Assembly: GCA_944391815.1 (NCBI GenBank)
Contig: CALXUV010000020.1
Location: 7,081-71,080 of the forward strand
Source: an uncultured Clostridia bacterium
Lineage (GTDB): Bacteria > Bacillota > Clostridia > Oscillospirales > CAG-272
Reading direction: 5' to 3'
DNA: 64,000 nucleotides
Shown here piece after piece: positions 1 through 64,000 of the stretch. Position 1 is the stretch's first letter; the number at the start of each line of letters is the position of its first letter. Both the position numbers and the translations under genes were made by a program. The notes beneath the pieces are model-generated. The model did not search any database, had not been told where the DNA came from, and was given only the letters and a program-made list of their open reading frames with translations.

Positions 1-1318
1 AGTCCACCCATTTTTTCATAGTCGGAAACATCTCGGCAAGTATTTCTTTATTTCCGTATGCAAGGTAAATCTCGTACGGGCATACCGTAGCCGCATCACC
101 CCAGGCAGCCGAACCGAATTCGCCTCTTCCGTTTGTTCTGAAAACGTCCGGCACAACTCGGGGAATCATGCCGTCCTCTTTCTGTGCAAGCGATAGATCG
201 TGCAGCCATTTGACAAAAAACTTTTCGGTATCGTAGTTAAGGCAAGCTGTACGACAGAAAACTTCGGCGTCACCTGTCCAGCCGAGCCTTTCGTCACGCT
301 GCGGGCAGTCTGTCGGCACGTCAAGGAAGTTGCCTCTCTGCCCCCATATTACATTTTCGTAGAGCTTGTTCAGCTTTGCGTGTCCGCACTCAAACCAACC
401 CGCTCTTTTCATATCCGAGTGAACAACTATCGCCGTAAAGTTATCTGCGTTTATTTTCTCAGGCCAGCCGTTTAACCTGATATATCTGAATCCGTAGAAT
501 GTGTAACGGGGTTTGTACGTCTGCCGTCCGTCTTTGAGGGTGTATTCAGCCCTTGCCTCGGCACTGCGGTAATTTTCCGTATAAAAATTGCCGTACTTGT
601 CAAGCACCTCGGCATGTCCGATTGTTACTTTTGTTCCGGCGTTACCCGTAACCGTAAATTCAACGTATCCGGTCAAGTTCTGACCGAAATCAATAACTGT
701 TTCTCCCTTGGGAGTAATCAGTATTTCCTTAGGTGAAATCCGTTCGGTTTCTTTTATGTATTCACCTTCTGCCGGAACGAGTTTGTCTTTTCCGTATTCA
801 GTAACGATTATCTTTTCACCGTACTGCGGTACTATTCGGGCATCGGTTCTTTCTCCGTCGTAAATTCCGGAAAAGAGTACACCTGATTTTGCCGCCTCCC
901 AGTCAGTGCCGGTAACTATCAGCGTTTCTGTGCCGTCTGTATACCTTACGGATATTGCCGCCGCAAGAGACGGAAATTCTGCGTATGCACCCTTATAGAC
1001 GCCGACAATGCCCATTCTTGACGCATACCATCCGTCGCCAAGTCCTATTTCAATTACGTTCCCGGATGAAAGATACCCGCTTATATCGTATGTAAAGTAC
1101 TGAAGTCGTTTTTCATATTCAGTCCAGCCGGGAGTCAGGACTGCGTCACCGACACGTTTTCCGTTTATTTCGGCAACGTAAACGCCGAGTGCCGTAATCT
1201 GAAGACAAGCACTTTCAAACGGCTTACTGATGACAAATTTTTTTCTGAAAACCGGGCAATTTTTGCCCGCCTCTTCTCCGAGACTTATAAACTGCGCTCT
1301 TTTTATGTATTCTTCCAT
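1..1318 (-). CDS. Alpha-L-rhamnosidase (GH78), 3' part runs off window
   Basis: Own translation from ATG at 1318 (MEEYIKRAQFISLG...) gives ITALGVY, LTPGWTEY, DFGQNLTG, YTFYGFRY and PTDCPQRDERLGWTGD, typical GH78 motifs; AAAGGG RBS upstream; absent from ORF track because it is truncated by the window edge. Confidence 0.9.
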   Translation of the reverse strand, partial: MEEYIKRAQFISLGEEAGKNCPVFRKKFVISKPFESACLQITALGVYVAEINGKRVGDAVLTPGWTEYEKRLQYFTYDISGYLSSGNVIEIGLGDGWYASRMGIVGVYKGAYAEFPSLAAAISVRYTDGTETLIVTGTDWEAAKSGVLFSGIYDGERTDARIVPQYGEKIIVTEYGKDKLVPAEGEYIKETERISPKEILITPKGETVIDFGQNLTGYVEFTVTGNAGTKVTIGHAEVLDKYGNFYTENYRSAEARAEYTLKDGRQTYKPRYTFYGFRYIRLNGWPEKINADNFTAIVVHSDMKRAGWFECGHAKLNKLYENVIWGQRGNFLDVPTDCPQRDERLGWTGDAEVFCRTACLNYDTEKFFVKWLHDLSLAQKEDGMIPRVVPDVFRTNGRGEFGSAAWGDAATVCPYEIYLAYGNKEILAEMFPTMKKWVD

Positions 1319-1552
1319 AACATACCCTTTCTGGATGAACTGCATCCGTTTATGTAATTTTCGCCGGAAAAACAATCAGATAACCCATGTGCTGAAATAA
1401 GTATACGTTAAGGCTGAATTCCGTTACAAATGATAACAGAAAAAAGCAAACAGAATTTCAGTACGTTACACGGGCATTAACATTACATAGTCCGATAATG
1501 TATATTCTCGACACTGAACAAAATGATCAATGACGATACAGAGCAAAAGTGA

Positions 1553-2161
1553 TTACTGAGAGCTCGATTGCGACTGCTTTTCAAGGAAGAAAGTCGCCTC
1601 TGTATCTGCTATTGAAAGAGCAACGGCAAGCGGGAACATTCCGAACGCTTTCCCCACGTTTCTTTCGTCCTCGCTTCCCGAAAATCCCATGTGATATCTG
1701 ATTGCAAAAGCTTCTTCCCTTGTCAGCTTCATGTAACCCGAAATCATGTATACCGACTTTTCACCATGGCCGTAAGGAAGAGTATCTTCTATCTCGTACA
1801 TCGGGACCTTCTGCCATATTCCCTGTGCGTCTTTTACATTTCTGTAACCGGTTTTGTAGATATTCACCTTGCACAGGTCGTGAAGCAGAGAGGTTATCGC
1901 AATTGTCTCTTCGGAATAGGAAAGTCCGAACAAATCTTTTACCTGCTGTCTTTCGAGGTAATCTTTAAGACACCTGTAAACATTGAGGCTGTGAATCAGA
2001 AGTCCGCCTTCGGTAGAAAGGTGATATTTGGTACTGGCAGGTGCAGTGAAAAAATCGCTGTTTTCCGAACAAAGAAATTCAAGCAGCTGTTCGGATCCCT
2101 CACGCTTGATATTGCTCGTATAGATTCTTTTGAATTCTTCGGCGTATTCTTTAAGTTCCAT
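1553..2161 (-). CDS. HD-domain phosphohydrolase
   Basis: APASTKYH, GGLLIHSLNV, LLHDLCK, HGEKS, IRYHMG motifs. Confidence 0.85.
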   Translation of the reverse strand: MELKEYAEEFKRIYTSNIKREGSEQLLEFLCSENSDFFTAPASTKYHLSTEGGLLIHSLNVYRCLKDYLERQQVKDLFGLSYSEETIAITSLLHDLCKVNIYKTGYRNVKDAQGIWQKVPMYEIEDTLPYGHGEKSVYMISGYMKLTREEAFAIRYHMGFSGSEDERNVGKAFGMFPLAVALSIADTEATFFLEKQSQSSSQ

Positions 2162-2381
2162 ATGTAATCTCCAATAATTTTACTACTTTTATGGCTATTA
2201 TATCACCTGCGGATTATTTTGACAATACTTTTTTTACAATAAGTACACTTTTGTTTGTTGAAAACACCCGAAACGTGTGATAAAATTGCCTTTGTGGATA
2301 TGCTTCAGCTTTCCGTATTTACTTAAGGAAAACGCTGATGCAAAATGACCTGCTAATTCCCGAAAGGACATAAAGAAGGAT

Positions 2382-2897
2382 ATGAACAACATAGTTTTGA
2401 TAGGAATGCCGGGTGTCGGCAAAAGCACAATAGGCGTTATACTTGCGAAAATTCTCGGATATTCCTTCGTTGACACGGATCTTGTCATACAGCAAAAAAG
2501 CGGTATGCTGCTGAAAGACATTATCGAAAATTACGGTACAGAAGGTTTTATCCGTACCGAAAATTCGGTTTGTTCCGGCATTGAAGCAAATAACAGCATT
2601 ATTGCAACCGGAGGTAGTGTGGTATACGGCAGTGAGGCAATGAAACATCTGAAAAGCATCGCAACCGTTGTTTACCTTGAACAGGATTTTGCCGTCATTG
2701 AAAAAAGATTAAAGGATATAAAAAACCGCGGCGTCGTTCTGAAAGACGGTCAGACCCTGCACGATCTGTACGAGGAGCGTGCGCCTCTGTATAACAGATA
2801 TGCCGACATAGTATGCAGTCTCAGTGATACGGGAATAGAAAAAAACGCTGAATCCGTAATTAAGGCGCTTGAAGATAAAGGAGTTATTTCCGGCTGA
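2382..2897 (+). CDS. aroK: Shikimate kinase
   Basis: GMPGVGKST P-loop, DTD, ATGGS, ERAPLY; AAGGA RBS. Confidence 0.93.
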   Translation: MNNIVLIGMPGVGKSTIGVILAKILGYSFVDTDLVIQQKSGMLLKDIIENYGTEGFIRTENSVCSGIEANNSIIATGGSVVYGSEAMKHLKSIATVVYLEQDFAVIEKRLKDIKNRGVVLKDGQTLHDLYEERAPLYNRYADIVCSLSDTGIEKNAESVIKALEDKGVISG

Positions 2898-2995
2898 CCG
2901 AAGCTTTTCGTAATTTGCGGGTTACGTCAATACCCCGGTTAAACAATCATAATGCACAGGAAAAACAATAACCTCTTGAAATTATTTTAAACCGC

Positions 2996-3029
2996 AAAAA
3001 CAGGCTGTTGCCCCGCAACAGCCGTTTTT
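2996..3029. terminator. Bidirectional intrinsic terminator
   Basis: AAAAACAGGCTGTTGC-CCC-GCAACAGCCGTTTTT between convergent genes. Confidence 0.75.
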
Positions 3030-3298
3030 TAATATAGTTTGGTATGTTCTTCGTCGGAGCCGTCTATTTCCTCGTTTCTGACCGGCGGGAGTATTTCTTC
3101 ATCTCCCGACTTACCGCCGAAAACCAAAACAAGCGTAATGACAACGCCGGCTATAACCAAAGCCGCCGCAACAATTGCACAGATTATAATTACTCTGCGT
3201 GAAAAATCCGGATCTTTCTTTTTCGGATTTTTCTTTTTTTCCGGCTTTTCAGCCTCTTCGGTTTCTGCCTCAGTTTTTACGATATTGTTTTCTTCCAT
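3029..3298 (-). CDS. Small single-pass membrane protein, unknown function
   Basis: Start re-assigned to MEENNIVK (GGGGT RBS); charged N-terminus, one long hydrophobic helix, acidic tail. Confidence 0.6.
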   Translation of the reverse strand: MEENNIVKTEAETEEAEKPEKKKNPKKKDPDFSRRVIIICAIVAAALVIAGVVITLVLVFGGKSGDEEILPPVRNEEIDGSDEEHTKLY

Positions 3299-3396
3299 CT
3301 TTACCCCTGATTTTTTGCACACTGTATTATTTTTAGTTATAATAACATATTTCAAGGGTTTTGTCCATTGTTTTTGGGATGCTTTTTACATTTAAT

Positions 3397-3690
3397 TTAC
3401 AAGTTCGTCGGCTTGACTGATTTTTCTTTTTCTTTTTGTGCAAAATCATTATCGGATTTTCCGTATTTGAGTTTGGAGTACATACCGGCAAGCAATATTG
3501 CAGAGACCAGCACCCCGAATGAAGCAAGGAATATTCCGCAGGAAACAACAAATCCGAGTCCGAAAAACAAAGAAATAAATGCGTTCACCGAAGAAAAAAG
3601 CAGAGACAGGGAAACCGGTTCCTTGAGGAAAGCAAACAGCAGTATCCCCAAAAGAATAATTGCTCCCCAAATTATAAATCCTTCTGCCAT
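3397..3690 (-). CDS. Small multi-pass membrane protein, unknown function
   Basis: 97 aa, about 3 hydrophobic segments, GGGAGG RBS. Confidence 0.6.
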   Translation of the reverse strand: MAEGFIIWGAIILLGILLFAFLKEPVSLSLLFSSVNAFISLFFGLGFVVSCGIFLASFGVLVSAILLAGMYSKLKYGKSDNDFAQKEKEKSVKPTNL

Positions 3691-3792
3691 GAAAAAACCT
3701 CCCTACCGCAAAATAATAACGTGAGCGTAAAAAACCGTTAACATCGCCCTCTGTTATTATTAACGTTTTAAGGGAGGTTTTATTCAATTTTT

Positions 3793-4758
3793 TCAGACAA
3801 TTCCGGTAAAACCGGGCAGATCGAAAATGTTGTTTATCCTGACATCGCCGTTGTCATAAACAAACACCTCGACCATCTGCGGCAGACTGCTTTCACCGTC
3901 AATATCGTCTCTGAAAAGCCCGTCGTTGCGGTAGATTTTATAAGAAACGATGAAATAGTAATCGTCATAATCCGCCGCGTCATGTTCTGGGTTGCTGTAC
4001 CGGTATCTTATTATCTCTATGTCAAAAATTTTCTGCTTGGGAAACTTTTCGCTGTACCCTTCCGACTTTTCAAGATATTTTTCGGTAAACATGGCGTTGA
4101 TCTTATCGATTTCCGCATTTCTAATAGCGTCCAGGTAATCGCATACCAATTTCAGTCCGTTGCCGCCGGACCCGAAAGCTTCTTCTGCCGAAATTTTCTG
4201 GAACGACGTTCCTCCGTCATCACTGTAATTGATTGAGAACGGAGAAAGCTCAAGATAATCTTCAAGTGTGAAAATATCGGTATCCCAGTCCGCAGGATAA
4301 AATTCAAGTTTGGTGTTCAGCCCGCTGTTTTCGCTTTCCAGCCAGTCGGAAGGTATATAACCTCCGGTACTTAGAAATTCACCGCCGGAAATAAATTTTA
4401 TCGCCGCAAGTAACAGCAAAAGTCCGAGCAGTACCGCTGATCCGATTAGCGCTTTTTTCAGACGCCCCCTGCTTTCTGTATCTGCGGCAATTTCTCCGTT
4501 TTGCAGTACGGCTGCATCACCCACCAAAGCAATTTCGGACTGACAGGCAGTAGCGTCAGAATTCGATTCGGCGTCAGAATTTCCGATATTCCGGCAACAC
4601 AAATTTACGTCAGACTTTCCATTTATGCCGGTCTTTGAAATTCCGGCAGCCGTATTATTATCACTTTCGGAATCTGCCGTAGGCATATCCTGCCCGACGG
4701 CACCATAAACTCCGGCATCGTCAAAAAAACCGGTTCTCTTTTTCTTTTCTTTCTTCAT
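3793..4758 (-). CDS. Single-pass membrane protein with extracytoplasmic domain, unknown function
   Basis: 321 aa; low-complexity N-terminus, TM helix near residues 103-122, acidic/aromatic C-domain; AAAGGA RBS. Confidence 0.7.
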   Translation of the reverse strand: MKKEKKKRTGFFDDAGVYGAVGQDMPTADSESDNNTAAGISKTGINGKSDVNLCCRNIGNSDAESNSDATACQSEIALVGDAAVLQNGEIAADTESRGRLKKALIGSAVLLGLLLLLAAIKFISGGEFLSTGGYIPSDWLESENSGLNTKLEFYPADWDTDIFTLEDYLELSPFSINYSDDGGTSFQKISAEEAFGSGGNGLKLVCDYLDAIRNAEIDKINAMFTEKYLEKSEGYSEKFPKQKIFDIEIIRYRYSNPEHDAADYDDYYFIVSYKIYRNDGLFRDDIDGESSLPQMVEVFVYDNGDVRINNIFDLPGFTGIV

Positions 4759-4944
4759 CTGTTTTCCTTTCCGGATGTTTATCGGACTTCTTACATTATT
4801 TTCGCAGAAGACATAATGTAAATTTTTCGTTTATTTTAAATCATTAAATGCGTAAAACAGCGATTTTTTATCGTATAGTGGCATTTACAAGCGGATTATA
4901 GCACATGCTGTCACCTCATTCAAGTACTATTTTTTTAAAATTGC

Positions 4945-4973
4945 TTGACAAACCGATTAAAAAATACTATAAT
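4945..4973 (+). promoter_or_regulatory. Consensus sigma-A promoter of the acyl-ligase/ACP locus
   Basis: TTGACA-N17-TATAAT, perfect consensus. Confidence 0.8.
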
Positions 4974-5107
4974 AATTTAGGTTTTTTTGGAATTTGGTGA
5001 GATTTTCCTGATTCAACACAAATTCTGTCACCAAACTGTCCGCAAAACTATATTAAGAATGTTCCGGATTTACTTTCCGTAACACATGATATAATTTCAA
5101 CGGAGAT

Positions 5108-6811
5108 ATGCTGATGAAAAAACTTATAAATAACAACAAACCTGCAAAAATAAATAATCTAAAAGAACTCATCGACTTCAATGCAGCCGACTACGGAGAC
5201 AGACCTCTGTATTTTTACAAAAGAGGTAAGGATGTTCTTGAGTTTACATACAAGATGATGAAAGAAGCGGTGGAAAGCCTCGGCACTGCGTTTTACGAGC
5301 TGGGACTTAAGGGAAAAAACATCGCTGTAGTCGGAGACGCAGATCCGTATTACATGGTTACCTACTATGCTGCGGCAAACGGCGGAGGTGCAATTGTTCC
5401 GCTTGACAAAGAGCTTGACAATGACACCATAGCATCGTTTATGGATATTGCCGAAGTAAGCCTTATCGTATATACACCCTCATTCAACGAAAGAATGCCG
5501 GAAATAGCATCGAAAACAAAAGCTTCTTTCTTTGTTCCGATAGTTCCGGATACCGGTTTTATGCCTGATGACTCTTTCATCCCTCTCGATACCCTGCTTG
5601 AAAAAGGAAAAACCGCAATCGGAAACGGCAACAAGGACTTTATTTCTTTTGTGCCTGAGCGTGACTCGGTTGCTTCTATGATTTTTACGTCAGGTACAAC
5701 AGGTACAAGCAAATGCGTTATGCTGTCACAGCACAATCTTGCTTCCTGCTGCAACGCCTGCGTTGACGCCACAAACTTTTTCCCGTACAACACTTTTGTG
5801 TCCGTACTTCCGATGAATCATTCTTATGAAGTATCGACCGGTCATCTTGCCCTTTCAAGGTACGGGGCCTGCACTTTCCTCAATGACAGTATCAAAAACG
5901 CACTTAAGAATTTCGCTTATTTCAAACCCACAAGCCTTTTGCTGGTGCCGCTGTTTGTCGAGACGATCCACAAGCGCATCTGGAAAGAAATTGACCGCAA
6001 AGGTATGAGGAAGAAAGTTAATTTTGCGATCAAGCTCAGTAACATGCTGAGAAAAATCGGTATAGACAAAAGACGTGTGTTTTTCAAAGACATACTTGCG
6101 GCGTTCGGCGGAAACCTCGAAACTATCATCTGCGGCGGTGCTCCTCTTTCAAAACAGCTGATAATCGATTTTGAAGCGTTCGGAATAGACATTTACGAAG
6201 GTTACGGAATTACCGAATGTTCTCCGCTTGTTTCTGTCAACCGTTTCGGAAAGAAAAAATACGGTTCGGTAGGAACAAAAGTCCTTGACTGCGATGTGAA
6301 AATAGACAAGTCCCCCGAAGAGGAGACAGGCGAAATAATCGTAAAGGGCGATAACGTCATGCTCGGATATTACAAAAACCCCGAAGCAAACAAGGAGGCG
6401 TTTACCGAAGACGGATGGTTCAGAACCGGCGACATTGGTTACATGGACAGCGACGGCTACATTTTCATCACCGGAAGAAAAAAGAACGTTATTATCCTTT
6501 CAAACGGCAAAAACGTTTTCCCGGAAGAACTTGAGGAACACCTTTCCCACAAACCCGTAATCGGTGAAAGCGTTGTTATCGGACGCAAGGACGAAAAATC
6601 CGGCGAGACTGTAATTACTGCGGTGATATATCCTAACCCCGAAGAAACTGAAGGTAAATCAGACGCCGAAATATATGATCTTGTAAAACAGGCAGTTGAT
6701 GAAACAAACAAGTCTCTGCCGACATTCAAGCATATTCTCGGCTTCGAAATACGCAAAACCGAATTTGAAAAAACCACTACTAAAAAAATCAAGCGGTTCC
6801 TGATCAAGTAA
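5108..6811 (+). CDS. Long-chain fatty-acid adenylating enzyme (acyl-CoA/acyl-ACP synthetase, ANL superfamily)
   Basis: FTSGTTGTSK, EGYGITE, GWFRTGD, ITGRKKN, SNGKNVFPEELE, KTTTKKIKR. Confidence 0.9.
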   Translation: MLMKKLINNNKPAKINNLKELIDFNAADYGDRPLYFYKRGKDVLEFTYKMMKEAVESLGTAFYELGLKGKNIAVVGDADPYYMVTYYAAANGGGAIVPLDKELDNDTIASFMDIAEVSLIVYTPSFNERMPEIASKTKASFFVPIVPDTGFMPDDSFIPLDTLLEKGKTAIGNGNKDFISFVPERDSVASMIFTSGTTGTSKCVMLSQHNLASCCNACVDATNFFPYNTFVSVLPMNHSYEVSTGHLALSRYGACTFLNDSIKNALKNFAYFKPTSLLLVPLFVETIHKRIWKEIDRKGMRKKVNFAIKLSNMLRKIGIDKRRVFFKDILAAFGGNLETIICGGAPLSKQLIIDFEAFGIDIYEGYGITECSPLVSVNRFGKKKYGSVGTKVLDCDVKIDKSPEEETGEIIVKGDNVMLGYYKNPEANKEAFTEDGWFRTGDIGYMDSDGYIFITGRKKNVIILSNGKNVFPEELEEHLSHKPVIGESVVIGRKDEKSGETVITAVIYPNPEETEGKSDAEIYDLVKQAVDETNKSLPTFKHILGFEIRKTEFEKTTTKKIKRFLIK

Positions 6812-6925
6812 TAAATGCTTATACTGCGCCAACTGCCCAAAGTTTTTAACTTTTCAGCCCGGCTGATTGCGGTAATTTCGGTTGGCGGACATGGGCTTAA
6901 AATATAACAACTACCGGAGGAATTT

Positions 6926-7159
6926 ATGTTCGAAAAATTGAAAGAAATAATGGTGAGCGAGCTGCAGCTTAAAGACAGCGACATAAAACTCGATTCAAGG
7001 CTGACTAAAGATCTCGGTATAAACTCTCTTGAACTTGCAGATCTTGCGATGGTTCTGGAAGAAAAATTCGATTTAGAGATAGCCGACAACGATATAAGAA
7101 AATTCTTAACCGTCGGAGACGTGGTAAACTATCTGGAAAAAAACGGCTCAAAAGACTGA
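6926..7159 (+). CDS. Acyl carrier protein
   Basis: 77 aa acidic protein; DLGINSLELADL phosphopantetheine-site variant; TVGDVVNY; GGAGG RBS. Confidence 0.88.
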   Translation: MFEKLKEIMVSELQLKDSDIKLDSRLTKDLGINSLELADLAMVLEEKFDLEIADNDIRKFLTVGDVVNYLEKNGSKD

Positions 7160-7300
7160 CTTTCGCTTCTCGATTACGTGCCTGCCTTAATCGGCAGGCA
7201 TAACTAATATTATGACTTTACGACAATGTTCAACATTTTGTTTGGCGATAACTTCATTTTGCGTAACAGGTTTTAAATTGCTGAAAGGAAACTATTCCGT

Positions 7301-7912
7301 ATGGTCTATTTTTACGCAGCAGTAATTTTTATCGCAGTTTTCATTCTACTTACGAAGTTACTTGACCGGATATTACAAAAAGGATATTGCGAAAACATTC
7401 TGTCAGATACATCAAATTACAACTCCGCACTTCCGGGAAGACTGGCGGGCGCGGTTCTCGGCAAGAAAAGCGTTTTCCGACTTCTCTCACTGCCTATCCC
7501 GGGACGTGACGGCGAGGAAATTCAGCTCGGTACCGTCATAGTCACGGGCAGCGGTATTTTTATTGTTTGCCTGCTGAACGGTAACGGGATTGTTGAAAAT
7601 CCTGCTGACGGCAACTGGAAACACATTTCCGCCGGAAAAATCACGGAATTTGATAACCCGTTTTCAATGCAGCGTGACGCCAGGGCTTTGCTTGAATATT
7701 ATATGGGAATTTCGGGTTACCAGAACGTCAAGGCTTATACGCTTGTTGTCTATACCGGAAACGGTCTCAGATTTTCCTATCAGAAACCGAGAGGTGTTAT
7801 TGCTGCAAGTGAATTCCCCGAGAAGCTGAGGCAAATGAATAAGAAAGCCAGACTTTCACGAACAGAAATAAAAGGCGTTTGCAGAGTTTTATCTGAAATT
7901 TCAGCTTACTGA
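7301..7912 (+). CDS. Membrane-anchored NERD-like domain protein
   Basis: N-terminal TM helix; EIQLGTVIVTGSGIFIV..NGNG..W...FDNPFSMQ pattern parallels NERD. Confidence 0.65.
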   Translation: MVYFYAAVIFIAVFILLTKLLDRILQKGYCENILSDTSNYNSALPGRLAGAVLGKKSVFRLLSLPIPGRDGEEIQLGTVIVTGSGIFIVCLLNGNGIVENPADGNWKHISAGKITEFDNPFSMQRDARALLEYYMGISGYQNVKAYTLVVYTGNGLRFSYQKPRGVIAASEFPEKLRQMNKKARLSRTEIKGVCRVLSEISAY

Positions 7913-8115
7913 TTCGCTTGTAATCTGAATTTCCACAATACCGGCCATTTTTTCATCAGGTATAATTTAATACTGACCAAGTTAGTTTTTACTGAAAACA
8001 AATTCGGAAATCTTGTGTTTTGTTTTATTTGATATGGCTTATTCAGAATACTGAAATATACGCATCCGACATTCTCCGATGCTTTACGGCTGTGCTGAAT
8101 ATTTCCGGCAATAAG

Positions 8116-8152
8116 AAAAAAAGGCTCTGTTATGCTATACAGACAGAGCCTT
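8116..8152 (-). terminator. Intrinsic terminator
   Basis: AAGGCTCTGT...ACAGAGCCTT stem preceded by an A-run (U-tract on the minus strand). Confidence 0.6.
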
Positions 8153-8541
8153 AAAAAAAGTTTTAATTAAAATTACTCGTTATGCTCGGAATCTTTTTTG
8201 ATTATCCTCAAAATCTCCTTTGATAAACCGACCACTCACAAACTGTATTAATATTCGAGTTGCAGAAACAGAGCAAAACACAAACTTCGGTTATCTGTCC
8301 GGTCAAATCAAGTATTTAATTCTGTATAAAAAATATGGAATAGCCGGATATTTTGCAATAACCGATTACCTATTCTTTGCCGCTTATTCAATTGTATTCA
8401 GATTATGCAAAACTCCTTTTAATTCTGAAATATCTTTTGTTTTAAGTAATGACTGGTTCGCCCGATCCTTTTTGGTTATGTAAATTCCATTACTGATTTA
8501 ACCCGCGCACATATCGAACACTCTTTGTTTCTTGCCGAGGC

Positions 8542-8649
8542 TTATGACAAATACGGATTGAAAAAACTTTCTTTCAGGAATATCCGATTTGAATATTTAA
8601 TTCTGCTCTCTATGCGCTTCTTTAACAAACCGACATCGAGTTTTCTCAT
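8542..8649 (-). other. 35-aa small ORF or 5' gene remnant (MRKLDVGLLKKRIESRIKYSNRIFLKESFFNPYLS)
   Basis: AGAGGG RBS; TTGACT-N16-TATAAT promoter at 8729-8702. Confidence 0.4.
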
Positions 8650-8797
8650 ACAAAAGCCCTCTTAAGTTTTTAACCCTTATACAGTCATTTTCAGCAAACT
8701 CATTATAGCAAAAATGCTGTAAAAGTCAAGTAACGCCAAAACTCTTATACCCGTATAAGTTCACCATATAGTATATTTGCGAATTCAGTCATAATGC

Positions 8798-8826
8798 TTG
8801 CATTTTGCAGTAAAACTATGTATAAT
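8798..8826 (+). promoter_or_regulatory. Sigma-A-like promoter not followed by a long ORF
   Basis: TTGCAT-N17-TATAAT. Confidence 0.6.
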
Positions 8827-8832
8827 AAAGCA

Positions 8833-9047
8833 TAGCGCAAAATAATCTTAATGCACAAAAATCCATGCACCGGATATCTCACATTGTTTGAGTCGGGAAT
8901 CTCATTTTTCAAAACACAGTGCAATCGCCTGCCAAATCAATGGATGTGCAACTGATGACAGCGCTTTCATTCCTCCGGAAAACAGAAACTCCTGTTTACG
9001 GGGCGAGAGCAATAATCAAAGACTTTCACAGAGTCTTTTGATTTTTT
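8833..9047 (+). ncRNA. Candidate structured small RNA or leader RNA, family not identified
   Basis: Lies between promoter 8798-8826 and terminator 9014-9047; nested pairings AGCGC/GCGCT, TGCAC..ATCCAT/ATGGATGTGCA, TGTTTGA/TCAAAACA. Confidence 0.4.
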
Positions 9048-9313
9048 CGCAAGCACCTGCAAATAATAACAATTTTCAGTTCCGTATTAAAAGATATTTT
9101 GCACCAGGCTATCCGGATATTAATTACCGCATTAATCTTTAAAGCGGTAAATTTCCGGTTTCTGAGAATAAAACAGGACTTGAATTTTCCACCGGAGAAC
9201 TTAATCAACCGGTTTAATATAATCAAAAACACATATAAATTATTATAAAAAGCACAATTTTTATCATAACATTGATAATTTAAGACAAGAATCAACAAAA
9301 ACGGAGATTAGAA

Positions 9314-10525
9314 ATGGTTTCAGAAAATATAATTGCACTCGGAGCAAAAGCAGACCGGGAGCTTGTTGATACTTACAGAAAAATTGACGAAGTGGCTTTA
9401 TACAATACCGAAAAAGTAATGAAAGCATTTAAAAACAACAAGGTTGCAGAATCTCATTTTGCCGCATCAACCGGATACGGATACGATGACGTCGGCAGGT
9501 CTGTCACCGAAAAAGTTTATGCCGAGGCGTTCGGAACAGAATCCGCTCTTGTACGTCAGTGTATAGTAAACGGTACCCACGCCCTTACGATAGGACTTTT
9601 CGGACTTCTCAGACCCGGGGACACCATGCTTTCCGTCACCGGAAAACCGTACGACACCCTCGAAGACGTCATAGGACTTTCGGGCAAGAAAAATCAGGGC
9701 TCGCTTGCCGATTTCGGCGTTAACTACAAGCAATGCGAAATAGGAGAAAATTTTTCCGATCTGCTAAATGACAAGGTAAAAGTTGTTTACATACAGCGTT
9801 CGAGAGGCTATGCGCAGCGTAAAGCTTTAAGTCCTGAAGAAATATCATCAATTACTGCTTTCGTCCGCTCACGCTCAAACGCCTTTGTCATGGTCGACAA
9901 CTGCTACGGAGAATTCACCTGCAAGAAAGAGCCTGATGCAGATCTTATCGTCGGTTCCCTTATTAAAAATCCGGGAGGAGGAATTGCTTTGACCGGTGGT
10001 TACCTTGCCGGAACTGAAAAAGCTGTTGAGCTTGCCTCTTACCGTCTCACATCGCCCGGAGTCGGAGGCGAAGTCGGAGCAACTCTCGGTCAGACGCGCA
10101 ATATGCTTCTCGGTTTCTGGCTTGCCCCTCATACCGTGGCTCAGGCTCTCAAAACCGCCGCATTTTCTGCATACGTTTTCTCAGAATGCGGTTTCGATGT
10201 CTCTCCTGCGTCCACCGATCCAAGATATGATCTTATTCAGACCGTGACGCTTCACGATCCGGAAAAACTGAAAGCTTTTATCCGCGCAATACAGTACAGC
10301 TCTCCTGTCGACTCCTTTGTAACACCTGAACCCTGGGACATGCCCGGTTATAATGATCAGGTTATAATGGCTGCCGGAACTTTTACAGGCGGATCGACAA
10401 TTGAGCTTTCGGCGGACGCCCCTATGAGAGCACCGTACACAGCTTTTATGCAGGGAGCTCTTACCTTTGAAAGCGGAAAACTTTCTATTCTGAATGCGCT
10501 CAGCGCGGTTCTTGAAAACAAATAA
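9314..10525 (+). CDS. Methionine gamma-lyase family PLP enzyme (YnbB / aluminium-resistance family)
   Basis: STGYGYDDVGR, GTHAL, IQRSRGY, VDNCYGEF, GSLIKNPGGG, IELSADAP. Confidence 0.9.
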   Translation: MVSENIIALGAKADRELVDTYRKIDEVALYNTEKVMKAFKNNKVAESHFAASTGYGYDDVGRSVTEKVYAEAFGTESALVRQCIVNGTHALTIGLFGLLRPGDTMLSVTGKPYDTLEDVIGLSGKKNQGSLADFGVNYKQCEIGENFSDLLNDKVKVVYIQRSRGYAQRKALSPEEISSITAFVRSRSNAFVMVDNCYGEFTCKKEPDADLIVGSLIKNPGGGIALTGGYLAGTEKAVELASYRLTSPGVGGEVGATLGQTRNMLLGFWLAPHTVAQALKTAAFSAYVFSECGFDVSPASTDPRYDLIQTVTLHDPEKLKAFIRAIQYSSPVDSFVTPEPWDMPGYNDQVIMAAGTFTGGSTIELSADAPMRAPYTAFMQGALTFESGKLSILNALSAVLENK

Positions 10526-10697
10526 CATTCGCATAATCCAAAACAAGGTATACTATTCTCCGGAAAGTTTTAAGACCGGTTTTGGAAGAAATGCTATTTT
10601 CCGATTAGATTGTTACAATCAAAAAAGATATAACAAAAAGAAAAAACAACAATTTATATCGTTTTTCAATCGATTTATAACATTATCAGGTATTTTT

Positions 10698-11912
10698 ATG
10701 AAAAAAATAGCGGTCATTGGTGGCGGAGCGGCTGGTCTTATGGCGGCCGGTACCGCTCACGAAAACGGAGCTGAGGTTACCGTTTTTGAAAAAAACAGCA
10801 AATTCGGTCGAAAAATAGCAATAACAGGAAAAGGACGTTGCAACCTGACTAACGATTGCAGCGTACCGGAGTTTATTGCATCTGTTGTAACCAACCCGAA
10901 ATTCCTGTACAGCAGTATTTCAGCGTTTTCACCCTCCGACACAATACGATTTTTCGAAGAAAGAAAAGTCAAACTGAAAACCGAGCGCGGAGGAAGAGTT
11001 TTTCCTGAATCCGACAGAGCTTACGACATTGTGGACGCTCTCGGAGCTTATGCTTCGAGATGTCATGTGGTGCGTCAGGGGGTTACTTCTGTCGATAAAA
11101 ATGAGTCAGGCGGTTTCACCGTCGCATGCGGAAGTGAAAAATATCTTTTCGACTCTGTTATTATCTGTACCGGCGGAGCCTCTTATCCTCTCACCGGTTC
11201 TACCGGAGACGGGTATACATTTGCTCAGTCTCTCGGACATACAGTTGTCCCGATCAGACCTTCTCTTGTACCAATCGAAACAAAAGAAGCACATAATTTG
11301 TCAGGTCTTACACTGAAAAATGTCAATTTTTCGCTATTTTCCGACAAAAAAACTATTTTCAGCAAATCAGGCGAACTGCTTTTTACTCACTTCGGAATAA
11401 GCGGCCCTCTGGTGCTTACTGCTACCGCGTATCTGAAAGGTAATATAAAAGGCATCTCAGCTGAAATTGATATGAAACCGGCTCTCGACACAGAAACTCT
11501 TCTTGCAAGAGTGCGCTCGGATTTTGAAAAATACAAAAACCGCAATTTAAACAACGCTCTATCCGATTTGCTTCCGATGAGAATGATCCCGGAAATAATC
11601 TCGGCATCAGGAATTTCCGAGTTCAGAAAAATAAATACTCTTACTGCACAGGAAATCTTAAGTATAGTAAAGGCGCTTAAACATTTTCCGGTTACACCGA
11701 CCGCGCTGCGTCCGATAGACGAGGCGATTGTCACCGGAGGCGGTGTTTCCGTCAAAGAAATCAACCCGAAAACCATGGAATCCAAGCTGATAAAAGGGCT
11801 TTATTTTGCCGGGGAGGTCATCGACGTTGACGCTTTGACAGGCGGATTCAATTTGCAGATAGCTTTTTCAACGGGAAGGAGCGCCGGACTTGCGGCAAGC
11901 CAGCCGGAATAA
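10698..11912 (+). CDS. HI0933/BaiN-family NAD(P)/FAD-dependent oxidoreductase
   Basis: Start re-assigned to MKKIAVIGGGAAG; ITGKGRCNLTN, GSTGDGY, FTHFGISGP, VTGGGV, TGGFNLQ. Confidence 0.92.
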   Translation: MKKIAVIGGGAAGLMAAGTAHENGAEVTVFEKNSKFGRKIAITGKGRCNLTNDCSVPEFIASVVTNPKFLYSSISAFSPSDTIRFFEERKVKLKTERGGRVFPESDRAYDIVDALGAYASRCHVVRQGVTSVDKNESGGFTVACGSEKYLFDSVIICTGGASYPLTGSTGDGYTFAQSLGHTVVPIRPSLVPIETKEAHNLSGLTLKNVNFSLFSDKKTIFSKSGELLFTHFGISGPLVLTATAYLKGNIKGISAEIDMKPALDTETLLARVRSDFEKYKNRNLNNALSDLLPMRMIPEIISASGISEFRKINTLTAQEILSIVKALKHFPVTPTALRPIDEAIVTGGGVSVKEINPKTMESKLIKGLYFAGEVIDVDALTGGFNLQIAFSTGRSAGLAASQPE

Positions 11913-12066
11913 TTTTTCCCGGTTCACGATTTACGGAATATTATTTTTGAAAACTGCGTTTCAGAGAAAAATTCAGGTTACATATTCTTACTGTTATTAC
12001 ATTAAAGTTTTCAGCTTGGTTTTTCCTGAACGATTTCACATTTTTAAAAAATTTCGAGGAGTAGTT

Positions 12067-12741
12067 ATGATAAAAATCGCTATTGACGGACCTTCCGGTT
12101 CAGGTAAGAGCACACTTGCCAAGTCCCTTTCAGCCAAACTCGGCTTCACGTATGTCGACACCGGAGCTCTTTACAGATCGATTGCACTTTACATGCTTGA
12201 AAACAAAATTGATCTGACTGACGCAGGCAAAATATCCGCCGCTCTTGCAGATATTTCTATTTCTCTCGATTATGCAGCAGACGGCACTCAACACGTATAT
12301 GTCAACGGCACTGATGTAACTGCCAAGATCCGCTCCTCCGAAGTTTCAATGGCGGCGTCCAGAGTTTCGGCTTTTCCGGTTGTGCGTGATTTTTTACTTG
12401 ACACCCAGAGAAATATCGCCAAAAAATCCAATGTTATAATGGACGGCAGAGATATAGGCACGGTAATTTTCCCCGATGCTGACGTAAAGATATTTCTCAC
12501 CGCCGGAAACAACTCCCGTGCTGAAAGAAGATATGCGGAACTTATCGCAAAAGGCGAAAACGTGACTTTTGAAAAAGTGTTGACTGACATAACCAAAAGG
12601 GATCATGATGATTCTTCAAGAGCTGTTGCACCGGCCGTCGCCGCACCTGACGCAATTCTCATAGACAATTCGGATTTTACTCCGGAAATGACCTTTGCTA
12701 AAGCATTGGAAATCATCGAAAGTAAAATTCGGTTGAAATAA
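12067..12741 (+). CDS. cmk: Cytidylate kinase
   Basis: IAIDGPSGSGKST, DTGALYR, MDGRDIGTVIFPDA; GAGGAG RBS. Confidence 0.95.
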   Translation: MIKIAIDGPSGSGKSTLAKSLSAKLGFTYVDTGALYRSIALYMLENKIDLTDAGKISAALADISISLDYAADGTQHVYVNGTDVTAKIRSSEVSMAASRVSAFPVVRDFLLDTQRNIAKKSNVIMDGRDIGTVIFPDADVKIFLTAGNNSRAERRYAELIAKGENVTFEKVLTDITKRDHDDSSRAVAPAVAAPDAILIDNSDFTPEMTFAKALEIIESKIRLK

Positions 12742-12892
12742 AAAATACGGTCTGTATATGGCATATCCCGCAAGAAACTCAGCCGGATGTGACTTAGTTT
12801 ACTCTAATCGCAAATAATCCGATCGTGCTACCCACATCCGATAAATTAGTTTGCAAATACAGATAATCCCATTATCCATGAAAGGTTTTCAT

Positions 12893-13546
12893 ATGTCAAA
12901 ATTTTCCTTGTTTGTAAAAAAGTTTTTAGGCGGTTTTGTAAAGAAGTTATACAGGATCCGCATTATCGGCGCTGAAAACGAACCCGAAAACGGTCCTTTT
13001 ATAGTCTGTTCAAACCATATTTCAAACCACGACGTTGTTGTTCTGTTCGTTTCGATGAAATCCAGAATGCGTTTTTTAGCAAAAGCAGAGCTTTTCAAAA
13101 TCCCTGTTTTAAACTGGATTGTAAAAGCATTCGGAGCTTACCCGATAAAGAGAGGCGGAGCTGACGTATCGGCTCTCAAAAACACTATTTCCATGCTCAA
13201 AGAAGGACAGGTTGTTTGTTATTTCCCTCAAGGTCACAGATTCCCCGGAGTAGATCCCTCCGAAACGCCTGTACAGCACGGCGTGGGACTTGTCGCAAGA
13301 AAATCAGAAGTTCCTGTCCTCCCGGTTCTTATTTCCACCAAAAACAACAAAGTGCGTATGTTCAGGAAAACAACGGTTACCATAGGAAAGCCGATTTATT
13401 TTTCAGAATTCGGTGAAATGGAAAACAACAAAAACGATTACGTTAAAATTTCAGGAGAAATTTTTGAAAGAATCTGCTCTCTGCAATCTTCTTTCCAACC
13501 ACGTTTGACGAAACCCGCAACCGAAGAAAACAAAAAAGAGGACTGA
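12893..13546 (+). CDS. plsC: 1-acyl-sn-glycerol-3-phosphate acyltransferase
   Basis: NHISNHD (HX4D), FLAKAELF, FPQGHR; conserved position cmk-plsC-ispH. Confidence 0.88.
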   Translation: MSKFSLFVKKFLGGFVKKLYRIRIIGAENEPENGPFIVCSNHISNHDVVVLFVSMKSRMRFLAKAELFKIPVLNWIVKAFGAYPIKRGGADVSALKNTISMLKEGQVVCYFPQGHRFPGVDPSETPVQHGVGLVARKSEVPVLPVLISTKNNKVRMFRKTTVTIGKPIYFSEFGEMENNKNDYVKISGEIFERICSLQSSFQPRLTKPATEENKKED

Positions 13547-13942
13547 TACTTACGACTTTTTATGCCGTTTACCGTTTGCGTTACTTGTGTAAACTTAAAA
13601 TTCGATTTTTTCTAAAAAATTTCATGTCTGAAACTCCCGAAATGCTGTACGCTGTTTTACAATTTCCAAGACGCAGGGAAAACAATAAGTTACAGATAAC
13701 AGCAAACAGTCCTTAAACGAAGTTTACGTCAAAAATATAAGCTGCAAACAAAAATGAGCCGCACTCACGCTATGAATTTTCGAAAACAAAGTATAATTGT
13801 CGGAATTTTTAAAAAACTGTACATCAGAAGACAAATTTAAACTGTGTTACCGAATGACAAAAACAAATTTCAAATCAGTATTTAACGGCAAAAAATGAAA
13901 TCTTACAGTGTCTTTCTTTGGCAGAATCTGATGCCGTACATT

Positions 13943-14050
13943 ATCATTCTGTTGCAGGAGTATGTAACAAATCATATCGTTCTGTTGCAGTAGTATGTAA
14001 CAAATCATATCGTTCTGTTGCAGAAGCCTGTAACAAACCATATCGTTCAG
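13943..14050. repeat. 33-bp tandem repeat, 3 full copies plus partial or degenerate flanks
   Basis: ATC(A/G)TTCTGTTGCA-N6-TGTAACAAA(T/C)CAT at 13943, 13976 and 14009; partial copy at 14042. Confidence 0.9.
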
Positions 14051-14515
14051 TCTGAAAATCACTGCGCCGAAGCGAGTTGTAGTTTTACGGAAATTGATCG
14101 TATAGACTTACATAAAAGCTAACTTAAAATCCATTAAATCAGGCAATTTTCAGAGTTTTAAAAGTTACCGTTCAGAACAACAAGTATCGAGTAGTTTTTC
14201 AGGCAATAGCCATAATTTTCTTAGTGCGGCATTTCAGACAAAATAATATCAAAAAATGTCCGCCCAACTGCTGAAAATGTATTTATTCTCTTGCCTACAG
14301 ACTGCTCTTACAAGAAGCAAATTCAATCGCCGTATTATCAGATAAATGGCATAATATTGCAGTAAAATAAAAACTTTCGTTCAGTTAAGATATTGATTCC
14401 TCCGAAATGCATAAAACTATTCTGTAAAATCACAGGTAAACGCACCCCGTACCGCTGAAATACAAAGAAAATGCAGAGCGTGTCGCTTAATTATACCGAT
14501 GAAAAGGACAAAAAT

Positions 14516-16513
14516 ATGAAAATAACAGTTGCCAAAGGTTCCGGTTTCTGCTTTGGAGTCAGAAGAGCATTCAGAATACTTGAAGACGAAATCCGGAAAA
14601 GCGGAAAAACATATAAAATCGTCACTCTCGGAAAGTTTGTACACAACCCGCAAATCGTCAAAGACCTTGAAGACCGGGGAGTTTCCTACGTCTCCGAAAG
14701 CCAGCTTCTTGCGGAGGCGGCTTCCGCAAGCGAAAATTCGCCGCTTACGGTAGTTTTACGTACTCACGGAGTAACAAAAGAGATAAAGGAAAAACTTGAC
14801 CGCATGTCGGCTGAAAATCCTTACCTGCATGTTTCAGACTGTACCTGCCCATGTGTCTCGAAAATACACTCAATCGTCACCGAAGAAAGCCGGATTTCAC
14901 CGGACGATACTCTTATCGTAATCATAGGTGACGAAAAACATCCGGAAGTCGTCGCCATAAAAAGTTACTGTTCTGCCGAATGCCGTGTTTATCCGGATCT
15001 GATGCATCTGAGAGAGCTTAAAACCGACAAAAAAAGAATTGTATGCGTTGCACAAACCACCCAAAAACTAACAGAGTGTAAATTATGTCAAAATTATTTG
15101 TTAAATAACTTTACAAACGTTAAAATATATGATACAATTTGCAAAGTTACGGAAGAACGTCAGACCGAAGTAGAAAAGCTTGCCGGTGAATCGGACACAA
15201 TGATTATCATCGGCGGCAGGGAGAGCTCAAACACCAACAAGCTATTTGAAATTTCCAGTAGGATTCAGCCGAATACCTTCTTTGTTGAGCATATCAGTGA
15301 AATTCCTTTGGACGGCATACATCCGGACGCTAAATTGGGAATATCTGCGGGAGCATCCACTCCTGACAGCTTAATTGAGGAGGCTATAAAAGCTATGGAA
15401 AACATCGAAAACAAAGAAGATTTCGCAAAACTTCTTGCCGAAACCGAGATGAATTATCTCAAAACCGGTTCCGTTGTCAAAGGAACAATCGTATCCGTTG
15501 ACGATCGGGAAGTTGTTGTCGACCTTAAATCAAACCTGACCGGTTTCATTCCGGTTGATGAATTTGCAGATGACGATGACGCAGTAAAAGTCGGTGACGA
15601 AATAAGCGTTGTCGTGGTGAAAAAGGACGACGAAAAAGGTACTGTTCAGCTTTCAAAGAGAAAAGCCGACAGCATTGCAAGCAAGTCAAAAGTTGAGGAA
15701 GCATATAAGAACGGAGAAGTGCTCGAAGGAAAGATCGTTGACGTTATTAAGAAAGATGACAGCGTAAAAGGTCTTATCGTAAGCGCTCTTCACACAAGAT
15801 TTTTTGTGCCCGCTTCTCAGACCGGACTTTCAAAAAAGGATGACATATCTACTCTTCTCGGTACGGTATGCAAATTCAAAATAACCGAGACAGGAGCCGG
15901 CGGTAAACATCCCGTTGCTTCGATCGCCGTTGTTGAGAACGAAAAGAAACAGGCTGAAATAGATGAATTCTGGGCTTCGCTCACAGAGGGTAAGGTATTT
16001 GAGGGTACGGTCAAGTCAATGACTGACTACGGAGTGTTTGTAAATATCGGTCCTCTTGACGGAATGGTTCACAAATCCGAACTTTCCTGGAAACGTTTCC
16101 GTGTTCCCTCGGATATAGTTTCCGTCGGAGACAAGCTCACGGTTTACATCAAGGATCTTAATCCTGAAAAGAGAAGAATTTCTCTCGGCTGCAAAACCGA
16201 GGAAAACAACCCGTGGAACATTTTTGTTTCAACCCACAACGTCGGTGATGTTGTAAACGTAAAGATAGCCAATATAATGACTTACGGTGCTTTTGCCGAA
16301 ATCATCCCGGGTGTGGACGGACTTATTCATATATCTCAGATCGCCAACAAGCGTCTCGGAAACCCTGCGGAAGTACTCCACACAGGTGATCAGGTTGATG
16401 CCAAGATCATCGATATCGATACTGACAAGAAAAAAGTTTCCCTCTCCATACGCGCTCTCCTTGAAGCAGATGTGGATACCGAGGATGCTGTGTCTGACGA
16501 AAGCGCTGAGTAA
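14516..16513 (+). CDS. ispH: Bifunctional IspH (LytB) / 30S ribosomal protein S1 fusion
   Basis: GFCFGVRRA, VHNP, RTHG, CPCV, QTT, TIC, SSNT, AGASTP followed by four S1 repeats (YGVFVNIG..DGMVH, YGAFAEI..GVDGLIHISQI); AAAGGA RBS before MKITVAK. Confidence 0.95.
   Translation: MKITVAKGSGFCFGVRRAFRILEDEIRKSGKTYKIVTLGKFVHNPQIVKDLEDRGVSYVSESQLLAEAASASENSPLTVVLRTHGVTKEIKEKLDRMSAENPYLHVSDCTCPCVSKIHSIVTEESRISPDDTLIVIIGDEKHPEVVAIKSYCSAECRVYPDLMHLRELKTDKKRIVCVAQTTQKLTECKLCQNYLLNNFTNVKIYDTICKVTEERQTEVEKLAGESDTMIIIGGRESSNTNKLFEISSRIQPNTFFVEHISEIPLDGIHPDAKLGISAGASTPDSLIEEAIKAMENIENKEDFAKLLAETEMNYLKTGSVVKGTIVSVDDREVVVDLKSNLTGFIPVDEFADDDDAVKVGDEISVVVVKKDDEKGTVQLSKRKADSIASKSKVEEAYKNGEVLEGKIVDVIKKDDSVKGLIVSALHTRFFVPASQTGLSKKDDISTLLGTVCKFKITETGAGGKHPVASIAVVENEKKQAEIDEFWASLTEGKVFEGTVKSMTDYGVFVNIGPLDGMVHKSELSWKRFRVPSDIVSVGDKLTVYIKDLNPEKRRISLGCKTEENNPWNIFVSTHNVGDVVNVKIANIMTYGAFAEIIPGVDGLIHISQIANKRLGNPAEVLHTGDQVDAKIIDIDTDKKKVSLSIRALLEADVDTEDAVSDESAE
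15110..15138 (+). promoter_or_regulatory. Putative internal sigma-A promoter for the S1 half
   Basis: TTTACA-N17-TACAAT with TGn extension and AT-rich upstream tract, inside ispH; GAGGAGG at 15377-15383 before in-frame ATG 15395. Confidence 0.55.
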
Positions 16514-16687
16514 GAGTTTATTCACTTTAATTTATGTGATAAGCAAAATCTTACGGCAAAAATTCGGTTTTATTGCTTTAAACCGAAGAAGTCAAGCAAA
16601 GCCGTTTGTGGCGTAAGAGCACTTCTTATACCAAAATCAGTATACTTCTGAAACGCATTTACGTTAATGATTTGCGTTTCGGCATAA

Positions 16688-16770
16688 TAAAAAACAAGGT
16701 CATTTTGATATGCACCACAGAAGTTGGACATTTTAAAGGTGCATATGATTACTGATGATCTTGTTTTTTA
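16688..16770. mobile_element. Miniature IS3/IS150-like remnant (16706-16748) in the loop of a hairpin
   Basis: TGATATGCACCACAGAAGTTGGACA resembles IS150-group terminal IRs; short inverted copy GGTGCATATGA; outer arms TAAAAAACAAGGTCAT / ATGATCTTGTTTTTTA. Confidence 0.55.
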
Positions 16771-16977
16771 TTTTATGAAATTGAAGAGGATTATTTGAGA
16801 CCATTATTAACAACGTCAGCAATTCCCAATACCAATTCATAAAAGCTCCGCTTTGCCGAGGTTTTTTTCTGACCTGAAATTCTCCGTCAACAATTTCTCG
16901 GAATTTTGTTGTTGCCGCTCTAATGCTATTACACTTTACTTTTTCAAAGAATACAGTTAAGTAATCACAGTTATCAT

Positions 16978-17874
16978 TTACTCAACAAAAACGACCTCTT
17001 CTGCATTTTCTTTGCTATCTGCTTCTATATGATTATTATGCGTTACAGTGTATTCGGTAACTCCGGTTACAGTTTCGCCGTCTATCTGAAGCGCAGTCGG
17101 TCTGTCAAACTCCACATGTACTTCCTTTCCGGTATACATTTGTGCAATATCCTTTCTTTCGGCATGACCTCCCTTGAATATCAGCGGAAACGCCAGCAAT
17201 AATTTTAACCGGCTTTTTGAACTCACTACAACTGTTGTCAATGTCCCCTCTTTGTTCAGTCTGGCCTGCCTCGGAGCAATCATCATGCCGCCTCCATAAT
17301 ATCTGCCGTTCATCGTCGGAGCAAGCCAGACATTCTCATAAACCTTTTCTTTACCATCCACACAGACTCTTGCCGTCACCGGTTTGAAATCATACAAAAG
17401 ACCTTTCAGAGCTATGGCGGTGTAATTTATCGGCTTTGATGATTTTGCTTTGATTCTATCGGCAATTTCACAGCAGTAACCGTCTATACCGTACCCTATT
17501 CCGTTAATAAATCTGTGCTCTCTGCCTTTGACCTTAACCAAAGGCAGATTTTCAATATATCGGTTAAGAAGAACAGGCAGCGAATGTACTTCTTTTTCAA
17601 TATCTTTCATAAAGTCATTTCCGCACCCTGTCGGATAATAATAAATATTTTTCTGCGGCAGTTGCCCACCGAGAAAATTCACAAAACGGTTGAGTGTCCC
17701 ATCGCCTCCGGCAATTACAATTTCATTTTTGTCGGCAATTATATCCGTAAGCTGCTGATCAGGCAGTTCAGTTAAGTTTTTAAAAATATATTCTTCGTCG
17801 TTTATTCTGGCTTTTTCGGCATTCTTTTTTCCGCTTCCGTTATCTGCCAGAGAATTGAAAAGGAAATATTTCAT
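16978..17874 (-). CDS. Diacylglycerol kinase-family lipid kinase
   Basis: AGGDGTLN, PTGCGNDF, FINGIGYGIDG, NGRYYGGG, QIDGE; TTGACA-N17-TATAAT upstream. Confidence 0.88.
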   Translation of the reverse strand: MKYFLFNSLADNGSGKKNAEKARINDEEYIFKNLTELPDQQLTDIIADKNEIVIAGGDGTLNRFVNFLGGQLPQKNIYYYPTGCGNDFMKDIEKEVHSLPVLLNRYIENLPLVKVKGREHRFINGIGYGIDGYCCEIADRIKAKSSKPINYTAIALKGLLYDFKPVTARVCVDGKEKVYENVWLAPTMNGRYYGGGMMIAPRQARLNKEGTLTTVVVSSKSRLKLLLAFPLIFKGGHAERKDIAQMYTGKEVHVEFDRPTALQIDGETVTGVTEYTVTHNNHIEADSKENAEEVVFVE

Positions 17875-18086
17875 ATCTATCTCTCAATCGAATGTCCGGA
17901 TTTTTATTAATTCCGTTTTTTTACCTTATATTATATATATTTATTCAACATTTGTCAATAATATCATTAATTTACACTTATTTACCTTTTACCTTTTTAA
18001 CCAATATGCGGACTTTACATAAAATAACAGCAGACACTGCTATTTTTGCTAAGCAAACCATTTTGTAACAAGGTTGGTTTTTCAGA

Positions 18087-18938
18087 ATGTACGATAAAAA
18101 AATTGCTGTTATCGGCGGAGACAAAAGACAAAAATATTTAACGGATAAATTTACGGAAATGGGTTACAAAGCCGTTATTTTCGGAGCAAAGGACGCAGAG
18201 AACACCGCCGCAGATTTAAACGATGCTCTGACGGAAGCCTATGCCGCTGTACTCCCCTTCCCGGTTTCACCCGACGGAGTATTTCTGAACGCTTACTGTG
18301 AAGACTGTAACATACGTCTTTCTTTTTTGTTTTCGGAAATCAAACGCTGTAAAATTCAAAATGTTTTCGGCGGTTTAATTACCTCACCGATTAAAACCGA
18401 GGCGGAAAAATACGGTATAGAAATTTACGACTACGGTGAAAACGAGGAAGTAAAAATAAAGAATGCGTTATGTACTGCCGAAGGAGCTGTTGAAATTGCG
18501 CTTCGTGAGCTTCCTTTTACTCTTTCCGGGTGCAATTGCTGCATACTCGGATACGGTCGGATAGGAAGAATATTGGCAATAAGACTGCGTGATTTCGGTT
18601 GCAAAGTAACTGTTCTGGTAAGACGTCCGGAAAGCGCCGCCGCAGTTCAGTGCGACTCAATTGACTTCAGTTTTAACTTAGCCTCGGCGACGAACGGAGC
18701 GGATATTGTTTTCAACACTGTGCCGACCGTACTTCTGAAAGGGGACATTCTATCAAAAATCCGGAAAAAGTGTCTGATAATCGATCTTGCCTCAGCTCCC
18801 GGAGGGGTAGATTTCGCACAGGCGGAAACGCTCGGTCTGAAGGTTATATGGGCACGTTCACTGCCGGGAAAAACTGCTCCCCAAACCGCCGCAGAAATAA
18901 TCGCCGACGCTGTGTCCGCCAGACTTGACAAACAGTAA
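18087..18938 (+). CDS. spoVFA: Dipicolinate synthase subunit A
   Basis: IGGDKRQ, NALCTAEGA, GYGRIG, FNTVP, IDLASAPGGVDF, SLPGKTAP. Confidence 0.93.
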   Translation: MYDKKIAVIGGDKRQKYLTDKFTEMGYKAVIFGAKDAENTAADLNDALTEAYAAVLPFPVSPDGVFLNAYCEDCNIRLSFLFSEIKRCKIQNVFGGLITSPIKTEAEKYGIEIYDYGENEEVKIKNALCTAEGAVEIALRELPFTLSGCNCCILGYGRIGRILAIRLRDFGCKVTVLVRRPESAAAVQCDSIDFSFNLASATNGADIVFNTVPTVLLKGDILSKIRKKCLIIDLASAPGGVDFAQAETLGLKVIWARSLPGKTAPQTAAEIIADAVSARLDKQ

Positions 18939-18955
18939 AGGAAGGGAATACAACC

Positions 18956-19516
18956 ATGAAAATCGGATATGCTCTTACCGGCTCTTTCTGCACTGTTGAA
19001 CGTTCATTACAAGAGCTAAGGATGCTCGCAAAAGAAAATTCAGTCATACCGATTATAAGTGAAAATATAGCCAAAACCGACACAAGGTTCGGCAAAGCTT
19101 CTGATACCGTTGCGGCTTTGACGGAAATATGCGGACGCGCACCGATTTGCGGCATAGTTGAAGCCGAACCGCTCGGGCCTTCCGTACCGCTCGATGCGCT
19201 TATAATATGTCCCTGTACAGGCAACACTCTTGCAAAGCTTGCCAACGGAATTACGGATTCTACCGTAACGATGGCTGCAAAAGCACATTTACGCTGTGAC
19301 AGACCTCTCATTATAGCAATATCGACAAACGACGCTTTGTCTCAGAATCTGCACAATATCGCCACGCTTATGCAACGCAAAAGCGTATATTTCGTGCCAT
19401 TCCGACAGGACAGCCCGCTTTCAAAGCCACATTCTCTTATAAGTGATTTCAGTCTGCTTCCGGCTACTCTTGAAAATGCAATGAGTTCACGACAGTTACA
19501 GCCGCTACTCGTTTAA
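18956..19516 (+). CDS. spoVFB: Dipicolinate synthase subunit B
   Basis: ALTGSFCT, TDTRFG, PCTGNTLAKLANGITD, STNDAL, FVPFRQD. Confidence 0.95.
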   Translation: MKIGYALTGSFCTVERSLQELRMLAKENSVIPIISENIAKTDTRFGKASDTVAALTEICGRAPICGIVEAEPLGPSVPLDALIICPCTGNTLAKLANGITDSTVTMAAKAHLRCDRPLIIAISTNDALSQNLHNIATLMQRKSVYFVPFRQDSPLSKPHSLISDFSLLPATLENAMSSRQLQPLLV

Positions 19517-19747
19517 TCATTTTTCAGCTTTCTCATGGCATTAACGAATTGTAAAACTGATTGCCATAAAAAAACAAGGTCATTTAATCTGACCTTGTTG
19601 TTTTATTATAAGAAATATAAAGGTTAAATAAACGTAATATAGACTTATTAGAATGTTTTCCGGTTGAAATAAATATTTTTTGTCACAAAAAAAGGATATT
19701 AACATATAAATACAGAAGATACTTTCTGAGCAAAGGTAAGCTGATTT

Positions 19748-19950
19748 TTATGCTGATAATAATTGTTTAAAGGCGTTATATCCGAGTGCAAGATATGCCA
19801 GCGCAATCGGTTCACCTTCTCTTTCGGTACATACCACACTGTATCCGCCTCCGGGTATAACAAGCATTGCGGGCTTGATTTCTTTGCTGTCGCTTATATA
19901 TTCGAAAAGTTTTGCCCCTGTTTTTTTAGCAAGGTTTCTCTGAAAATCAT
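19748..19950 (-). pseudogene. Frameshifted, truncated alpha/beta-hydrolase (acetyl-esterase/lipase) remnant
   Basis: GGAGGAG RBS, then MIFRETLLKK; after a one-base shift at the A7 run the frame reads PAMLVIPGGGYSVVCTEREGEPIALAYLALGYNAF and stops 6 codons later. Confidence 0.75.
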
Positions 19951-20209
19951 TTTTTACTCCTCCTTTTTTTACATTCTACCATAACGCTCAATTTTTTTTC
20001 AATACGGTAGCCAAAAGTATTGACAAACCTTTTTTTTCTGATATAATGTTACTTACTGTCCGCTGAAAATCATATACTTTCGTTATGCCGGAGTTTCGGC
20101 GATGGCGTATTTTAAAACTGACAGCAAAATAAACATCGGAAAACATTTTCCGGCTTTTGTTTTATTTTTACGGACACCAACACATTTTTTCCCGAAAGGT
20201 CGTGTTTGT

Positions 20210-21604
20210 TTGCAGAAAACCAAAAATCCGGATTTTACCGAAGGACCGCTTTTCGTAAGAATTTTCATGTTTGCGATCCCTCTTATTCTAACCGGAATAC
20301 TTCAGTTGCTTTACAATGCCGCAGATAATATAGTTGTCGGAAAATTTTCCGGAGATCCCAATGCTCTTGCCGCTGTCGGATGCACCGGAAGTCTCAATAA
20401 CCTTATTGTAACGTTTCTGATTTCTTTTTCAGTCGGAAGCTCAGTGGTTATTGCACAGAATTTCGGCGCAAAGAAAGAGGACGCGGTCTCCAAAGCCGTA
20501 CATACCTCTATCTCGATCGCTCTTATCGGAGGAATCGTCATTTCTGTTCTCGGTTTTTTTCTGTGCGAGCGTGTCCTGATAATGATGGGGACTAATCCCG
20601 AATTACTTCCGAAAGCAAAGCTTTATACACAGATAATCTGTATCGGAATTCCTGCCAGTGCTGTTTACAATTTCGGCGCTACGGTATTCCGGGCGATCGG
20701 CGATTCAAAAACACCTTTGATTATCCTTGCCTGTACCGGCATTGTCAATGTGGTTTTCAATCTCATCTTTGTTATTGTTTTTAATCTATCTGTCGCCGGT
20801 GTTGCCATAGCTACTATAATCTCGCAGTATCTTTCCGCTTTTGTGGTGATTTTCCTCCTTTACAGAAGTAATGAATGTTATTGTTTCCGTTTCAGAAAAC
20901 TCGGATTTTCCGTGTCTATTCTTGAAAAAATGCTGATTATCGGTATTCCTGCGGGTATTCAGGGAATTCTCTTCTCTATATCAAACGTTATCATACAGAG
21001 CGGAGTAAACACATTTCCGATCGAAGTTATTTCCGGAAACACAATCGGTGCGACAATCGAAGGTTTTACATACATTTCAATGAACAGCTTCAGCCACGCA
21101 ACCATCACTTTTGCCGGTCAGAATTTCGGTGCATTCAAATTTGACAGAGTAAAAAAAGTTCTTTTTTACGCTCTTCTTCAGGTCACCGCCGTCGGTATTT
21201 TCGTTGGTTACATGGAAATTCTTTTCGCCAGACCTCTTTCGGCACTGTTCGTCGATACAACTCAGCAAAACATACCGCTTGTAATCGACGCTGCCGCCGT
21301 CAGAATAAAAGTAATCCTCGGAACATATTTTCTCTGCGGCGTTATGGAGGTGCTTGCCGGTTATCTGCGTGCGCTCGGACGCTCCTTTACCACGATGATA
21401 TGTTCCCTTACCGGTGCGTGCCTGCTAAGAATTGTATGGGTCAAATTCATCTTCGTCCTTCCTGCCTTCAATTCTCAGACCGGACTTTATATTTCATATC
21501 CCATAACATGGCTTTTCACATGTTTGCTTCTCGCAGCTTTTGCTTTATTCACCTCAATAAAACTGTTCAGGCGTGCTAAAAAACTCAATATTCCAGAGGT
21601 TTGA
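20210..21604 (+). CDS. MATE family efflux transporter
   Basis: TTG start after GAAAGG; LQLLYNAADNIVVG, ALAAVG, GDSKTPL, GQNFGA; about 12 TM segments. Confidence 0.9.
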   Translation: MQKTKNPDFTEGPLFVRIFMFAIPLILTGILQLLYNAADNIVVGKFSGDPNALAAVGCTGSLNNLIVTFLISFSVGSSVVIAQNFGAKKEDAVSKAVHTSISIALIGGIVISVLGFFLCERVLIMMGTNPELLPKAKLYTQIICIGIPASAVYNFGATVFRAIGDSKTPLIILACTGIVNVVFNLIFVIVFNLSVAGVAIATIISQYLSAFVVIFLLYRSNECYCFRFRKLGFSVSILEKMLIIGIPAGIQGILFSISNVIIQSGVNTFPIEVISGNTIGATIEGFTYISMNSFSHATITFAGQNFGAFKFDRVKKVLFYALLQVTAVGIFVGYMEILFARPLSALFVDTTQQNIPLVIDAAAVRIKVILGTYFLCGVMEVLAGYLRALGRSFTTMICSLTGACLLRIVWVKFIFVLPAFNSQTGLYISYPITWLFTCLLLAAFALFTSIKLFRRAKKLNIPEV

Positions 21605-21605
21605 T

Positions 21606-22016
21606 ATGAATTACATTAAACTATGGCAGGATATTTCCCGTACCGCAGAAGACGATTATTATTCTCTTCCAAAAGACAGGCAAACACTTTTCAATATTAA
21701 AAGCATAGCCGATTCGGTAAGCGGCGACGGACTTAAATCGTATTATCTGAGCTACGCGGGCGCTTTTGCGGAAGACGCCGCAAATCAGCTTTATGATATC
21801 GGTCTTGACCTTGTTGCGGCAGTTATAGAGAATGCAAATTCTCTTTTTCCGGAAGGAACTCCGCCCGAAGACGACATTGAAAGAAAAGAAATTATAGATG
21901 AATGGGACGGCGACTACGACTACCTTTATGACGACTGGAATGAAACTATACTTCAAAACATGCCCGAGCTGGAAGCTGAAATTGACTCGCTTTTTGAAAA
22001 AATTTCAAATGAATGA
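21606..22016 (+). CDS. DUF4375 / DMP19-like acidic protein
   Basis: V-S-G-D-G-L-x-x-Y-Y...A..L..IG...A..I..A..LFP pattern; very Asp/Glu-rich; starts 1 nt after the MATE stop. Confidence 0.6.
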   Translation: MNYIKLWQDISRTAEDDYYSLPKDRQTLFNIKSIADSVSGDGLKSYYLSYAGAFAEDAANQLYDIGLDLVAAVIENANSLFPEGTPPEDDIERKEIIDEWDGDYDYLYDDWNETILQNMPELEAEIDSLFEKISNE

Positions 22017-22162
22017 ACTTTCGCTCAGTGCTGAAATCAGCTATTAAATCGGGTTAAAGTCAAAGTGTATGGATTAAATTTTCAAACGATTATCCTTACT
22101 TAATATTAAAAGATCTGATTGAGTTTGAAAATAAAAGCCGATTATAAATAAACTTTATTCGG

Positions 22163-22201
22163 AAATTCCCCGCCATCCACAAAAGATGGCGGGGAATTTT
22201 A
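22163..22201. terminator. Bidirectional intrinsic terminator
   Basis: AAATTCCCCGCCATC-N7-GATGGCGGGGAATTT, 15-bp stem between convergent genes. Confidence 0.85.
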
Positions 22202-22343
22202 TCTGCACCGAGTAAAAGCTCAAAAATTCAGTGAGTCTGAGACTGTTTGGTTCGGATATATCCAATCATAGTCGGTTTTTTACTGTTTTAATGTAATCTA
22301 TCGCATTGAATACTGACTTACGGGATTAATTTGTGACTTAATG

Positions 22344-23219
22344 TTATTTCTTCTGAGCTTTGCCGTCTATCTCTTCCTTTGCTTCTCTGCCCTCTCTCAA
22401 AAGTCTCACAAGCTCCGTCTTGTCTCCGTTTCTTATAGCATCTCTGTATTCGGTCAGTTTTTCTATTATGCAGTCAAGTTCAGACAACACATTTTCAGAG
22501 TTTTCAAGAAAAAGCTCGCTCCACATCTGTTCAGAAAGCCAGGCAACACGAGTAAGATCCTTATATGAACCTGCCGAAAAGCCTTTGTGTATTTTTGCCG
22601 TCGGACTTTTCACATAAGCATTTGAAACAATATGCGCAAGCTGGGAAGTAAATGCTATTATTTCATCATGTTTTCCGGCATCCGTTACCGAAACGCTACC
22701 GATTTGCAAAGGAGACAGTATTTCCTTTATGTTGCTCAGCAGTTCTATGTCATCGAATCTGTCGGGAACCACAACCATCGGCGCACCTTTGAAAAGTTCT
22801 GCGCTTGAATATTTGTATCCGGAAAGATGCTTTCCTGCCATCGGGTGCCCACCCGCAAACACAAAACCGTGCTTCGATGCGAGCTCAAACCCAACGCTGC
22901 ATATTTCGCTTTTGACGCCGCATAAATCCATAACCAGCTTATTTTTACCGAAATATTCCGCATTGTTTTTAAGGTAATTTATTGTCAGCGAAGGATAAAG
23001 CGCAATGAAAACGACATCACATACGGCAAGCTTTTCCTTAGTCAGTTTGCCGCTGACCGTACCCTCAAGCTCGGCATATCCCTGTACGACGTCGTCTTTA
23101 TCGTAGCCGTAAACCGTCACGCCGCTGTACTTTCTGTACGCCTTGGCGACAGATCCTCCGATAAGCCCGAGTCCCACAACTCCGACTGTTTTGATTTTTC
23201 CAACGTCAAGGTTATTCAT
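22344..23219 (-). CDS. tyrA: Prephenate dehydrogenase
   Basis: GLGLIGGS, DLCGVK, GGHPMAG, HDEIIAFTSQLAH, GSYKDLTRVA; ATGA overlap with aroF. Confidence 0.93.
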   Translation of the reverse strand: MNNLDVGKIKTVGVVGLGLIGGSVAKAYRKYSGVTVYGYDKDDVVQGYAELEGTVSGKLTKEKLAVCDVVFIALYPSLTINYLKNNAEYFGKNKLVMDLCGVKSEICSVGFELASKHGFVFAGGHPMAGKHLSGYKYSSAELFKGAPMVVVPDRFDDIELLSNIKEILSPLQIGSVSVTDAGKHDEIIAFTSQLAHIVSNAYVKSPTAKIHKGFSAGSYKDLTRVAWLSEQMWSELFLENSENVLSELDCIIEKLTEYRDAIRNGDKTELVRLLREGREAKEEIDGKAQKK

Positions 23220-24217
23220 TTCAAAGCCTCTTTCACTTTTCTCATTTTTTCTGCTATTTTGTCAAACTGCTCCGGTGTAACCGACTGCGCACCGTCACAA
23301 AGAGCGCAAGACGGGTTATTGTGCACCTCAATCATTACGCCGCTTGCTCCGCATGCTACTGCAGCCACAGCCATAGGTTCGACCAACCTTGAAATTCCGG
23401 TTGCGTGACTTGGATCCACTATTACCGGCAGATGAGTGAGTTCTTTGAGCACCGGAACCGCTGAAAGATCAAGGACATTGCGGGTGTAACTGTCAAAACT
23501 TCTGATTCCGCGCTCGCAAAGAATTATATTATTGTTTCCGCCTGCCATTATATATTCTGCACTCATCAGTAGTTCTTTAAGAGTCGCCGCCATCCCTCTT
23601 TTCAGCAGAATCGGCTTTCCGCATCTGCCCAGCTCTTTAAGCAGTTCGAAATTCTGCATATTCCTTGCCCCGACCTGTAATATATCGACTTCTGAAAACA
23701 GATCGATGTGATTTACATTCATTATTTCTGTAACAACCGGAAGTCCCGTCGCTTTTTTGGCTTCAAGAAGTATCCGTATTCCTTCCCCTTTCAGTCCCTG
23801 GAAATCGTACGGAGATGTTCTCGGTTTGAACGCTCCGCCTCTCAGCACGGTTGCTCCGGAATTTTTGACTTTCCTTGCTATTTCAGTCAGCTGTTCCTCG
23901 CTTTCTATCGAGCACGGACCTGCTATTACAGTAAGCGCATCACCGCCTATTTCGGTATTACCTATCTTTATCACCGTGTCGTCCGGATGAAATTTCCGGT
24001 TTGCGCTTTTAAACGGTTCGGTTATTCTTTTTACACTTTCCACCATTTCAAGACTTTCAAGAAGCTCGGCATCAACCTTGTCTGTATCCCCTATAAGCCC
24101 TATTACCGTCTGGTATTTTCCCTTTGAAACATGTACGTCAAGATTCTGCCCTTCGAGCCATTGTTTCAGACTCTCTATCTGCCTGTCAGTTACTCCCGGT
24201 TTAAGTACCGCTATCAT
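23216..24217 (-). CDS. aroF: DAHP synthase (type I-beta with N-terminal regulatory domain)
   Basis: IAGPCSIE, GGAFKPRTSPY, QVGARNMQNF, LLKRG, CERGIR, DPSHA, IEVH, CDGAQS. Confidence 0.95.
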   Translation of the reverse strand: MIAVLKPGVTDRQIESLKQWLEGQNLDVHVSKGKYQTVIGLIGDTDKVDAELLESLEMVESVKRITEPFKSANRKFHPDDTVIKIGNTEIGGDALTVIAGPCSIESEEQLTEIARKVKNSGATVLRGGAFKPRTSPYDFQGLKGEGIRILLEAKKATGLPVVTEIMNVNHIDLFSEVDILQVGARNMQNFELLKELGRCGKPILLKRGMAATLKELLMSAEYIMAGGNNNIILCERGIRSFDSYTRNVLDLSAVPVLKELTHLPVIVDPSHATGISRLVEPMAVAAVACGASGVMIEVHNNPSCALCDGAQSVTPEQFDKIAEKMRKVKEALK

Positions 24218-24231
24218 ATTTTATCCTCCGT

Positions 24232-24267
24232 AAATAAAAAATCCCACAGTGTTTTTTCACTGCGGGA
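24232..24267 (-). terminator. Attenuator terminator in the aroF-tyrA leader
   Basis: Minus strand UCCCGCAGUG-AAAAAA-CACUGUGGGA-UUUUUUAUUU directly before the aroF RBS. Confidence 0.85.
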
Positions 24268-24314
24268 CTGATTTTTTTATATCAGGTCATAGCAAAAAGC
24301 ACCATTACTTATTC

Positions 24315-24368
24315 TTATTTTAAGTAATAGCGGTAATAATATTCAGTTGCAAATCTAAGTGTAATCAT
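24315..24368 (-). CDS. Tyr-rich leader peptide MITLRFATEYYYRYYLK (putative attenuator peptide)
   Basis: 17 codons, GGGAG RBS 7 nt upstream, 5 Tyr in a 6-codon stretch; lies between promoter and terminator upstream of aroF-tyrA. Confidence 0.85.
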   Translation of the reverse strand: MITLRFATEYYYRYYLK

Positions 24369-24399
24369 ATCAGTGCTCCCGAATCCTTTTTACTCTTTT

Positions 24400-24428
24400 A
24401 ATATACCACTGTCAGTCGGTTTTGTCAA
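24400..24428 (-). promoter_or_regulatory. Sigma-A promoter of leader-aroF-tyrA
   Basis: TTGACA-N17-TATATT with TGn extension. Confidence 0.8.
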
Positions 24429-26425
24429 GTATTTTTTTCAATTCTTCTTCTGCGACCGCCAAATTCCTCAGGTGAAATTTCTCCGGCGCTCTCTATGTAT
24501 CTTTTTGCCTGAGTTGAAAAGAGCTCGTAATATTTTCCCTTAGCCGCCATCAGCTCTTTATGTGTTCCGCTTTCTATCAATTGTCCGTATTCAAGCACAA
24601 GTATCTTGTCGGCAGTAGTAGCGCTTGAAAGTCTGTGGGATACGAAAATCGATGTTTTGTCCTTTCTCAGGCTGTCGAATCTGTTGAAAATCTCCTGTTC
24701 CGCCATCGGGTCAAGCGAGGCTGTCGGCTCGTCAAGTATCAATACGTCCGATGCTGAATAAAATGCACGGGCTATCGAGAGCTTCTGCCACTGTCCTATT
24801 GAAAGCTCTATTCCGTTTTCCTCAAATATCCGCATAAGCGGAGTATCATATCCGTCCGAGAATTTTTCTATAAAGCTGTCGGCGTCACTTGCATGCGCAG
24901 CATTTTTTATTTCTTCGTCCTTCATTTCTTTCAGTATGTCTCCGAAAGCAATATTTTCCTTTGCAGTTACGGCATACTTTCCGAAATCCTGGAATATTAT
25001 CCCGAACATTCTGTACAGCGACTGCACATCATATTCCCTTATATCCCTGCCGTCAAGAAGTATTTTTCCTTTGGTCGGATCGTAAAGTCTGGTCAGCAGT
25101 TTTATCAGCGTTGTTTTTCCGGCTCCGTTAAGCCCGACAAGAACTACTGTTTCACCTGGTTCTATACGGAACGAAACGTCTTTTATTACTTCTCTTTCGG
25201 TTCCGGGATAGCTGAATGAAACGTCCTGAAATTCTATAACATGTCCCACTCCTCTTTCAACTTTTACCGGCTCGGGAAGTATGGACGTTATGGCGGTTTT
25301 GCTCTTCATAAAGACAATCATATTGTCAATAAAAAGTGTTCCCTCGTAAATGGTTGCAGTGGTTGTAATCAGTGTTGCCACTCCGCTGGATATATGGTTC
25401 AGAGCTGATACATAGAGCGAATAATTTCCTATCTGCTCGTTGCCGTTACATACCTGAAGAGCTATGTATACGTAAAGCGCACACTTGGCTGCCGCATTGA
25501 TAAGAGTAAGTATAATATGCCAGATGCCCTCTGTAATGTAAAGTTTTCTCAGTCCCCTGTAATACTTTTTGAACGTCTGGTTATACCTGTCTATAAAAAT
25601 GTCGGTAAGCGAAAACATCTTCACTTCCTTTACCATGTCTTTGTTGGTAAGGATTCCGGAATAGTAATTCATAACCCGGCGCTCTTTTGATTTTCTGCGG
25701 ACATAGTTTACATTCTTTTTTCTGTAAATGAAGTTTATTATCGCAGAAGGAACCGCAAGCACAACCATAATCAGAGGAGCAACGGAGCTTACCGCTATAA
25801 GAACAACGATAAACGACACCATACTTATAATTGTACTGAAAATATTGAACGTTGCATCAAGGATCTGTATCGGGCGTGTTCCCGCTTCACGGTTGGCATT
25901 TTCCAGTTTTTCATAAAACTCAGCCGTATCAAAGCTTGCCATATCAATCTCTTTGGTCTTGTGCATGATTTTGAGTTTGATGTGGTTTACCACAAGCTCA
26001 CCGTATATCCTTTTCAGAACGGTGTTTATATTGTTCACCAGACTTTGCAGAAATGTAAAACCGAACTGAAGGACCAGCCAGAAAACTATAGCACGGCAGG
26101 CTTCGTTTTCCAGCATAACGTTTATCTGTTCGCTCACCGTCAGACTTCCGTCTATAACGGAAAAAGACCGCATCAGCGCATTAAGTATATTTGCCGTAAT
26201 GGTGGCACCCAGAACCGGCATTACGCCGTTGAATACTGACATGAAAATCATCACAAGAAGTATCCACGGTCCTGTCTGCCATACAAGACCGAATATGTAA
26301 AACAGCCTGTGGAAAAATTCAGACAGAAGCTTTTTCAGAAAACCCGGAACCTCTTTTATGTTTTTTGGCTTTTCGGGTTCTGCATAATTAGGTTTTGGTC
26401 CGCCCCAACCGAATCCCGGTCCCAT
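24425..26425 (-). CDS. ABC exporter, fused permease/ATPase
   Basis: N-terminal TM domain; GLNGAGKTT, LSIGQWQK, ILDEPTASLD, SHRLS. Confidence 0.92.
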   Translation of the reverse strand: MGPGFGWGGPKPNYAEPEKPKNIKEVPGFLKKLLSEFFHRLFYIFGLVWQTGPWILLVMIFMSVFNGVMPVLGATITANILNALMRSFSVIDGSLTVSEQINVMLENEACRAIVFWLVLQFGFTFLQSLVNNINTVLKRIYGELVVNHIKLKIMHKTKEIDMASFDTAEFYEKLENANREAGTRPIQILDATFNIFSTIISMVSFIVVLIAVSSVAPLIMVVLAVPSAIINFIYRKKNVNYVRRKSKERRVMNYYSGILTNKDMVKEVKMFSLTDIFIDRYNQTFKKYYRGLRKLYITEGIWHIILTLINAAAKCALYVYIALQVCNGNEQIGNYSLYVSALNHISSGVATLITTTATIYEGTLFIDNMIVFMKSKTAITSILPEPVKVERGVGHVIEFQDVSFSYPGTEREVIKDVSFRIEPGETVVLVGLNGAGKTTLIKLLTRLYDPTKGKILLDGRDIREYDVQSLYRMFGIIFQDFGKYAVTAKENIAFGDILKEMKDEEIKNAAHASDADSFIEKFSDGYDTPLMRIFEENGIELSIGQWQKLSIARAFYSASDVLILDEPTASLDPMAEQEIFNRFDSLRKDKTSIFVSHRLSSATTADKILVLEYGQLIESGTHKELMAAKGKYYELFSTQAKRYIESAGEISPEEFGGRRRRIEKNT

Positions 26426-26819
26426 TTACATGCCTCCTGTGTGTTATGATTTATTTCGTTTACATTTTCAGTTGAACCGATTTTTAATACTGTATCATCA
26501 TTTGTTTCAGATCAGCGCCAAATGAATTGAAAATTCAAACATTAATCTGTGCTGAAAACCCTGAAGCTTCGCACCGGTAACGCAAACTCAGTCAATTTCT
26601 GTTGTCCTGTAAAGCTGACAATTTATATTTATAAAGGGCAACAAACTCATTCTTGCTTTCCGGAAAAATTTAAATCCCGACATTGAAAATCGGCTCAAAA
26701 ACCGTTATATCGCACCCGTAACACGGATATCAGATATTCCTGTTTGAAAAATGCAATATTCTCAAACATAAATCAAGATAATCTTGTCAGATTGCCGCTG
26801 AATAAAACACATATGATTT

Positions 26820-27683
26820 TCAGTAACCCAAGCCTGCGATTACTTCAGCCGCAAACAATTCAAGCTCTTCGGGAAGCATGGATATTATCCCGCGCCTCTT
26901 TTCACAAAGTTTTGAAGCTTCCGCATGAAGCCATACTCCGAGCACTGCCGATTCTTCTGCACTGTAATTCTGTGCGAAAAAACCAGCTGTCATACCTGCC
27001 AGTACGTCTCCGCTTCCGCCTTTTGACAGTCCTCTGCTTGCCTGACTTGTATATAATTTACCTTCCGGCGTCGCTATATAAGTCACATAGTCTTTAAGAA
27101 CCGTCACCGTGCCGTATTTTGCAGAGAAATCAAGCGCACATCTTTCCGGCTCTGATTTTATCTTTGACATTTCAACTCCGCTAAGCCGGCAGAACTCGCC
27201 CGGATGGGGAGTGATTATACTACCTGCAAGCCTTTGTTTCATTTCAGTACTTAATGAAATGATATTTAACGCATCGGCATCGAGCACTTTCGGTTTATCA
27301 TATGAGAGGACCAAGTCTACCGCCGCTGCACTCCCGGCTTCCTGACCGAGTCCGCAACCGATAAGGTATGCGGTACAGTTTCTCTTTTCGGAAATGATAC
27401 GTCTGAGCTCAGCTTTATTTTCGATTACCTCAAACGTGCACCCCGGATGCCTTGATGCTACCGTGTTCACTACTGCTTCTTCGGCAATCAGTCTGACTAT
27501 CCCGCAGCCGGTTCTCATAGCACCGCCGATACACAGAGCCGCCGCTCCTCTGAAATTTCTGCTGCCCGCAATAACGTTAAGGGTACCGTTTGAGCCTTTA
27601 TTTGCGTTTTCAGGGAGCTTCCTTAGTATTTGACCGATAAATTCGCTGTTTATCAACTTTGAATCAAAGTGATTATCAAGCAT
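26820..27683 (-). CDS. nnrD: ADP-dependent NAD(P)H-hydrate dehydratase (YjeF-C)
   Basis: NKGSNG, AGSRNFRGAA, GCGLG, VLDADAL, ITPHPGEF, GGSGDVLAG. Confidence 0.9.
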   Translation of the reverse strand: MLDNHFDSKLINSEFIGQILRKLPENANKGSNGTLNVIAGSRNFRGAAALCIGGAMRTGCGIVRLIAEEAVVNTVASRHPGCTFEVIENKAELRRIISEKRNCTAYLIGCGLGQEAGSAAAVDLVLSYDKPKVLDADALNIISLSTEMKQRLAGSIITPHPGEFCRLSGVEMSKIKSEPERCALDFSAKYGTVTVLKDYVTYIATPEGKLYTSQASRGLSKGGSGDVLAGMTAGFFAQNYSAEESAVLGVWLHAEASKLCEKRRGIISMLPEELELFAAEVIAGLGY

Positions 27684-27691
27684 ATTAACTC

Positions 27692-28657
27692 CTAAAATTC
27701 ACTTTTCTGCTCCCGCAGGAAAAGTTCTGTAAATACTTTCGACGCATCCTTCTTTTCGTGTATAACTGCGTTGACCGCACTGCATATCGGAAGCTCAACG
27801 CCGTATTTGTCTCCGAGATAAAGCACCGACTTTACGGTTTCAACACCCTCTGCAAGTTTTTCGTATTTCTCACCTTTTATGAACGCCTCGCCGTATTTTC
27901 TGTTATGCGAGTGTTCCGAAAAGAGTGTTGCCTCGTAATCTCCGATATGACAAAGGCCGAAAATACTTCTTTCGTCGCCACCCATTGCTTTGGTAAGTCT
28001 GGCAATTTCTCTCGGCCCCCTCGCCATAAGCGCCCCTTTAAGTGAAGAATAGCCCATTCCGTCAAGCATTCCGGCAGCAATTCCCATTACGTTTTTGCTC
28101 GCCGCTCCTATTTCACAGCCTATCATATCACGGCTGTAATAGAATCTGATAAGCTGTGAACCGAAATCGCTGCACAGCCTTCGGGCATACTGCTGATCTT
28201 CGCTGCATATAAGCATACAGTTAGGTATACCCCTGATAAAATCCTCAACATGTCCCGGGCCTACCCACACCGCACACTGCGTATGATTTCCCAGAATTTC
28301 AGCTGTCGCTTCGCTCAGTCGCTTGCCGCCTTCTTTGATTATTCCTTTCATGCAGAGAATCACTTCTCTGTTTTTCATTGATACTCCGCAATCCTTTATA
28401 CTCTTTGCAAGCTGCGGGTAATTCTGTGTACCTATCGAAATCACCGTTCTGTCAGCAGTTTCAACGGCTTCTTTCAGATTATCTGTAAAAGTTATCTCAG
28501 GAGACAGCGTAAGATATTCGTTTTTTAAAGTTGCTTTCAGATTCTGATACGTACGGCTGTCGCTTCTTCCGTAAATCTTCACCTCATTGCCTATACTGTA
28601 GAGATACCAGGCAAGAAATGCACCCCATCTGCCGCAACCGATTACAGTTATTTTCAA
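27692..28657 (-). CDS. gpsA: NAD(P)H-dependent glycerol-3-phosphate dehydrogenase
   Basis: GCGRWG, CMKGI, GPGH, KNVMGIAAG, GD..AT, SHNR, AEGV; TTG start with AGGAG RBS. Confidence 0.88.
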   Translation of the reverse strand: MKITVIGCGRWGAFLAWYLYSIGNEVKIYGRSDSRTYQNLKATLKNEYLTLSPEITFTDNLKEAVETADRTVISIGTQNYPQLAKSIKDCGVSMKNREVILCMKGIIKEGGKRLSEATAEILGNHTQCAVWVGPGHVEDFIRGIPNCMLICSEDQQYARRLCSDFGSQLIRFYYSRDMIGCEIGAASKNVMGIAAGMLDGMGYSSLKGALMARGPREIARLTKAMGGDERSIFGLCHIGDYEATLFSEHSHNRKYGEAFIKGEKYEKLAEGVETVKSVLYLGDKYGVELPICSAVNAVIHEKKDASKVFTELFLREQKSEF

Positions 28658-28913
28658 TTTATATTCTCCTTTTCACTGCCATTAAATACTATTATAACAA
28701 ACAAGGTATATGATGTCAATAGTTTAAAGTCAATTCTGTGTCCGCATACCGTCGTTTTGATTTGCTTTTTGTATAGTTTATACAAAAAATGCGTAAATTT
28801 TGATAAAATAAGCTATTTTTTTGTAAAAGTATTGATTTTTTAAAAATACGGTGGTATAATAAGGCTGAGAAGCGCAGTAGCGCATCAAATCAAGTTCAGA
28901 AAGGATAATACAA

Positions 28914-29189
28914 ATGACAAAGACTACATTAATTGAAGCCGTTGCAACAAAGTCAAATCTCAAAAAATCCGATGCCGAAAAAGCTGTTAACGCTATTATA
29001 GATGTTATCACTGCTGCTCTTGTTGAAGGCGACAAGGTTCAGGTAACCGGATTCGGTACTTTCGAAGTAAAAAACAACGCAGCCCGCACCGGAGTAAATC
29101 CCCAGACAGGCGAAAAGATTTCCATAAAAGCCAGCAAAGCTGCTAAATTTTCTGCAGGAAAAACTCTGCGCGATGCAGTTAATGCCTGA
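28914..29189 (+). CDS. hup: Histone-like DNA-binding protein HU
   Basis: GFGTFEV..ARTGVNPQTG..I.I....KFSAGK. Confidence 0.96.
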   Translation: MTKTTLIEAVATKSNLKKSDAEKAVNAIIDVITAALVEGDKVQVTGFGTFEVKNNAARTGVNPQTGEKISIKASKAAKFSAGKTLRDAVNA

Positions 29190-29203
29190 TTGTATGTAAT
29201 TTC

Positions 29204-29232
29204 GAAGGTCGGTTTTTGCCGACCTTCTTTTT
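29204..29232 (+). terminator. Intrinsic terminator after hup
   Basis: GAAGGTCGG-N6-CCGACCTTC-TTTTT. Confidence 0.8.
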
Positions 29233-29264
29233 CTGATTTTCAAGTTACGGAGTTTATAAATATC

Positions 29265-29522
29265 ATGAGACTCGACAAATATCTTAAAGTATCAAGACTT
29301 ATCAAGCGCCGCACAGTAGCCAACGACGCCTGTGACGCTCAGCACATTTCCGTAAACGGTAAAACCGCAAAAGCTTCATATGATGTAAAAATCGGCGACA
29401 TTATTGAAATTACTTTCGGACAAAGAACTCTCAAAGTCAAAGTAACTGATGTAAAAGAGCATGCATTGAAATCAGATGCCTCTTCTCTTTATGAGGTTTT
29501 AGACCAGACATCCTCAAATTAA
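29265..29522 (+). CDS. yabO: S4-domain RNA-binding protein YabO/RqcP (Hsp15-like)
   Basis: MRLDKYLKVSRLIKRRTVA; hup-yabO-yabP-yabQ synteny. Confidence 0.92.
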   Translation: MRLDKYLKVSRLIKRRTVANDACDAQHISVNGKTAKASYDVKIGDIIEITFGQRTLKVKVTDVKEHALKSDASSLYEVLDQTSSN

Positions 29523-29530
29523 ATAAGCAG

Positions 29531-29559
29531 GTATATTTCGGGCGGTTCTGTCATAATAT
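29531..29559 (+). promoter_or_regulatory. Possible sigma-E (mother-cell) promoter of yabPQ
   Basis: GTATATT-N14-CATAATAT; yabPQ is sigma-E dependent in Bacillus. Confidence 0.45.
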
Positions 29560-29600
29560 TGTTTATCTGACTGACTCTTAAAAAACGGAAGGATACAATT

Positions 29601-29891
29601 ATGGCAGAAACGGAAAAATTACTGAAATTACAGACAGACGACAGATATATTCAGCTTGTTAACAGGGAAAACTTAACGGTAACCGGAGTTTGCGATGTCA
29701 TCAGCTTCGACGAACAGTGTATCGTTCTTTCCACAAAAGACGGCATTCTTTCTGTCGACGGCAACGGAATGCACATAGTAAGCCTGTCTGTCGACGTGGG
29801 AAAAGTGGAAATCCAGGGAAAAATCTGCGGACTTATATTCCCTGAAAATTCCGGAAAACCGTCACCCTTTTTCCGAAGGAAACAAAAGTAA
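29601..29891 (+). CDS. yabP: Sporulation protein YabP
   Basis: NRENLTVTGV.DV.SFDE..I.L.T..G.L...G..M. Confidence 0.9.
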   Translation: MAETEKLLKLQTDDRYIQLVNRENLTVTGVCDVISFDEQCIVLSTKDGILSVDGNGMHIVSLSVDVGKVEIQGKICGLIFPENSGKPSPFFRRKQK

Positions 29892-30595
29892 TGCCCGGTG
29901 CTGCACAGCAAGGGCTTTTGCTTGTTGCATACTCTTTTATCGTCGGACTTTTTCTTGCAGTATCCTGCGTTTTACTCAAACTTATAACAATTTTACTTTT
30001 TCCCGGAAAAGAAAACAATCCGGCAAAAAACCTCACCTTGCTTCCCGGAACCCCAAAAGAAGTCAACCATGTTCTTTTTCCGTCTGAAAGAAAATTTTCG
30101 GCAAGAGATTTTACTCTCGTGATAACCGATCTGATTTTTGCAGTCTTTGCCGCACTGACAGTTATAATAATGCTTTATCATCTGAATTTCGGTGAAATCA
30201 GATTGTTTTCGCTTCTCTCGGCTTTGGGCGGTTTTTTGGCTGGGCATTTCCTGTTATGCAGATTTTTTCTCAAACCTTTAAGAAAATTAATCTGTTTTGT
30301 ATTTTCGGAAATTTACAGAATTATAAGAATTCTGCTGAAACCTATTATCGGAATTTTCAGGTTAACTTTAAAGCCGGTAATCTCACAAATCAGCAAAAAA
30401 ACAAAAAAGAAACGAACATTAAAAGTCCTGAATGCAATGATTGCTTCGGAACTTTCCGGATCCGGAAAAAGGAAGTATTCTCAAAATGAAAACAGTGGAC
30501 GTATCAACAATAACGGAAACAGTAAAAAAACTGCTCATAAACGCAAACATATTCCTGCCGAAAGACACGGCGTGCGCAATAAAACAAGCGTCTGA
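29891..30595 (+). CDS. yabQ: Spore cortex protein YabQ-like membrane protein (C-terminus possibly extended)
   Basis: Follows yabP with 1-nt overlap; DLIF...Y..NFGEIR motif; overlaps the next gene by 110 nt. Confidence 0.7.
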   Translation: MPGAAQQGLLLVAYSFIVGLFLAVSCVLLKLITILLFPGKENNPAKNLTLLPGTPKEVNHVLFPSERKFSARDFTLVITDLIFAVFAALTVIIMLYHLNFGEIRLFSLLSALGGFLAGHFLLCRFFLKPLRKLICFVFSEIYRIIRILLKPIIGIFRLTLKPVISQISKKTKKKRTLKVLNAMIASELSGSGKRKYSQNENSGRINNNGNSKKTAHKRKHIPAERHGVRNKTSV

Positions 30596-31331
30596 ATCTG
30601 AAAGTTGCCCCGTCGCCGCCGCTGCACTTGACACGGCTGTCAGAAATCTGAGAGCTGCCGAAAAGAATCTGATGCCGATATGCCAGGATACCGGCATGGC
30701 TGTCATCTTCTGCGATGTCGGTTCGGAAGTCAGCATCTCAAGCGGCAATTTTGAAGATGCCGTAAACCAAGGTGTAAGAGAGGCATACCGTGACGGATAT
30801 TTCAGATGCTCGGTAGTTGACGATCCGCTTTTTTCGAGGAAAAACACCACCGACAACACCCCTGCTGTCATTTACACCAGAATTGTACCGGGTGACAAAA
30901 TACATATTATTGTGGAACCCAAGGGATTCGGATCAGAAAACATGAGCGCAATTAAAATGTTCAATCCTTCGGCAACCAAAGACGATATCATCGGGTTTAT
31001 CTGTGATACCGTAAAAAACGCAAAAGGAAACCCATGTCCGCCGGTTGTTATCGGCGTCGGAATCGGAGGAACCTTTGACTATGCGGCAGTGCTCGCAAAA
31101 AAAGCCCTGACACGCAATATTTCAGAAAGAAACTCAAATCCCCTTTACGCTCAGCTTGAAAATGAAATTCTGGAAGCAGTCAACCTTACAGGCGTGGGCG
31201 CACAAGGCTTTGGCGGTGATATAACAGCTCTCGGAGTAAATATCGAATATTTTCCCACGCATATTGCAGGACTTCCCTGCGCAGTCAACATTAACTGTCA
31301 TGTTGCCAGACATGCGGAAGAAACAATTTGA
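30486..31331 (+). CDS. Class I fumarate hydratase / tartrate dehydratase alpha subunit
   Basis: PICQDTG, NTTDNTPA, KGFGSENMS, GNPCPP, GIGGTFD, HIAGLP, NCHVARH; AAAGGAAG RBS. Confidence 0.92.
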   Translation: MKTVDVSTITETVKKLLINANIFLPKDTACAIKQASESESCPVAAAALDTAVRNLRAAEKNLMPICQDTGMAVIFCDVGSEVSISSGNFEDAVNQGVREAYRDGYFRCSVVDDPLFSRKNTTDNTPAVIYTRIVPGDKIHIIVEPKGFGSENMSAIKMFNPSATKDDIIGFICDTVKNAKGNPCPPVVIGVGIGGTFDYAAVLAKKALTRNISERNSNPLYAQLENEILEAVNLTGVGAQGFGGDITALGVNIEYFPTHIAGLPCAVNINCHVARHAEETI

Positions 31332-31358
31332 ATAATATTATTATCCCGTAAAATAATC

Positions 31359-31393
31359 CGGTCTTTGCTACTTTGGCAAAGACCGCTTTTTTT
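31359..31393 (+). terminator. Intrinsic terminator after the fumarase alpha gene
   Basis: CGGTCTTTGC-N7-GCAAAGACCG-C-T7. Confidence 0.85.
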
Positions 31394-31399
31394 ATGTAC

Positions 31400-31441
31400 A
31401 AAAGTTCAAATTCATAATTTAAAAGCTCAAATTCATAATTT
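31400..31441. repeat. 21-bp direct repeat x2 upstream of the MATE promoter
   Basis: AAAAG(T/C)TCAAATTCATAATTT twice; TTGATT-N17-TATAAT at 31447-31475. Confidence 0.8.
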
Positions 31442-31518
31442 AGTTGTTGATTTTTCATTTTTTTGATGATATAATTATCTGAGTTTGAATTCACAAATTA
31501 CGGAAACGGAAGTAAATT

Positions 31519-32901
31519 ATGGACTCGGAAATACAAATAAAAGAAAACAAAATGGGAACTATGCACCTCCCGCCTCTTCTCTTTTCAATTTCAATACCGA
31601 TCGTTATATCGATGCTGGTTCAGGCGCTTTATAACATTGTAGACTCGATATATGTGGCACAGTACAATAACATTGAAGGAACAGGTGCTTTGACAATAGC
31701 TTTTCCGGTGCAGAACCTGATGATCGCTTTGTCGGTAGGTCTCGCCGTCGGAACAAACGCACTTCTTTCAAGATCACTCGGTCAGAAAAATTTCGATAAG
31801 GCGGATCTTGTCGCCGGACAGGGCTTTTTCCTTAACCTTTGCGGTTATCTTATCTTCCTTTTTCTCGGAATTTTCGTAACAAAATCTTATGTGATCTCTC
31901 AGACAGGAAGTGAAGGCTTGCTGTTTCAGTACAGCGTCGATTATATTTCGATAATCTGTATTTGTTCGATAGGAGTATTCGTTCAGGTTGTTTGCGAAAG
32001 ACTTTTGCAGGCAACGGGAAAATCAATGCTGAGCATGCTTGTTCAGGGGAGCGGTGCAATTATCAACATCGTTCTTGACCCGATTCTGATATTCGGTTGG
32101 TTCGGTCTCCCGGAAATGGGAGTTGCCGGAGCGGCAATTGCTACCGTAATCGGACAGTGTGTGGCTGCAGCGATAGGAATTTTTCTCAACGTAAAATTCA
32201 ATAAGGATATACGGATAAAGCTGAAGAACCTGATTCCCCGGAAGGATGTAATTGTAGAAATGCTCGCTATCGGAATTCCGTCGGTTCTTATGCAGGCGGT
32301 TGGTTCCATTATGACCTTCTGCATGAACATAATTCTTATTTCTTTCAGCAATGAGGCTCTCAACGTTTTCGGAGTTTATTTCAAACTTCAGAGCTTTGTG
32401 TTCATGCCGGTCTTCGGACTTAACAACGGCATTATTCCCATCATTTCCTACAACTACGGCGCCGGTTACAAAGACCGGGTAAAACACGCTGTGCGTCTCG
32501 GAATTATTACAGCCACCGCTTATATGCTGCTCGGACTGCTCGTATTCCAGCTTTTCCCCAATGTCTTGCTCGGATTTTTCAATGCTTCGGAATATATGGT
32601 TGAAATAGGCAACACCGCACTCAGAATAATCAGTACCAGCTTCATTTTTGCCGGGGTTGCAGTTATTTCTTCGGCGGTTTGTCAGGCTCTCGGCAAGAGT
32701 ATTTACAGCCTTATCGTAAGTGTCGGCAGACAGCTGGTTGTTCTGATTCCTGTGGCATTTCTCCTTTCTCTTGCCGGAAATCTTAAGCTCGTCTGGGTTG
32801 CCTTCCCGATTGCCGAGGTCGTAAGCTTTACTCTTTCAGTATTCTTCCTTGTTCGCAGTATAGAAAAAGCTTTCGGCAAACATCACCGGGAAGTGAATTG
32901 A
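31519..32901 (+). CDS. MATE family efflux transporter
   Basis: SMLVQALYNIVDSI, NIVLDPILIFG, MGVAGAAIATVIGQ, YNYGA. Confidence 0.93.
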   Translation: MDSEIQIKENKMGTMHLPPLLFSISIPIVISMLVQALYNIVDSIYVAQYNNIEGTGALTIAFPVQNLMIALSVGLAVGTNALLSRSLGQKNFDKADLVAGQGFFLNLCGYLIFLFLGIFVTKSYVISQTGSEGLLFQYSVDYISIICICSIGVFVQVVCERLLQATGKSMLSMLVQGSGAIINIVLDPILIFGWFGLPEMGVAGAAIATVIGQCVAAAIGIFLNVKFNKDIRIKLKNLIPRKDVIVEMLAIGIPSVLMQAVGSIMTFCMNIILISFSNEALNVFGVYFKLQSFVFMPVFGLNNGIIPIISYNYGAGYKDRVKHAVRLGIITATAYMLLGLLVFQLFPNVLLGFFNASEYMVEIGNTALRIISTSFIFAGVAVISSAVCQALGKSIYSLIVSVGRQLVVLIPVAFLLSLAGNLKLVWVAFPIAEVVSFTLSVFFLVRSIEKAFGKHHREVN

Positions 32902-33173
32902 TGTTCGATTCTGACTGATCTCTACGGCATCAGAATACGATACCTTTTCAGCACAGGAAAGACATTGTTTTTCAGTCACAGTACTTTTGTACACACAAAT
33001 ACCAATAATTCAAACTTTAAAGTCAGGCTTTCTGATAAAAAAAGACCGACTTGACTTAAAACTCAAAACATAGCAGTCATAATACAGAATTCAAAACCGG
33101 ATTTCTGCCTGTCGGCTACGCTTTAAAAAGGAACTGAGTCAAACTGAAATTTTTTCATTTTCTTAGTGTCAAT

Positions 33174-33218
33174 AAAAAAATCACTCGCCATCCGAAAAAG
33201 ATGAAGGGTGATTTCTTT
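33174..33218. terminator. Probable bidirectional terminator
   Basis: A7-TCACTCGCCATC...GATGAAGGGTGATTTCTTT imperfect stem between convergent genes. Confidence 0.55.
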
Positions 33219-33365
33219 ATGTTAATGGAAAACCGATGATAATTTTCAAACTTGAATCAATAGCATTTTTTCGCCGTATTTTGATCAAATGTTCATATTA
33301 AACTAAATGACTGTTGTTTTTTCTTTTTACCCATAATCGACCGAAAACGTTCGAATATTTTCAAA

Positions 33366-34424
33366 TCAATCGGAGATTTTAGTTTTAGTTTTAGTTTTTG
33401 GGTTTTTAACTGTATAAATATAATGCGGCATTGTTTTGCCGTCCCAGACTTTTACCGTTATCCCTTCACGCTTCATACCGAGTCTTTCAGCAACTTTAAG
33501 GGATGACAGATTTTCGGTGCGAATAGTTGCGATGACTTCTTTTTTCCCGAGGTAATCAAATGCGTATCTTATCATTTCCCTTGCTCCCTCGGTTGCGTAA
33601 CCGTTATGCCGGTGTTTCCTATTGAGAATATAACCTATTCCCGTTCTTTGTACACCTTCAACACACTCGTTAAGCATTCCTATCTGTCCGACGACATCAC
33701 CGCTTGCTTTGTCAGTTACCAGAAAATAATCAAAACCGTTCTCCGTATATCCGCTACGGCGTTTTTTTATCCACTGCCTAACCTGACTGTCGCTGAAAGC
33801 CGATTCCCAAGCGTACATTACCTCCGGATCCTTTAACATACGGCAAAGCTCTGCAAAATCCTTTCCGCTTATTTTTCTGAAAATCAGCCTTTCACTTTCC
33901 GTAACTACATCAGGTCTGATGTCTGCACTGTACTTAATGTCAATATTTATTATTTCAGCCCCGCTTCCGCAAAATTTTTCACCGTACATAATATTTTCCG
34001 AAATCAGGTGACTGATCTGAGGACGGTCTGAAGGATCCCGTTTTTCCGCTACATTCTCATGCCTTATGATTTGCCGGTAATTGTTCTTTATATAATTCTC
34101 AGTCATTACGATACAGTAAACTTTAAGGTGTGCAAGATAACTTCCGTCAAAATATTTTCTGAAATCTCCCGGAACATAACAACCTTCCACAATGAGATCC
34201 TGACGGTTTTCAATTGCCGTTTTAATTATTCCGACAGTAATCGGCCAAAGTATTTTTTCAATCTCATTGTCATCCTGCGGTGTTAGACCTTTGGCATTTC
34301 CGCTCCTTATCAGTCCCATTTTCAGCAAATCCTGTGAAAGCCAGCAATATTTGAAATGCCTTGCAAGTTTTTGTGCAAGAGGAGTCTTACCGGTATGAGT
34401 AGCCCCTGTGATTACAATTACCAT
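33366..34424 (-). CDS. Fusion of a P-loop kinase-like domain and a RimJ/RimL-type GNAT acetyltransferase
   Basis: N-terminal GATHTGKT, DLLKMGLIRS, IVEGCY; C-terminal SERLIFR, IGYILN..HNGYATE, ENLSSLKVAERLGM. Confidence 0.85.
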   Translation of the reverse strand: MVIVITGATHTGKTPLAQKLARHFKYCWLSQDLLKMGLIRSGNAKGLTPQDDNEIEKILWPITVGIIKTAIENRQDLIVEGCYVPGDFRKYFDGSYLAHLKVYCIVMTENYIKNNYRQIIRHENVAEKRDPSDRPQISHLISENIMYGEKFCGSGAEIINIDIKYSADIRPDVVTESERLIFRKISGKDFAELCRMLKDPEVMYAWESAFSDSQVRQWIKKRRSGYTENGFDYFLVTDKASGDVVGQIGMLNECVEGVQRTGIGYILNRKHRHNGYATEGAREMIRYAFDYLGKKEVIATIRTENLSSLKVAERLGMKREGITVKVWDGKTMPHYIYTVKNPKTKTKTKISD

Positions 34425-34830
34425 TTGTTTTCGCTCCTTTGTTTTCGCTGATTTTTACACATTTCTGTTTTATGACAATTTTGCTTAAACCCATCTGCGG
34501 GTTTCACCGATTGCATTCTTCTGTATGTTTCGCGGTCACCGACTGCCTGAAAATTTTAAACGGCACACCGGGCTTGATGCCTGCCAAAATAAGAAAATGA
34601 CGATGTTTTCTGACCTGCGCTTTTTTCCGGATTTTCCAGGCTTAGTTTTTAACATTAAATTAAAAATAAAAACAGATATCGGTCCTCCGGTTACTACCTC
34701 GCAAAATTGCGAAGCTCTGTTTTTCCGGAAGACCGATTTTCAGTGAAAATTTTACGTTTTCGCCGTTTAAGGTTACGGCGTTAAGACCGAAAAATTAAAG
34801 ATATTTGCAACTGAATTTTTCAAAAATCCG

Positions 34831-36627
34831 TCAGTTTATCGAAAATCCGAACTCCATTGATTTCTGCGGAGCTTTCACGCAAAGGTCGATGCTGTAATAT
34901 GTGAACGGTTTACCCATGTGATCCCCTACTTCATTCGGAATTACTGTTACATCGAATTTATCGGCATCGTATTTCATGCTTACTTTTCCCTTTGAAGTTT
35001 CAAGATTTATCACGCCGTCACATACCTCCGGCTTTACCCTTGTAACAAATCTTTCTGTAACGCTCTCCGGTATCTTGTCAAATTCAAACCTGTCTTTTAT
35101 ACTAATTTCCGTCTTTTCCTTATCAAACACGAATTCCCTGTAAAGCGTTTTCAGAGTTTCCTCTCTGTACGCCTTTTCATAATTCATTTTTATTCCGTTT
35201 TCATCAACGGTAACATTTTCAGCAAATGCGTCTTTGCCTGCCACCTGCGTTTTTCCGTTGATTATCGGAACGCTGTGCCCCTGAGAACCGCAGTGCGCAA
35301 AAGTATATCTCTCTTTTCCGAAATACTGACGGCTGTATTCACCGGAACCGAGATCTGTGAAAAATTCGTCGCCGTTTTTATAAACGATAAAATGTCCGAT
35401 GTCATTATGGTTATGGGGTTCGTTATTGTTTCCGCCTTTTGCCGCAAACCCGAAATTAGCCTTTCCGTTAGCTATGTACCACTGTGCGTCGGGTAACGGA
35501 TAAATATGAAGCTCATCCGATGACGCAGGGCTTTCTTTACCGCACCATACAAAGCTGCGGAGATTAAGCGCAAATCTGTGGCATCCGGTAACCTCTACCC
35601 CTTCTCCCATCTTTGCGGTAGACGGCACCACCATATCCGGATAATGACTGCTAAGCATGGTTATCAGTCCCAGACCGAGACTTCCGTAGCTTCCGCTGTC
35701 GGAAAAGCTGACCGTTCTGCTTCCGTAGAAAAAGGTTTTAAGCGGGAACATCGCTACCAGGTGTACTTTTTCATCGTCAAACAGGTTTATCTCACCGCCG
35801 GTTCTTCTGTAAAGCATATCGGCAAAACAAGAAAAATATCCGAAACCGTAATTCCAGTATCCTGTTCCTTCAAGGCATGCTCCGTCAGATGAAAATCCGT
35901 TCATAAAAGTTCTCATGGATTCCAGAAGTTTTACAGTAATATCGGCAAGCTTATCGTTGTCCTCTGACTCGCAGATTGCCGCCATTCCGACTGAGCCGCC
36001 GCAAACAGCCGCCCAGTTGTTTGTACAGCGCGCCCACCAAAAGTCAGAAACTTCGCCGTAAAGGAATCTGTCAATTATACGTTTTTTAATCTCAGCTTTC
36101 GCTCTCTTCACCACCAGAGGATTCAGTTTGTCGCCGAGAAGCTGGATTATTTCAGCCAAAGCCTGACCTGTTTCCGCAGCAAAAAGGTCGATTGTGTATC
36201 TGTCCGGCTGATAATTTACGTAAATTCCCTGATTTCCGCTCATATGCGCCGGAAGTGACCAGGTGAATTCATCGCAGATTGCCCACATTGTGTCCTCAAG
36301 CCTTGCGATATCCTCTTCATCATCTCCGAAAAGCGCAGACAGCGCCCACGTTTTCAGGTGTCCTCTGTGTATAAAGTAGCCTTTCTCGTCATACTCAAAC
36401 TCAGATCTGTCTCCGTCCTTTTCATATCTTTTGAACATGGAAAAAGGAATAGCATAAAGCGGTCTGTCCTTATAAAACTTTTTGCAGTTTTCAAGACTTT
36501 CAAATGCTCCTTTTAAAAGCGGATTACTTTTTATTTCTTCGATTCTTTCGCTTCCGAGCTTTACTGCATCATCTTTCGGATGTTTATCAAGTGCATTTTT
36601 TATTTGTTCTCTGCTGTAATCAAACAT
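34831..36627 (-). CDS. Heparinase II/III-like polysaccharide lyase
   Basis: W.LPAH, IDLFAAETG, NNWAAVC, DGACLEGTGYW.YGF, KGGNNNEPHNHNDIG; start re-assigned to MFDYS. Confidence 0.8.
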   Translation of the reverse strand: MFDYSREQIKNALDKHPKDDAVKLGSERIEEIKSNPLLKGAFESLENCKKFYKDRPLYAIPFSMFKRYEKDGDRSEFEYDEKGYFIHRGHLKTWALSALFGDDEEDIARLEDTMWAICDEFTWSLPAHMSGNQGIYVNYQPDRYTIDLFAAETGQALAEIIQLLGDKLNPLVVKRAKAEIKKRIIDRFLYGEVSDFWWARCTNNWAAVCGGSVGMAAICESEDNDKLADITVKLLESMRTFMNGFSSDGACLEGTGYWNYGFGYFSCFADMLYRRTGGEINLFDDEKVHLVAMFPLKTFFYGSRTVSFSDSGSYGSLGLGLITMLSSHYPDMVVPSTAKMGEGVEVTGCHRFALNLRSFVWCGKESPASSDELHIYPLPDAQWYIANGKANFGFAAKGGNNNEPHNHNDIGHFIVYKNGDEFFTDLGSGEYSRQYFGKERYTFAHCGSQGHSVPIINGKTQVAGKDAFAENVTVDENGIKMNYEKAYREETLKTLYREFVFDKEKTEISIKDRFEFDKIPESVTERFVTRVKPEVCDGVINLETSKGKVSMKYDADKFDVTVIPNEVGDHMGKPFTYYSIDLCVKAPQKSMEFGFSIN

Positions 36628-36745
36628 ATTTTTTCTCCGTTTCCGTTTTACTGATTTTCCATGCAAAAGTATAGCATTTTCCGCTCTGTTTTGTCAACGA
36701 CAAACTGAACAAATATTTTTTCTTTTTTTGTACAATTCAACGGTT

Positions 36746-37864
36746 TCAGGTATTTACAATGATCGGCGTCACGGTTAACTTGGGGGACTTCTTGGTGTTG
36801 AATGTAAGGGGATATACACTTTCAGGTCTGAGTGACGCTCTGTACTGTCTGGCAGCTGTCTCGTCAAGTCTGTTCACGTCCGACTGCCTTGTCAGAACAG
36901 GAATGTTTTTTTGTCGCTTCACCCGTGAAAGATATTCCAATCCTTTTTTGTTGGCGGAAAGCAGAACGGTATAACCCGGTATACTGTTTTTGTATTCATC
37001 GGTAGCTCCGAAAAGCCACGCCATTATTTCTCTGCGCAGTCTTGCCGAGGTATAAGTTTTTGTCGGAAATTTATCTGTAAGTTCTTCCAAAGAAGCTGAC
37101 TTTTCCGCAAGCTTTCTCAGTGCGTTTATTATACCGTTTCCAGGATCTGAGCCGTAACCGAGTCTGAGAGCTCCGAGTATAAGGTTTTCTATTCCGTTAA
37201 GTCCCATGCTGAACTGTATATTTCCGGTCTCATAGGGCAAAAGACGTTTTTTTGCGTTTTCATCGCACCCGTAAATCGCTTTTCTTGATTCAGTTGCCGA
37301 ATAATCCTCAACTCTGTGCACCGCAAACGGTTGCAGACGATATCCTCTGCGCATAATACTTTTAAGGTATTCGCAAGCCAGTATATCGTTGCTTTCTGCA
37401 GGTATTCTTTCACCGAATAACTGCCGGTATACCCTGTCCTGTACCTTTATAAGCGATTCGTTTCCGCTTTCTTTGCAGATTTCATTTACTTTCTGAGAAT
37501 ATTCTTTACTCAACTGATTTCCGGCTGTCTCAATAAGTTTATCCTGATCCCCGCTTTCACTGCCGAAAGCAAGTACATCAGCACCCAGCCTTTCGGCAAT
37601 TGAAGTTCCTGCCGCCGCAAACTGCTCTGCCACCGAGGAGCTGTAAGGAAACGGAAGCTCAAAAACCAAATCGTATCCGTTTAAGACGGCAATCCCGGCT
37701 CTGGTGTACTTGTCAAAAACTGAAAAATCACCGCGCTGTACGCAGTTGCCGCTCATAATCGCCATAATAACGCTTGCGGGATATTTTTTTTGTATTTCGG
37801 CGGCAAGAATTTTATGCCCGTTATGGAAAGGATTGAATTCTGTTATAACGGCGACTGAATTCAT
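36746..37864 (-). CDS. tmcAL: tRNA(Met) cytidine acetate ligase (YlbM family)
   Basis: EFNPFHNGH, MSGNCVQRG, ELPF, FGSESGD, NDILACEY, SATESR; divergent from ackA. Confidence 0.85.
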   Translation of the reverse strand: MNSVAVITEFNPFHNGHKILAAEIQKKYPASVIMAIMSGNCVQRGDFSVFDKYTRAGIAVLNGYDLVFELPFPYSSSVAEQFAAAGTSIAERLGADVLAFGSESGDQDKLIETAGNQLSKEYSQKVNEICKESGNESLIKVQDRVYRQLFGERIPAESNDILACEYLKSIMRRGYRLQPFAVHRVEDYSATESRKAIYGCDENAKKRLLPYETGNIQFSMGLNGIENLILGALRLGYGSDPGNGIINALRKLAEKSASLEELTDKFPTKTYTSARLRREIMAWLFGATDEYKNSIPGYTVLLSANKKGLEYLSRVKRQKNIPVLTRQSDVNRLDETAARQYRASLRPESVYPLTFNTKKSPKLTVTPIIVNT

Positions 37865-37985
37865 AAATTTACCTCATTAAAATTTTGAAAAAGTATTGCT
37901 TTTTTGGCTAAAGTATAATATAATATATTCATTATACATGAAAACAGACTTTTCGTCAAGTCACTCAAAAGAAAGGAAAGTAAAA

Positions 37986-39185
37986 ATGAACGTTTTAGTT
38001 GTAAATGCGGGCAGCTCTTCTCTGAAATACCAGCTTCTCGATACAGAATCGGAAAAAGTTCTCGCAAAAGGCATCTGCGAGAGAATAGGAATTGACGGCA
38101 GAATTGATCACAAGCTTCCCGACGGAAGAAGATTCAAAAAAGACATTAATATGCCGAATCACTCGGTGGCAATGCGCATACTCGTAGATACTCTCACCGA
38201 CAAAGAAACCGGTTGCATTTCCTCGATGAACGAGATTTCAGCAGTAGGTCACCGAGTAGTCCACGGAGGAGAATATTTCAGCGGAAGCGTTCTTGTTGAT
38301 GACTCGGTAATAGAAAAACTTGAAAAATGCCGCGAACTTGCTCCTCTCCACACCGAACCTGCTCTTATGGGTATAGCCGGTTGTTCGGAGGTCATGAAAG
38401 GAGTTCCGCAGGTTCTGGTTTTCGATACTGCTTTCCATCAGACAATGCCTGATTACGCATATATGTACCCGCTTCCCTACTCGATCTATCAGAAATACAA
38501 AATCCGTCGCTACGGCTTCCACGGAACTTCTCACCGTTACGTTTCCTCCGAGATGACAAAAATTCTCGGAAAAACAGAAGGTACAAAAATAATCACCTGC
38601 CATCTCGGAAACGGTTCTTCGATAACCGCTGTCAAAGACGGAAAAAGCATAGATACCTCAATGGGGTTCACTCCTCTTGACGGTCTTGAAATGGGCACAA
38701 GATGCGGCGCAATCGATCCGGCTATCGTTTGTTTCCTTATGGAAAAAGAAGGAATGAATGCCACTCAGATGAGCAACTTCCTCAACAAACAGTGCGGTCT
38801 GCTCGGTGTTTCGGAAGTTTCTTCTGACAGCCGCGATATCGAGGACGCCATCGCAAAAGGCAACGAAAAAGCCAAACTTGCCGACAAGATAATGTCCTAC
38901 CAGATTAAAAAATACATCGGTGCATATGCAGCGGCTATGGGCGGTCTTGATGCAGTTGTGTTTACCGCCGGTCTCGGAGAAAATAACCCTGCACTGCGTT
39001 CTCACGTATGCAATAACATGGAGTTTCTCGGCATAAAGCTGGATGAAGAAGTAAACAAAGCAACTCTGCGTCAGTCTGCAAATGTAAGAATAAGCACACC
39101 CGACTCAAAAGTTGCCGTTTACGTCATCCCCACAAATGAGGAACTTGTTATCGCCCGCGATACTGCCGATTTGGTTTCAAAATAA
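37986..39185 (+). CDS. ackA: Acetate kinase
   Basis: NAGSSSLK, GHRVVHGG, FDTAFHQT, YGFHGTSH, HLGNGSS, PTNEE. Confidence 0.97.
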   Translation: MNVLVVNAGSSSLKYQLLDTESEKVLAKGICERIGIDGRIDHKLPDGRRFKKDINMPNHSVAMRILVDTLTDKETGCISSMNEISAVGHRVVHGGEYFSGSVLVDDSVIEKLEKCRELAPLHTEPALMGIAGCSEVMKGVPQVLVFDTAFHQTMPDYAYMYPLPYSIYQKYKIRRYGFHGTSHRYVSSEMTKILGKTEGTKIITCHLGNGSSITAVKDGKSIDTSMGFTPLDGLEMGTRCGAIDPAIVCFLMEKEGMNATQMSNFLNKQCGLLGVSEVSSDSRDIEDAIAKGNEKAKLADKIMSYQIKKYIGAYAAAMGGLDAVVFTAGLGENNPALRSHVCNNMEFLGIKLDEEVNKATLRQSANVRISTPDSKVAVYVIPTNEELVIARDTADLVSK

Positions 39186-39202
39186 TTTTCGGGTTGATAT
39201 CT

Positions 39203-40126
39203 ATGAAAAAGTTGAATTTGCGCATATCCGTAATTAAAACCGGCATTTTGAAATTTCTGAAAAAATTCAAACTTTCAAATTTCGTTTTTCTGTTTTTTGC
39301 CGGTGTTATAAACGGATTCGGTGTTACTTTTTTCCTTTCGCCTGTCAGCCTTTACGACAGCGGAATTTCCGGAACATCCATGCTGCTCGCTCAGATCACT
39401 CCCGAATATCTTACTCTTTCTTTTTTCCTGCTGATTCTCAACATACCGCTTTTTATTTACGGTCTTAAAAAACAGGGAATAGTGTTTACCGTCAGTTCGA
39501 TATTCGTTGTAACGATTTATTCCATTACCGCATGGCTTATAAGCGATGTTTTTCCGGTTGACGTCAGCGTCACTTCCCCTCTTGCGGGAGAGGATCTGCT
39601 TCTCTGTGCCTTATTCGGAGGAGTAATATCCGGACTCGGAAGCGGTCTTGCCATACGTTTCGGCGGAGCTATGGACGGTATTGAAGTAATGGCTGTCATT
39701 TTTTCAAAAAGGATAGGCATAAGCGTCGGAACTTTCGTAATGATTTATAACGTATTGCTTTACGTTACCTGCGGAATTCTTTCTGTCAGCTGGATTCTGC
39801 CTTTGTATTCAATAATAGCGTATTCGGCCGGACTGAAAACCGTCGACTTTATTGTTGAAGGTCTGGACCGGGCAAAATCCGCCATGATAATCACCGTTAA
39901 ACCCGAACAGATCTGCTCGGCGGTTTCGGCAGAATTCAAATGCGGAGTTACCACAATGCAGGCAAAGGGTTACTACGCCGGCTCGAACAGAACGGTTGTT
40001 TATGTTGTGATAAACCGTTTTCAGCTTGGAAAGCTCAAAGCATTGGTACACGAAAACGATCCCTCCGCCTACGTCACTGTTTCAGATGTTGCGGATGTGA
40101 TTTCAGCAAATAAAACCAAAAACTGA
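39203..40126 (+). CDS. YitT-family membrane protein
   Basis: DSGISG, LNIPLF, GGAMDG, C-terminal DUF2179-like GVT...KGYY...DPSA. Confidence 0.88.
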   Translation: MKKLNLRISVIKTGILKFLKKFKLSNFVFLFFAGVINGFGVTFFLSPVSLYDSGISGTSMLLAQITPEYLTLSFFLLILNIPLFIYGLKKQGIVFTVSSIFVVTIYSITAWLISDVFPVDVSVTSPLAGEDLLLCALFGGVISGLGSGLAIRFGGAMDGIEVMAVIFSKRIGISVGTFVMIYNVLLYVTCGILSVSWILPLYSIIAYSAGLKTVDFIVEGLDRAKSAMIITVKPEQICSAVSAEFKCGVTTMQAKGYYAGSNRTVVYVVINRFQLGKLKALVHENDPSAYVTVSDVADVISANKTKN

Positions 40127-40212
40127 ATAAACAGCATCTTAACCGCAAATTAAGTATACCCCAAAAATAAAAGGTTGACTTTTTCGGCGGATTATGATAA
40201 AATCTGCTTGAA

Positions 40213-40224
40213 GCAATCGATTAC
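40213..40224. promoter_or_regulatory. LacI-type operator candidate just downstream of the GH88 promoter
   Basis: GCAATCGATTAC near-palindrome with central CG, about 10 nt after TTGACT-N17-TAAAAT. Confidence 0.45.
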
Positions 40225-40261
40225 GTTCAATAATCAGAATAACAAAAAAGGAGATTAGATT

Positions 40262-41449
40262 ATGATACCTGCCATACCGGCCATATCCGATCCCGCAAAA
40301 TATGCGGACTTTGACCTTCCGAAGGAAAAACTTCAGTATGCTCTCAGCGAAGCCGTTAAGAAAATCGACTTTGCACTTCCTGATTTTACCGACAACTTCC
40401 CGTCACATGCCAGTGTTAACAATGTCTACACAAAAGACAAGAACACAGGAGGATGGAATACCGGATTCTGGACCGGTATCCTCTGGCACGCCTATCAGAT
40501 GACCGGCAACGAAAAGTATAAGGACGTTGCGCTTTCGCAGATTGAGTCATACCATCACAGAATAGTCAATAAAATCGGTGTAAATCACCACGATATGGGC
40601 TTTGTTTTTATTCCCTCTTGCGTAGCCGCCTGGAAAATATGCAAAGACGAAAAGGCACGCGAAGCTGCCATTCTCGCTGCTGACAATCTCATTTCCAGAT
40701 ATCACGAAAAAGGTAAATTCATTCAGGCATGGGGCAATATCAATGACCCGAACGATTTCAGACTTATCGTTGACTGTCTGCTGAACATTCCCCTTCTTTA
40801 CTGGGCAAGCAAAGAAACCGGCGATCCGAAGTACGAAACAATCGCTTACAATCATTTCAACACCACAATAGACGTTTGTTGCCGTGCTGATGCAAGTACA
40901 TACCATACCTATTACTTCGATCCCGAAACCGGTAAACCGAAGAAAGGAGTTACCGCGCAGGGAGCGTCCGATGAGTCAGCTTGGGCAAGAGGTCAGACAT
41001 GGGGAATTTACGGACCGCTGCTTACTTACATTTACAAGAAAAACGAAAAAGCCATGAACGTTTTCAAGGCTACCACAAACTACTACCTTAACCACCTACC
41101 GAAGGACTACATCGCTTTCTGGGATCTGAGCTTTACCGACGGAGACGATGAACCCCGCGACTCCTCTTCCGACGCTATTGCGATGTGCGGTATGCTGGAA
41201 GGCATAAAATACATGGACGAGAGCGACCCGCTCCGCCGCATTTATGTCAATGCCTGCAAACGCATTATGAATTCTCTTATCGACAATTACCTGACAAAGG
41301 ATATTCCGGAGTCAAACGGACTTCTTCTTCACGCTACATACTCCAAACCTCATAAAAACGGCGTAGATGAAATGAATATCTGGGGTGACTACTTCTATAT
41401 GGAAGCTCTCCACAGGATGCTCAGTCCCGACTGGGAGCTCTATTGGTAA
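40262..41449 (+). CDS. ugl: Unsaturated glucuronyl hydrolase (GH88)
   Basis: WNTGFWTG, HHDMGF, IQAWG, IVDCLLN, WARGQTW, RDSS, WGDYFYMEAL. Confidence 0.92.
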   Translation: MIPAIPAISDPAKYADFDLPKEKLQYALSEAVKKIDFALPDFTDNFPSHASVNNVYTKDKNTGGWNTGFWTGILWHAYQMTGNEKYKDVALSQIESYHHRIVNKIGVNHHDMGFVFIPSCVAAWKICKDEKAREAAILAADNLISRYHEKGKFIQAWGNINDPNDFRLIVDCLLNIPLLYWASKETGDPKYETIAYNHFNTTIDVCCRADASTYHTYYFDPETGKPKKGVTAQGASDESAWARGQTWGIYGPLLTYIYKKNEKAMNVFKATTNYYLNHLPKDYIAFWDLSFTDGDDEPRDSSSDAIAMCGMLEGIKYMDESDPLRRIYVNACKRIMNSLIDNYLTKDIPESNGLLLHATYSKPHKNGVDEMNIWGDYFYMEALHRMLSPDWELYW

Positions 41450-41584
41450 TCTGATTTCCGATTAAATAATCCCTGCGAATATAGAGCAGATCCGTAAGAA
41501 CGGGGCTGCTTACATCCGCAGGGATTTTCAATCTGATTGTCTGTGTAGTTTTCGTGTAACTGACAGATTGCAAAATAATTCCAC

Positions 41585-41624
41585 AAAAAAGACAAGGTGA
41601 ATAATTCTTTACCTTGTCTTTTTG
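41585..41624. terminator. Bidirectional terminator
   Basis: AAAAAGACAAGGTGAA...TTTACCTTGTCTTTTT between convergent genes. Confidence 0.8.
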
Positions 41625-41703
41625 TTCTTTCAAATAGATGACTTGACACTTTTCGCAAATTACATTTCCATTAGCTACGGTGTCATCTTTAAATACTTAA
41701 CCG

Positions 41704-43518
41704 TCATTCAACCGTGAATTCTTTTTCACAGCTGTCAAAAGTACCTTTAAGGTGAATTCTGTAAAGCTCCTTACGGTGCCACTTTTTCTCAATACCTATG
41801 TCCCCGACCTCAAATTCTTCAATTTCGGGTTTCAGGGTTGCATCAAAATACAATGTCCTGCCCATCGGAAGAGATATTTTTCCCTCTCCGGCAATTTCGG
41901 GTTTTTCACAGCACATAAAATGGAAGTCAACTTCTTTTGGTTCAACCAGCTTAATACTGTCTTTAATGTGAACCTTTCCGTCCGTAAGAACTGTTTCTCT
42001 TATATAACTTTCAATGCCGGAGTCGGAAGGAAATGCGTTGGTTATGTTCATCTTAACGCCGCCGGTCTGCTCATCGTATACCTCGTCACAGGAAGCAAAC
42101 TGCTTTCCGTTCTTTTCCTGAACGCCTCCTATATCGGCAACATTGTGATAAGCTGACTGCATAAACCAAAGCTTATATCTATCGGCCGAAAAAGTCTGTT
42201 TTGTATACTCGCCTGCACCCGTATCAATAAATACCGGATTTCCGTCATAGTAAACCACAACGTTTCCGACATCGTTATGATTGTGCGATTCGGCGTTGTT
42301 TCCGCCCTTCATAGCCACAAACATCCCTTTACCCGGGTTATTGCTTTCTCTTGCCGCCATAACCTTCAGATCCGGGAACCATATTTTTGTTTCGGCATAA
42401 TCTGTGCACTCGGCAGGAGTTTCTTTAATCAGATTTCTGTAACCTCTGTAACAGTGTCCGTATGAAATTCCCCCGTCGGCAACTATCGCCATCTTGTCTC
42501 CGAATGATTTAAGCGACTCTGAACCGCACTTTTCTCCCATTCTCCTCAGCATTATACCGTCATGATGGCAAACCGGAGAACAGTCGGCAAAGTTGATAAA
42601 CCGTCTTTCGTAAATATTGAATTTAACTATGTATTCCATCATAGCTTTTACAAGAGGTTCATCGTAAATGTCTATCTTGCCGCCCGTCATATCGTAAAGG
42701 AGTTCCAAGCTGTCAAAATATGACGCACCTGCCGCTCCCCAGTAACCGGGCCCCTCGTCGCATCCACCGTCCGGCATATACCCGTCAGTAAAGTTGTCAA
42801 GGTGAGAGATTGCCTTTTCCACTACTTTTTTTCTCGTATAGAGATCAGGTTCCGTTACCGCTACCGTGAAAAGCACGTTTGAAGTTATCCACGGACACCA
42901 GTTGTTGACTGAATTTCCCCTCTCACCGCTCCAACCGAAAACACAGTTAAGATACGGCTTTGTTGTTCTGTCTTTCAGCATGTAAAGAAGTTTTTCGTTA
43001 ATAAGAGGGGCAATAGCGTCAAATTTGTCTTTGCAAAGCATGTAAACAAGGGTCAGAGAAGCGGCTGTTGACGCTGAAAAAAGATCTATTCCGTGCAGTC
43101 TTTCTTCGTTGAAAACCGGAGGCAGTCCCCACTCCGAGTGAGTAGGATTACGGCTGAGATGAGCCGGGATTATCCAGGTTGATTCTTCCATTATTGCCCA
43201 AACCACATCCAGCAGCTTTCCGGTAAATCGACCTTGATTTTCGTATGCTTCCGCTACTGCAAGCTCAAGAGCCATTGTCCGTCTTTTGAAGTAAATATCC
43301 TGATAATGCGAGCGATTGCCGTTTATTTTGTATTCGAGATAAACGGTTGCCGGAAGGACCGGAAGCTGATATTCAAGATAGGATTCCGCTTTTTTTACGA
43401 TTTTGTCGATTTTTTCAGGGCAGAATTTTATCTCCTTTTCGTCTGCGCATAGCCTGAAATCCTCAAGTTTCAGTACGTTCTGTGCCGTTATTTTTCTTTC
43501 TTTGAAAAGTCTTGGCAT
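41704..43518 (-). CDS. Heparinase II/III-like polysaccharide lyase (paralog of 34831-36627)
   Basis: WIIPAH, IDLFSAST, NNWCPWI, DGGCDEGPGYW, KGGNNAESHNHNDVG. Confidence 0.82.
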   Translation of the reverse strand: MPRLFKERKITAQNVLKLEDFRLCADEKEIKFCPEKIDKIVKKAESYLEYQLPVLPATVYLEYKINGNRSHYQDIYFKRRTMALELAVAEAYENQGRFTGKLLDVVWAIMEESTWIIPAHLSRNPTHSEWGLPPVFNEERLHGIDLFSASTAASLTLVYMLCKDKFDAIAPLINEKLLYMLKDRTTKPYLNCVFGWSGERGNSVNNWCPWITSNVLFTVAVTEPDLYTRKKVVEKAISHLDNFTDGYMPDGGCDEGPGYWGAAGASYFDSLELLYDMTGGKIDIYDEPLVKAMMEYIVKFNIYERRFINFADCSPVCHHDGIMLRRMGEKCGSESLKSFGDKMAIVADGGISYGHCYRGYRNLIKETPAECTDYAETKIWFPDLKVMAARESNNPGKGMFVAMKGGNNAESHNHNDVGNVVVYYDGNPVFIDTGAGEYTKQTFSADRYKLWFMQSAYHNVADIGGVQEKNGKQFASCDEVYDEQTGGVKMNITNAFPSDSGIESYIRETVLTDGKVHIKDSIKLVEPKEVDFHFMCCEKPEIAGEGKISLPMGRTLYFDATLKPEIEEFEVGDIGIEKKWHRKELYRIHLKGTFDSCEKEFTVE

Positions 43519-43635
43519 TTTTGCTTACCTCCGCTTTTTTTCTTAATTATACTACCGTGCTCTTTTGGAGTCAATAGCGAGGAGTCAAAGTTGTGCATTA
43601 CCTACAAACATTTTTGACGTTTTAGACGAAAAAAG

Positions 43636-45777
43636 TCAGCTGATCGTATACCTGCACTCTATTTTATGAGTACGGGACTCAGGAAACTCAAAATAAAGAT
43701 GATATTGCTCCGGCTTTGTGACATGATACTCTTCCGGCTCGCTTTCGTTTATATCCACATCGAATTTATTCGTTGTAAAAACGCCGGACGGCTGTTCTCC
43801 TGTCATTTTTATACTCAGCCTGACGCCATTTTCAACTTCCGCCTCATTTCCCGTGACAGTAAACGGATTTACAGAATGAAGCGGATATGTAACCGTCAGC
43901 GGCTCCCTGCTTTCAATTTCATCCGTTATTATTAGCTCTCCGTCTGTCATTCTGAATTTTCTTACCCATCTGACATCCAGTGGATACGCCATTCCGGCTT
44001 CGGTTTCTGCATAAAAAACGCTACCGTCCTGTCTGCACTCATTTATTTTCCCTATCGCCTTATGGCTTCTTTCATACTGTCCTTTGCCGTTGAAAAGCAG
44101 GGCGTTGTGGGCTTTTGTAGTACATAGCCATCCGAAATGATGACGGGAGCCGTACTGTCTTCCGAAATAACCCGACGGAGAAATGAGCGCCTTTCCTGCG
44201 TAAAACAGTGCAAAAGAACTCTGATCGGGGTGTCTGTGACTGTCAGAGCCGAACCTTGAAGCCCTGATCTGCAAAGCAAAATCTTTTTTTATGTTTTTCA
44301 GATCGGTATGAATACTGATAAAGCCGGTATCTGGAAAAACCTCCATATTATTTGCGTCATTTGCAAGTTTTCTGTCCATGTTTTCGGGCAATTTCATAAA
44401 GATATCAAGAAGATGCAGTCTGTAATAGTCAGGTGCGGCATATTTTTCACTGAGCGCACGTGCGTAATCCGAGCCGAACATTTCAGCATAAACCCGATAC
44501 GGATTCTGACAGAAAAATCCGGGCCATTCCTCGTCCGTGCTTTTGCACCAGTAGCCGTCACCGAACGGATGAAGCTGATACTCAGGATTTGCAAAATGGA
44601 TAAGATATTTTATCAGGTTCCTGTAAAACGGTTTATCAAAAAAGCTTTTTCCGGTAAACCTTTCCGCCATGCAGAAAAAAGGAAGATACCATCTTGTATA
44701 CGACGTGCAGTAAAATGCGCCCTCTGCCCATCCCCCGTCGCTTCCGCCGTAATATGGGAATATTCCCGTGTATATTTCGGTTGCGTATCCGATCCACCTT
44801 TCAAGTGTTTCCTTATCCGCTACTTTTCCGTACCTGAGTATCATTGCGCATTCGGCAAGATAAGCCGGAAGTCTGCCGGCGTGAGAGTCTCCGGGATTCT
44901 GACAGTAATCAAGTCTTCTTAAACGGTATTCGCACTGAATTCCATAGCAATATATCGTCCACTCCGCAAGATCTCTTTCCCCTTCGCTGAAAAGCGGATA
45001 CAAAAGATCATAAACCGTCGGCAGTACGCGTGCGTTGCTCAGTCCTACTTCGTCACCGTATTTTCCTACTATCGATGCAGGTCCGTTCGGAGTCATTGAG
45101 CATATCCGCAGAAAAAGATTTTTGCTGTGTTTTCCGGCTTTTTCGTCGCCTGTCAGGGCATACAAAAGCGCCGTTGCAACCATATCCCTGTCGCAGTAAT
45201 CACGGTATTTTCCGAAATATTCACGGTAAGGCAATGCTTTTTCGTCAAGATGAAACTCCGGATATTCAAACATTCCGTTTTTATACGCCAGCCTTACATT
45301 TCGTTTCAAGGTTTCAAGTTCCTTGTTTTTCTTTTCAAGTATTTCCGGAATATCCTCTTTGAAAAAAAGCGTTCTCGGGTGAACATCCGGAACAGAATCG
45401 AAAATTTCCTTTGCGGTCGGAGGATTGAAAATAATAGCTTCCGACGAAACTTTGAATCTCACCCACCCTTTTTCACGTAACCCGGAAACCACATTCCATT
45501 CATATTCACCGGCTTCAAATTGTTTGTCCGGCAGACAGTAATTTTTATCCGTTGTTTTTTCAAAATACTTTTTTCCGTCCTTTGTTACCGTCAGGGTATA
45601 ATTGTCGCACCCTTCATTTAAGAGCCAGATAAAACACGGAGGATTACTGAAAACGGTCCGGTTTTCAACAGGAAACGGAAAAACCTCTTTTGCGGACACT
45701 CTTTCACTTCTGAGGCGGTTGTCTCCGATTACACCTATCGTGTTACAGTTTGGAGTCTGCAGTTTTTTCTCACTCAC
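43636..45777 (-). CDS. DUF4962 + heparinase II/III domain exo-lyase (PL15-like)
   Basis: N-terminal NPP.F.W, HPR, GDSHAGR, DGGWAEG..Y, FGD, SHRHPDQ, TKAHN; GTG start. Confidence 0.75.
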   Translation of the reverse strand: MSEKKLQTPNCNTIGVIGDNRLRSERVSAKEVFPFPVENRTVFSNPPCFIWLLNEGCDNYTLTVTKDGKKYFEKTTDKNYCLPDKQFEAGEYEWNVVSGLREKGWVRFKVSSEAIIFNPPTAKEIFDSVPDVHPRTLFFKEDIPEILEKKNKELETLKRNVRLAYKNGMFEYPEFHLDEKALPYREYFGKYRDYCDRDMVATALLYALTGDEKAGKHSKNLFLRICSMTPNGPASIVGKYGDEVGLSNARVLPTVYDLLYPLFSEGERDLAEWTIYCYGIQCEYRLRRLDYCQNPGDSHAGRLPAYLAECAMILRYGKVADKETLERWIGYATEIYTGIFPYYGGSDGGWAEGAFYCTSYTRWYLPFFCMAERFTGKSFFDKPFYRNLIKYLIHFANPEYQLHPFGDGYWCKSTDEEWPGFFCQNPYRVYAEMFGSDYARALSEKYAAPDYYRLHLLDIFMKLPENMDRKLANDANNMEVFPDTGFISIHTDLKNIKKDFALQIRASRFGSDSHRHPDQSSFALFYAGKALISPSGYFGRQYGSRHHFGWLCTTKAHNALLFNGKGQYERSHKAIGKINECRQDGSVFYAETEAGMAYPLDVRWVRKFRMTDGELIITDEIESREPLTVTYPLHSVNPFTVTGNEAEVENGVRLSIKMTGEQPSGVFTTNKFDVDINESEPEEYHVTKPEQYHLYFEFPESRTHKIECRYTIS

Positions 45778-46319
45778 TTTTCAGTCTCCTTTTTTTCGTT
45801 CCATAAATATTCTCCGGTTTGCGGGTCAATTCTTCCGACTTTTTTTGCGGGCACGCCGGCAAGTATTGAATATTCGGGAAAGCTTTTTGTGACGACTGCA
45901 CCGGCACACACCAAAGTCGAGCGTCCGAGCTTTACCCCCGGCGTTACGGTTACGTTGCTGGCAAGCCAGCATCCTTCTCCTATCACCACGCTGTCATCGC
46001 CATCCTTTTCCGTTCTTGCCGAAAACCATCCGGTTTCCGGATCGAATTTGTGATTGCCTGCAACCACCGAACAGTGAGGACCGATTAGCGTATTGTCGCC
46101 TACCGTTACGTTTCCGTTTAAATAACTGTAAAGGCCTATGAAAACATTCTCGCCTATCTGCTCCGCCGGAATACGTATGTTTGCACCCGGAGCAACCTGT
46201 ATCCGTCTGCCGCCAAGCCCAAGTATTTCCGCCCTTTTTTCATTATCGTGCTGATTGTTTGTAAGGTGATTGTACTCGGTAAGCACTCTGAAAAGCTCAT
46301 CGTCCATTTTTATATTCAT
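45774..46319 (-). CDS. Hexapeptide-repeat (left-handed beta-helix) acyltransferase
   Basis: IGENVFIG, VGDNTLIG, GNHKFD, IGEGCWL, AGAVVTK, AGVPAK. Confidence 0.88.
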   Translation of the reverse strand: MNIKMDDELFRVLTEYNHLTNNQHDNEKRAEILGLGGRRIQVAPGANIRIPAEQIGENVFIGLYSYLNGNVTVGDNTLIGPHCSVVAGNHKFDPETGWFSARTEKDGDDSVVIGEGCWLASNVTVTPGVKLGRSTLVCAGAVVTKSFPEYSILAGVPAKKVGRIDPQTGEYLWNEKKETEK

Positions 46320-46354
46320 AATGTTTCCCCCGTTTTCTGCATTTCTTCGGGGCA

Positions 46355-46481
46355 ATTATAGCATCTTTCGTTTTTTTTGTCAACACTAAGAAAATTCTGA
46401 AATCTTCAGACACCGTTTACCTTCATCATATCATTGTGCCCTTTTTACGGTCTTGACAAAAAAACGTTTTTTGGTTATTAT
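46355..46481. promoter_or_regulatory. Divergent sigma-A promoter pair
   Basis: Minus: TTGACA-N17-TATAAT (46383-46355); plus: TTGACA-N17-TATTAT (46453-46481). Confidence 0.75.
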
Positions 46482-46561
46482 GTTGGCGGATATTCAAGAC
46501 TTAAACTGAAAATATTAAATTCAGACACAAACCGAATAAATGTATGTAAAAGGAGTTTGAT

Positions 46562-47563
46562 ATGAACGGAAGCGAAAGATTTTCAGCTATCATGAACGGC
46601 AAAAAACCGGACAGACTTCCGGTGATCGAGTGGGCACCGTGGTGGAATCTGACTGTGCAAAGATGGGAAAACGAAGGACTTCAGACAAAATTCAGAACAT
46701 ACCGAGATATTTATAACATCCAGCGCGAGCTGGGGCTTGACGGTTGTATACAGACTTTTTTCAATGTGAGAACCGCTCTGACTCCAAAAGCCGCACACCG
46801 CGGAGCCGGCATCATCACCGATGAAAGCGATTACGACAAAATCAAAGAGACAATGTACCCTGACCCGGAAAAAATGTTTCCTTCCGAGCATTACAGCTGG
46901 CTCGAGTCGGTTCATGCGGACGGTGACAGTATTGCGTTTTTCAGCGTGGAGGGATTTTTCTGGTTTGCACGGGAAATTTTCGGAATTGAACCGCATCTTT
47001 ACAGCTTTTACGATTACCCGGAGCTTCTTGACAGAATGTGCACCGATTACGCCGAATGGCTTGAAAAGGTACTGCCTTACATCTGCAACAGATTCCGGTT
47101 CGACTTTATGAGTTTTGCCGAGGATATGAGCTATAACAACGGTCCGATGCTCGGAAAAGAGCTTTTCGACGAGTTCCTCGCCCCTTATTATAAAAGAGTG
47201 ATACCTATTCTCAAAAAATACAATGTGCCGGTTTTCATCGACAGCGACGGAGACATTACAAAAGCAGTGGATTGGTATTCGGAAGTGGGGGCTGACGGAA
47301 TGTTTCCGCTTGAAAGACAGGCGGGAGTTGACGTTAAAGTTTACATTGAAAAGCACCCGGAAATGGCTTTCCTCGGCCATTTTGACAAAATGTGCATGAA
47401 ATTCGGAGAAGAAGCTATGCGCAAGGAATTTATCCGCCTTATGCCTTCCTGGCAAAACGGTAAGCTTATTCCGTCCGTCGATCACCAGACACCGCCTGAC
47501 GTCAGTCTTGACAATTACAGAATATTTGTGCGTCTGTTTAAAGAGTACTCCGTAAAAATCTGA
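46562..47563 (+). CDS. Uroporphyrinogen decarboxylase / MtaA-CmuA-like TIM-barrel protein
   Basis: ERF.A.M....PDR.P, EDMSYNNGP, F.EF..PYY, DSDGD, PLERQAG, G.FDK, PSVDH. Confidence 0.8.
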   Translation: MNGSERFSAIMNGKKPDRLPVIEWAPWWNLTVQRWENEGLQTKFRTYRDIYNIQRELGLDGCIQTFFNVRTALTPKAAHRGAGIITDESDYDKIKETMYPDPEKMFPSEHYSWLESVHADGDSIAFFSVEGFFWFAREIFGIEPHLYSFYDYPELLDRMCTDYAEWLEKVLPYICNRFRFDFMSFAEDMSYNNGPMLGKELFDEFLAPYYKRVIPILKKYNVPVFIDSDGDITKAVDWYSEVGADGMFPLERQAGVDVKVYIEKHPEMAFLGHFDKMCMKFGEEAMRKEFIRLMPSWQNGKLIPSVDHQTPPDVSLDNYRIFVRLFKEYSVKI

Positions 47564-47754
47564 AAAAACACCCGAGGTCAACAAATACCGGACTGAATCG
47601 GGTACTTGATATTCCGTTTCCACAGTAAGCGATTTAAGAACAGAAAGCGATATAATGACTTGCAGGACTGTGATGCCTGAATGTTATTTTCAAGAAAACA
47701 TAACCACAGTAAACTTGTTCTCATGAAATAATCTTAGAGAAAGGAGATTATACG

Positions 47755-49935
47755 ATGTCGCTGATACGCCTTTCGGATACAGGAAAAATTTATTCCGGAA
47801 ACGGAAGCTCAGCAGTCGGTATCCGTAACATAAACTTATCTTTTGAAAGCGGAGAATTTGTCGCTGTAACAGGACAGTCCGGCAGCGGAAAAACCACGCT
47901 TTTGAATGTCATCGGAGGTATAGACAGCTATGATGAGGGGGAACTTTATATAGAAGATTCTCCGACTTCTCACTTTACCCAAAAGGACTGGGAGAAATAC
48001 AGAGAAGATTATATTTCTTTTATCTTTCAGGATTACAACATTCTTGAAAGTTTCACTGTGCTTGAAAACGTAGAGCTTGCTTTATTACACATAAAGGACG
48101 GTAAGCTACGCCGCAAACGGGCGCTGGAACTGATTTCAAAGGTCGGGCTTGATGATAAAATTTCAAGCAAGGGAGCAAAGCTTTCAGGAGGTCAGAAACA
48201 GCGTACGGTCATTGCAAGAGCACTTGCCAAGGACTCGCCGATAATTCTTGCCGACGAACCCACCGGCAATCTCGACAGCAAAAGCGCAGGTGAAATAATC
48301 AGACTTCTGAAAGAAATTTCAGAAAACAAACTGGTTATCATGGTAACTCATGATTTTGACAGCGTAAAGGACATTGTCACCCGTGAAGTAAGGATTTTTG
48401 ACGGCAGCGTTGAATACGACCGCAAACTGCAACAAAAAGCTGTTTCTTCGGACCCGGAAAAAACTACATCTGATGACAAAAACAGCCTTGTACGCAGCTC
48501 TGCTGTACTTGGCTTAGCTCTTTACAGGTCGAAGCCCGTTTTTACTGTTTTTCTCGCATTAATGATGATTTTTCCCATATTTGCACTTTACGGACTTTCT
48601 ATCTTTGTTGCTCAGACAACGGAGGAAATCTCGGAAAAAAACTTCTTTACATATATTCCCGGCAGAATAGTCGTTTCTTCCGCTGACGGTCAGCCTTATA
48701 CCGAAGATTTTATAGCTGAGGTTGCGAAAAAAACAGGCGCTGAAAGCTATATGTTTTACGATAAAGTACTGGACGACACTTTTTCTTATTCTCACATAGA
48801 TTACGCTCGTAATATTTATGTATACTTTAATATGACTGTCTCAGTGGAAACACCGAGGCATGCGGATATCGGCAGATTTCCCGAAAGCCCTGATGAAATA
48901 TTTCTCTCCCTCCCGATATATTTACAGGATGAATTCGGAAAAAAAGCTATCGCCGACATCGATCTGAACCTTTTTTCCGGACTCGGTGGAATGAAAATCT
49001 GCGGTATCGATTACTATTACGACAATACTGTCACACCGAAAATTCACATGACAAAGGAAGGTCTTCAGAATTTCACGCTCCTAAAAATTGCCGAGTCATC
49101 ATTCGATTCCATAAAAATTTTCACAACGTCTTTCGGAACCGAGTGGGAGGAAAATTATTATTTTCCCGGAAGTGCCATTCGTTTTACACCCCTTCTTGCA
49201 AAAAATGAAATATTCAGTCCACAATTTAAAAACTTTGACAATGCAACGGCACATTTTAGTAATTACCAAAGTCAAAACGAATTACACTACGATTTTACCG
49301 TGAAGGACTCTCTTGAAGGATACTCGGAACTCTCGTACGATTCAAACGTTTTCTTCGTTAGCACCGAATTTCTCACAGAACTGACAAATGAAGTACTTGA
49401 TACCTCTGTTACACAATCATCGCTTTTCTTTTCAAGCGACGCCGAAGCTAAGAAGGCGATACAGGTTATCAAGGATTCGGGTCTTGCCTACCTTATGTCC
49501 GATGCGAAAGCTGATGTTCCTTTTGAGAGCATAAGTAATGCACTGAGTTATCTCGGCATGATAATTCTTACAATTTTCTGTCTGATTTTTCTTACACTCT
49601 TTGTAATAATCTGCACATCAAGAGCCGTAATGTCGACAAAAGACGATGTTGCAGTGCTGAGATCAATGGGAATACGCTCATCAGTACTCAAAGCGGCTTT
49701 TGTCTTCCGGATGATGCTGTCATTAGTGCCGGCTTGCATACTACTGACCGTCACCGCTTTTATCGTTTATCTTAACCCCACTTCAAACAAGTATGTGCCA
49801 TTCCTGCATGCCAGGGACTATATGTTTATCTTCTTCGGAATGCTGACGGTTACACTGCTTGTAACCATGAACTTCGTAAAGCGGATATTCAAGGTAAGTG
49901 TACGCAGAGCTTTGAAAGAAGGTGATCGTATATGA
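47755..49935 (+). CDS. MacB/FtsX-type ABC transporter, fused ATPase-permease
   Basis: GQSGSGKTT, LSGGQKQR, ADEPTGNLD, VTHD; one TM, extracellular domain, three C-terminal TM segments. Confidence 0.9.
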   Translation: MSLIRLSDTGKIYSGNGSSAVGIRNINLSFESGEFVAVTGQSGSGKTTLLNVIGGIDSYDEGELYIEDSPTSHFTQKDWEKYREDYISFIFQDYNILESFTVLENVELALLHIKDGKLRRKRALELISKVGLDDKISSKGAKLSGGQKQRTVIARALAKDSPIILADEPTGNLDSKSAGEIIRLLKEISENKLVIMVTHDFDSVKDIVTREVRIFDGSVEYDRKLQQKAVSSDPEKTTSDDKNSLVRSSAVLGLALYRSKPVFTVFLALMMIFPIFALYGLSIFVAQTTEEISEKNFFTYIPGRIVVSSADGQPYTEDFIAEVAKKTGAESYMFYDKVLDDTFSYSHIDYARNIYVYFNMTVSVETPRHADIGRFPESPDEIFLSLPIYLQDEFGKKAIADIDLNLFSGLGGMKICGIDYYYDNTVTPKIHMTKEGLQNFTLLKIAESSFDSIKIFTTSFGTEWEENYYFPGSAIRFTPLLAKNEIFSPQFKNFDNATAHFSNYQSQNELHYDFTVKDSLEGYSELSYDSNVFFVSTEFLTELTNEVLDTSVTQSSLFFSSDAEAKKAIQVIKDSGLAYLMSDAKADVPFESISNALSYLGMIILTIFCLIFLTLFVIICTSRAVMSTKDDVAVLRSMGIRSSVLKAAFVFRMMLSLVPACILLTVTAFIVYLNPTSNKYVPFLHARDYMFIFFGMLTVTLLVTMNFVKRIFKVSVRRALKEGDRI

Positions 49936-52900
49936 TAAGCATAAAAAATGCGGATAAGTATTTTAACAGAAAAAAAGCTTCTGAAATCCATGTAATAAAC
50001 GACCTGACACTTGAACTTCCTGAAACAGGATTTATTGCAATAACCGGGCGCTCCGGATGCGGAAAAACAACACTTCTCAACGCTATCGGCGGTCTTGATG
50101 ATATCGGAAACGGAAGCATTGAAGTTTGCGGTAAAGACATATCGGAAGATACCGACAATGTAAGGAACAGATACATAGGATACATACTGCAGAATTACTG
50201 TCTGTGCGCTTCAATGACAGTCGGTGAAAACGTTATGAGCGCTCTGCGTCTCGCAGGTTTTACCGACAAAGCGGAATCAGAAAAAAGGGTTTTTACCGCA
50301 CTGAAAAATGTCGGCATGGAGAAATTTATAAAACGCTTTCCGAATGCCCTGTCAGGAGGTCAGCAACAGCGTGTTGCAATCGCCAGAGCAATAGTCAAAA
50401 ACCCCGCCGTCATTCTCGCAGACGAACCTACCGGTAATCTTGACTCAGCCAATACTTTGACGGTAATGGAAATTTTAAAAGAAATTTCAAAGAACCGTCT
50501 TGTGCTTATGGTTACGCACGAAGAAGACCTGGCTTACAGATATTGCGATCGGATAATAACTCTTTCCGACGGAAGGATAGTATCGGATACCACTGCCGAC
50601 CCGGACTCAGTCCGGAACTTAAAAGAAACCGATGACGGCTCAGTTTATCTCGGGGACATGGAACACTCGTCGCTGACTCTCGGAAAACTTAAAATCGAAT
50701 ATTTCAGTGACGGAAGCGAAAAGGAAGCGGAACTGAAAGTTATCAGCCATAAGGGAAACATTTATCTCGGAAGCAGCGGCGCTTCAGTAAGACTGATCGG
50801 TGAAAAAAACAGTCTGAATATTGTTGACGGTAAAAAACCGAAAGAAAATAACGATACCGCAAGTCAAAAAAAATTTGACATCTCTGCCTTGCCGCCTGTC
50901 CCGGAAAGCAAAAACACAGGTCGACTGTTTGATCTTAAAAAAGCTGCAATTACTGCATTCAGAAATAATCTTTCACCAAAAAACAGAAAAGTAAAAATGC
51001 TTTACATTCTTATGGTTTGCCTGTCGCTTGTTATGACCGGTACTTCTGCTTTTTGGGGTAAAACCATTGCCGGCTTCAAAAAAACAGAACAGGGATACAG
51101 TGACCGTATCATCTTTTTGAATTTGAAGCAAGAAGAGAACGAAATTGACTATACCGAAGTGGCTTCGCTTGTAGGAAAAAACGGAGTTACTTCAGTGTTT
51201 CCTTTGAACTTTTTCAGTAAAACAGATATGATTTATGCCGGAAAATCAACGGTGGAATTCAGGTACGGAAACTTTGACACCAAAAAAGATCTCAGCTTGT
51301 CTTTCGGAACAACAGGATTTTTCCTGCCTCAAGCAGAAATCCGTGACAGTCATCTTATTGCAGGTACGGATAAAATAACGGATAACAATCAGGTTATAAT
51401 AACCACTGCAATTGCAGATTATATCCTCCAAAACTCATATTACGACAATATTTCATCATACAATGATCTGATAGGACTCCGGGAAGCGGTAAACGAATAT
51501 TACAACTTAACTTCCTCGAACGAAAACATCTGCCTTGAAATAGTGGGGATCGTCAGTAATAACAAACCCTACTATTTCGTTTCAGAAATTCAGTACGCAT
51601 ACAGACATTTGGAAATAATTGCGTTGCCTTATTCTTTTCTCAAAAATCCAACTTTTCCGGCTCCTGCCGACGGTTCGGCAATAGTCAACATTTCATCTTC
51701 TTTTGTTGCCAATGATTCCGATTTTACCGGATTTCAGAAGTCAAAGATTAGTATTTTGGGGAAACCACTTGATATTGCCGGCAGAGCGTTTTCTTACCGC
51801 GAAACTGTCGAAGAATGTATGTTAAATCATGGTTACCGCGAAACCAAGACCGACAAAGAATGGGAAGCATTTTTACAAAATGTTATGCCGGATCAGGATC
51901 CGGCTCTGATCCGCAGTTACCTTCCGCTTGCCAAAATGATTTACAGGCTTGAATTTGCCAATATTTACAAAGATTATTTAAGCGATAAGACGTATAAAAT
52001 TCACACCCCTGCCAGTTACTATGTAATGAAAGACGGTGAATTTGACAAAGACAGTTATATTCGTATGATCGTGAGTTCTGCCGGTAGCGACGAGATAACA
52101 CCCGTTTACAGCGAAGATCCGGAAACACTCTATGCTCTTGCTTACCTGTTTTACAAGACTTATGACCGTTACCCTGCAATCAACGGATTTACAGACCAAG
52201 CGGGAAACGTAATCAAAAAAGACACCTTATGGCTGAATTTCAGTCAGGCATCATCAAACTCTGACAAAGCAATCCAGCAATATCTCCCGCAAAGCGATCC
52301 GCAACCTGAATATCAGTCGTACTTCGATTCACTGAACGCCGAATACTGTGTTGACTCAGGCGAAAATACTGTTGCAATACTCAGCGACAATGATTACATG
52401 TCTTTGCTAATGTCCGACGGTGCCACTTTTTCTCCGGTAGGCTTTCATTCTAAACATCAAGCCGTTGCAATAGTTTCAGACGATCCCGATACTACAGTCG
52501 CCTATTTAAAATCTGTTTATGGCAGTGAATATATTTGTTCGCCGGACATGATAGAAAACCAAATCAAAGGTGATCTGGTTGAACAACTGGTATCGCAAAC
52601 AATACCTTTCGTGATACTATCAGTTATCCTCGGTATCAGCATTTACTTTATTATGCGTACCGCTCTTATGTCAAGAGTAAAGGAAATTGCCGTATACAGG
52701 GTTATCGGGGTTAGAAAAAGCAATCTGTACTTCCTGTTTTTCACTGAAAGTCTGACTGTTTTTGCTTTTACTGTTTTCCCCGGTTACTTCATCGTTTCGG
52801 TTTTTCTTGGTTCTGTCTCTTCTCCGTTGACATCAGGTGTATTTTATTATCCTTTCTACATTGCGCTTATTACTTTCACTTATCTTTTTGCCTGCGTTAT

Positions 52901-52976
52901 TCTGTTCGGAATTCTTCCGGTCATACGGCTGCTGCGAAAAACACCAAGTCAGCTACTCACAAAATACGATATTTGA
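49932..52976 (+). CDS. MacB/FtsX-type ABC transporter, fused ATPase-permease with large extracellular domain
   Basis: GRSGCGKTT, LSGGQQQR, ADEPTGNLD; RVKEIAVYRVIG FtsX motif; ATGA overlap with the previous gene. Confidence 0.9.
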   Translation: MISIKNADKYFNRKKASEIHVINDLTLELPETGFIAITGRSGCGKTTLLNAIGGLDDIGNGSIEVCGKDISEDTDNVRNRYIGYILQNYCLCASMTVGENVMSALRLAGFTDKAESEKRVFTALKNVGMEKFIKRFPNALSGGQQQRVAIARAIVKNPAVILADEPTGNLDSANTLTVMEILKEISKNRLVLMVTHEEDLAYRYCDRIITLSDGRIVSDTTADPDSVRNLKETDDGSVYLGDMEHSSLTLGKLKIEYFSDGSEKEAELKVISHKGNIYLGSSGASVRLIGEKNSLNIVDGKKPKENNDTASQKKFDISALPPVPESKNTGRLFDLKKAAITAFRNNLSPKNRKVKMLYILMVCLSLVMTGTSAFWGKTIAGFKKTEQGYSDRIIFLNLKQEENEIDYTEVASLVGKNGVTSVFPLNFFSKTDMIYAGKSTVEFRYGNFDTKKDLSLSFGTTGFFLPQAEIRDSHLIAGTDKITDNNQVIITTAIADYILQNSYYDNISSYNDLIGLREAVNEYYNLTSSNENICLEIVGIVSNNKPYYFVSEIQYAYRHLEIIALPYSFLKNPTFPAPADGSAIVNISSSFVANDSDFTGFQKSKISILGKPLDIAGRAFSYRETVEECMLNHGYRETKTDKEWEAFLQNVMPDQDPALIRSYLPLAKMIYRLEFANIYKDYLSDKTYKIHTPASYYVMKDGEFDKDSYIRMIVSSAGSDEITPVYSEDPETLYALAYLFYKTYDRYPAINGFTDQAGNVIKKDTLWLNFSQASSNSDKAIQQYLPQSDPQPEYQSYFDSLNAEYCVDSGENTVAILSDNDYMSLLMSDGATFSPVGFHSKHQAVAIVSDDPDTTVAYLKSVYGSEYICSPDMIENQIKGDLVEQLVSQTIPFVILSVILGISIYFIMRTALMSRVKEIAVYRVIGVRKSNLYFLFFTESLTVFAFTVFPGYFIVSVFLGSVSSPLTSGVFYYPFYIALITFTYLFACVILFGILPVIRLLRKTPSQLLTKYDI

Positions 52977-53141
52977 ACTTACCTGAGTAAAATACCGCTG
53001 GGGCCGAAAAGACAGGATTATTTAACGTAGAGGTGGTTTATATAAACTTTTTAAATCACACAGTTTTCGTCAGATCAAGTTTTAACAAAAGTGAAACGCT
53101 TGTAATTTTTTGATTTTTGTTTTCAGTCAGAAGGATTTTTT

Positions 53142-53639
53142 ATGAAAAAAGTTTTAATCATCGGTTGTCCGGGAGCGGGAAAAAGCACATTCGGCAAACG
53201 ACTTGCAGACAAAACAGGTCTGCCACTCTACCATCTTGATATGATCTGGCATAAGCCTGACAAAACCAACATTTCCACTGATGAATTTGACAGTCGGCTT
53301 ACAGAAATAACCTTACGGGATGAATGGATAATAGACGGAAACTATCAGCGCACTCTTGAAATGCGTCTGAACCGCTGTGATACGGTCTTTCTTCTCGACT
53401 TTCCGCTCGAAGTTTGCCTTGCCGGAATAAAATCAAGAATCGGGACTGTAAGAGAAGACCTGCCGTGGAAAGAAACTGAACTTGACAAGTCTTTCGAAGA
53501 GTTCGTTATCAATTTTCCCGAGGATAATCTGCCGAAAATTTACCGATTACTCGAAAAATACACTATGTCAAAAGATATACATATACTCAGGTCAAGGGCT
53601 GAGGCAGACTCATACCTTGAAGACAAGACTATCCTATAA
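53142..53639 (+). CDS. Adenylate-kinase-like P-loop protein (FlaR / topology modulation family)
   Basis: IGCPGAGKST, HLDMIW, WIIDGNY. Confidence 0.82.
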   Translation: MKKVLIIGCPGAGKSTFGKRLADKTGLPLYHLDMIWHKPDKTNISTDEFDSRLTEITLRDEWIIDGNYQRTLEMRLNRCDTVFLLDFPLEVCLAGIKSRIGTVREDLPWKETELDKSFEEFVINFPEDNLPKIYRLLEKYTMSKDIHILRSRAEADSYLEDKTIL

Positions 53640-53841
53640 CCGACAAATTTAAGAATGTGAAAAAAGTGAACGCTCACCTTAAAAAATAAGCGAGCTCTGA
53701 CGGATAAGTCAAGTAAAACCGATATACTTATCAGGTTTTTCAAAAAGTAGTTTTTCAGAAAAATTATCATCATTTTTATTCTCCACCCAATCAGATGGGC
53801 TGAGTTAAGTCCTGAAAATCAGCAATTACCCATCCATCAAC

Positions 53842-53880
53842 AAAAACACCCGTCATCCTCTGTGAAAGACGGGTGTTTTT
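53842..53880. terminator. Intrinsic terminator
   Basis: AAAAACACCCGTC-N13-GACGGGTGTTTTT. Confidence 0.8.
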
Positions 53881-54188
53881 CTATTTACTCAGGAGCAGCC
53901 GAAATATTTCAATTTGAATTAAAATTTCTGTAGTCGGAATCAAAATTATTTTCCAGAAATCGTTAAAAAACGATTTTGAATTTTTCTGTCTTTATGCTTA
54001 ATAAAACATTGGACTGTTTTTATAAACCATACAATTAAGGCAAAAAATCCGCCTTTCTTTTTGTCACTGAAAAAGGTAACATTTATGTTAAAACTGTTTA
54101 CATACGATAAAAATTGTGATAAAATAAAGGTATGCGCAAACGGTAAATTTTTTCACGGTCTGCCAAATATTAACGTCGGTGGGTAAAA

Positions 54189-54886
54189 ATGAGACTTGAC
54201 AAATTTCTGTCACAAACAAAAACGCTCTCACGTTCTGAGGCTTCAAAAGCCGCTAAAAACGGACTCATAACCGTAAACGGTTCACAGGTAAAAGACTGCT
54301 CCGTTCATATAGTTCCCGAAACCGATGTGATATGCTTCCGCGGAGAAGAAATAGTTTACAGACAATTCATATGGATAATGATGAATAAACCGGCGGGTGT
54401 GCTCAGCGCTTCAAATGACAAAAAAGCAAAAACGGTAATAGATCTGCTTCCTCCTCCGCTCTGCTCGATGGGGCTGTTTCCATGCGGAAGACTTGATAAA
54501 GATACGGTCGGCCTTCTGCTGATAACCAACGACGGAGAGCTGTGTCACAAGCTGCTTACTCCGAAAAGCACGCCAAAAAAACATACCGTTTCATTCTTTC
54601 AAACCCGTACGATAAGCGAAAAAAAATCGAAGACGGAATACCAATGGACGGTAAAATAACAAAGCCGGCTGTCATCGTCTGCGACTCCCCGACATCCGGA
54701 AGCATCACTCTTACAGAGGGAAAATATCATCAGATAAAAAGAATGTTTGAATATGCGGGGAGCACCGTCACTTTTCTTCAGAGAACGGAATTCGGCGGTC
54801 TGAGTCTTGATCCTGCCCTCGGAAGCGGTCAATGGCGTTACCTTAGCGAAACTGAAATCGAGACGCTGAAAAAATGCTGCGAATGA
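54189..54886 (+). pseudogene. RsuA-family rRNA pseudouridine synthase split by a one-base frameshift
   Basis: ORF1: MRLDKFL (S4 domain), NKPAG, GRLDKDTVGLLLITNDG; ORF2: HAKKTY...EGKYHQIKRMF; one extra A at 54564-54567 restores TPKKHAKKTY. Confidence 0.85.
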
Positions 54887-55071
54887 TTTTTTGCTGCAAG
54901 CGTGATTATTGAAAAACATTTTATGCGGATTTCAGCACGCACAGTGCCCGTTTTCTGTATTTTTTATCAACCGAAACCAAACAAATTTCACCCGGAGCGG
55001 CACATAGCCTTCACTATGGTAAATTGCCGTTTCCGTAAAAATTTCAAAGCAAAACAAGAAAGGACATCAGA

Positions 55072-57231
55072 ATGGACATCATCCAGAAATTATCGGAAGA
55101 ATTTAATCTCGACAAAGATAAACTCGAAAAAACAATAGCTCTTATAGACGAAGGTAATACAATCCCTTTCATAGCAAGATACCGTAAAGAGGTTACGGGT
55201 TCGATGAGTGATACGGTTCTGCGGGATCTTAGCGACAGACTTGTATATCTCAGAAACCTTGACAAAAGGCGCGAAGAGATCCGCACTTCAATAAGCGAAC
55301 AGGGAAAACTGACCGACGAAATCAGCGCCGCCATCGATAATGCGCAGATACTTACCGAACTTGAAGATATTTACCGTCCGTTTAAGCCGCACAGAAAAAC
55401 AAGGGCTTCTGTCGCAAGAGAAAAAGGTCTCGAAAAGCTCGCAGAGCTTATTTTTGCACAGCAGGACAGCTATATTCCTTCAATCGAAGAGCAGGCACAG
55501 GATTTCGTTTCGGAAGAAAAGGAAGTCCTGACCGTCGAAGACGCAATTGCCGGAGCTAAGGACATTATAGCAGAGGATATTTCGGATAACGCCGATTACA
55601 GAAAAGAAATCAGAGCTTTGACTTTCGAGCACGGCATACTGGTTTCCGAAAAAGCCAAGGACGAGGATTCTCCTTACAGCACATATTACGAATTTTCCGA
55701 AAAAGTAAAAACCATTCCCGGACACCGTGTGCTTGCTATTAACAGGGGCGAAAAGGAAGAATTCCTCAAAGTAAGACTTGACATTGCCGAAGATCTCATT
55801 CTGAATTATATTTTTGACAAGGTTATAACCAATGCTAAAAGTCCGGCTTACAAGTATGTTTCGTCTGCCGCAGTCGACAGCTATGAGCGTCTTATCGCTC
55901 CTTCAATTGAGCGTGAAATAAGGACTATGCTCTTTGACGAGGCAAGCGAGGGCGCAATCAGGGTTTTCTCCAAAAACCTCAAACAACTTCTTCTCCAGCC
56001 TCCGGTTAAGGGTAAGGTAGCTCTTGGTCTCGATCCCGGTTACCGTACCGGATGCAAACTCGCTGTCGTTGATCCAACAGGAAAGGTTCTTGACACCGGT
56101 GTTATATATCCCACAATAAAATCTGACCGCAAATATGAAGAAGCCAAGGTAATCGTCAAAAAGCTTCTGACAAAATACAGCGTTGAAATTATAGCTATCG
56201 GAAACGGTACCGCTTCGAGGGAAAGCGAGCAGTTCATAGCCGAAGTGCTTAAGGAATCAGATTCCGGAGCAAAGTACAACATTGTAAGCGAGGCCGGTGC
56301 TTCGGTCTACTCCGCTTCTAAAAGAGGCGCCGAAGAATTTCCGGATTTTGACGTCACACAGAGAAGTGCTGTTTCAATTGCAAGACGTCTTCAGGACCCG
56401 CTTGCCGAGCTGGTAAAAATCGAACCCAAGGCAATCGGAGTAGGTCAGTACCAGCACGATATGAAACCGGCAAGGCTTGACGAGGCGCTGACAGGTGTTG
56501 TAGAGGACTGCGTTAACTCCGTCGGTGTTGATGTAAACACCGCTTCAGACGCTCTTCTTTCTTATGTTGCCGGAATAAACGCCGCTGCTGCCAAAAACAT
56601 TGTAAAATACCGCGAGGAAAACGGCGAATTTTCTTCGCGCGCTCAGATAAAAAAAGTTCCGAGGATAGGCGATAAGGCGTACCAGCAGTGCGCCGGATTT
56701 CTGAGAATTCCCGGAGCAAAGGAAATTCTCGATAACACCGGAGTTCACCCGGAGTCGTATGAGCCTGCAAGAAAGCTTCTTTCAATTTTCGGATACACTG
56801 AAAAAGACATAGGTACCGGAAAACTTACAGAACTGCGTAAATCCATAAAAGATTACGGAAGCAAAAAGCTTTGCGATGAACTCGGCATAGGAAAGCCGAC
56901 TCTTGACGACATTCTCGACGAGCTTGAAAAACCCGGCAGAGATATCCGTGACGAGCTTGACGCTCCTCTCTTCCGCACCGACGTGCTCAGTATGGAAGAT
57001 CTCAAACCCGATATGATCCTTACCGGTACAGTCCGCAACGTTATTGACTTCGGGGCTTTTGTAGACATCGGAGTTCATCAGGACGGACTTGTACACATTT
57101 CGCAGATATGCGACAAATATATAAAACATCCGAGCGAAGTGCTTTCCGTGGGAGATGTTGTAAAAGTTAAAGTGATTTCCGTTGATCTTGCAAAGAAGCG
57201 CATAGCGCTCACTATGAAATTCAAGGACTGA
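55072..57231 (+). CDS. tex: Tex-family RNA-binding transcriptional accessory protein
   Basis: GNTIPFIARYRKE, DPGYRTGCK, IGNGTASRE, EAGASVYSAS, IGVGQYQHD, C-terminal S1 domain. Confidence 0.95.
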   Translation: MDIIQKLSEEFNLDKDKLEKTIALIDEGNTIPFIARYRKEVTGSMSDTVLRDLSDRLVYLRNLDKRREEIRTSISEQGKLTDEISAAIDNAQILTELEDIYRPFKPHRKTRASVAREKGLEKLAELIFAQQDSYIPSIEEQAQDFVSEEKEVLTVEDAIAGAKDIIAEDISDNADYRKEIRALTFEHGILVSEKAKDEDSPYSTYYEFSEKVKTIPGHRVLAINRGEKEEFLKVRLDIAEDLILNYIFDKVITNAKSPAYKYVSSAAVDSYERLIAPSIEREIRTMLFDEASEGAIRVFSKNLKQLLLQPPVKGKVALGLDPGYRTGCKLAVVDPTGKVLDTGVIYPTIKSDRKYEEAKVIVKKLLTKYSVEIIAIGNGTASRESEQFIAEVLKESDSGAKYNIVSEAGASVYSASKRGAEEFPDFDVTQRSAVSIARRLQDPLAELVKIEPKAIGVGQYQHDMKPARLDEALTGVVEDCVNSVGVDVNTASDALLSYVAGINAAAAKNIVKYREENGEFSSRAQIKKVPRIGDKAYQQCAGFLRIPGAKEILDNTGVHPESYEPARKLLSIFGYTEKDIGTGKLTELRKSIKDYGSKKLCDELGIGKPTLDDILDELEKPGRDIRDELDAPLFRTDVLSMEDLKPDMILTGTVRNVIDFGAFVDIGVHQDGLVHISQICDKYIKHPSEVLSVGDVVKVKVISVDLAKKRIALTMKFKD

Positions 57232-57380
57232 AAAACAGGTTAAGGAAACAAATACAAAAGATAAGTCGGTTATAAAAGTCGGAAATTATCAGCATTCCGC
57301 TTTACCAGCCTGTATACCACTACCTCAAAACCCGTATTTTCATTGATTAAAACGGCAAAACCGGCCGGTTCGGGCGACTG

Positions 57381-57402
57381 TGTTTCTAATATATTAGAAA
57401 CA
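57381..57402. promoter_or_regulatory. Perfect 22-bp palindrome upstream of the sugar ABC ATPase
   Basis: TGTTTCTAATATATTAGAAACA is its own reverse complement. Confidence 0.5.
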
Positions 57403-57560
57403 GATAGTATCCTTCAAGCCGTGAAAAAGTGACACAACTTTGTTTATTATGCACTATGCACAATTTAAAAAAATAAACTTTGGGTAAATAACCACTTTAT
57501 TTTTTCTCATTTATTTGCTATAATATGTACAAGAAAAATCGCGCTGCGGAAGTCATTTCA

Positions 57561-57573
57561 CAAAGCGCTTACA
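57561..57573. promoter_or_regulatory. cre/LacI-type operator candidate
   Basis: Minus-strand TGTAAGCGCTTTG (AAGCGCTT core) just before the AGGAGG RBS. Confidence 0.45.
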
Positions 57574-57591
57574 CAGGAGGTTTTATTAAAC

Positions 57592-58719
57592 ATGGCAAGT
57601 CTTTCTTTCAAGCACATTTACAAGAAATATCCGGGTGGCGTTACTGCTGTTTCGGACTTCTGCCTCGAAGTTAAAGACAAAGAATTCATCATTCTCGTCG
57701 GACCTTCCGGATGCGGTAAATCGACTACACTCCGTATGATTGCCGGACTTGAAGAAATAACCGAAGGAGAACTCCATATCGGCGATACGCTGGTTAACGA
57801 CATCGCTCCCAAAGAAAGAGATATTGCGATGGTTTTCCAGAACTACGCTCTTTATCCGCACATGACCGTTTTCGATAACATGGCTTTCGGTCTTAAACTC
57901 CGTAAAACGCCGAAGGAAGAAATCAAAAGACGTGTTGAAGAAGCCGCCCGTATACTTGATATTACCCACCTGCTTGAGAGACGCCCGAAGGCTCTTTCAG
58001 GAGGTCAGAAACAGCGTGTCGCGCTCGGACGTGCTATAGTTCGTGAGCCGAAGGTCTTCCTTCTCGACGAGCCTCTCTCAAACCTTGACGCTAAACTCCG
58101 TGCACAGATGAGAACAGAGCTTACCAAGATCCATCAGAAACTCGGTACAACATTCGTTTACGTTACGCATGACCAGGTCGAGGCTATGACCATGGCTACC
58201 CGTATAGTCGTTATGAAAGACGGACTTATTCAGCAGGTCGCCACACCTCAGAACCTTTACGATCTGCCGGTCAATGTTTTCGTTGCCGGATTTATCGGAA
58301 CACCTCAGATGAACTTCATCCGTGCAAATATTGAAAAGAAAGGCGAAGACCTCTTCTTCGTATTCGGTCAGAACAGACTGAAACTGCCTCAGGAAAAAGC
58401 TGAAAACCCGGCTCTTAAAGACTATATCGGCAAAGACGTTATACTCGGAGTCAGACCGGAGTGTCTCCACGACGAAGACCGTTATATCGAGAGCATGCCC
58501 GATTCTATTATCTCTGCAAACGTCGAAGTTACGGAGCTTATGGGTGCTGAAATCTATCTGTATCTCGTTACTACCGGTCTTGAAGACGAAGAGCAGAATC
58601 TTATCGCGCGTGTTTCTCCCCGTTCGGAAGTCAGAGCGGGTGACGCAGTTAAAATTGCAGTTGACCTTTCGAGAGTACACGTATTCGACAAAGATACTGA
58701 ACGTTGCATAGCTCACTGA
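57592..58719 (+). CDS. Stand-alone carbohydrate ABC ATPase (MsmX/MsmK/UgpC type)
   Basis: GPSGCGKST, VFQNYALYPHM, LSGGQKQRVALGR, DEPLSNLDAKLR, FVAGFIGTPQMN, TOBE domain. Confidence 0.95.
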   Translation: MASLSFKHIYKKYPGGVTAVSDFCLEVKDKEFIILVGPSGCGKSTTLRMIAGLEEITEGELHIGDTLVNDIAPKERDIAMVFQNYALYPHMTVFDNMAFGLKLRKTPKEEIKRRVEEAARILDITHLLERRPKALSGGQKQRVALGRAIVREPKVFLLDEPLSNLDAKLRAQMRTELTKIHQKLGTTFVYVTHDQVEAMTMATRIVVMKDGLIQQVATPQNLYDLPVNVFVAGFIGTPQMNFIRANIEKKGEDLFFVFGQNRLKLPQEKAENPALKDYIGKDVILGVRPECLHDEDRYIESMPDSIISANVEVTELMGAEIYLYLVTTGLEDEEQNLIARVSPRSEVRAGDAVKIAVDLSRVHVFDKDTERCIAH

Positions 58720-58786
58720 GTTTTATCCGAATTTGCATTCTGTAAACAAATTCCGTTTGGATTTTGAAATAACTGAATTATAAATT

Positions 58787-58828
58787 AAACTGCCTGTCGG
58801 TAGCAATTTGCTGACAGGCAGTTTTTTT
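58787..58828 (+). terminator. Intrinsic terminator
   Basis: AAACTGCCTGTC...GACAGGCAGTTTTTTT. Confidence 0.85.
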
Positions 58829-58954
58829 ATCAAACTAAGTATATATTTTCTGATATAAAAAAGATATTGATACATATATTTAAATTTTTCATTTAAATTT
58901 CAGTTACAAATACCGTTTCATAAGTATATTTTAAAAATTACATATTATGTTTAC

Positions 58955-58988
58955 AAAATAAAAATCAGCCGGCTGACAAGCCGGCTGA
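58955..58988 (-). terminator. Terminator of rpsB-tsf
   Basis: TCAGCCGGCT-N4-AGCCGGCTGA with adjacent A-rich run. Confidence 0.7.
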
Positions 58989-59016
58989 CTAAAAAATAAT
59001 TGCAATGGTTATATAA

Positions 59017-59946
59017 TTATTTTACCATTTTTGCTATTTCTTCAGCGAAATTCTCTTCTCTTTTCTCAATTCCTTCGCCTTTTGTGAAGCAAACAAATTC
59101 CTTAATCTTGATTTCTCCGCCGAATTCCTTTGCACACTGTGCGGTGTACTGAGCAACAGTCATAGAATCCTCTTTGACGTATGCCTGATCGACAAGACAA
59201 TGCTCCTCATAGTATTTGCCCATCTTGCCCTGAGCCATCTTTGCTATGATCTGATCGGGCTTGTTAGCGTTTTTGGGATCATTCTTGATCTGACTCATTA
59301 CAATTTCAAGCTCAGCGTTAACAACTGATTCAGGAACGTTGGTGCGGTCTACATACTCACAGGGGTTAGCTGCAAGCTGAAGTGCGATATTTTTCGCATA
59401 TTCAGCAAAACCTTCGCTGCTTACTGCCTTATCATCCGCATCAAATACCACTACAACACCCATGGTGCCTTTTCCGTGGATATAGGAAGAAAGTACTCCT
59501 TCTTTGACAACAAAACGGCGGAGGCTTATCTTCTCTCCGATTTTGAATATCTGCTCTTTGAGAACAACCTCGACAGTATCATCGGTTCCGTCGTATTTGC
59601 AAGCCATAAGAGCATCAACATCAGCCGGTCTGCAAGAAAGTATAGTTTTGAGGACTCCTTTTACAAACTCCTGGAACTTCTCATTCTTTGCAACGAAATC
59701 AGTTTCGGTGTTAACCTCAACCATTGCCGCAGTTTTCTTATCATCTGTAAGCATTATGTCAACTATTCCCTCAGCCGCTATTCTCGACTGCTTGGAATCA
59801 GCCTTAGCAAGACCTTTTTCACGAAGTACCTTTACCGCTTCGTCAAAATTACCGTCTGTTTCTACAAGTGCTTTTTTGCAATCCATCATTCCGCAACCAG
59901 TCATTGTTCTGAGTTCGGAAACCATTTTAGCTGTAATAACCGCCAT
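59017..59946 (-). CDS. tsf: Elongation factor Ts
   Basis: LRTMTGCGMMDCKKAL, EVNTETDFVAKN, IGEKISLRRF, GEGIEK. Confidence 0.97.
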   Translation of the reverse strand: MAVITAKMVSELRTMTGCGMMDCKKALVETDGNFDEAVKVLREKGLAKADSKQSRIAAEGIVDIMLTDDKKTAAMVEVNTETDFVAKNEKFQEFVKGVLKTILSCRPADVDALMACKYDGTDDTVEVVLKEQIFKIGEKISLRRFVVKEGVLSSYIHGKGTMGVVVVFDADDKAVSSEGFAEYAKNIALQLAANPCEYVDRTNVPESVVNAELEIVMSQIKNDPKNANKPDQIIAKMAQGKMGKYYEEHCLVDQAYVKEDSMTVAQYTAQCAKEFGGEIKIKEFVCFTKGEGIEKREENFAEEIAKMVK

Positions 59947-59991
59947 TTTTATCTCCATTCTGCCGATAATCCGGCTCTGCTTATTTTTTAA

Positions 59992-60735
59992 TTACTCAGC
60001 GTCTGCTTCTTCTGCTACTTCTTCGGTCTGCTCTTCTTCAGCCACATTCTGCTCGCCCTGTTTGCCCTCAATCACGGCATCGGCAAGTGCTGAAGCTATA
60101 AGCTTTATAGCACGGATAGCGTCATCGTTTCCGGGGATAATATAATCCGCATCATCGGGATCGCAGTTTGTATCCACTATTGCAACTACCGGAATGCCGA
60201 GCTTTTTGGCTTCCTGTACAGCAATATTTTCGTTACGCGGGTCAACTATGAACACTGCCGAAGGAAGTGTTTCCATTGTTTTGATTCCGCCGTAGTTTCT
60301 CTCCAGATCCGATTTTTCCTTGACAAGTTTTGCTACTTCCTTTTTGGTAAGAGCGTCGAATATGCCGTCTTCTTCCATTTTTTCGATCTGATGCAGACGT
60401 GCTATACTCTTTTTGATTGTCTGGAAGTTTGTGAGCATTCCGCCCGGCCAGCGACTGTTAACGTAGTACATTCCGCAGCGTGTTGCTTCCTCTTTGATCG
60501 CATCAGCAGCCTGTTTTTTGGTTCCGATAAACAGGATGGTTCCGTTCTGCATTGCAAGATCACGAACAAACATATAAGCTGTGTCGAATCTCTTTACCGT
60601 CTGAGAAAGGTCGATGATATGGATACCGTTACGCTCCTGGAATATGAAAGGAGCCATTTTAGGGTTCCATCTTCTGGTGTGATGTCCGAAATGGACGCCT
60701 GCTTCAAGCAGCTGTTTGATTGAAATTACTGACAT
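59992..60735 (-). CDS. rpsB: 30S ribosomal protein S2
   Basis: [41 protein letters not shown]. Confidence 0.98.
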
Positions 60736-60808
60736 TTTTTCTTCTCCTTTTGGTTTTTCCACCACTGCGCCAAATGGCATTTGCCACACCAAAACAGCAC
60801 AGTTGCGA
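60736..60808 (-). promoter_or_regulatory. Probable S2 autoregulatory leader
   Basis: Minus strand ACUGUGC...GGUGU...GCGCAGU-GGUGGAAAAACCAAAAGGAG, resembling rpsB leaders; TTGAAA-N17-TAAACT promoter upstream. Confidence 0.5.
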
Positions 60809-60881
60809 ATTTTTTAACTTCTTAAGTTTATCATATTCGGGATCATTTTTCAATCCCTGATGAACAAAATTAACAAATTGG

Positions 60882-62090
60882 TTACATATTTGTTTTGCCG
60901 AGCCTCATTCTGAAATCATTATATCCGAAATCCGTCAACCGGCTTATTCCGCCGTTTTCTCCGATCAGATAAATATTCGGGAGTGGCATACCGTTGAATG
61001 TGTTGTTTTTACAGAACGAATATATCGCCATGTCTCCGAGTATCAGCTTATCTCCTGCTTTAAGCTCATCCGCAAAAACATATTCACCGGTGAAATCTCC
61101 GGCAAGACAGGTTGGTCCTCCGAGCCTGTATCTGAACGTGCCTTCACCCGTTACTCCGTAAATCGGCGGATTGTACGGCATTTCGAGCACGTCCGGCATG
61201 TGGCAGGCAGGCGAAACGTCTGTAATCGCCGTTTTGATCTGCCCGTTTTCGACTATGTCAAGTATTTCCGTCACAAGATAGCCGGCGTTAAGCGCACAAG
61301 CTTCCCCGGGCTCAAGATAAACCGTCACATGATATTTTTCCGCCGTGTACTTTATACACCTTTCGAGCTTTTCCCTGTCGTAATCCGGTCTGGTAATATG
61401 GTGGCCTCCTCCGAAGTTGATCCATTTCAAATTACTGAGTATATCGCCGAACTTCAGCTCAACGGCTTGCAGAGTTTTTTCAAGTGCATCGCTGTTCTGT
61501 TCGCAAAGCGTATGAAAATGGATTCCGTCAAGCAGTTCGATGTCCTCTTTTGTAAGATATCTGTCGAAATTATATCTTGTGGTACCGAGCCTGCTTCCTT
61601 TTGAGCAGGGATCGTACATTCCTCCGTCCTGCACCGAGCATTCGGGATTTACTCTGAGTCCGATCTCACATCCGGCAGCCTTTGCCTTTTTACCGTATTT
61701 TTTCAGCTGAGCCGGCGAATTGAAAACGATATGATCACAGCATCCGACAATCCTGTCAAAGTCCCCTTCCCGATAAGCCGCCGAAAAAACGTGTACCTCT
61801 TTACCCGGCATTTTTTCTTTGCCGAGCAAGGCTTCGTAAAGTCCGCTTGCTTCCGTTCCGTCAAGATATTCCGACATAATCGGGTAAAGATCAAACCCGG
61901 AAAACGCTTTCTGCGCCAAAAGTATACGGCATCCCGTATTTTTTGAAACCTCAGAAAGGATTTTGCAGTTTCTGCGTATCATTTCTTCATCAATGGCATA
62001 GAACGGAGTTTCCGATACCGAAAGCAACAACTTGATTTTTTCATCACTAAGACCGGCAAACGCCGGTCTTTTATCAGCTTTCATATTCAC
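60882..62090 (-). CDS. nspC: Carboxynorspermidine/carboxyspermidine decarboxylase
   Basis: LLAQKAF, ASGLYEA, YDPC..SRLG, HFHTLCEQ, GGGHHIT, EPGEA, CLAGD, KNNTFNG. Confidence 0.95.
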   Translation of the reverse strand: MNMKADKRPAFAGLSDEKIKLLLSVSETPFYAIDEEMIRRNCKILSEVSKNTGCRILLAQKAFSGFDLYPIMSEYLDGTEASGLYEALLGKEKMPGKEVHVFSAAYREGDFDRIVGCCDHIVFNSPAQLKKYGKKAKAAGCEIGLRVNPECSVQDGGMYDPCSKGSRLGTTRYNFDRYLTKEDIELLDGIHFHTLCEQNSDALEKTLQAVELKFGDILSNLKWINFGGGHHITRPDYDREKLERCIKYTAEKYHVTVYLEPGEACALNAGYLVTEILDIVENGQIKTAITDVSPACHMPDVLEMPYNPPIYGVTGEGTFRYRLGGPTCLAGDFTGEYVFADELKAGDKLILGDMAIYSFCKNNTFNGMPLPNIYLIGENGGISRLTDFGYNDFRMRLGKTNM

Positions 62091-63346
62091 TCGACAGTCA
62101 CCGGATTTCTGGTTTCCTTATGCGGAAGACCGTATTTTGAAAGTGCGTCAAGGAACGGATCCGGATCAAATTCTTCGACTGTATAAACACCTTTTTTGTT
62201 CCATTTTCCGGTCAGAAGCATCATAGCTCCGCACATTGCCGGAACTCCAGTTGTATAAGATATTGCCTGTGAACCGACTTCAAGGTAACATTCACGGTGA
62301 TCGCAAACGTTGTAGATGTAGTATTTTTTGTCTTTTCCGTCTTTTTTACCGGTGAATATGCAGCCGATGTTGGTTTTTCCCACCGTTCTGGCGCCAAGCT
62401 CTGCAGGATCCGGAAGCAATGCTTTCAGGAACTGTATCGGTACTATCTCCTGTCCCTGGAACATTATGGGCGTAGTTGAAAGCATTCCGACGTTTTCAAG
62501 ACACTTCATATGCGTAAGGTAACTCTGACCGAATGTCATGAAAAATCTAATGCGCTTTACTCCCGGTATATTTTTGGCAAGCGACTCTATCTCCTCGTGA
62601 TGAAGCAGATACATGTCCTTTTTTCCAACCTCATCGAAGTTGTACTCACGTTTTATCGACATTGCCGGAATTTCAACCCATTTTCCGTTTTCCCAGTAAC
62701 TTCCGGGAGCTGAAACCTCACGGAGATTGATTTCCGGGTTAAAGTTTGTGGCAAACGGGTATCCGTGATCTCCTCCGTTGCAGTCAAGAATATCTATTGT
62801 TTCAATTGTGTCAAATTCATGTTTTTGAGCGTATGCACAGTAAGCCTGTGTTACGCCGGGATCAAAGCCCGAACCCAGAAGTGCGGTAAGTCCCGCTTTT
62901 TCGAATTTTTCTTTATATGCATACTGCCATGAATAGTCAAAGTAAGCCGAAAAGCCTTCTTCTTTGCAGCGCTTTTCGTATATTTTTCTCCATTCCGGAT
63001 CGTCAGTATTTTCCGGCTCATAATTTGCGGTATCCATGTAATTTACTCCGCATTCAAGACAAGCGTCCATTATCGTCAGATCCTGATAAGGAAGCGCAAT
63101 GTTCATTACAAGCTCAGGTTTGTAGCTCTTTATAAGTTTTACTACCTCTTCGGTTTTGTCGGCATCCACCTGTGCCGTTGTGATAACTGTTTTTGTTTTC
63201 GGTCTTAATTTTTCCGCAAGTGCATCACATTTTGACTTAGTTCTGCTTGCTATGCATATTTCCGAAAACACTTCACTTGCCTGACAGCATTTACTTATCG
63301 CCACCTGTGCGACTCCGCCGCAACCTATAACCAAAACTCTGCTCAT
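62087..63346 (-). CDS. Carboxy(nor)spermidine dehydrogenase (saccharopine dehydrogenase family)
   Basis: GCGGVA, ALPYQDL, DTANYE, GFDPGVT, FATNFNPEINLRE, HEEIESL, SYTTGVPA; adjacent to nspC. Confidence 0.93.
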   Translation of the reverse strand: MSRVLVIGCGGVAQVAISKCCQASEVFSEICIASRTKSKCDALAEKLRPKTKTVITTAQVDADKTEEVVKLIKSYKPELVMNIALPYQDLTIMDACLECGVNYMDTANYEPENTDDPEWRKIYEKRCKEEGFSAYFDYSWQYAYKEKFEKAGLTALLGSGFDPGVTQAYCAYAQKHEFDTIETIDILDCNGGDHGYPFATNFNPEINLREVSAPGSYWENGKWVEIPAMSIKREYNFDEVGKKDMYLLHHEEIESLAKNIPGVKRIRFFMTFGQSYLTHMKCLENVGMLSTTPIMFQGQEIVPIQFLKALLPDPAELGARTVGKTNIGCIFTGKKDGKDKKYYIYNVCDHRECYLEVGSQAISYTTGVPAMCGAMMLLTGKWNKKGVYTVEEFDPDPFLDALSKYGLPHKETRNPVTVE

Positions 63347-63347
63347 T

Positions 63348-64000
63348 TCAAATCCTCTCTTTCTTATTTCCGAGTACCGAAAGCAAAAGCTCCCGCAGTA
63401 CTTTACATGCCACTGCCGTAGACGCGCCGGTCGGATCAAGCATCGGCGCCAACTCGTTGATATCCGCCGCTATGACGTTACACTCCGACACCCTGATTAT
63501 TGCATTTAAAAGCTCATTAAAACTTACTCCACCGGCTTCCGGAGTTCCCGTTCCGGGAAAAACCGAGGTGTCAAGGCAGTCAAGATCTATACTGAAGTAC
63601 ACCGGTGTATTCTTTTCTTTAAGTTCGTTTACCGCTTCGGCGAGATTATCAAAGCCGAATTTATTCATATCTGTATTTTTGTCTGCATATACAAATTCAC
63701 TTCTGTCTCCGCTGCGGATACAGAACTGGTGTATTTTTCCTACCCCGTCCAGTTCGTTGCACCTGCGCATTACACAGGCATGACTCAGTCTGACTCCGAG
63801 ATAATCGTCTCTTAAATCTGCATGAGCATCAAAATGAATAATATCGATTTTTCCGAACTTTTTAACCGCCGCTCTTACTGCACCGAGAGTCACCAGGTGC
63901 TCCCCTCCTATCAGGAACGGCATTTTACCGTCATCAAGAATTTCCGTTGCGGTACATTCTATCATTTCAAGCGGTTTTTCCGGGCTGCCGAAAGGAAGCT
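63348..64000 (-). CDS. speB: Agmatinase, 5' part outside window
   Basis: GGEHLVT, DAHADL, SHA, DLDCLD...PGTGTPEAGG, ELAP; frame stays open to the window edge (LPFGSPEKPLEM). Confidence 0.92.
   Translation of the reverse strand, partial: LPFGSPEKPLEMIECTATEILDDGKMPFLIGGEHLVTLGAVRAAVKKFGKIDIIHFDAHADLRDDYLGVRLSHACVMRRCNELDGVGKIHQFCIRSGDRSEFVYADKNTDMNKFGFDNLAEAVNELKEKNTPVYFSIDLDCLDTSVFPGTGTPEAGGVSFNELLNAIIRVSECNVIAADINELAPMLDPTGASTAVACKVLRELLLSVLGNKKERI

Follow-up and report, generated by a model that had tools for sequence, protein, structure and literature searches.

A Candidate Tyrosine-Sensing Leader-Peptide Attenuator Upstream of aroF-tyrA in an Uncultured Clostridia Bacterium

The amino acid operons of enterobacteria that are controlled by leader peptides (trpL-trpEDCBA, pheL-pheA, hisL, leuL, and thrL) combine a run of codons for the end product with mutually exclusive 1:2, 2:3, and 3:4 hairpins and a terminator, and the classical mechanism is summarized in PMC9413887 and PMC11802643. 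The aroF-tyrA leader that we describe here appears to follow the same logic, with a 2:3 hairpin that is putative. An experimentally studied leader in front of aroF is the aroR leader peptide of C. glutamicum (Neshat et al. 2014), in which aromatic codons and ribosome stalling are described as controlling the DAHP synthase operon (PMC11802643, PMC4046766). The run of AroR reads Phe-Tyr-Phe; according to PMC11802643, the leader responds when Phe is limiting but is insensitive to how much Tyr is available. In the sources that our literature search returned, we found no other experimentally studied aroF leader. A predicted one, uORFC-13-1 (Brewer et al. 2021, PMC8632094), is described as an Acholeplasma uORF with a promoter, an RBS, Phe codons, and an adjacent terminator, located exclusively upstream of aroF in a lineage related to the Firmicutes; its 24 representatives are reported there from Acholeplasma and environmental sequences only. 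For E. coli, Camakaris et al. (1980) are cited in PMC8632094 and PMC2659441 as having hypothesized an attenuation-like control that senses Tyr-tRNA.

Among Firmicutes, His leaders have been predicted in the Bacillus cereus group, the Peptostreptococcaceae, and the Erysipelotrichales (PMC9413887), and a leuA leader has been predicted in Streptococcus (PMC5314783). These reports qualify one premise of the original prediction that we followed up, which had considered T-boxes to be the typical control of amino acid operons in Firmicutes: leader peptides have been predicted elsewhere in the phylum. The prediction had also known of no characterized Tyr leader peptide in Clostridia, and our literature search likewise found none; Panina 2003, Vitreschak 2004, and Neshat 2014 may hold relevant predictions.

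Architecture of the aroF-tyrA leader

We analyzed a window of 64,000 nt (the whole stretch of DNA under study; assembly GCA_944391815.1, contig CALXUV010000020.1), and all coordinates are given in window numbering. The leader and the operon lie entirely on the minus strand, with the following features:

24400..24428, minus strand: sigma-A type promoter (TTGACA at 24428-24423, 17-nt spacer, TG-n-TATATT)
24408-24407 and 24405-24400, minus strand: parts of this promoter, namely, the extended -10 TG and the -10 hexamer TATATT (11/12 match)
24376..24380, minus strand: leader Shine-Dalgarno (SD) sequence GGGAG, 7 nt 5' of the ATG at 24368
24315..24368, minus strand: leader small ORF (sORF) of 17 codons plus stop, reading MITLRFATEYYYRYYLK
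24300..24332, minus strand: hairpin P1 (regions 1:2, putative anti-antiterminator), 12 bp including 2 G-U pairs
24281..24299, minus strand: U-rich box CUUUUUGCUAUGACCUGAU, directly 3' of P1 (region 2, putative 5' strand of the antiterminator)
24258..24272, minus strand: region 3, AUCAG plus the terminator 5' arm (GUCCCGCAGUG), the alternative pairing partner
24231..24269, minus strand: intrinsic terminator (stem 24269-24240 with 12 pairs, loop AAAAAA, then UUUUUAUUU)
23216..24217, minus strand: aroF, DAHP synthase type I-beta (PF00793, 3.7e-79; PF18152, 6.9e-23; NF006421, 492 bits)
22344..23219, minus strand: tyrA, prephenate dehydrogenase (PDH_N and PDH_C), whose start and the aroF stop share 4 nt

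The promoter, RBS, 17-codon Tyr-rich sORF, 12-bp hairpin, and terminator of the original prediction were all recovered exactly where it had placed them. The promoter ranked first among 17 promoter-like sites in a scan of positions 21500 to 27000, and the same scan revealed none between the terminator and aroF. Its -35 hexamer shares bases with the TGA stop codon (24427-24425) of an upstream ABC exporter ORF, which ends 56 nt before the leader sORF and after which no other terminator was found. The SD sequence and ATG of the sORF lie downstream of the promoter and ahead of aroF, the first structural gene, which has its own SD sequence (GGAGG, 24229-24225) and starts at the ATG at 24217. The product of aroF is a 3-deoxy-7-phosphoheptulonate synthase whose N terminus carries a ferredoxin-like regulatory domain (PF18152), and the two gene products serve the DAHP and the prephenate-to-Tyr steps. 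The ferredoxin-like domain confers allosteric feedback in the Thermotoga-type DAHP synthase and probably adds such feedback here as well, the Pfam match to PF18152 being the single indication at this locus. A second DAHP synthase isoenzyme is encoded elsewhere in the genome.

The leader sORF contains 5 Tyr within 6 consecutive codons (Tyr10-12 at 24341-24333 and Tyr14-15 at 24329-24324), the run being broken by the codon for Arg13. Inside the hairpin region, the leader has zero Phe codons. The Tyr run spans 24341-24324; the P1 5' arm CGCUAUUACUUA (24332-24321) corresponds to codons Arg13-Tyr14-Tyr15-Leu16, and it pairs with the 3' arm UAAGUAAUGGUG (24311-24300), leaving the UAA stop codon of the leader (24317-24315) in the loop. 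P1 folds with -10.7 kcal/mol (z -6.8), a value equalled by 0/200 shuffles. The terminator reaches -19.2 kcal/mol (z -6.9; 0/200 shuffles as good) and is separated by ~10 nt from the GGAGG of aroF. Over its length of ~170 nt, the leader as a whole has a fold z of -5.5 (0/200 shuffles).

Region 3 can pair either with the U-rich box, forming the antiterminator, or with region 4, forming the terminator. The proposed antiterminator (24299-24258) folds as UUGC:GCAG, GAC:GUC, and UGAU:AUCA with -7.1 kcal/mol (z -2.5), which 5/200 shuffles equal, and the window value with the real region 2 is -8.3 kcal/mol versus -6.9 kcal/mol with region 2 shuffled. In the window sequence alone, the antiterminator is therefore present but weak.

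We found no T-box at E ≤ 10 within positions 23700 to 24900, in agreement with the original prediction; elsewhere in the genome, the T-box model (RF00230) gave 8 matches, 6 of them above the cutoff. A scan of the region with Rfam returned subthreshold matches to Thr_leader (RF00506, 29.4 bits versus 55), the trpB motif (RF04312, 31.5 versus 59), NsiR1, and SQ2397, but no match to the Trp, Phe, or His leaders. The subthreshold Thr_leader and trpB alignments rest on the terminator and an A/U-rich hairpin.

Proposed mechanism

We propose that this region acts as a leader-peptide attenuator of transcription, mediated by the ribosome, which gauges the supply of charged tRNA-Tyr and controls aroF-tyrA, a reading that the sequence evidence makes quite likely. 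Tyr-sensing attenuation is the best-supported explanation because the elements are jointly conserved (50/99 loci), because P1 and the terminator covary, and because the same motif occurs before other aromatic amino acid genes; on these three grounds, the attenuator reading of the original prediction gains support.

Transcription would begin at the promoter (24428-24400), and a ribosome would begin to translate the 17-codon leader. If Tyr-tRNA is in short supply, this ribosome would stall at Tyr10-12 or Tyr14-15 and cover the P1 5' arm (24332-24321), while the 3' arm of P1 and the U-rich box that follows would remain free. The box, together with a small CUGAU/AUCAG hairpin, would then pair with the terminator 5' arm (UUGC:GCAG and GAC:GUC), and with the terminator blocked, RNA polymerase would continue into the aroF and tyrA genes. 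If Tyr-tRNA is abundant, the ribosome would translate as far as the UAA, located in the loop of P1, and dissociate, after which P1 would reform and hold region 2; in an untranslated leader, P1 would likewise form and hold region 2, and the terminator would form. Formation of the -19 kcal/mol terminator would stop transcription ~20 nt before aroF. We infer that the ribosome stalls at the Tyr codons and that the antiterminator pairs in the window sequence, and the same holds for the timing and for the response to tyrosine. P1 and the U run that follows it may double as an RNA polymerase pause signal, and such a pause may set the timing.

Two points speak against this scheme. One is the position of the stop codon: it falls within the loop of P1, at least 16 nt before the U-rich box, so that the antiterminator strand, unlike that of trpL, would stay uncovered by a terminating ribosome, and termination must consequently rely on fast ribosome release and refolding of P1. 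In the close relative L023, the stop codon is found 4 codons further downstream. Furthermore, Bacillota have been classed, at the level of the phylum, as bacteria in which RNA polymerase outruns the ribosomes; uncoupling throughout the phylum would work against a leader-peptide mechanism, in which RNA polymerase must not run ahead of the first ribosome.

Conservation, covariation, and alternative explanations

We evaluated the aroF loci of related bacteria. Of 41 relatives searched, 20 contain aroF, and a Tyr/Phe-rich sORF was present in 15 of the 20 aroF upstream regions inspected. An explicit sORF test (ATG with SD sequence, 5 or more aromatic residues within a stretch of 7) was passed by 38/80 related aroF loci versus 0/400 dinucleotide shuffles and 0/80 reverse complements; the relatives are not independent, so these and the other family statistics overstate significance. 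In the pooled census, 50 of 99 aroF loci, mostly from Oscillospirales, harbor a Tyr/Phe-rich sORF with ATG and SD sequence. The motif is not universal, as the other 49 loci fail the strict test, and one relative (L018) has a T-box before aroF instead (93.4 bits). All 50 leaders have a terminator behind the sORF, 19 to 60 nt past its stop codon, and a prephenate dehydrogenase gene follows aroF in 38 of these loci. The original prediction had suggested testing for a conserved poly-Tyr sORF: the aromatic run is conserved, but it is a mixed Tyr/Phe run in the wider family, and the Tyr-dominated run marks the genus of the window. The Tyr and Phe contents of the leaders followed no clear rule by downstream gene (Y163:F154 for PDH, Y8:F14 for CM-PDT, and Y2:F9 for the single DHQS locus). 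Outside the aromatic run, the peptide is not conserved, and its length varies from 16 to 41 residues. Rfam matches were absent at the gathering thresholds from the leaders of 19 related loci and at E ≤ 0.01 from those of 10 further loci.

These data bear on a ribosome-free attenuator, in which a Tyr-sensing protein or RNA factor, similar to TRAP or PyrR, would bind the UAY triplets or P1 and the ORF would be incidental. TRAP-like proteins read repeated triplets, and leaders that depend on a factor or a tRNA are frequent in Firmicutes, this very genome having 8 T-box matches; the classification of Bacillota as uncoupled in transcription and translation also counts in favor of such a factor. However, the aromatic triplets of the 38 loci are in frame with an SD-preceded ATG, an arrangement seen in none of the 400 shuffles, and the run swaps Tyr and Phe codons (UAY/UUY) yet keeps the frame, which fits decoding rather than a fixed binding site. 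The length, start, and stop of the sORF are kept near the hairpins, and no candidate regulator gene was found beside the operon. We consider a ribosome-free attenuator very unlikely.

We then looked for covariation of the stems, a test that the original prediction had suggested, in a MAFFT alignment of 20 leaders (A2) analyzed with RNAalifold. RNAalifold recovered P1 and the terminator, with compensatory changes in 14 of 19 pairs. For P1, 91.1% of cells are paired and 5/9 pairs have changed on both sides; for the terminator, the values are 91.6% and 9/10. Over both helices, 91.4% of cells are paired, compared to 32 to 53% with slid 3' partners, and 0/500 shuffles reach any of the measures, so that these two stems do covary.

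The antiterminator was evaluated across the family by removing the ribosome footprint and folding region 2 with the terminator 5' arm, against the same fold with region 2 shuffled. Under this constraint, which follows a suggestion of the original prediction, the mean fold was -17.19 kcal/mol versus -14.45 kcal/mol with region 2 shuffled (paired Wilcoxon, 7.5e-8). The terminator 5' arm was paired upstream more often than after shuffling (0.72 versus 0.56; P = 2.2e-7), and the value was at least 0.6 in 42/50 leaders. In one fixed column register, 70.4% of antiterminator cells pair, both-side changes occur in 5/10 pairs (7 cells in total), and 4 columns pair in less than half of the sequences. 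Within the U-rich box, UUUUUGCUGC / UUUGUGCUGC are kept across related leaders. The support for the antiterminator thus appears, from the aligned sequences, to come mostly from conserved complementary motifs rather than from covariation. A duplex test of region 2, taken as the sequence between the stop codon and the beginning of the terminator, against the terminator arm gave a mean of -6.90 kcal/mol. The control means were -6.12 (P = 0.037) when the arms were shuffled and -6.68 (P = 0.29) when they came from other loci, and a clear difference was seen for the reversed arm alone (P = 1.5e-5); region 2 is poorly defined in 28 long-form leaders, and the test is weak partly because the U-rich box falls within the sORF in these 28. 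The 2:3 antiterminator of the original prediction is accordingly backed by folding and conservation at the level of the family, but it is weak in the window, where 5/200 shuffles are as good.

The covariance model matches the genome of the window once (E = 8.5e-19; next best, 0.13) and has matches in 28 of 151 genomes of the order. Among the 24 matches with an aromatic sORF, 18 are located before aroF, 1 before tyrA, 3 before a gene for an ABC substrate-binding protein, 1 before a gene for a TrpB-like enzyme, and 1 before an aminotransferase gene. The best solved relative of the ABC substrate-binding protein is the Tyr-binding protein CD0873. This distribution is relevant to a second alternative, a general translation sensor in which any slowing of the ribosome (by antibiotics, stringent conditions, or Arg13) would open the terminator. 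A ribosome held anywhere over 24341-24321 would indeed free region 2, an Arg codon does interrupt the Tyr run, and leader peptides responsive to drug-stalled ribosomes are described as common in Firmicutes. Against this, the Tyr/Phe run is the only conserved property of the peptide, no conserved arrest motif was seen, and aromatic amino acid genes lie downstream in 24/24 of the matches with an aromatic sORF, resistance genes in none. We judge a general sensor to be very improbable.

In 36/46 related leaders versus 5/460 shuffles, a promoter matching at least 10/12 positions precedes the sORF by no more than 90 nt. That the elements are unrelated, with a terminator that belongs to the ABC exporter gene or acts as a 5' stabilizer, an unregulated aroF promoter, and an sORF that arose by chance or encodes a functional peptide, has an exceedingly small chance of being correct: the exporter gene does end only 56 nt before the sORF with no other terminator after it, and UAU/UAC-rich stretches are not rare in a genome of 42% G+C, but the promoter lies between the exporter stop codon and the sORF and is kept in those 36 leaders, no promoter-like site occupies the gap between the terminator and aroF, the peptide is unconserved outside its aromatic run at lengths of 16 to 41 residues, the sORF and terminator occur together upstream of aroF in 50 loci with differing neighbors, and the same layout is found before other aromatic genes.

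We also scanned the genome of the window for further leader peptides. There were 418 sORFs with an amino acid run, 18 of which also had a terminator and a downstream ORF. With 4 of the other 17 inspected, the aroF leader was the sole candidate of the amino acid type from this sORF-plus-terminator scan; those 4 were dropped, being located before or inside a GH31 fragment, DUF6512, a DXP synthase, and an SMC-like ATPase. Another candidate of the scan, C9, resembles ribosomal protein L34 in its sequence.

Returning to Tyr-sensing attenuation, a wider reading is possible, which we put forward tentatively and with more doubt than confidence. The window leader may belong to a large family of Tyr/Phe attenuators in Oscillospirales and neighboring Clostridia, without an Rfam entry, that controls a small regulon of synthesis and import and works in a phylum classed as one of runaway transcription, with P1 and the U run holding the polymerase until the first ribosome arrives. 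On the synthesis side, such a regulon would comprise aroF-tyrA, tyrA, the aminotransferase, and the TrpB-like enzyme; on the import side, it would comprise ABC transporters of the CD0873-like, Tyr-binding type. If this is true, these leaders would naturally report on the local coupling of transcription and translation in Clostridia, in a way that can be tested.

Implications and comparison with known systems

If the attenuator operates as proposed, a common group of gut Clostridia uses the ribosome, and not T-boxes or repressors, to gate the shikimate pathway at its entry as well as the tyrosine branch. A 17-codon ORF escapes gene callers and the RNA escapes Rfam; a model built from the ~50 leaders would make it possible to predict, across thousands of gut genomes, how aroF-tyrA is regulated, as well as Tyr or Phe auxotrophy together with import control. 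The conservation of such a leader in Bacillota bears on the generality of "runaway transcription," for which the locus offers simple test constructs. The attenuator would also be an obvious target for deletion where a higher output of aromatic amino acids is sought from such organisms.

The E. coli aroF-tyrA operon, which is under TyrR, matches the operon of the window in its two genes and their order and in its dedication to Tyr supply, and there, too, a second DAHP synthase isoenzyme is encoded elsewhere in the genome. E. coli employs a DNA-binding repressor, TyrR, whereas a leader peptide is proposed here, and the E. coli DAHP synthases belong to subtype I-alpha, as opposed to I-beta in the window. 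The T-box (RF00230) performs the job that we propose for the window leader, distinguishing charged from uncharged tRNA and acting on a terminator, but the T-box RNA reads the tRNA directly and not via a ribosome, and the leader, at ~170 nt, is shorter than the 219-position T-box model.

Compared with the leaders described in the literature, the window leader differs in what it is predicted to sense and in where it is found. The aroR leader comes from an Actinobacterium and carries Phe-Tyr-Phe, whereas the window leader has 5 Tyr codons before an operon that includes tyrA; the two are likened here by their descriptions. It is likewise by description that uORFC-13-1, whose run is a U stretch coding for Phe, is set apart from the Tyr run of the window. 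The His and leuA leaders of Firmicutes show, as reported, that the classical design occurs in this phylum, including Clostridia, in lineage-specific forms that are unrelated in sequence to the proteobacterial leaders; those described in these reports concern other amino acids and operons, none of them aromatic and none from Oscillospirales. With the classical leaders of enterobacteria, the window leader has no sequence or Rfam relationship. Unlike them, it has its stop codon in the 1:2 loop, far from the 2:3 strand, and its predicted specificity for Tyr is found in none of them, its host being from a lineage of Clostridia. The proposed mechanism is a textbook one, and it is the amino acid, Tyr, and the bacterial group that are uncatalogued for it.

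Anatomy of the aroF-tyrA leader

The leader lies on the minus strand of the window, ahead of two genes encoding a DAHP synthase of type I-beta that carries a ferredoxin-like domain at its N terminus (aroF) and a prephenate dehydrogenase (tyrA, PDH). In order of transcription, we found the following elements.

24425-26425, minus strand: upstream ABC exporter ORF, 666 aa, stop codon TGA at 24427-24425
24428-24423 (-35) and 24408-24400 (TG-n-TATATT), minus strand: promoter TTGACA-17 nt-TG-n-TATATT, 11/12 match, extended -10
24380-24376, minus strand: Shine-Dalgarno GGGAG, 7 nt before the leader ATG
24368-24315, minus strand: leader ORF (sORF) of 17 codons, MITLRFATEYYYRYYLK
24332-24321, minus strand: 5' arm of the 12-bp hairpin P1, corresponding to codons Arg13-Tyr14-Tyr15-Leu16, with the UAA stop inside the loop
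3' of P1, minus strand: U-rich stretch CUUUUUGCUAUG (the box)
Between the U-rich stretch and the terminator, minus strand: small CUGAU/AUCAG hairpin
24269-24240, minus strand: terminator, a 12-bp G+C-rich hairpin, then UUUUUAUUU
24229-24225, minus strand: aroF Shine-Dalgarno GGAGG, with the aroF ATG at 24217

Folded separately, P1 (-10.7 kcal/mol, z -6.8) and the terminator (-19.2 kcal/mol, z -6.9) were each equaled by 0/200 shuffles, and the entire leader folds with a z of -5.5. The original prediction, made from sequence alone, had listed the promoter, the Shine-Dalgarno sequence, the 17-codon sORF, P1, an antiterminator segment, and the terminator, and sequence and folding analyses showed its description to be accurate in every element.

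In a scan of positions 21500 to 27000, the leader promoter was the best among 17 promoter-like sites; its -35 hexamer (24423-24428) shares bases with the TGA stop of the ABC exporter gene. The same scan found no terminator 3' of the exporter gene, so that read-through from this gene would also reach the attenuator, and detected none after tyrA. A 111-aa ORF with a TTG start (21621-21956, also on the minus strand) lies past tyrA, and we found no Pfam match for it at an E value of ≤0.001.

Conservation and covariation of the leader

We then looked into the regions upstream of aroF in two sets of genomes. The first consisted of 41 anonymously sampled genomes related to that of the window, of which 20 contain aroF; with 3 loci with N-terminally cut matches left out, 20 upstream regions were readable, and 15 of them had a short Tyr/Phe-rich ORF 150 to 250 nt before aroF. 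The second set comprised the best 80 named contigs from GenBank records with one genome per species, mostly Oscillospirales MAGs (Faecousia, Oscillospiraceae, Ruminococcaceae, Acutalibacteraceae) and in part labelled Anaerovoracaceae, Peptoniphilaceae, Christensenellaceae, or Phascolarctobacterium. A strict rule (ATG and a Shine-Dalgarno word, 8 to 50 codons, at least 5 aromatic residues per 7, within 300 nt) selected 38/80 of these loci, compared to 0/400 dinucleotide shuffles and 0/80 reverse complements.

Conservation of the aromatic sORF, on which the prediction depended, was seen under this rule in 50/99 loci of the pooled sets (without locus L004 and loci with less than 150 nt of upstream sequence), and an intrinsic terminator hairpin was present in all 50 (19 to 60 nt past the sORF stop and 15 to 99 nt before aroF). 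A promoter with at least a 10/12 match was found in 36 of the 46 leaders with enough upstream sequence, versus 5/460 shuffles, and ended a median of 31 nt upstream of the sORF ATG. The conserved promoter and terminator indicate that the leader is its own transcription unit rather than the tail of the upstream gene.

Other arrangements were found as well. One relative (L007) has only a promoter before aroF, and in another locus (L018, genome G035) a T-box (2578-2844; 93.4 bits, cut-off 93) is located where the leader peptide would be, before aroF-aroB, an apparent exchange of one tRNA-sensing device for another at this operon. In Oscillibacter/Flavonifractor-like loci, mostly aroF-aroB (L017, L094, L095, L097, L099, and L100), the sORFs have scattered aromatic residues including Trp, e.g., ...FSFTASWARF... 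and ...NRFYGLFTCSFWGAG...; they fall short of the strict 5-of-7 rule, though related in appearance, and may be leaders that sense Tyr, Phe, and Trp alike ahead of the common pathway. A glmS ribozyme (2828-2982; 95.9 bits) in L011, on the opposite strand close to the aroF leader, was taken as unrelated.

The leaders come in two forms: a short one (22/50, including the window's), with the sORF stop in or near the P1 loop and at least 38 nt ahead of the terminator, and a long one (28/50), in which the sORF is translated through the conserved box, often reading ...GKA(C/Y)F.... In L023, a close relative of the window, the sORF stops 4 codons later than in the window. We aligned 20 short-form leaders with MAFFT; from this alignment, RNAalifold returned exactly two helices, the terminator and P1, the latter spanning the aromatic codons. 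In line with the predicted covarying stems, 14 of the 19 pairs showed compensatory changes; 91.4% of cells were paired, versus 32 to 53% with the 3' partners slid by 1 to 3 columns, and 0/500 shuffles attained any of five pairing measures. The box is kept directly after P1, as UUUUUGCUGC or UUUGUGCUGC, and is complementary to the 5' arm of the terminator, which is unusually conserved (...GCAG(U) or ...GCACAG(A)). The box has a second complement in many leaders, namely the codons directly before the aromatic run (UUUGCAGC, Phe-Ala-Ala). The leader has the four regions of the classical design: the sORF codons (region 1), the P1 3' arm together with the box (region 2), and the 5' and 3' arms of the terminator (regions 3 and 4).

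Proposed mechanism and its signal

These data support the reading of the leader as a Tyr-sensing, ribosome-mediated attenuator of aroF-tyrA, which we consider likely. A ribosome with any of Tyr10 to Tyr15 in its A site would cover 24341 to about 24313 at most, i.e., the whole 5' arm of P1, and would keep region 2 available as region 3 is being transcribed. The box and the terminator 5' arm would then pair (UUGC:GCAG and GAC:GUC around the CUGAU/AUCAG hairpin) and block the terminator; with no stalling or no translation, P1 would hold region 2 and the terminator would form. Since a terminating ribosome leaves the box unmasked in the short form, we infer that termination there requires the ribosome to leave quickly and P1 to refold.

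A run of U residues comes after P1 (4 or more U within 8 nt in 32/49 leaders; background U fraction, 0.36). Such a weak hairpin with U residues resembles a pause signal and, by analogy with the 1:2 hairpin of trpL, which is said to hold polymerase for the first ribosome, could hold polymerase until the first ribosome arrives. This pause would be important, since a phylum-level classification counts Bacillota among the bacteria whose polymerases run ahead of the ribosomes (PMC13323073).

The antiterminator is the weakest element. In a fixed register, 70.4% of cells of the box-arm helix were paired, with mostly one-sided variation. Duplexes between the box region and the arm (mean, -6.90 kcal/mol) were barely ahead of controls with shuffled arms (-6.12; p = 0.037), arms of other loci (-6.68; p = 0.29), or reversed arms (-5.29; p = 1.5e-5), these p values and those below being optimistic because related sequences are not independent. 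We also removed the stretch that would lie under a ribosome positioned at the last aromatic codon and folded the remainder through region 3, with shuffled region 2 serving as the control. As predicted for a stalled ribosome, the freed region 2 was more stable with the arm across the 50 loci (mean, -17.19 versus -14.45 kcal/mol; paired Wilcoxon, 7.5e-8), and the arm was tied up upstream to 0.72 versus 0.56 (p = 2.2e-7), with values of at least 0.6 in 42/50 loci. In the window alone, the values were -8.3 versus -6.9 kcal/mol and 0.64 versus 0.42, and the segment originally proposed (24299-24258) folds at -7.1 kcal/mol (z -2.5), with 5/200 shuffles as good. The proposed antiterminator is supported at the family level (p ~1e-7) and is weak in the window, for which we regard it as likely.

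We then analyzed the codon content. PDH directly follows aroF in 38/50 leader-bearing loci, whose leaders contain 163 Tyr, 154 Phe, and 5 Trp codons, and Tyr and Phe codons are about equal in number across all 50 leaders. In the six leaders of the window's own genus, the aromatic run is Tyr dominated (L001, 5 Tyr/1 Phe; L023, 5/3; L002, 6/2; L003, 5/0; L008, 6/0; L005, 5/1), and a ribosome stalled at the sole Phe codon of the window (24353-24351) could not reach P1. The label "Tyr-sensing" is thus right for the window's leader, whereas the family is Tyr/Phe-sensing.

Putative regulon and comparison with known systems

A covariance model (R1), built from the alignment and structured by the P1 and terminator helices, matched the window's genome once (E value, 8.5e-19; next best, 0.13). 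In an even sample of the order, it gave 29 matches in 28/151 genomes at an E value of ≤0.001, an underestimate because of strict filters and a model from the short form only. An aromatic sORF (at least 5 aromatic residues in 7) was contained in 24 of the 29, located before aroF (18), an ABC substrate-binding protein of PF04392 (3), PDH alone (1), a TrpB-like PLP enzyme (1), and a class I/II aminotransferase (1). A 25th match is a Trp-Trp leader (4 aromatic residues in 7) before a TrpB-like gene, and four weak ones (E values, 4e-4 to 7e-4) had no convincing sORF.

The PF04392 protein, preceded by a Tyr/Phe leader and terminator in L117, L124, and L125 (genomes G044, G028, and G143), has 6HNI as its best solved relative (E value, 6.7e-53). 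This is Clostridioides difficile CD0873, reported to bind tyrosine by crystallography and thermal shift, with structural relatives 3LKV and 3LFT binding Phe and Trp (PMC6816091). No aroF match was found in G028 in the search of the relatives; likely Tyr/Phe auxotrophs may place import under the same leader switch. The Trp-codon leaders MNASNHVAFIWWRFTVSNGKVDL and MKNANCIAKYWYFYFTQVAR (L131 and L129; genomes G121 and G150), before TrpB-like PLP enzymes (NF009057, about 680 bits) and without a match to the Rfam trpB motif, look like a Trp-flavored variant of the same design. A single leader design precedes non-homologous genes whose only shared trait is a role in aromatic amino acid supply, which provides independent support for what the leader senses.

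Leader-peptide attenuation is textbook as a kind. Upstream of aroF, the aroR leader of Corynebacterium glutamicum (Phe-Tyr-Phe) is described as responding to Phe, not Tyr (PMC4046766, PMC11802643), and the Acholeplasma uORFC-13-1 motif has Phe codons (PMC8632094). His leader peptides were predicted in the Bacillus cereus group, Peptostreptococcaceae, and Erysipelotrichales (PMC9413887), as was a leuA leader in Streptococcus (PMC5314783). For E. coli aroF-tyrA, an attenuation-like, Tyr-tRNA-sensing control was hypothesized in 1980 (as cited in PMC8632094 and PMC2659441). No Rfam family matched the window leader or 29 related loci at its cut-off; Rfam thus has no entry for this switch, itself of an established type. 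Our literature search of openly accessible full texts returned no Tyr leader peptide described in Clostridia. New are the leader's specificity for Tyr, the wide spread of the family among gut Clostridia, and a regulon that reaches beyond aroF-tyrA, for specialists a useful rather than startling addition. Also noteworthy is that the leader occurs in Bacillota, a phylum in which tight coupling is thought to be absent; the family gives a direct way to address how transcription and translation are coupled in Clostridia.

The window's genome has 8 T-box matches (6 above the cut-off), so both modes of tRNA-charge sensing coexist there; an sORF-plus-terminator scan of this genome found no other convincing amino acid leader. 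A further DAHP synthase, which is of the AroF/G/H type (TIGR00034, 273 bits), is encoded on another contig (G000 contig C36:8050-9078, L108 1551-2579) and has a consensus-like promoter (TTGACT-17-TATAAT) but no sORF, terminator, or leader upstream; no type II enzyme was found in this genome (94.5% complete). Of the two isoenzymes, only that of aroF-tyrA lies behind the Tyr leader. In E. coli, aroF-tyrA is the operon of the Tyr-dedicated isoenzyme; the arrangement is parallel, whereas the signal would be read by the ribosome here and is read by TyrR in E. coli.
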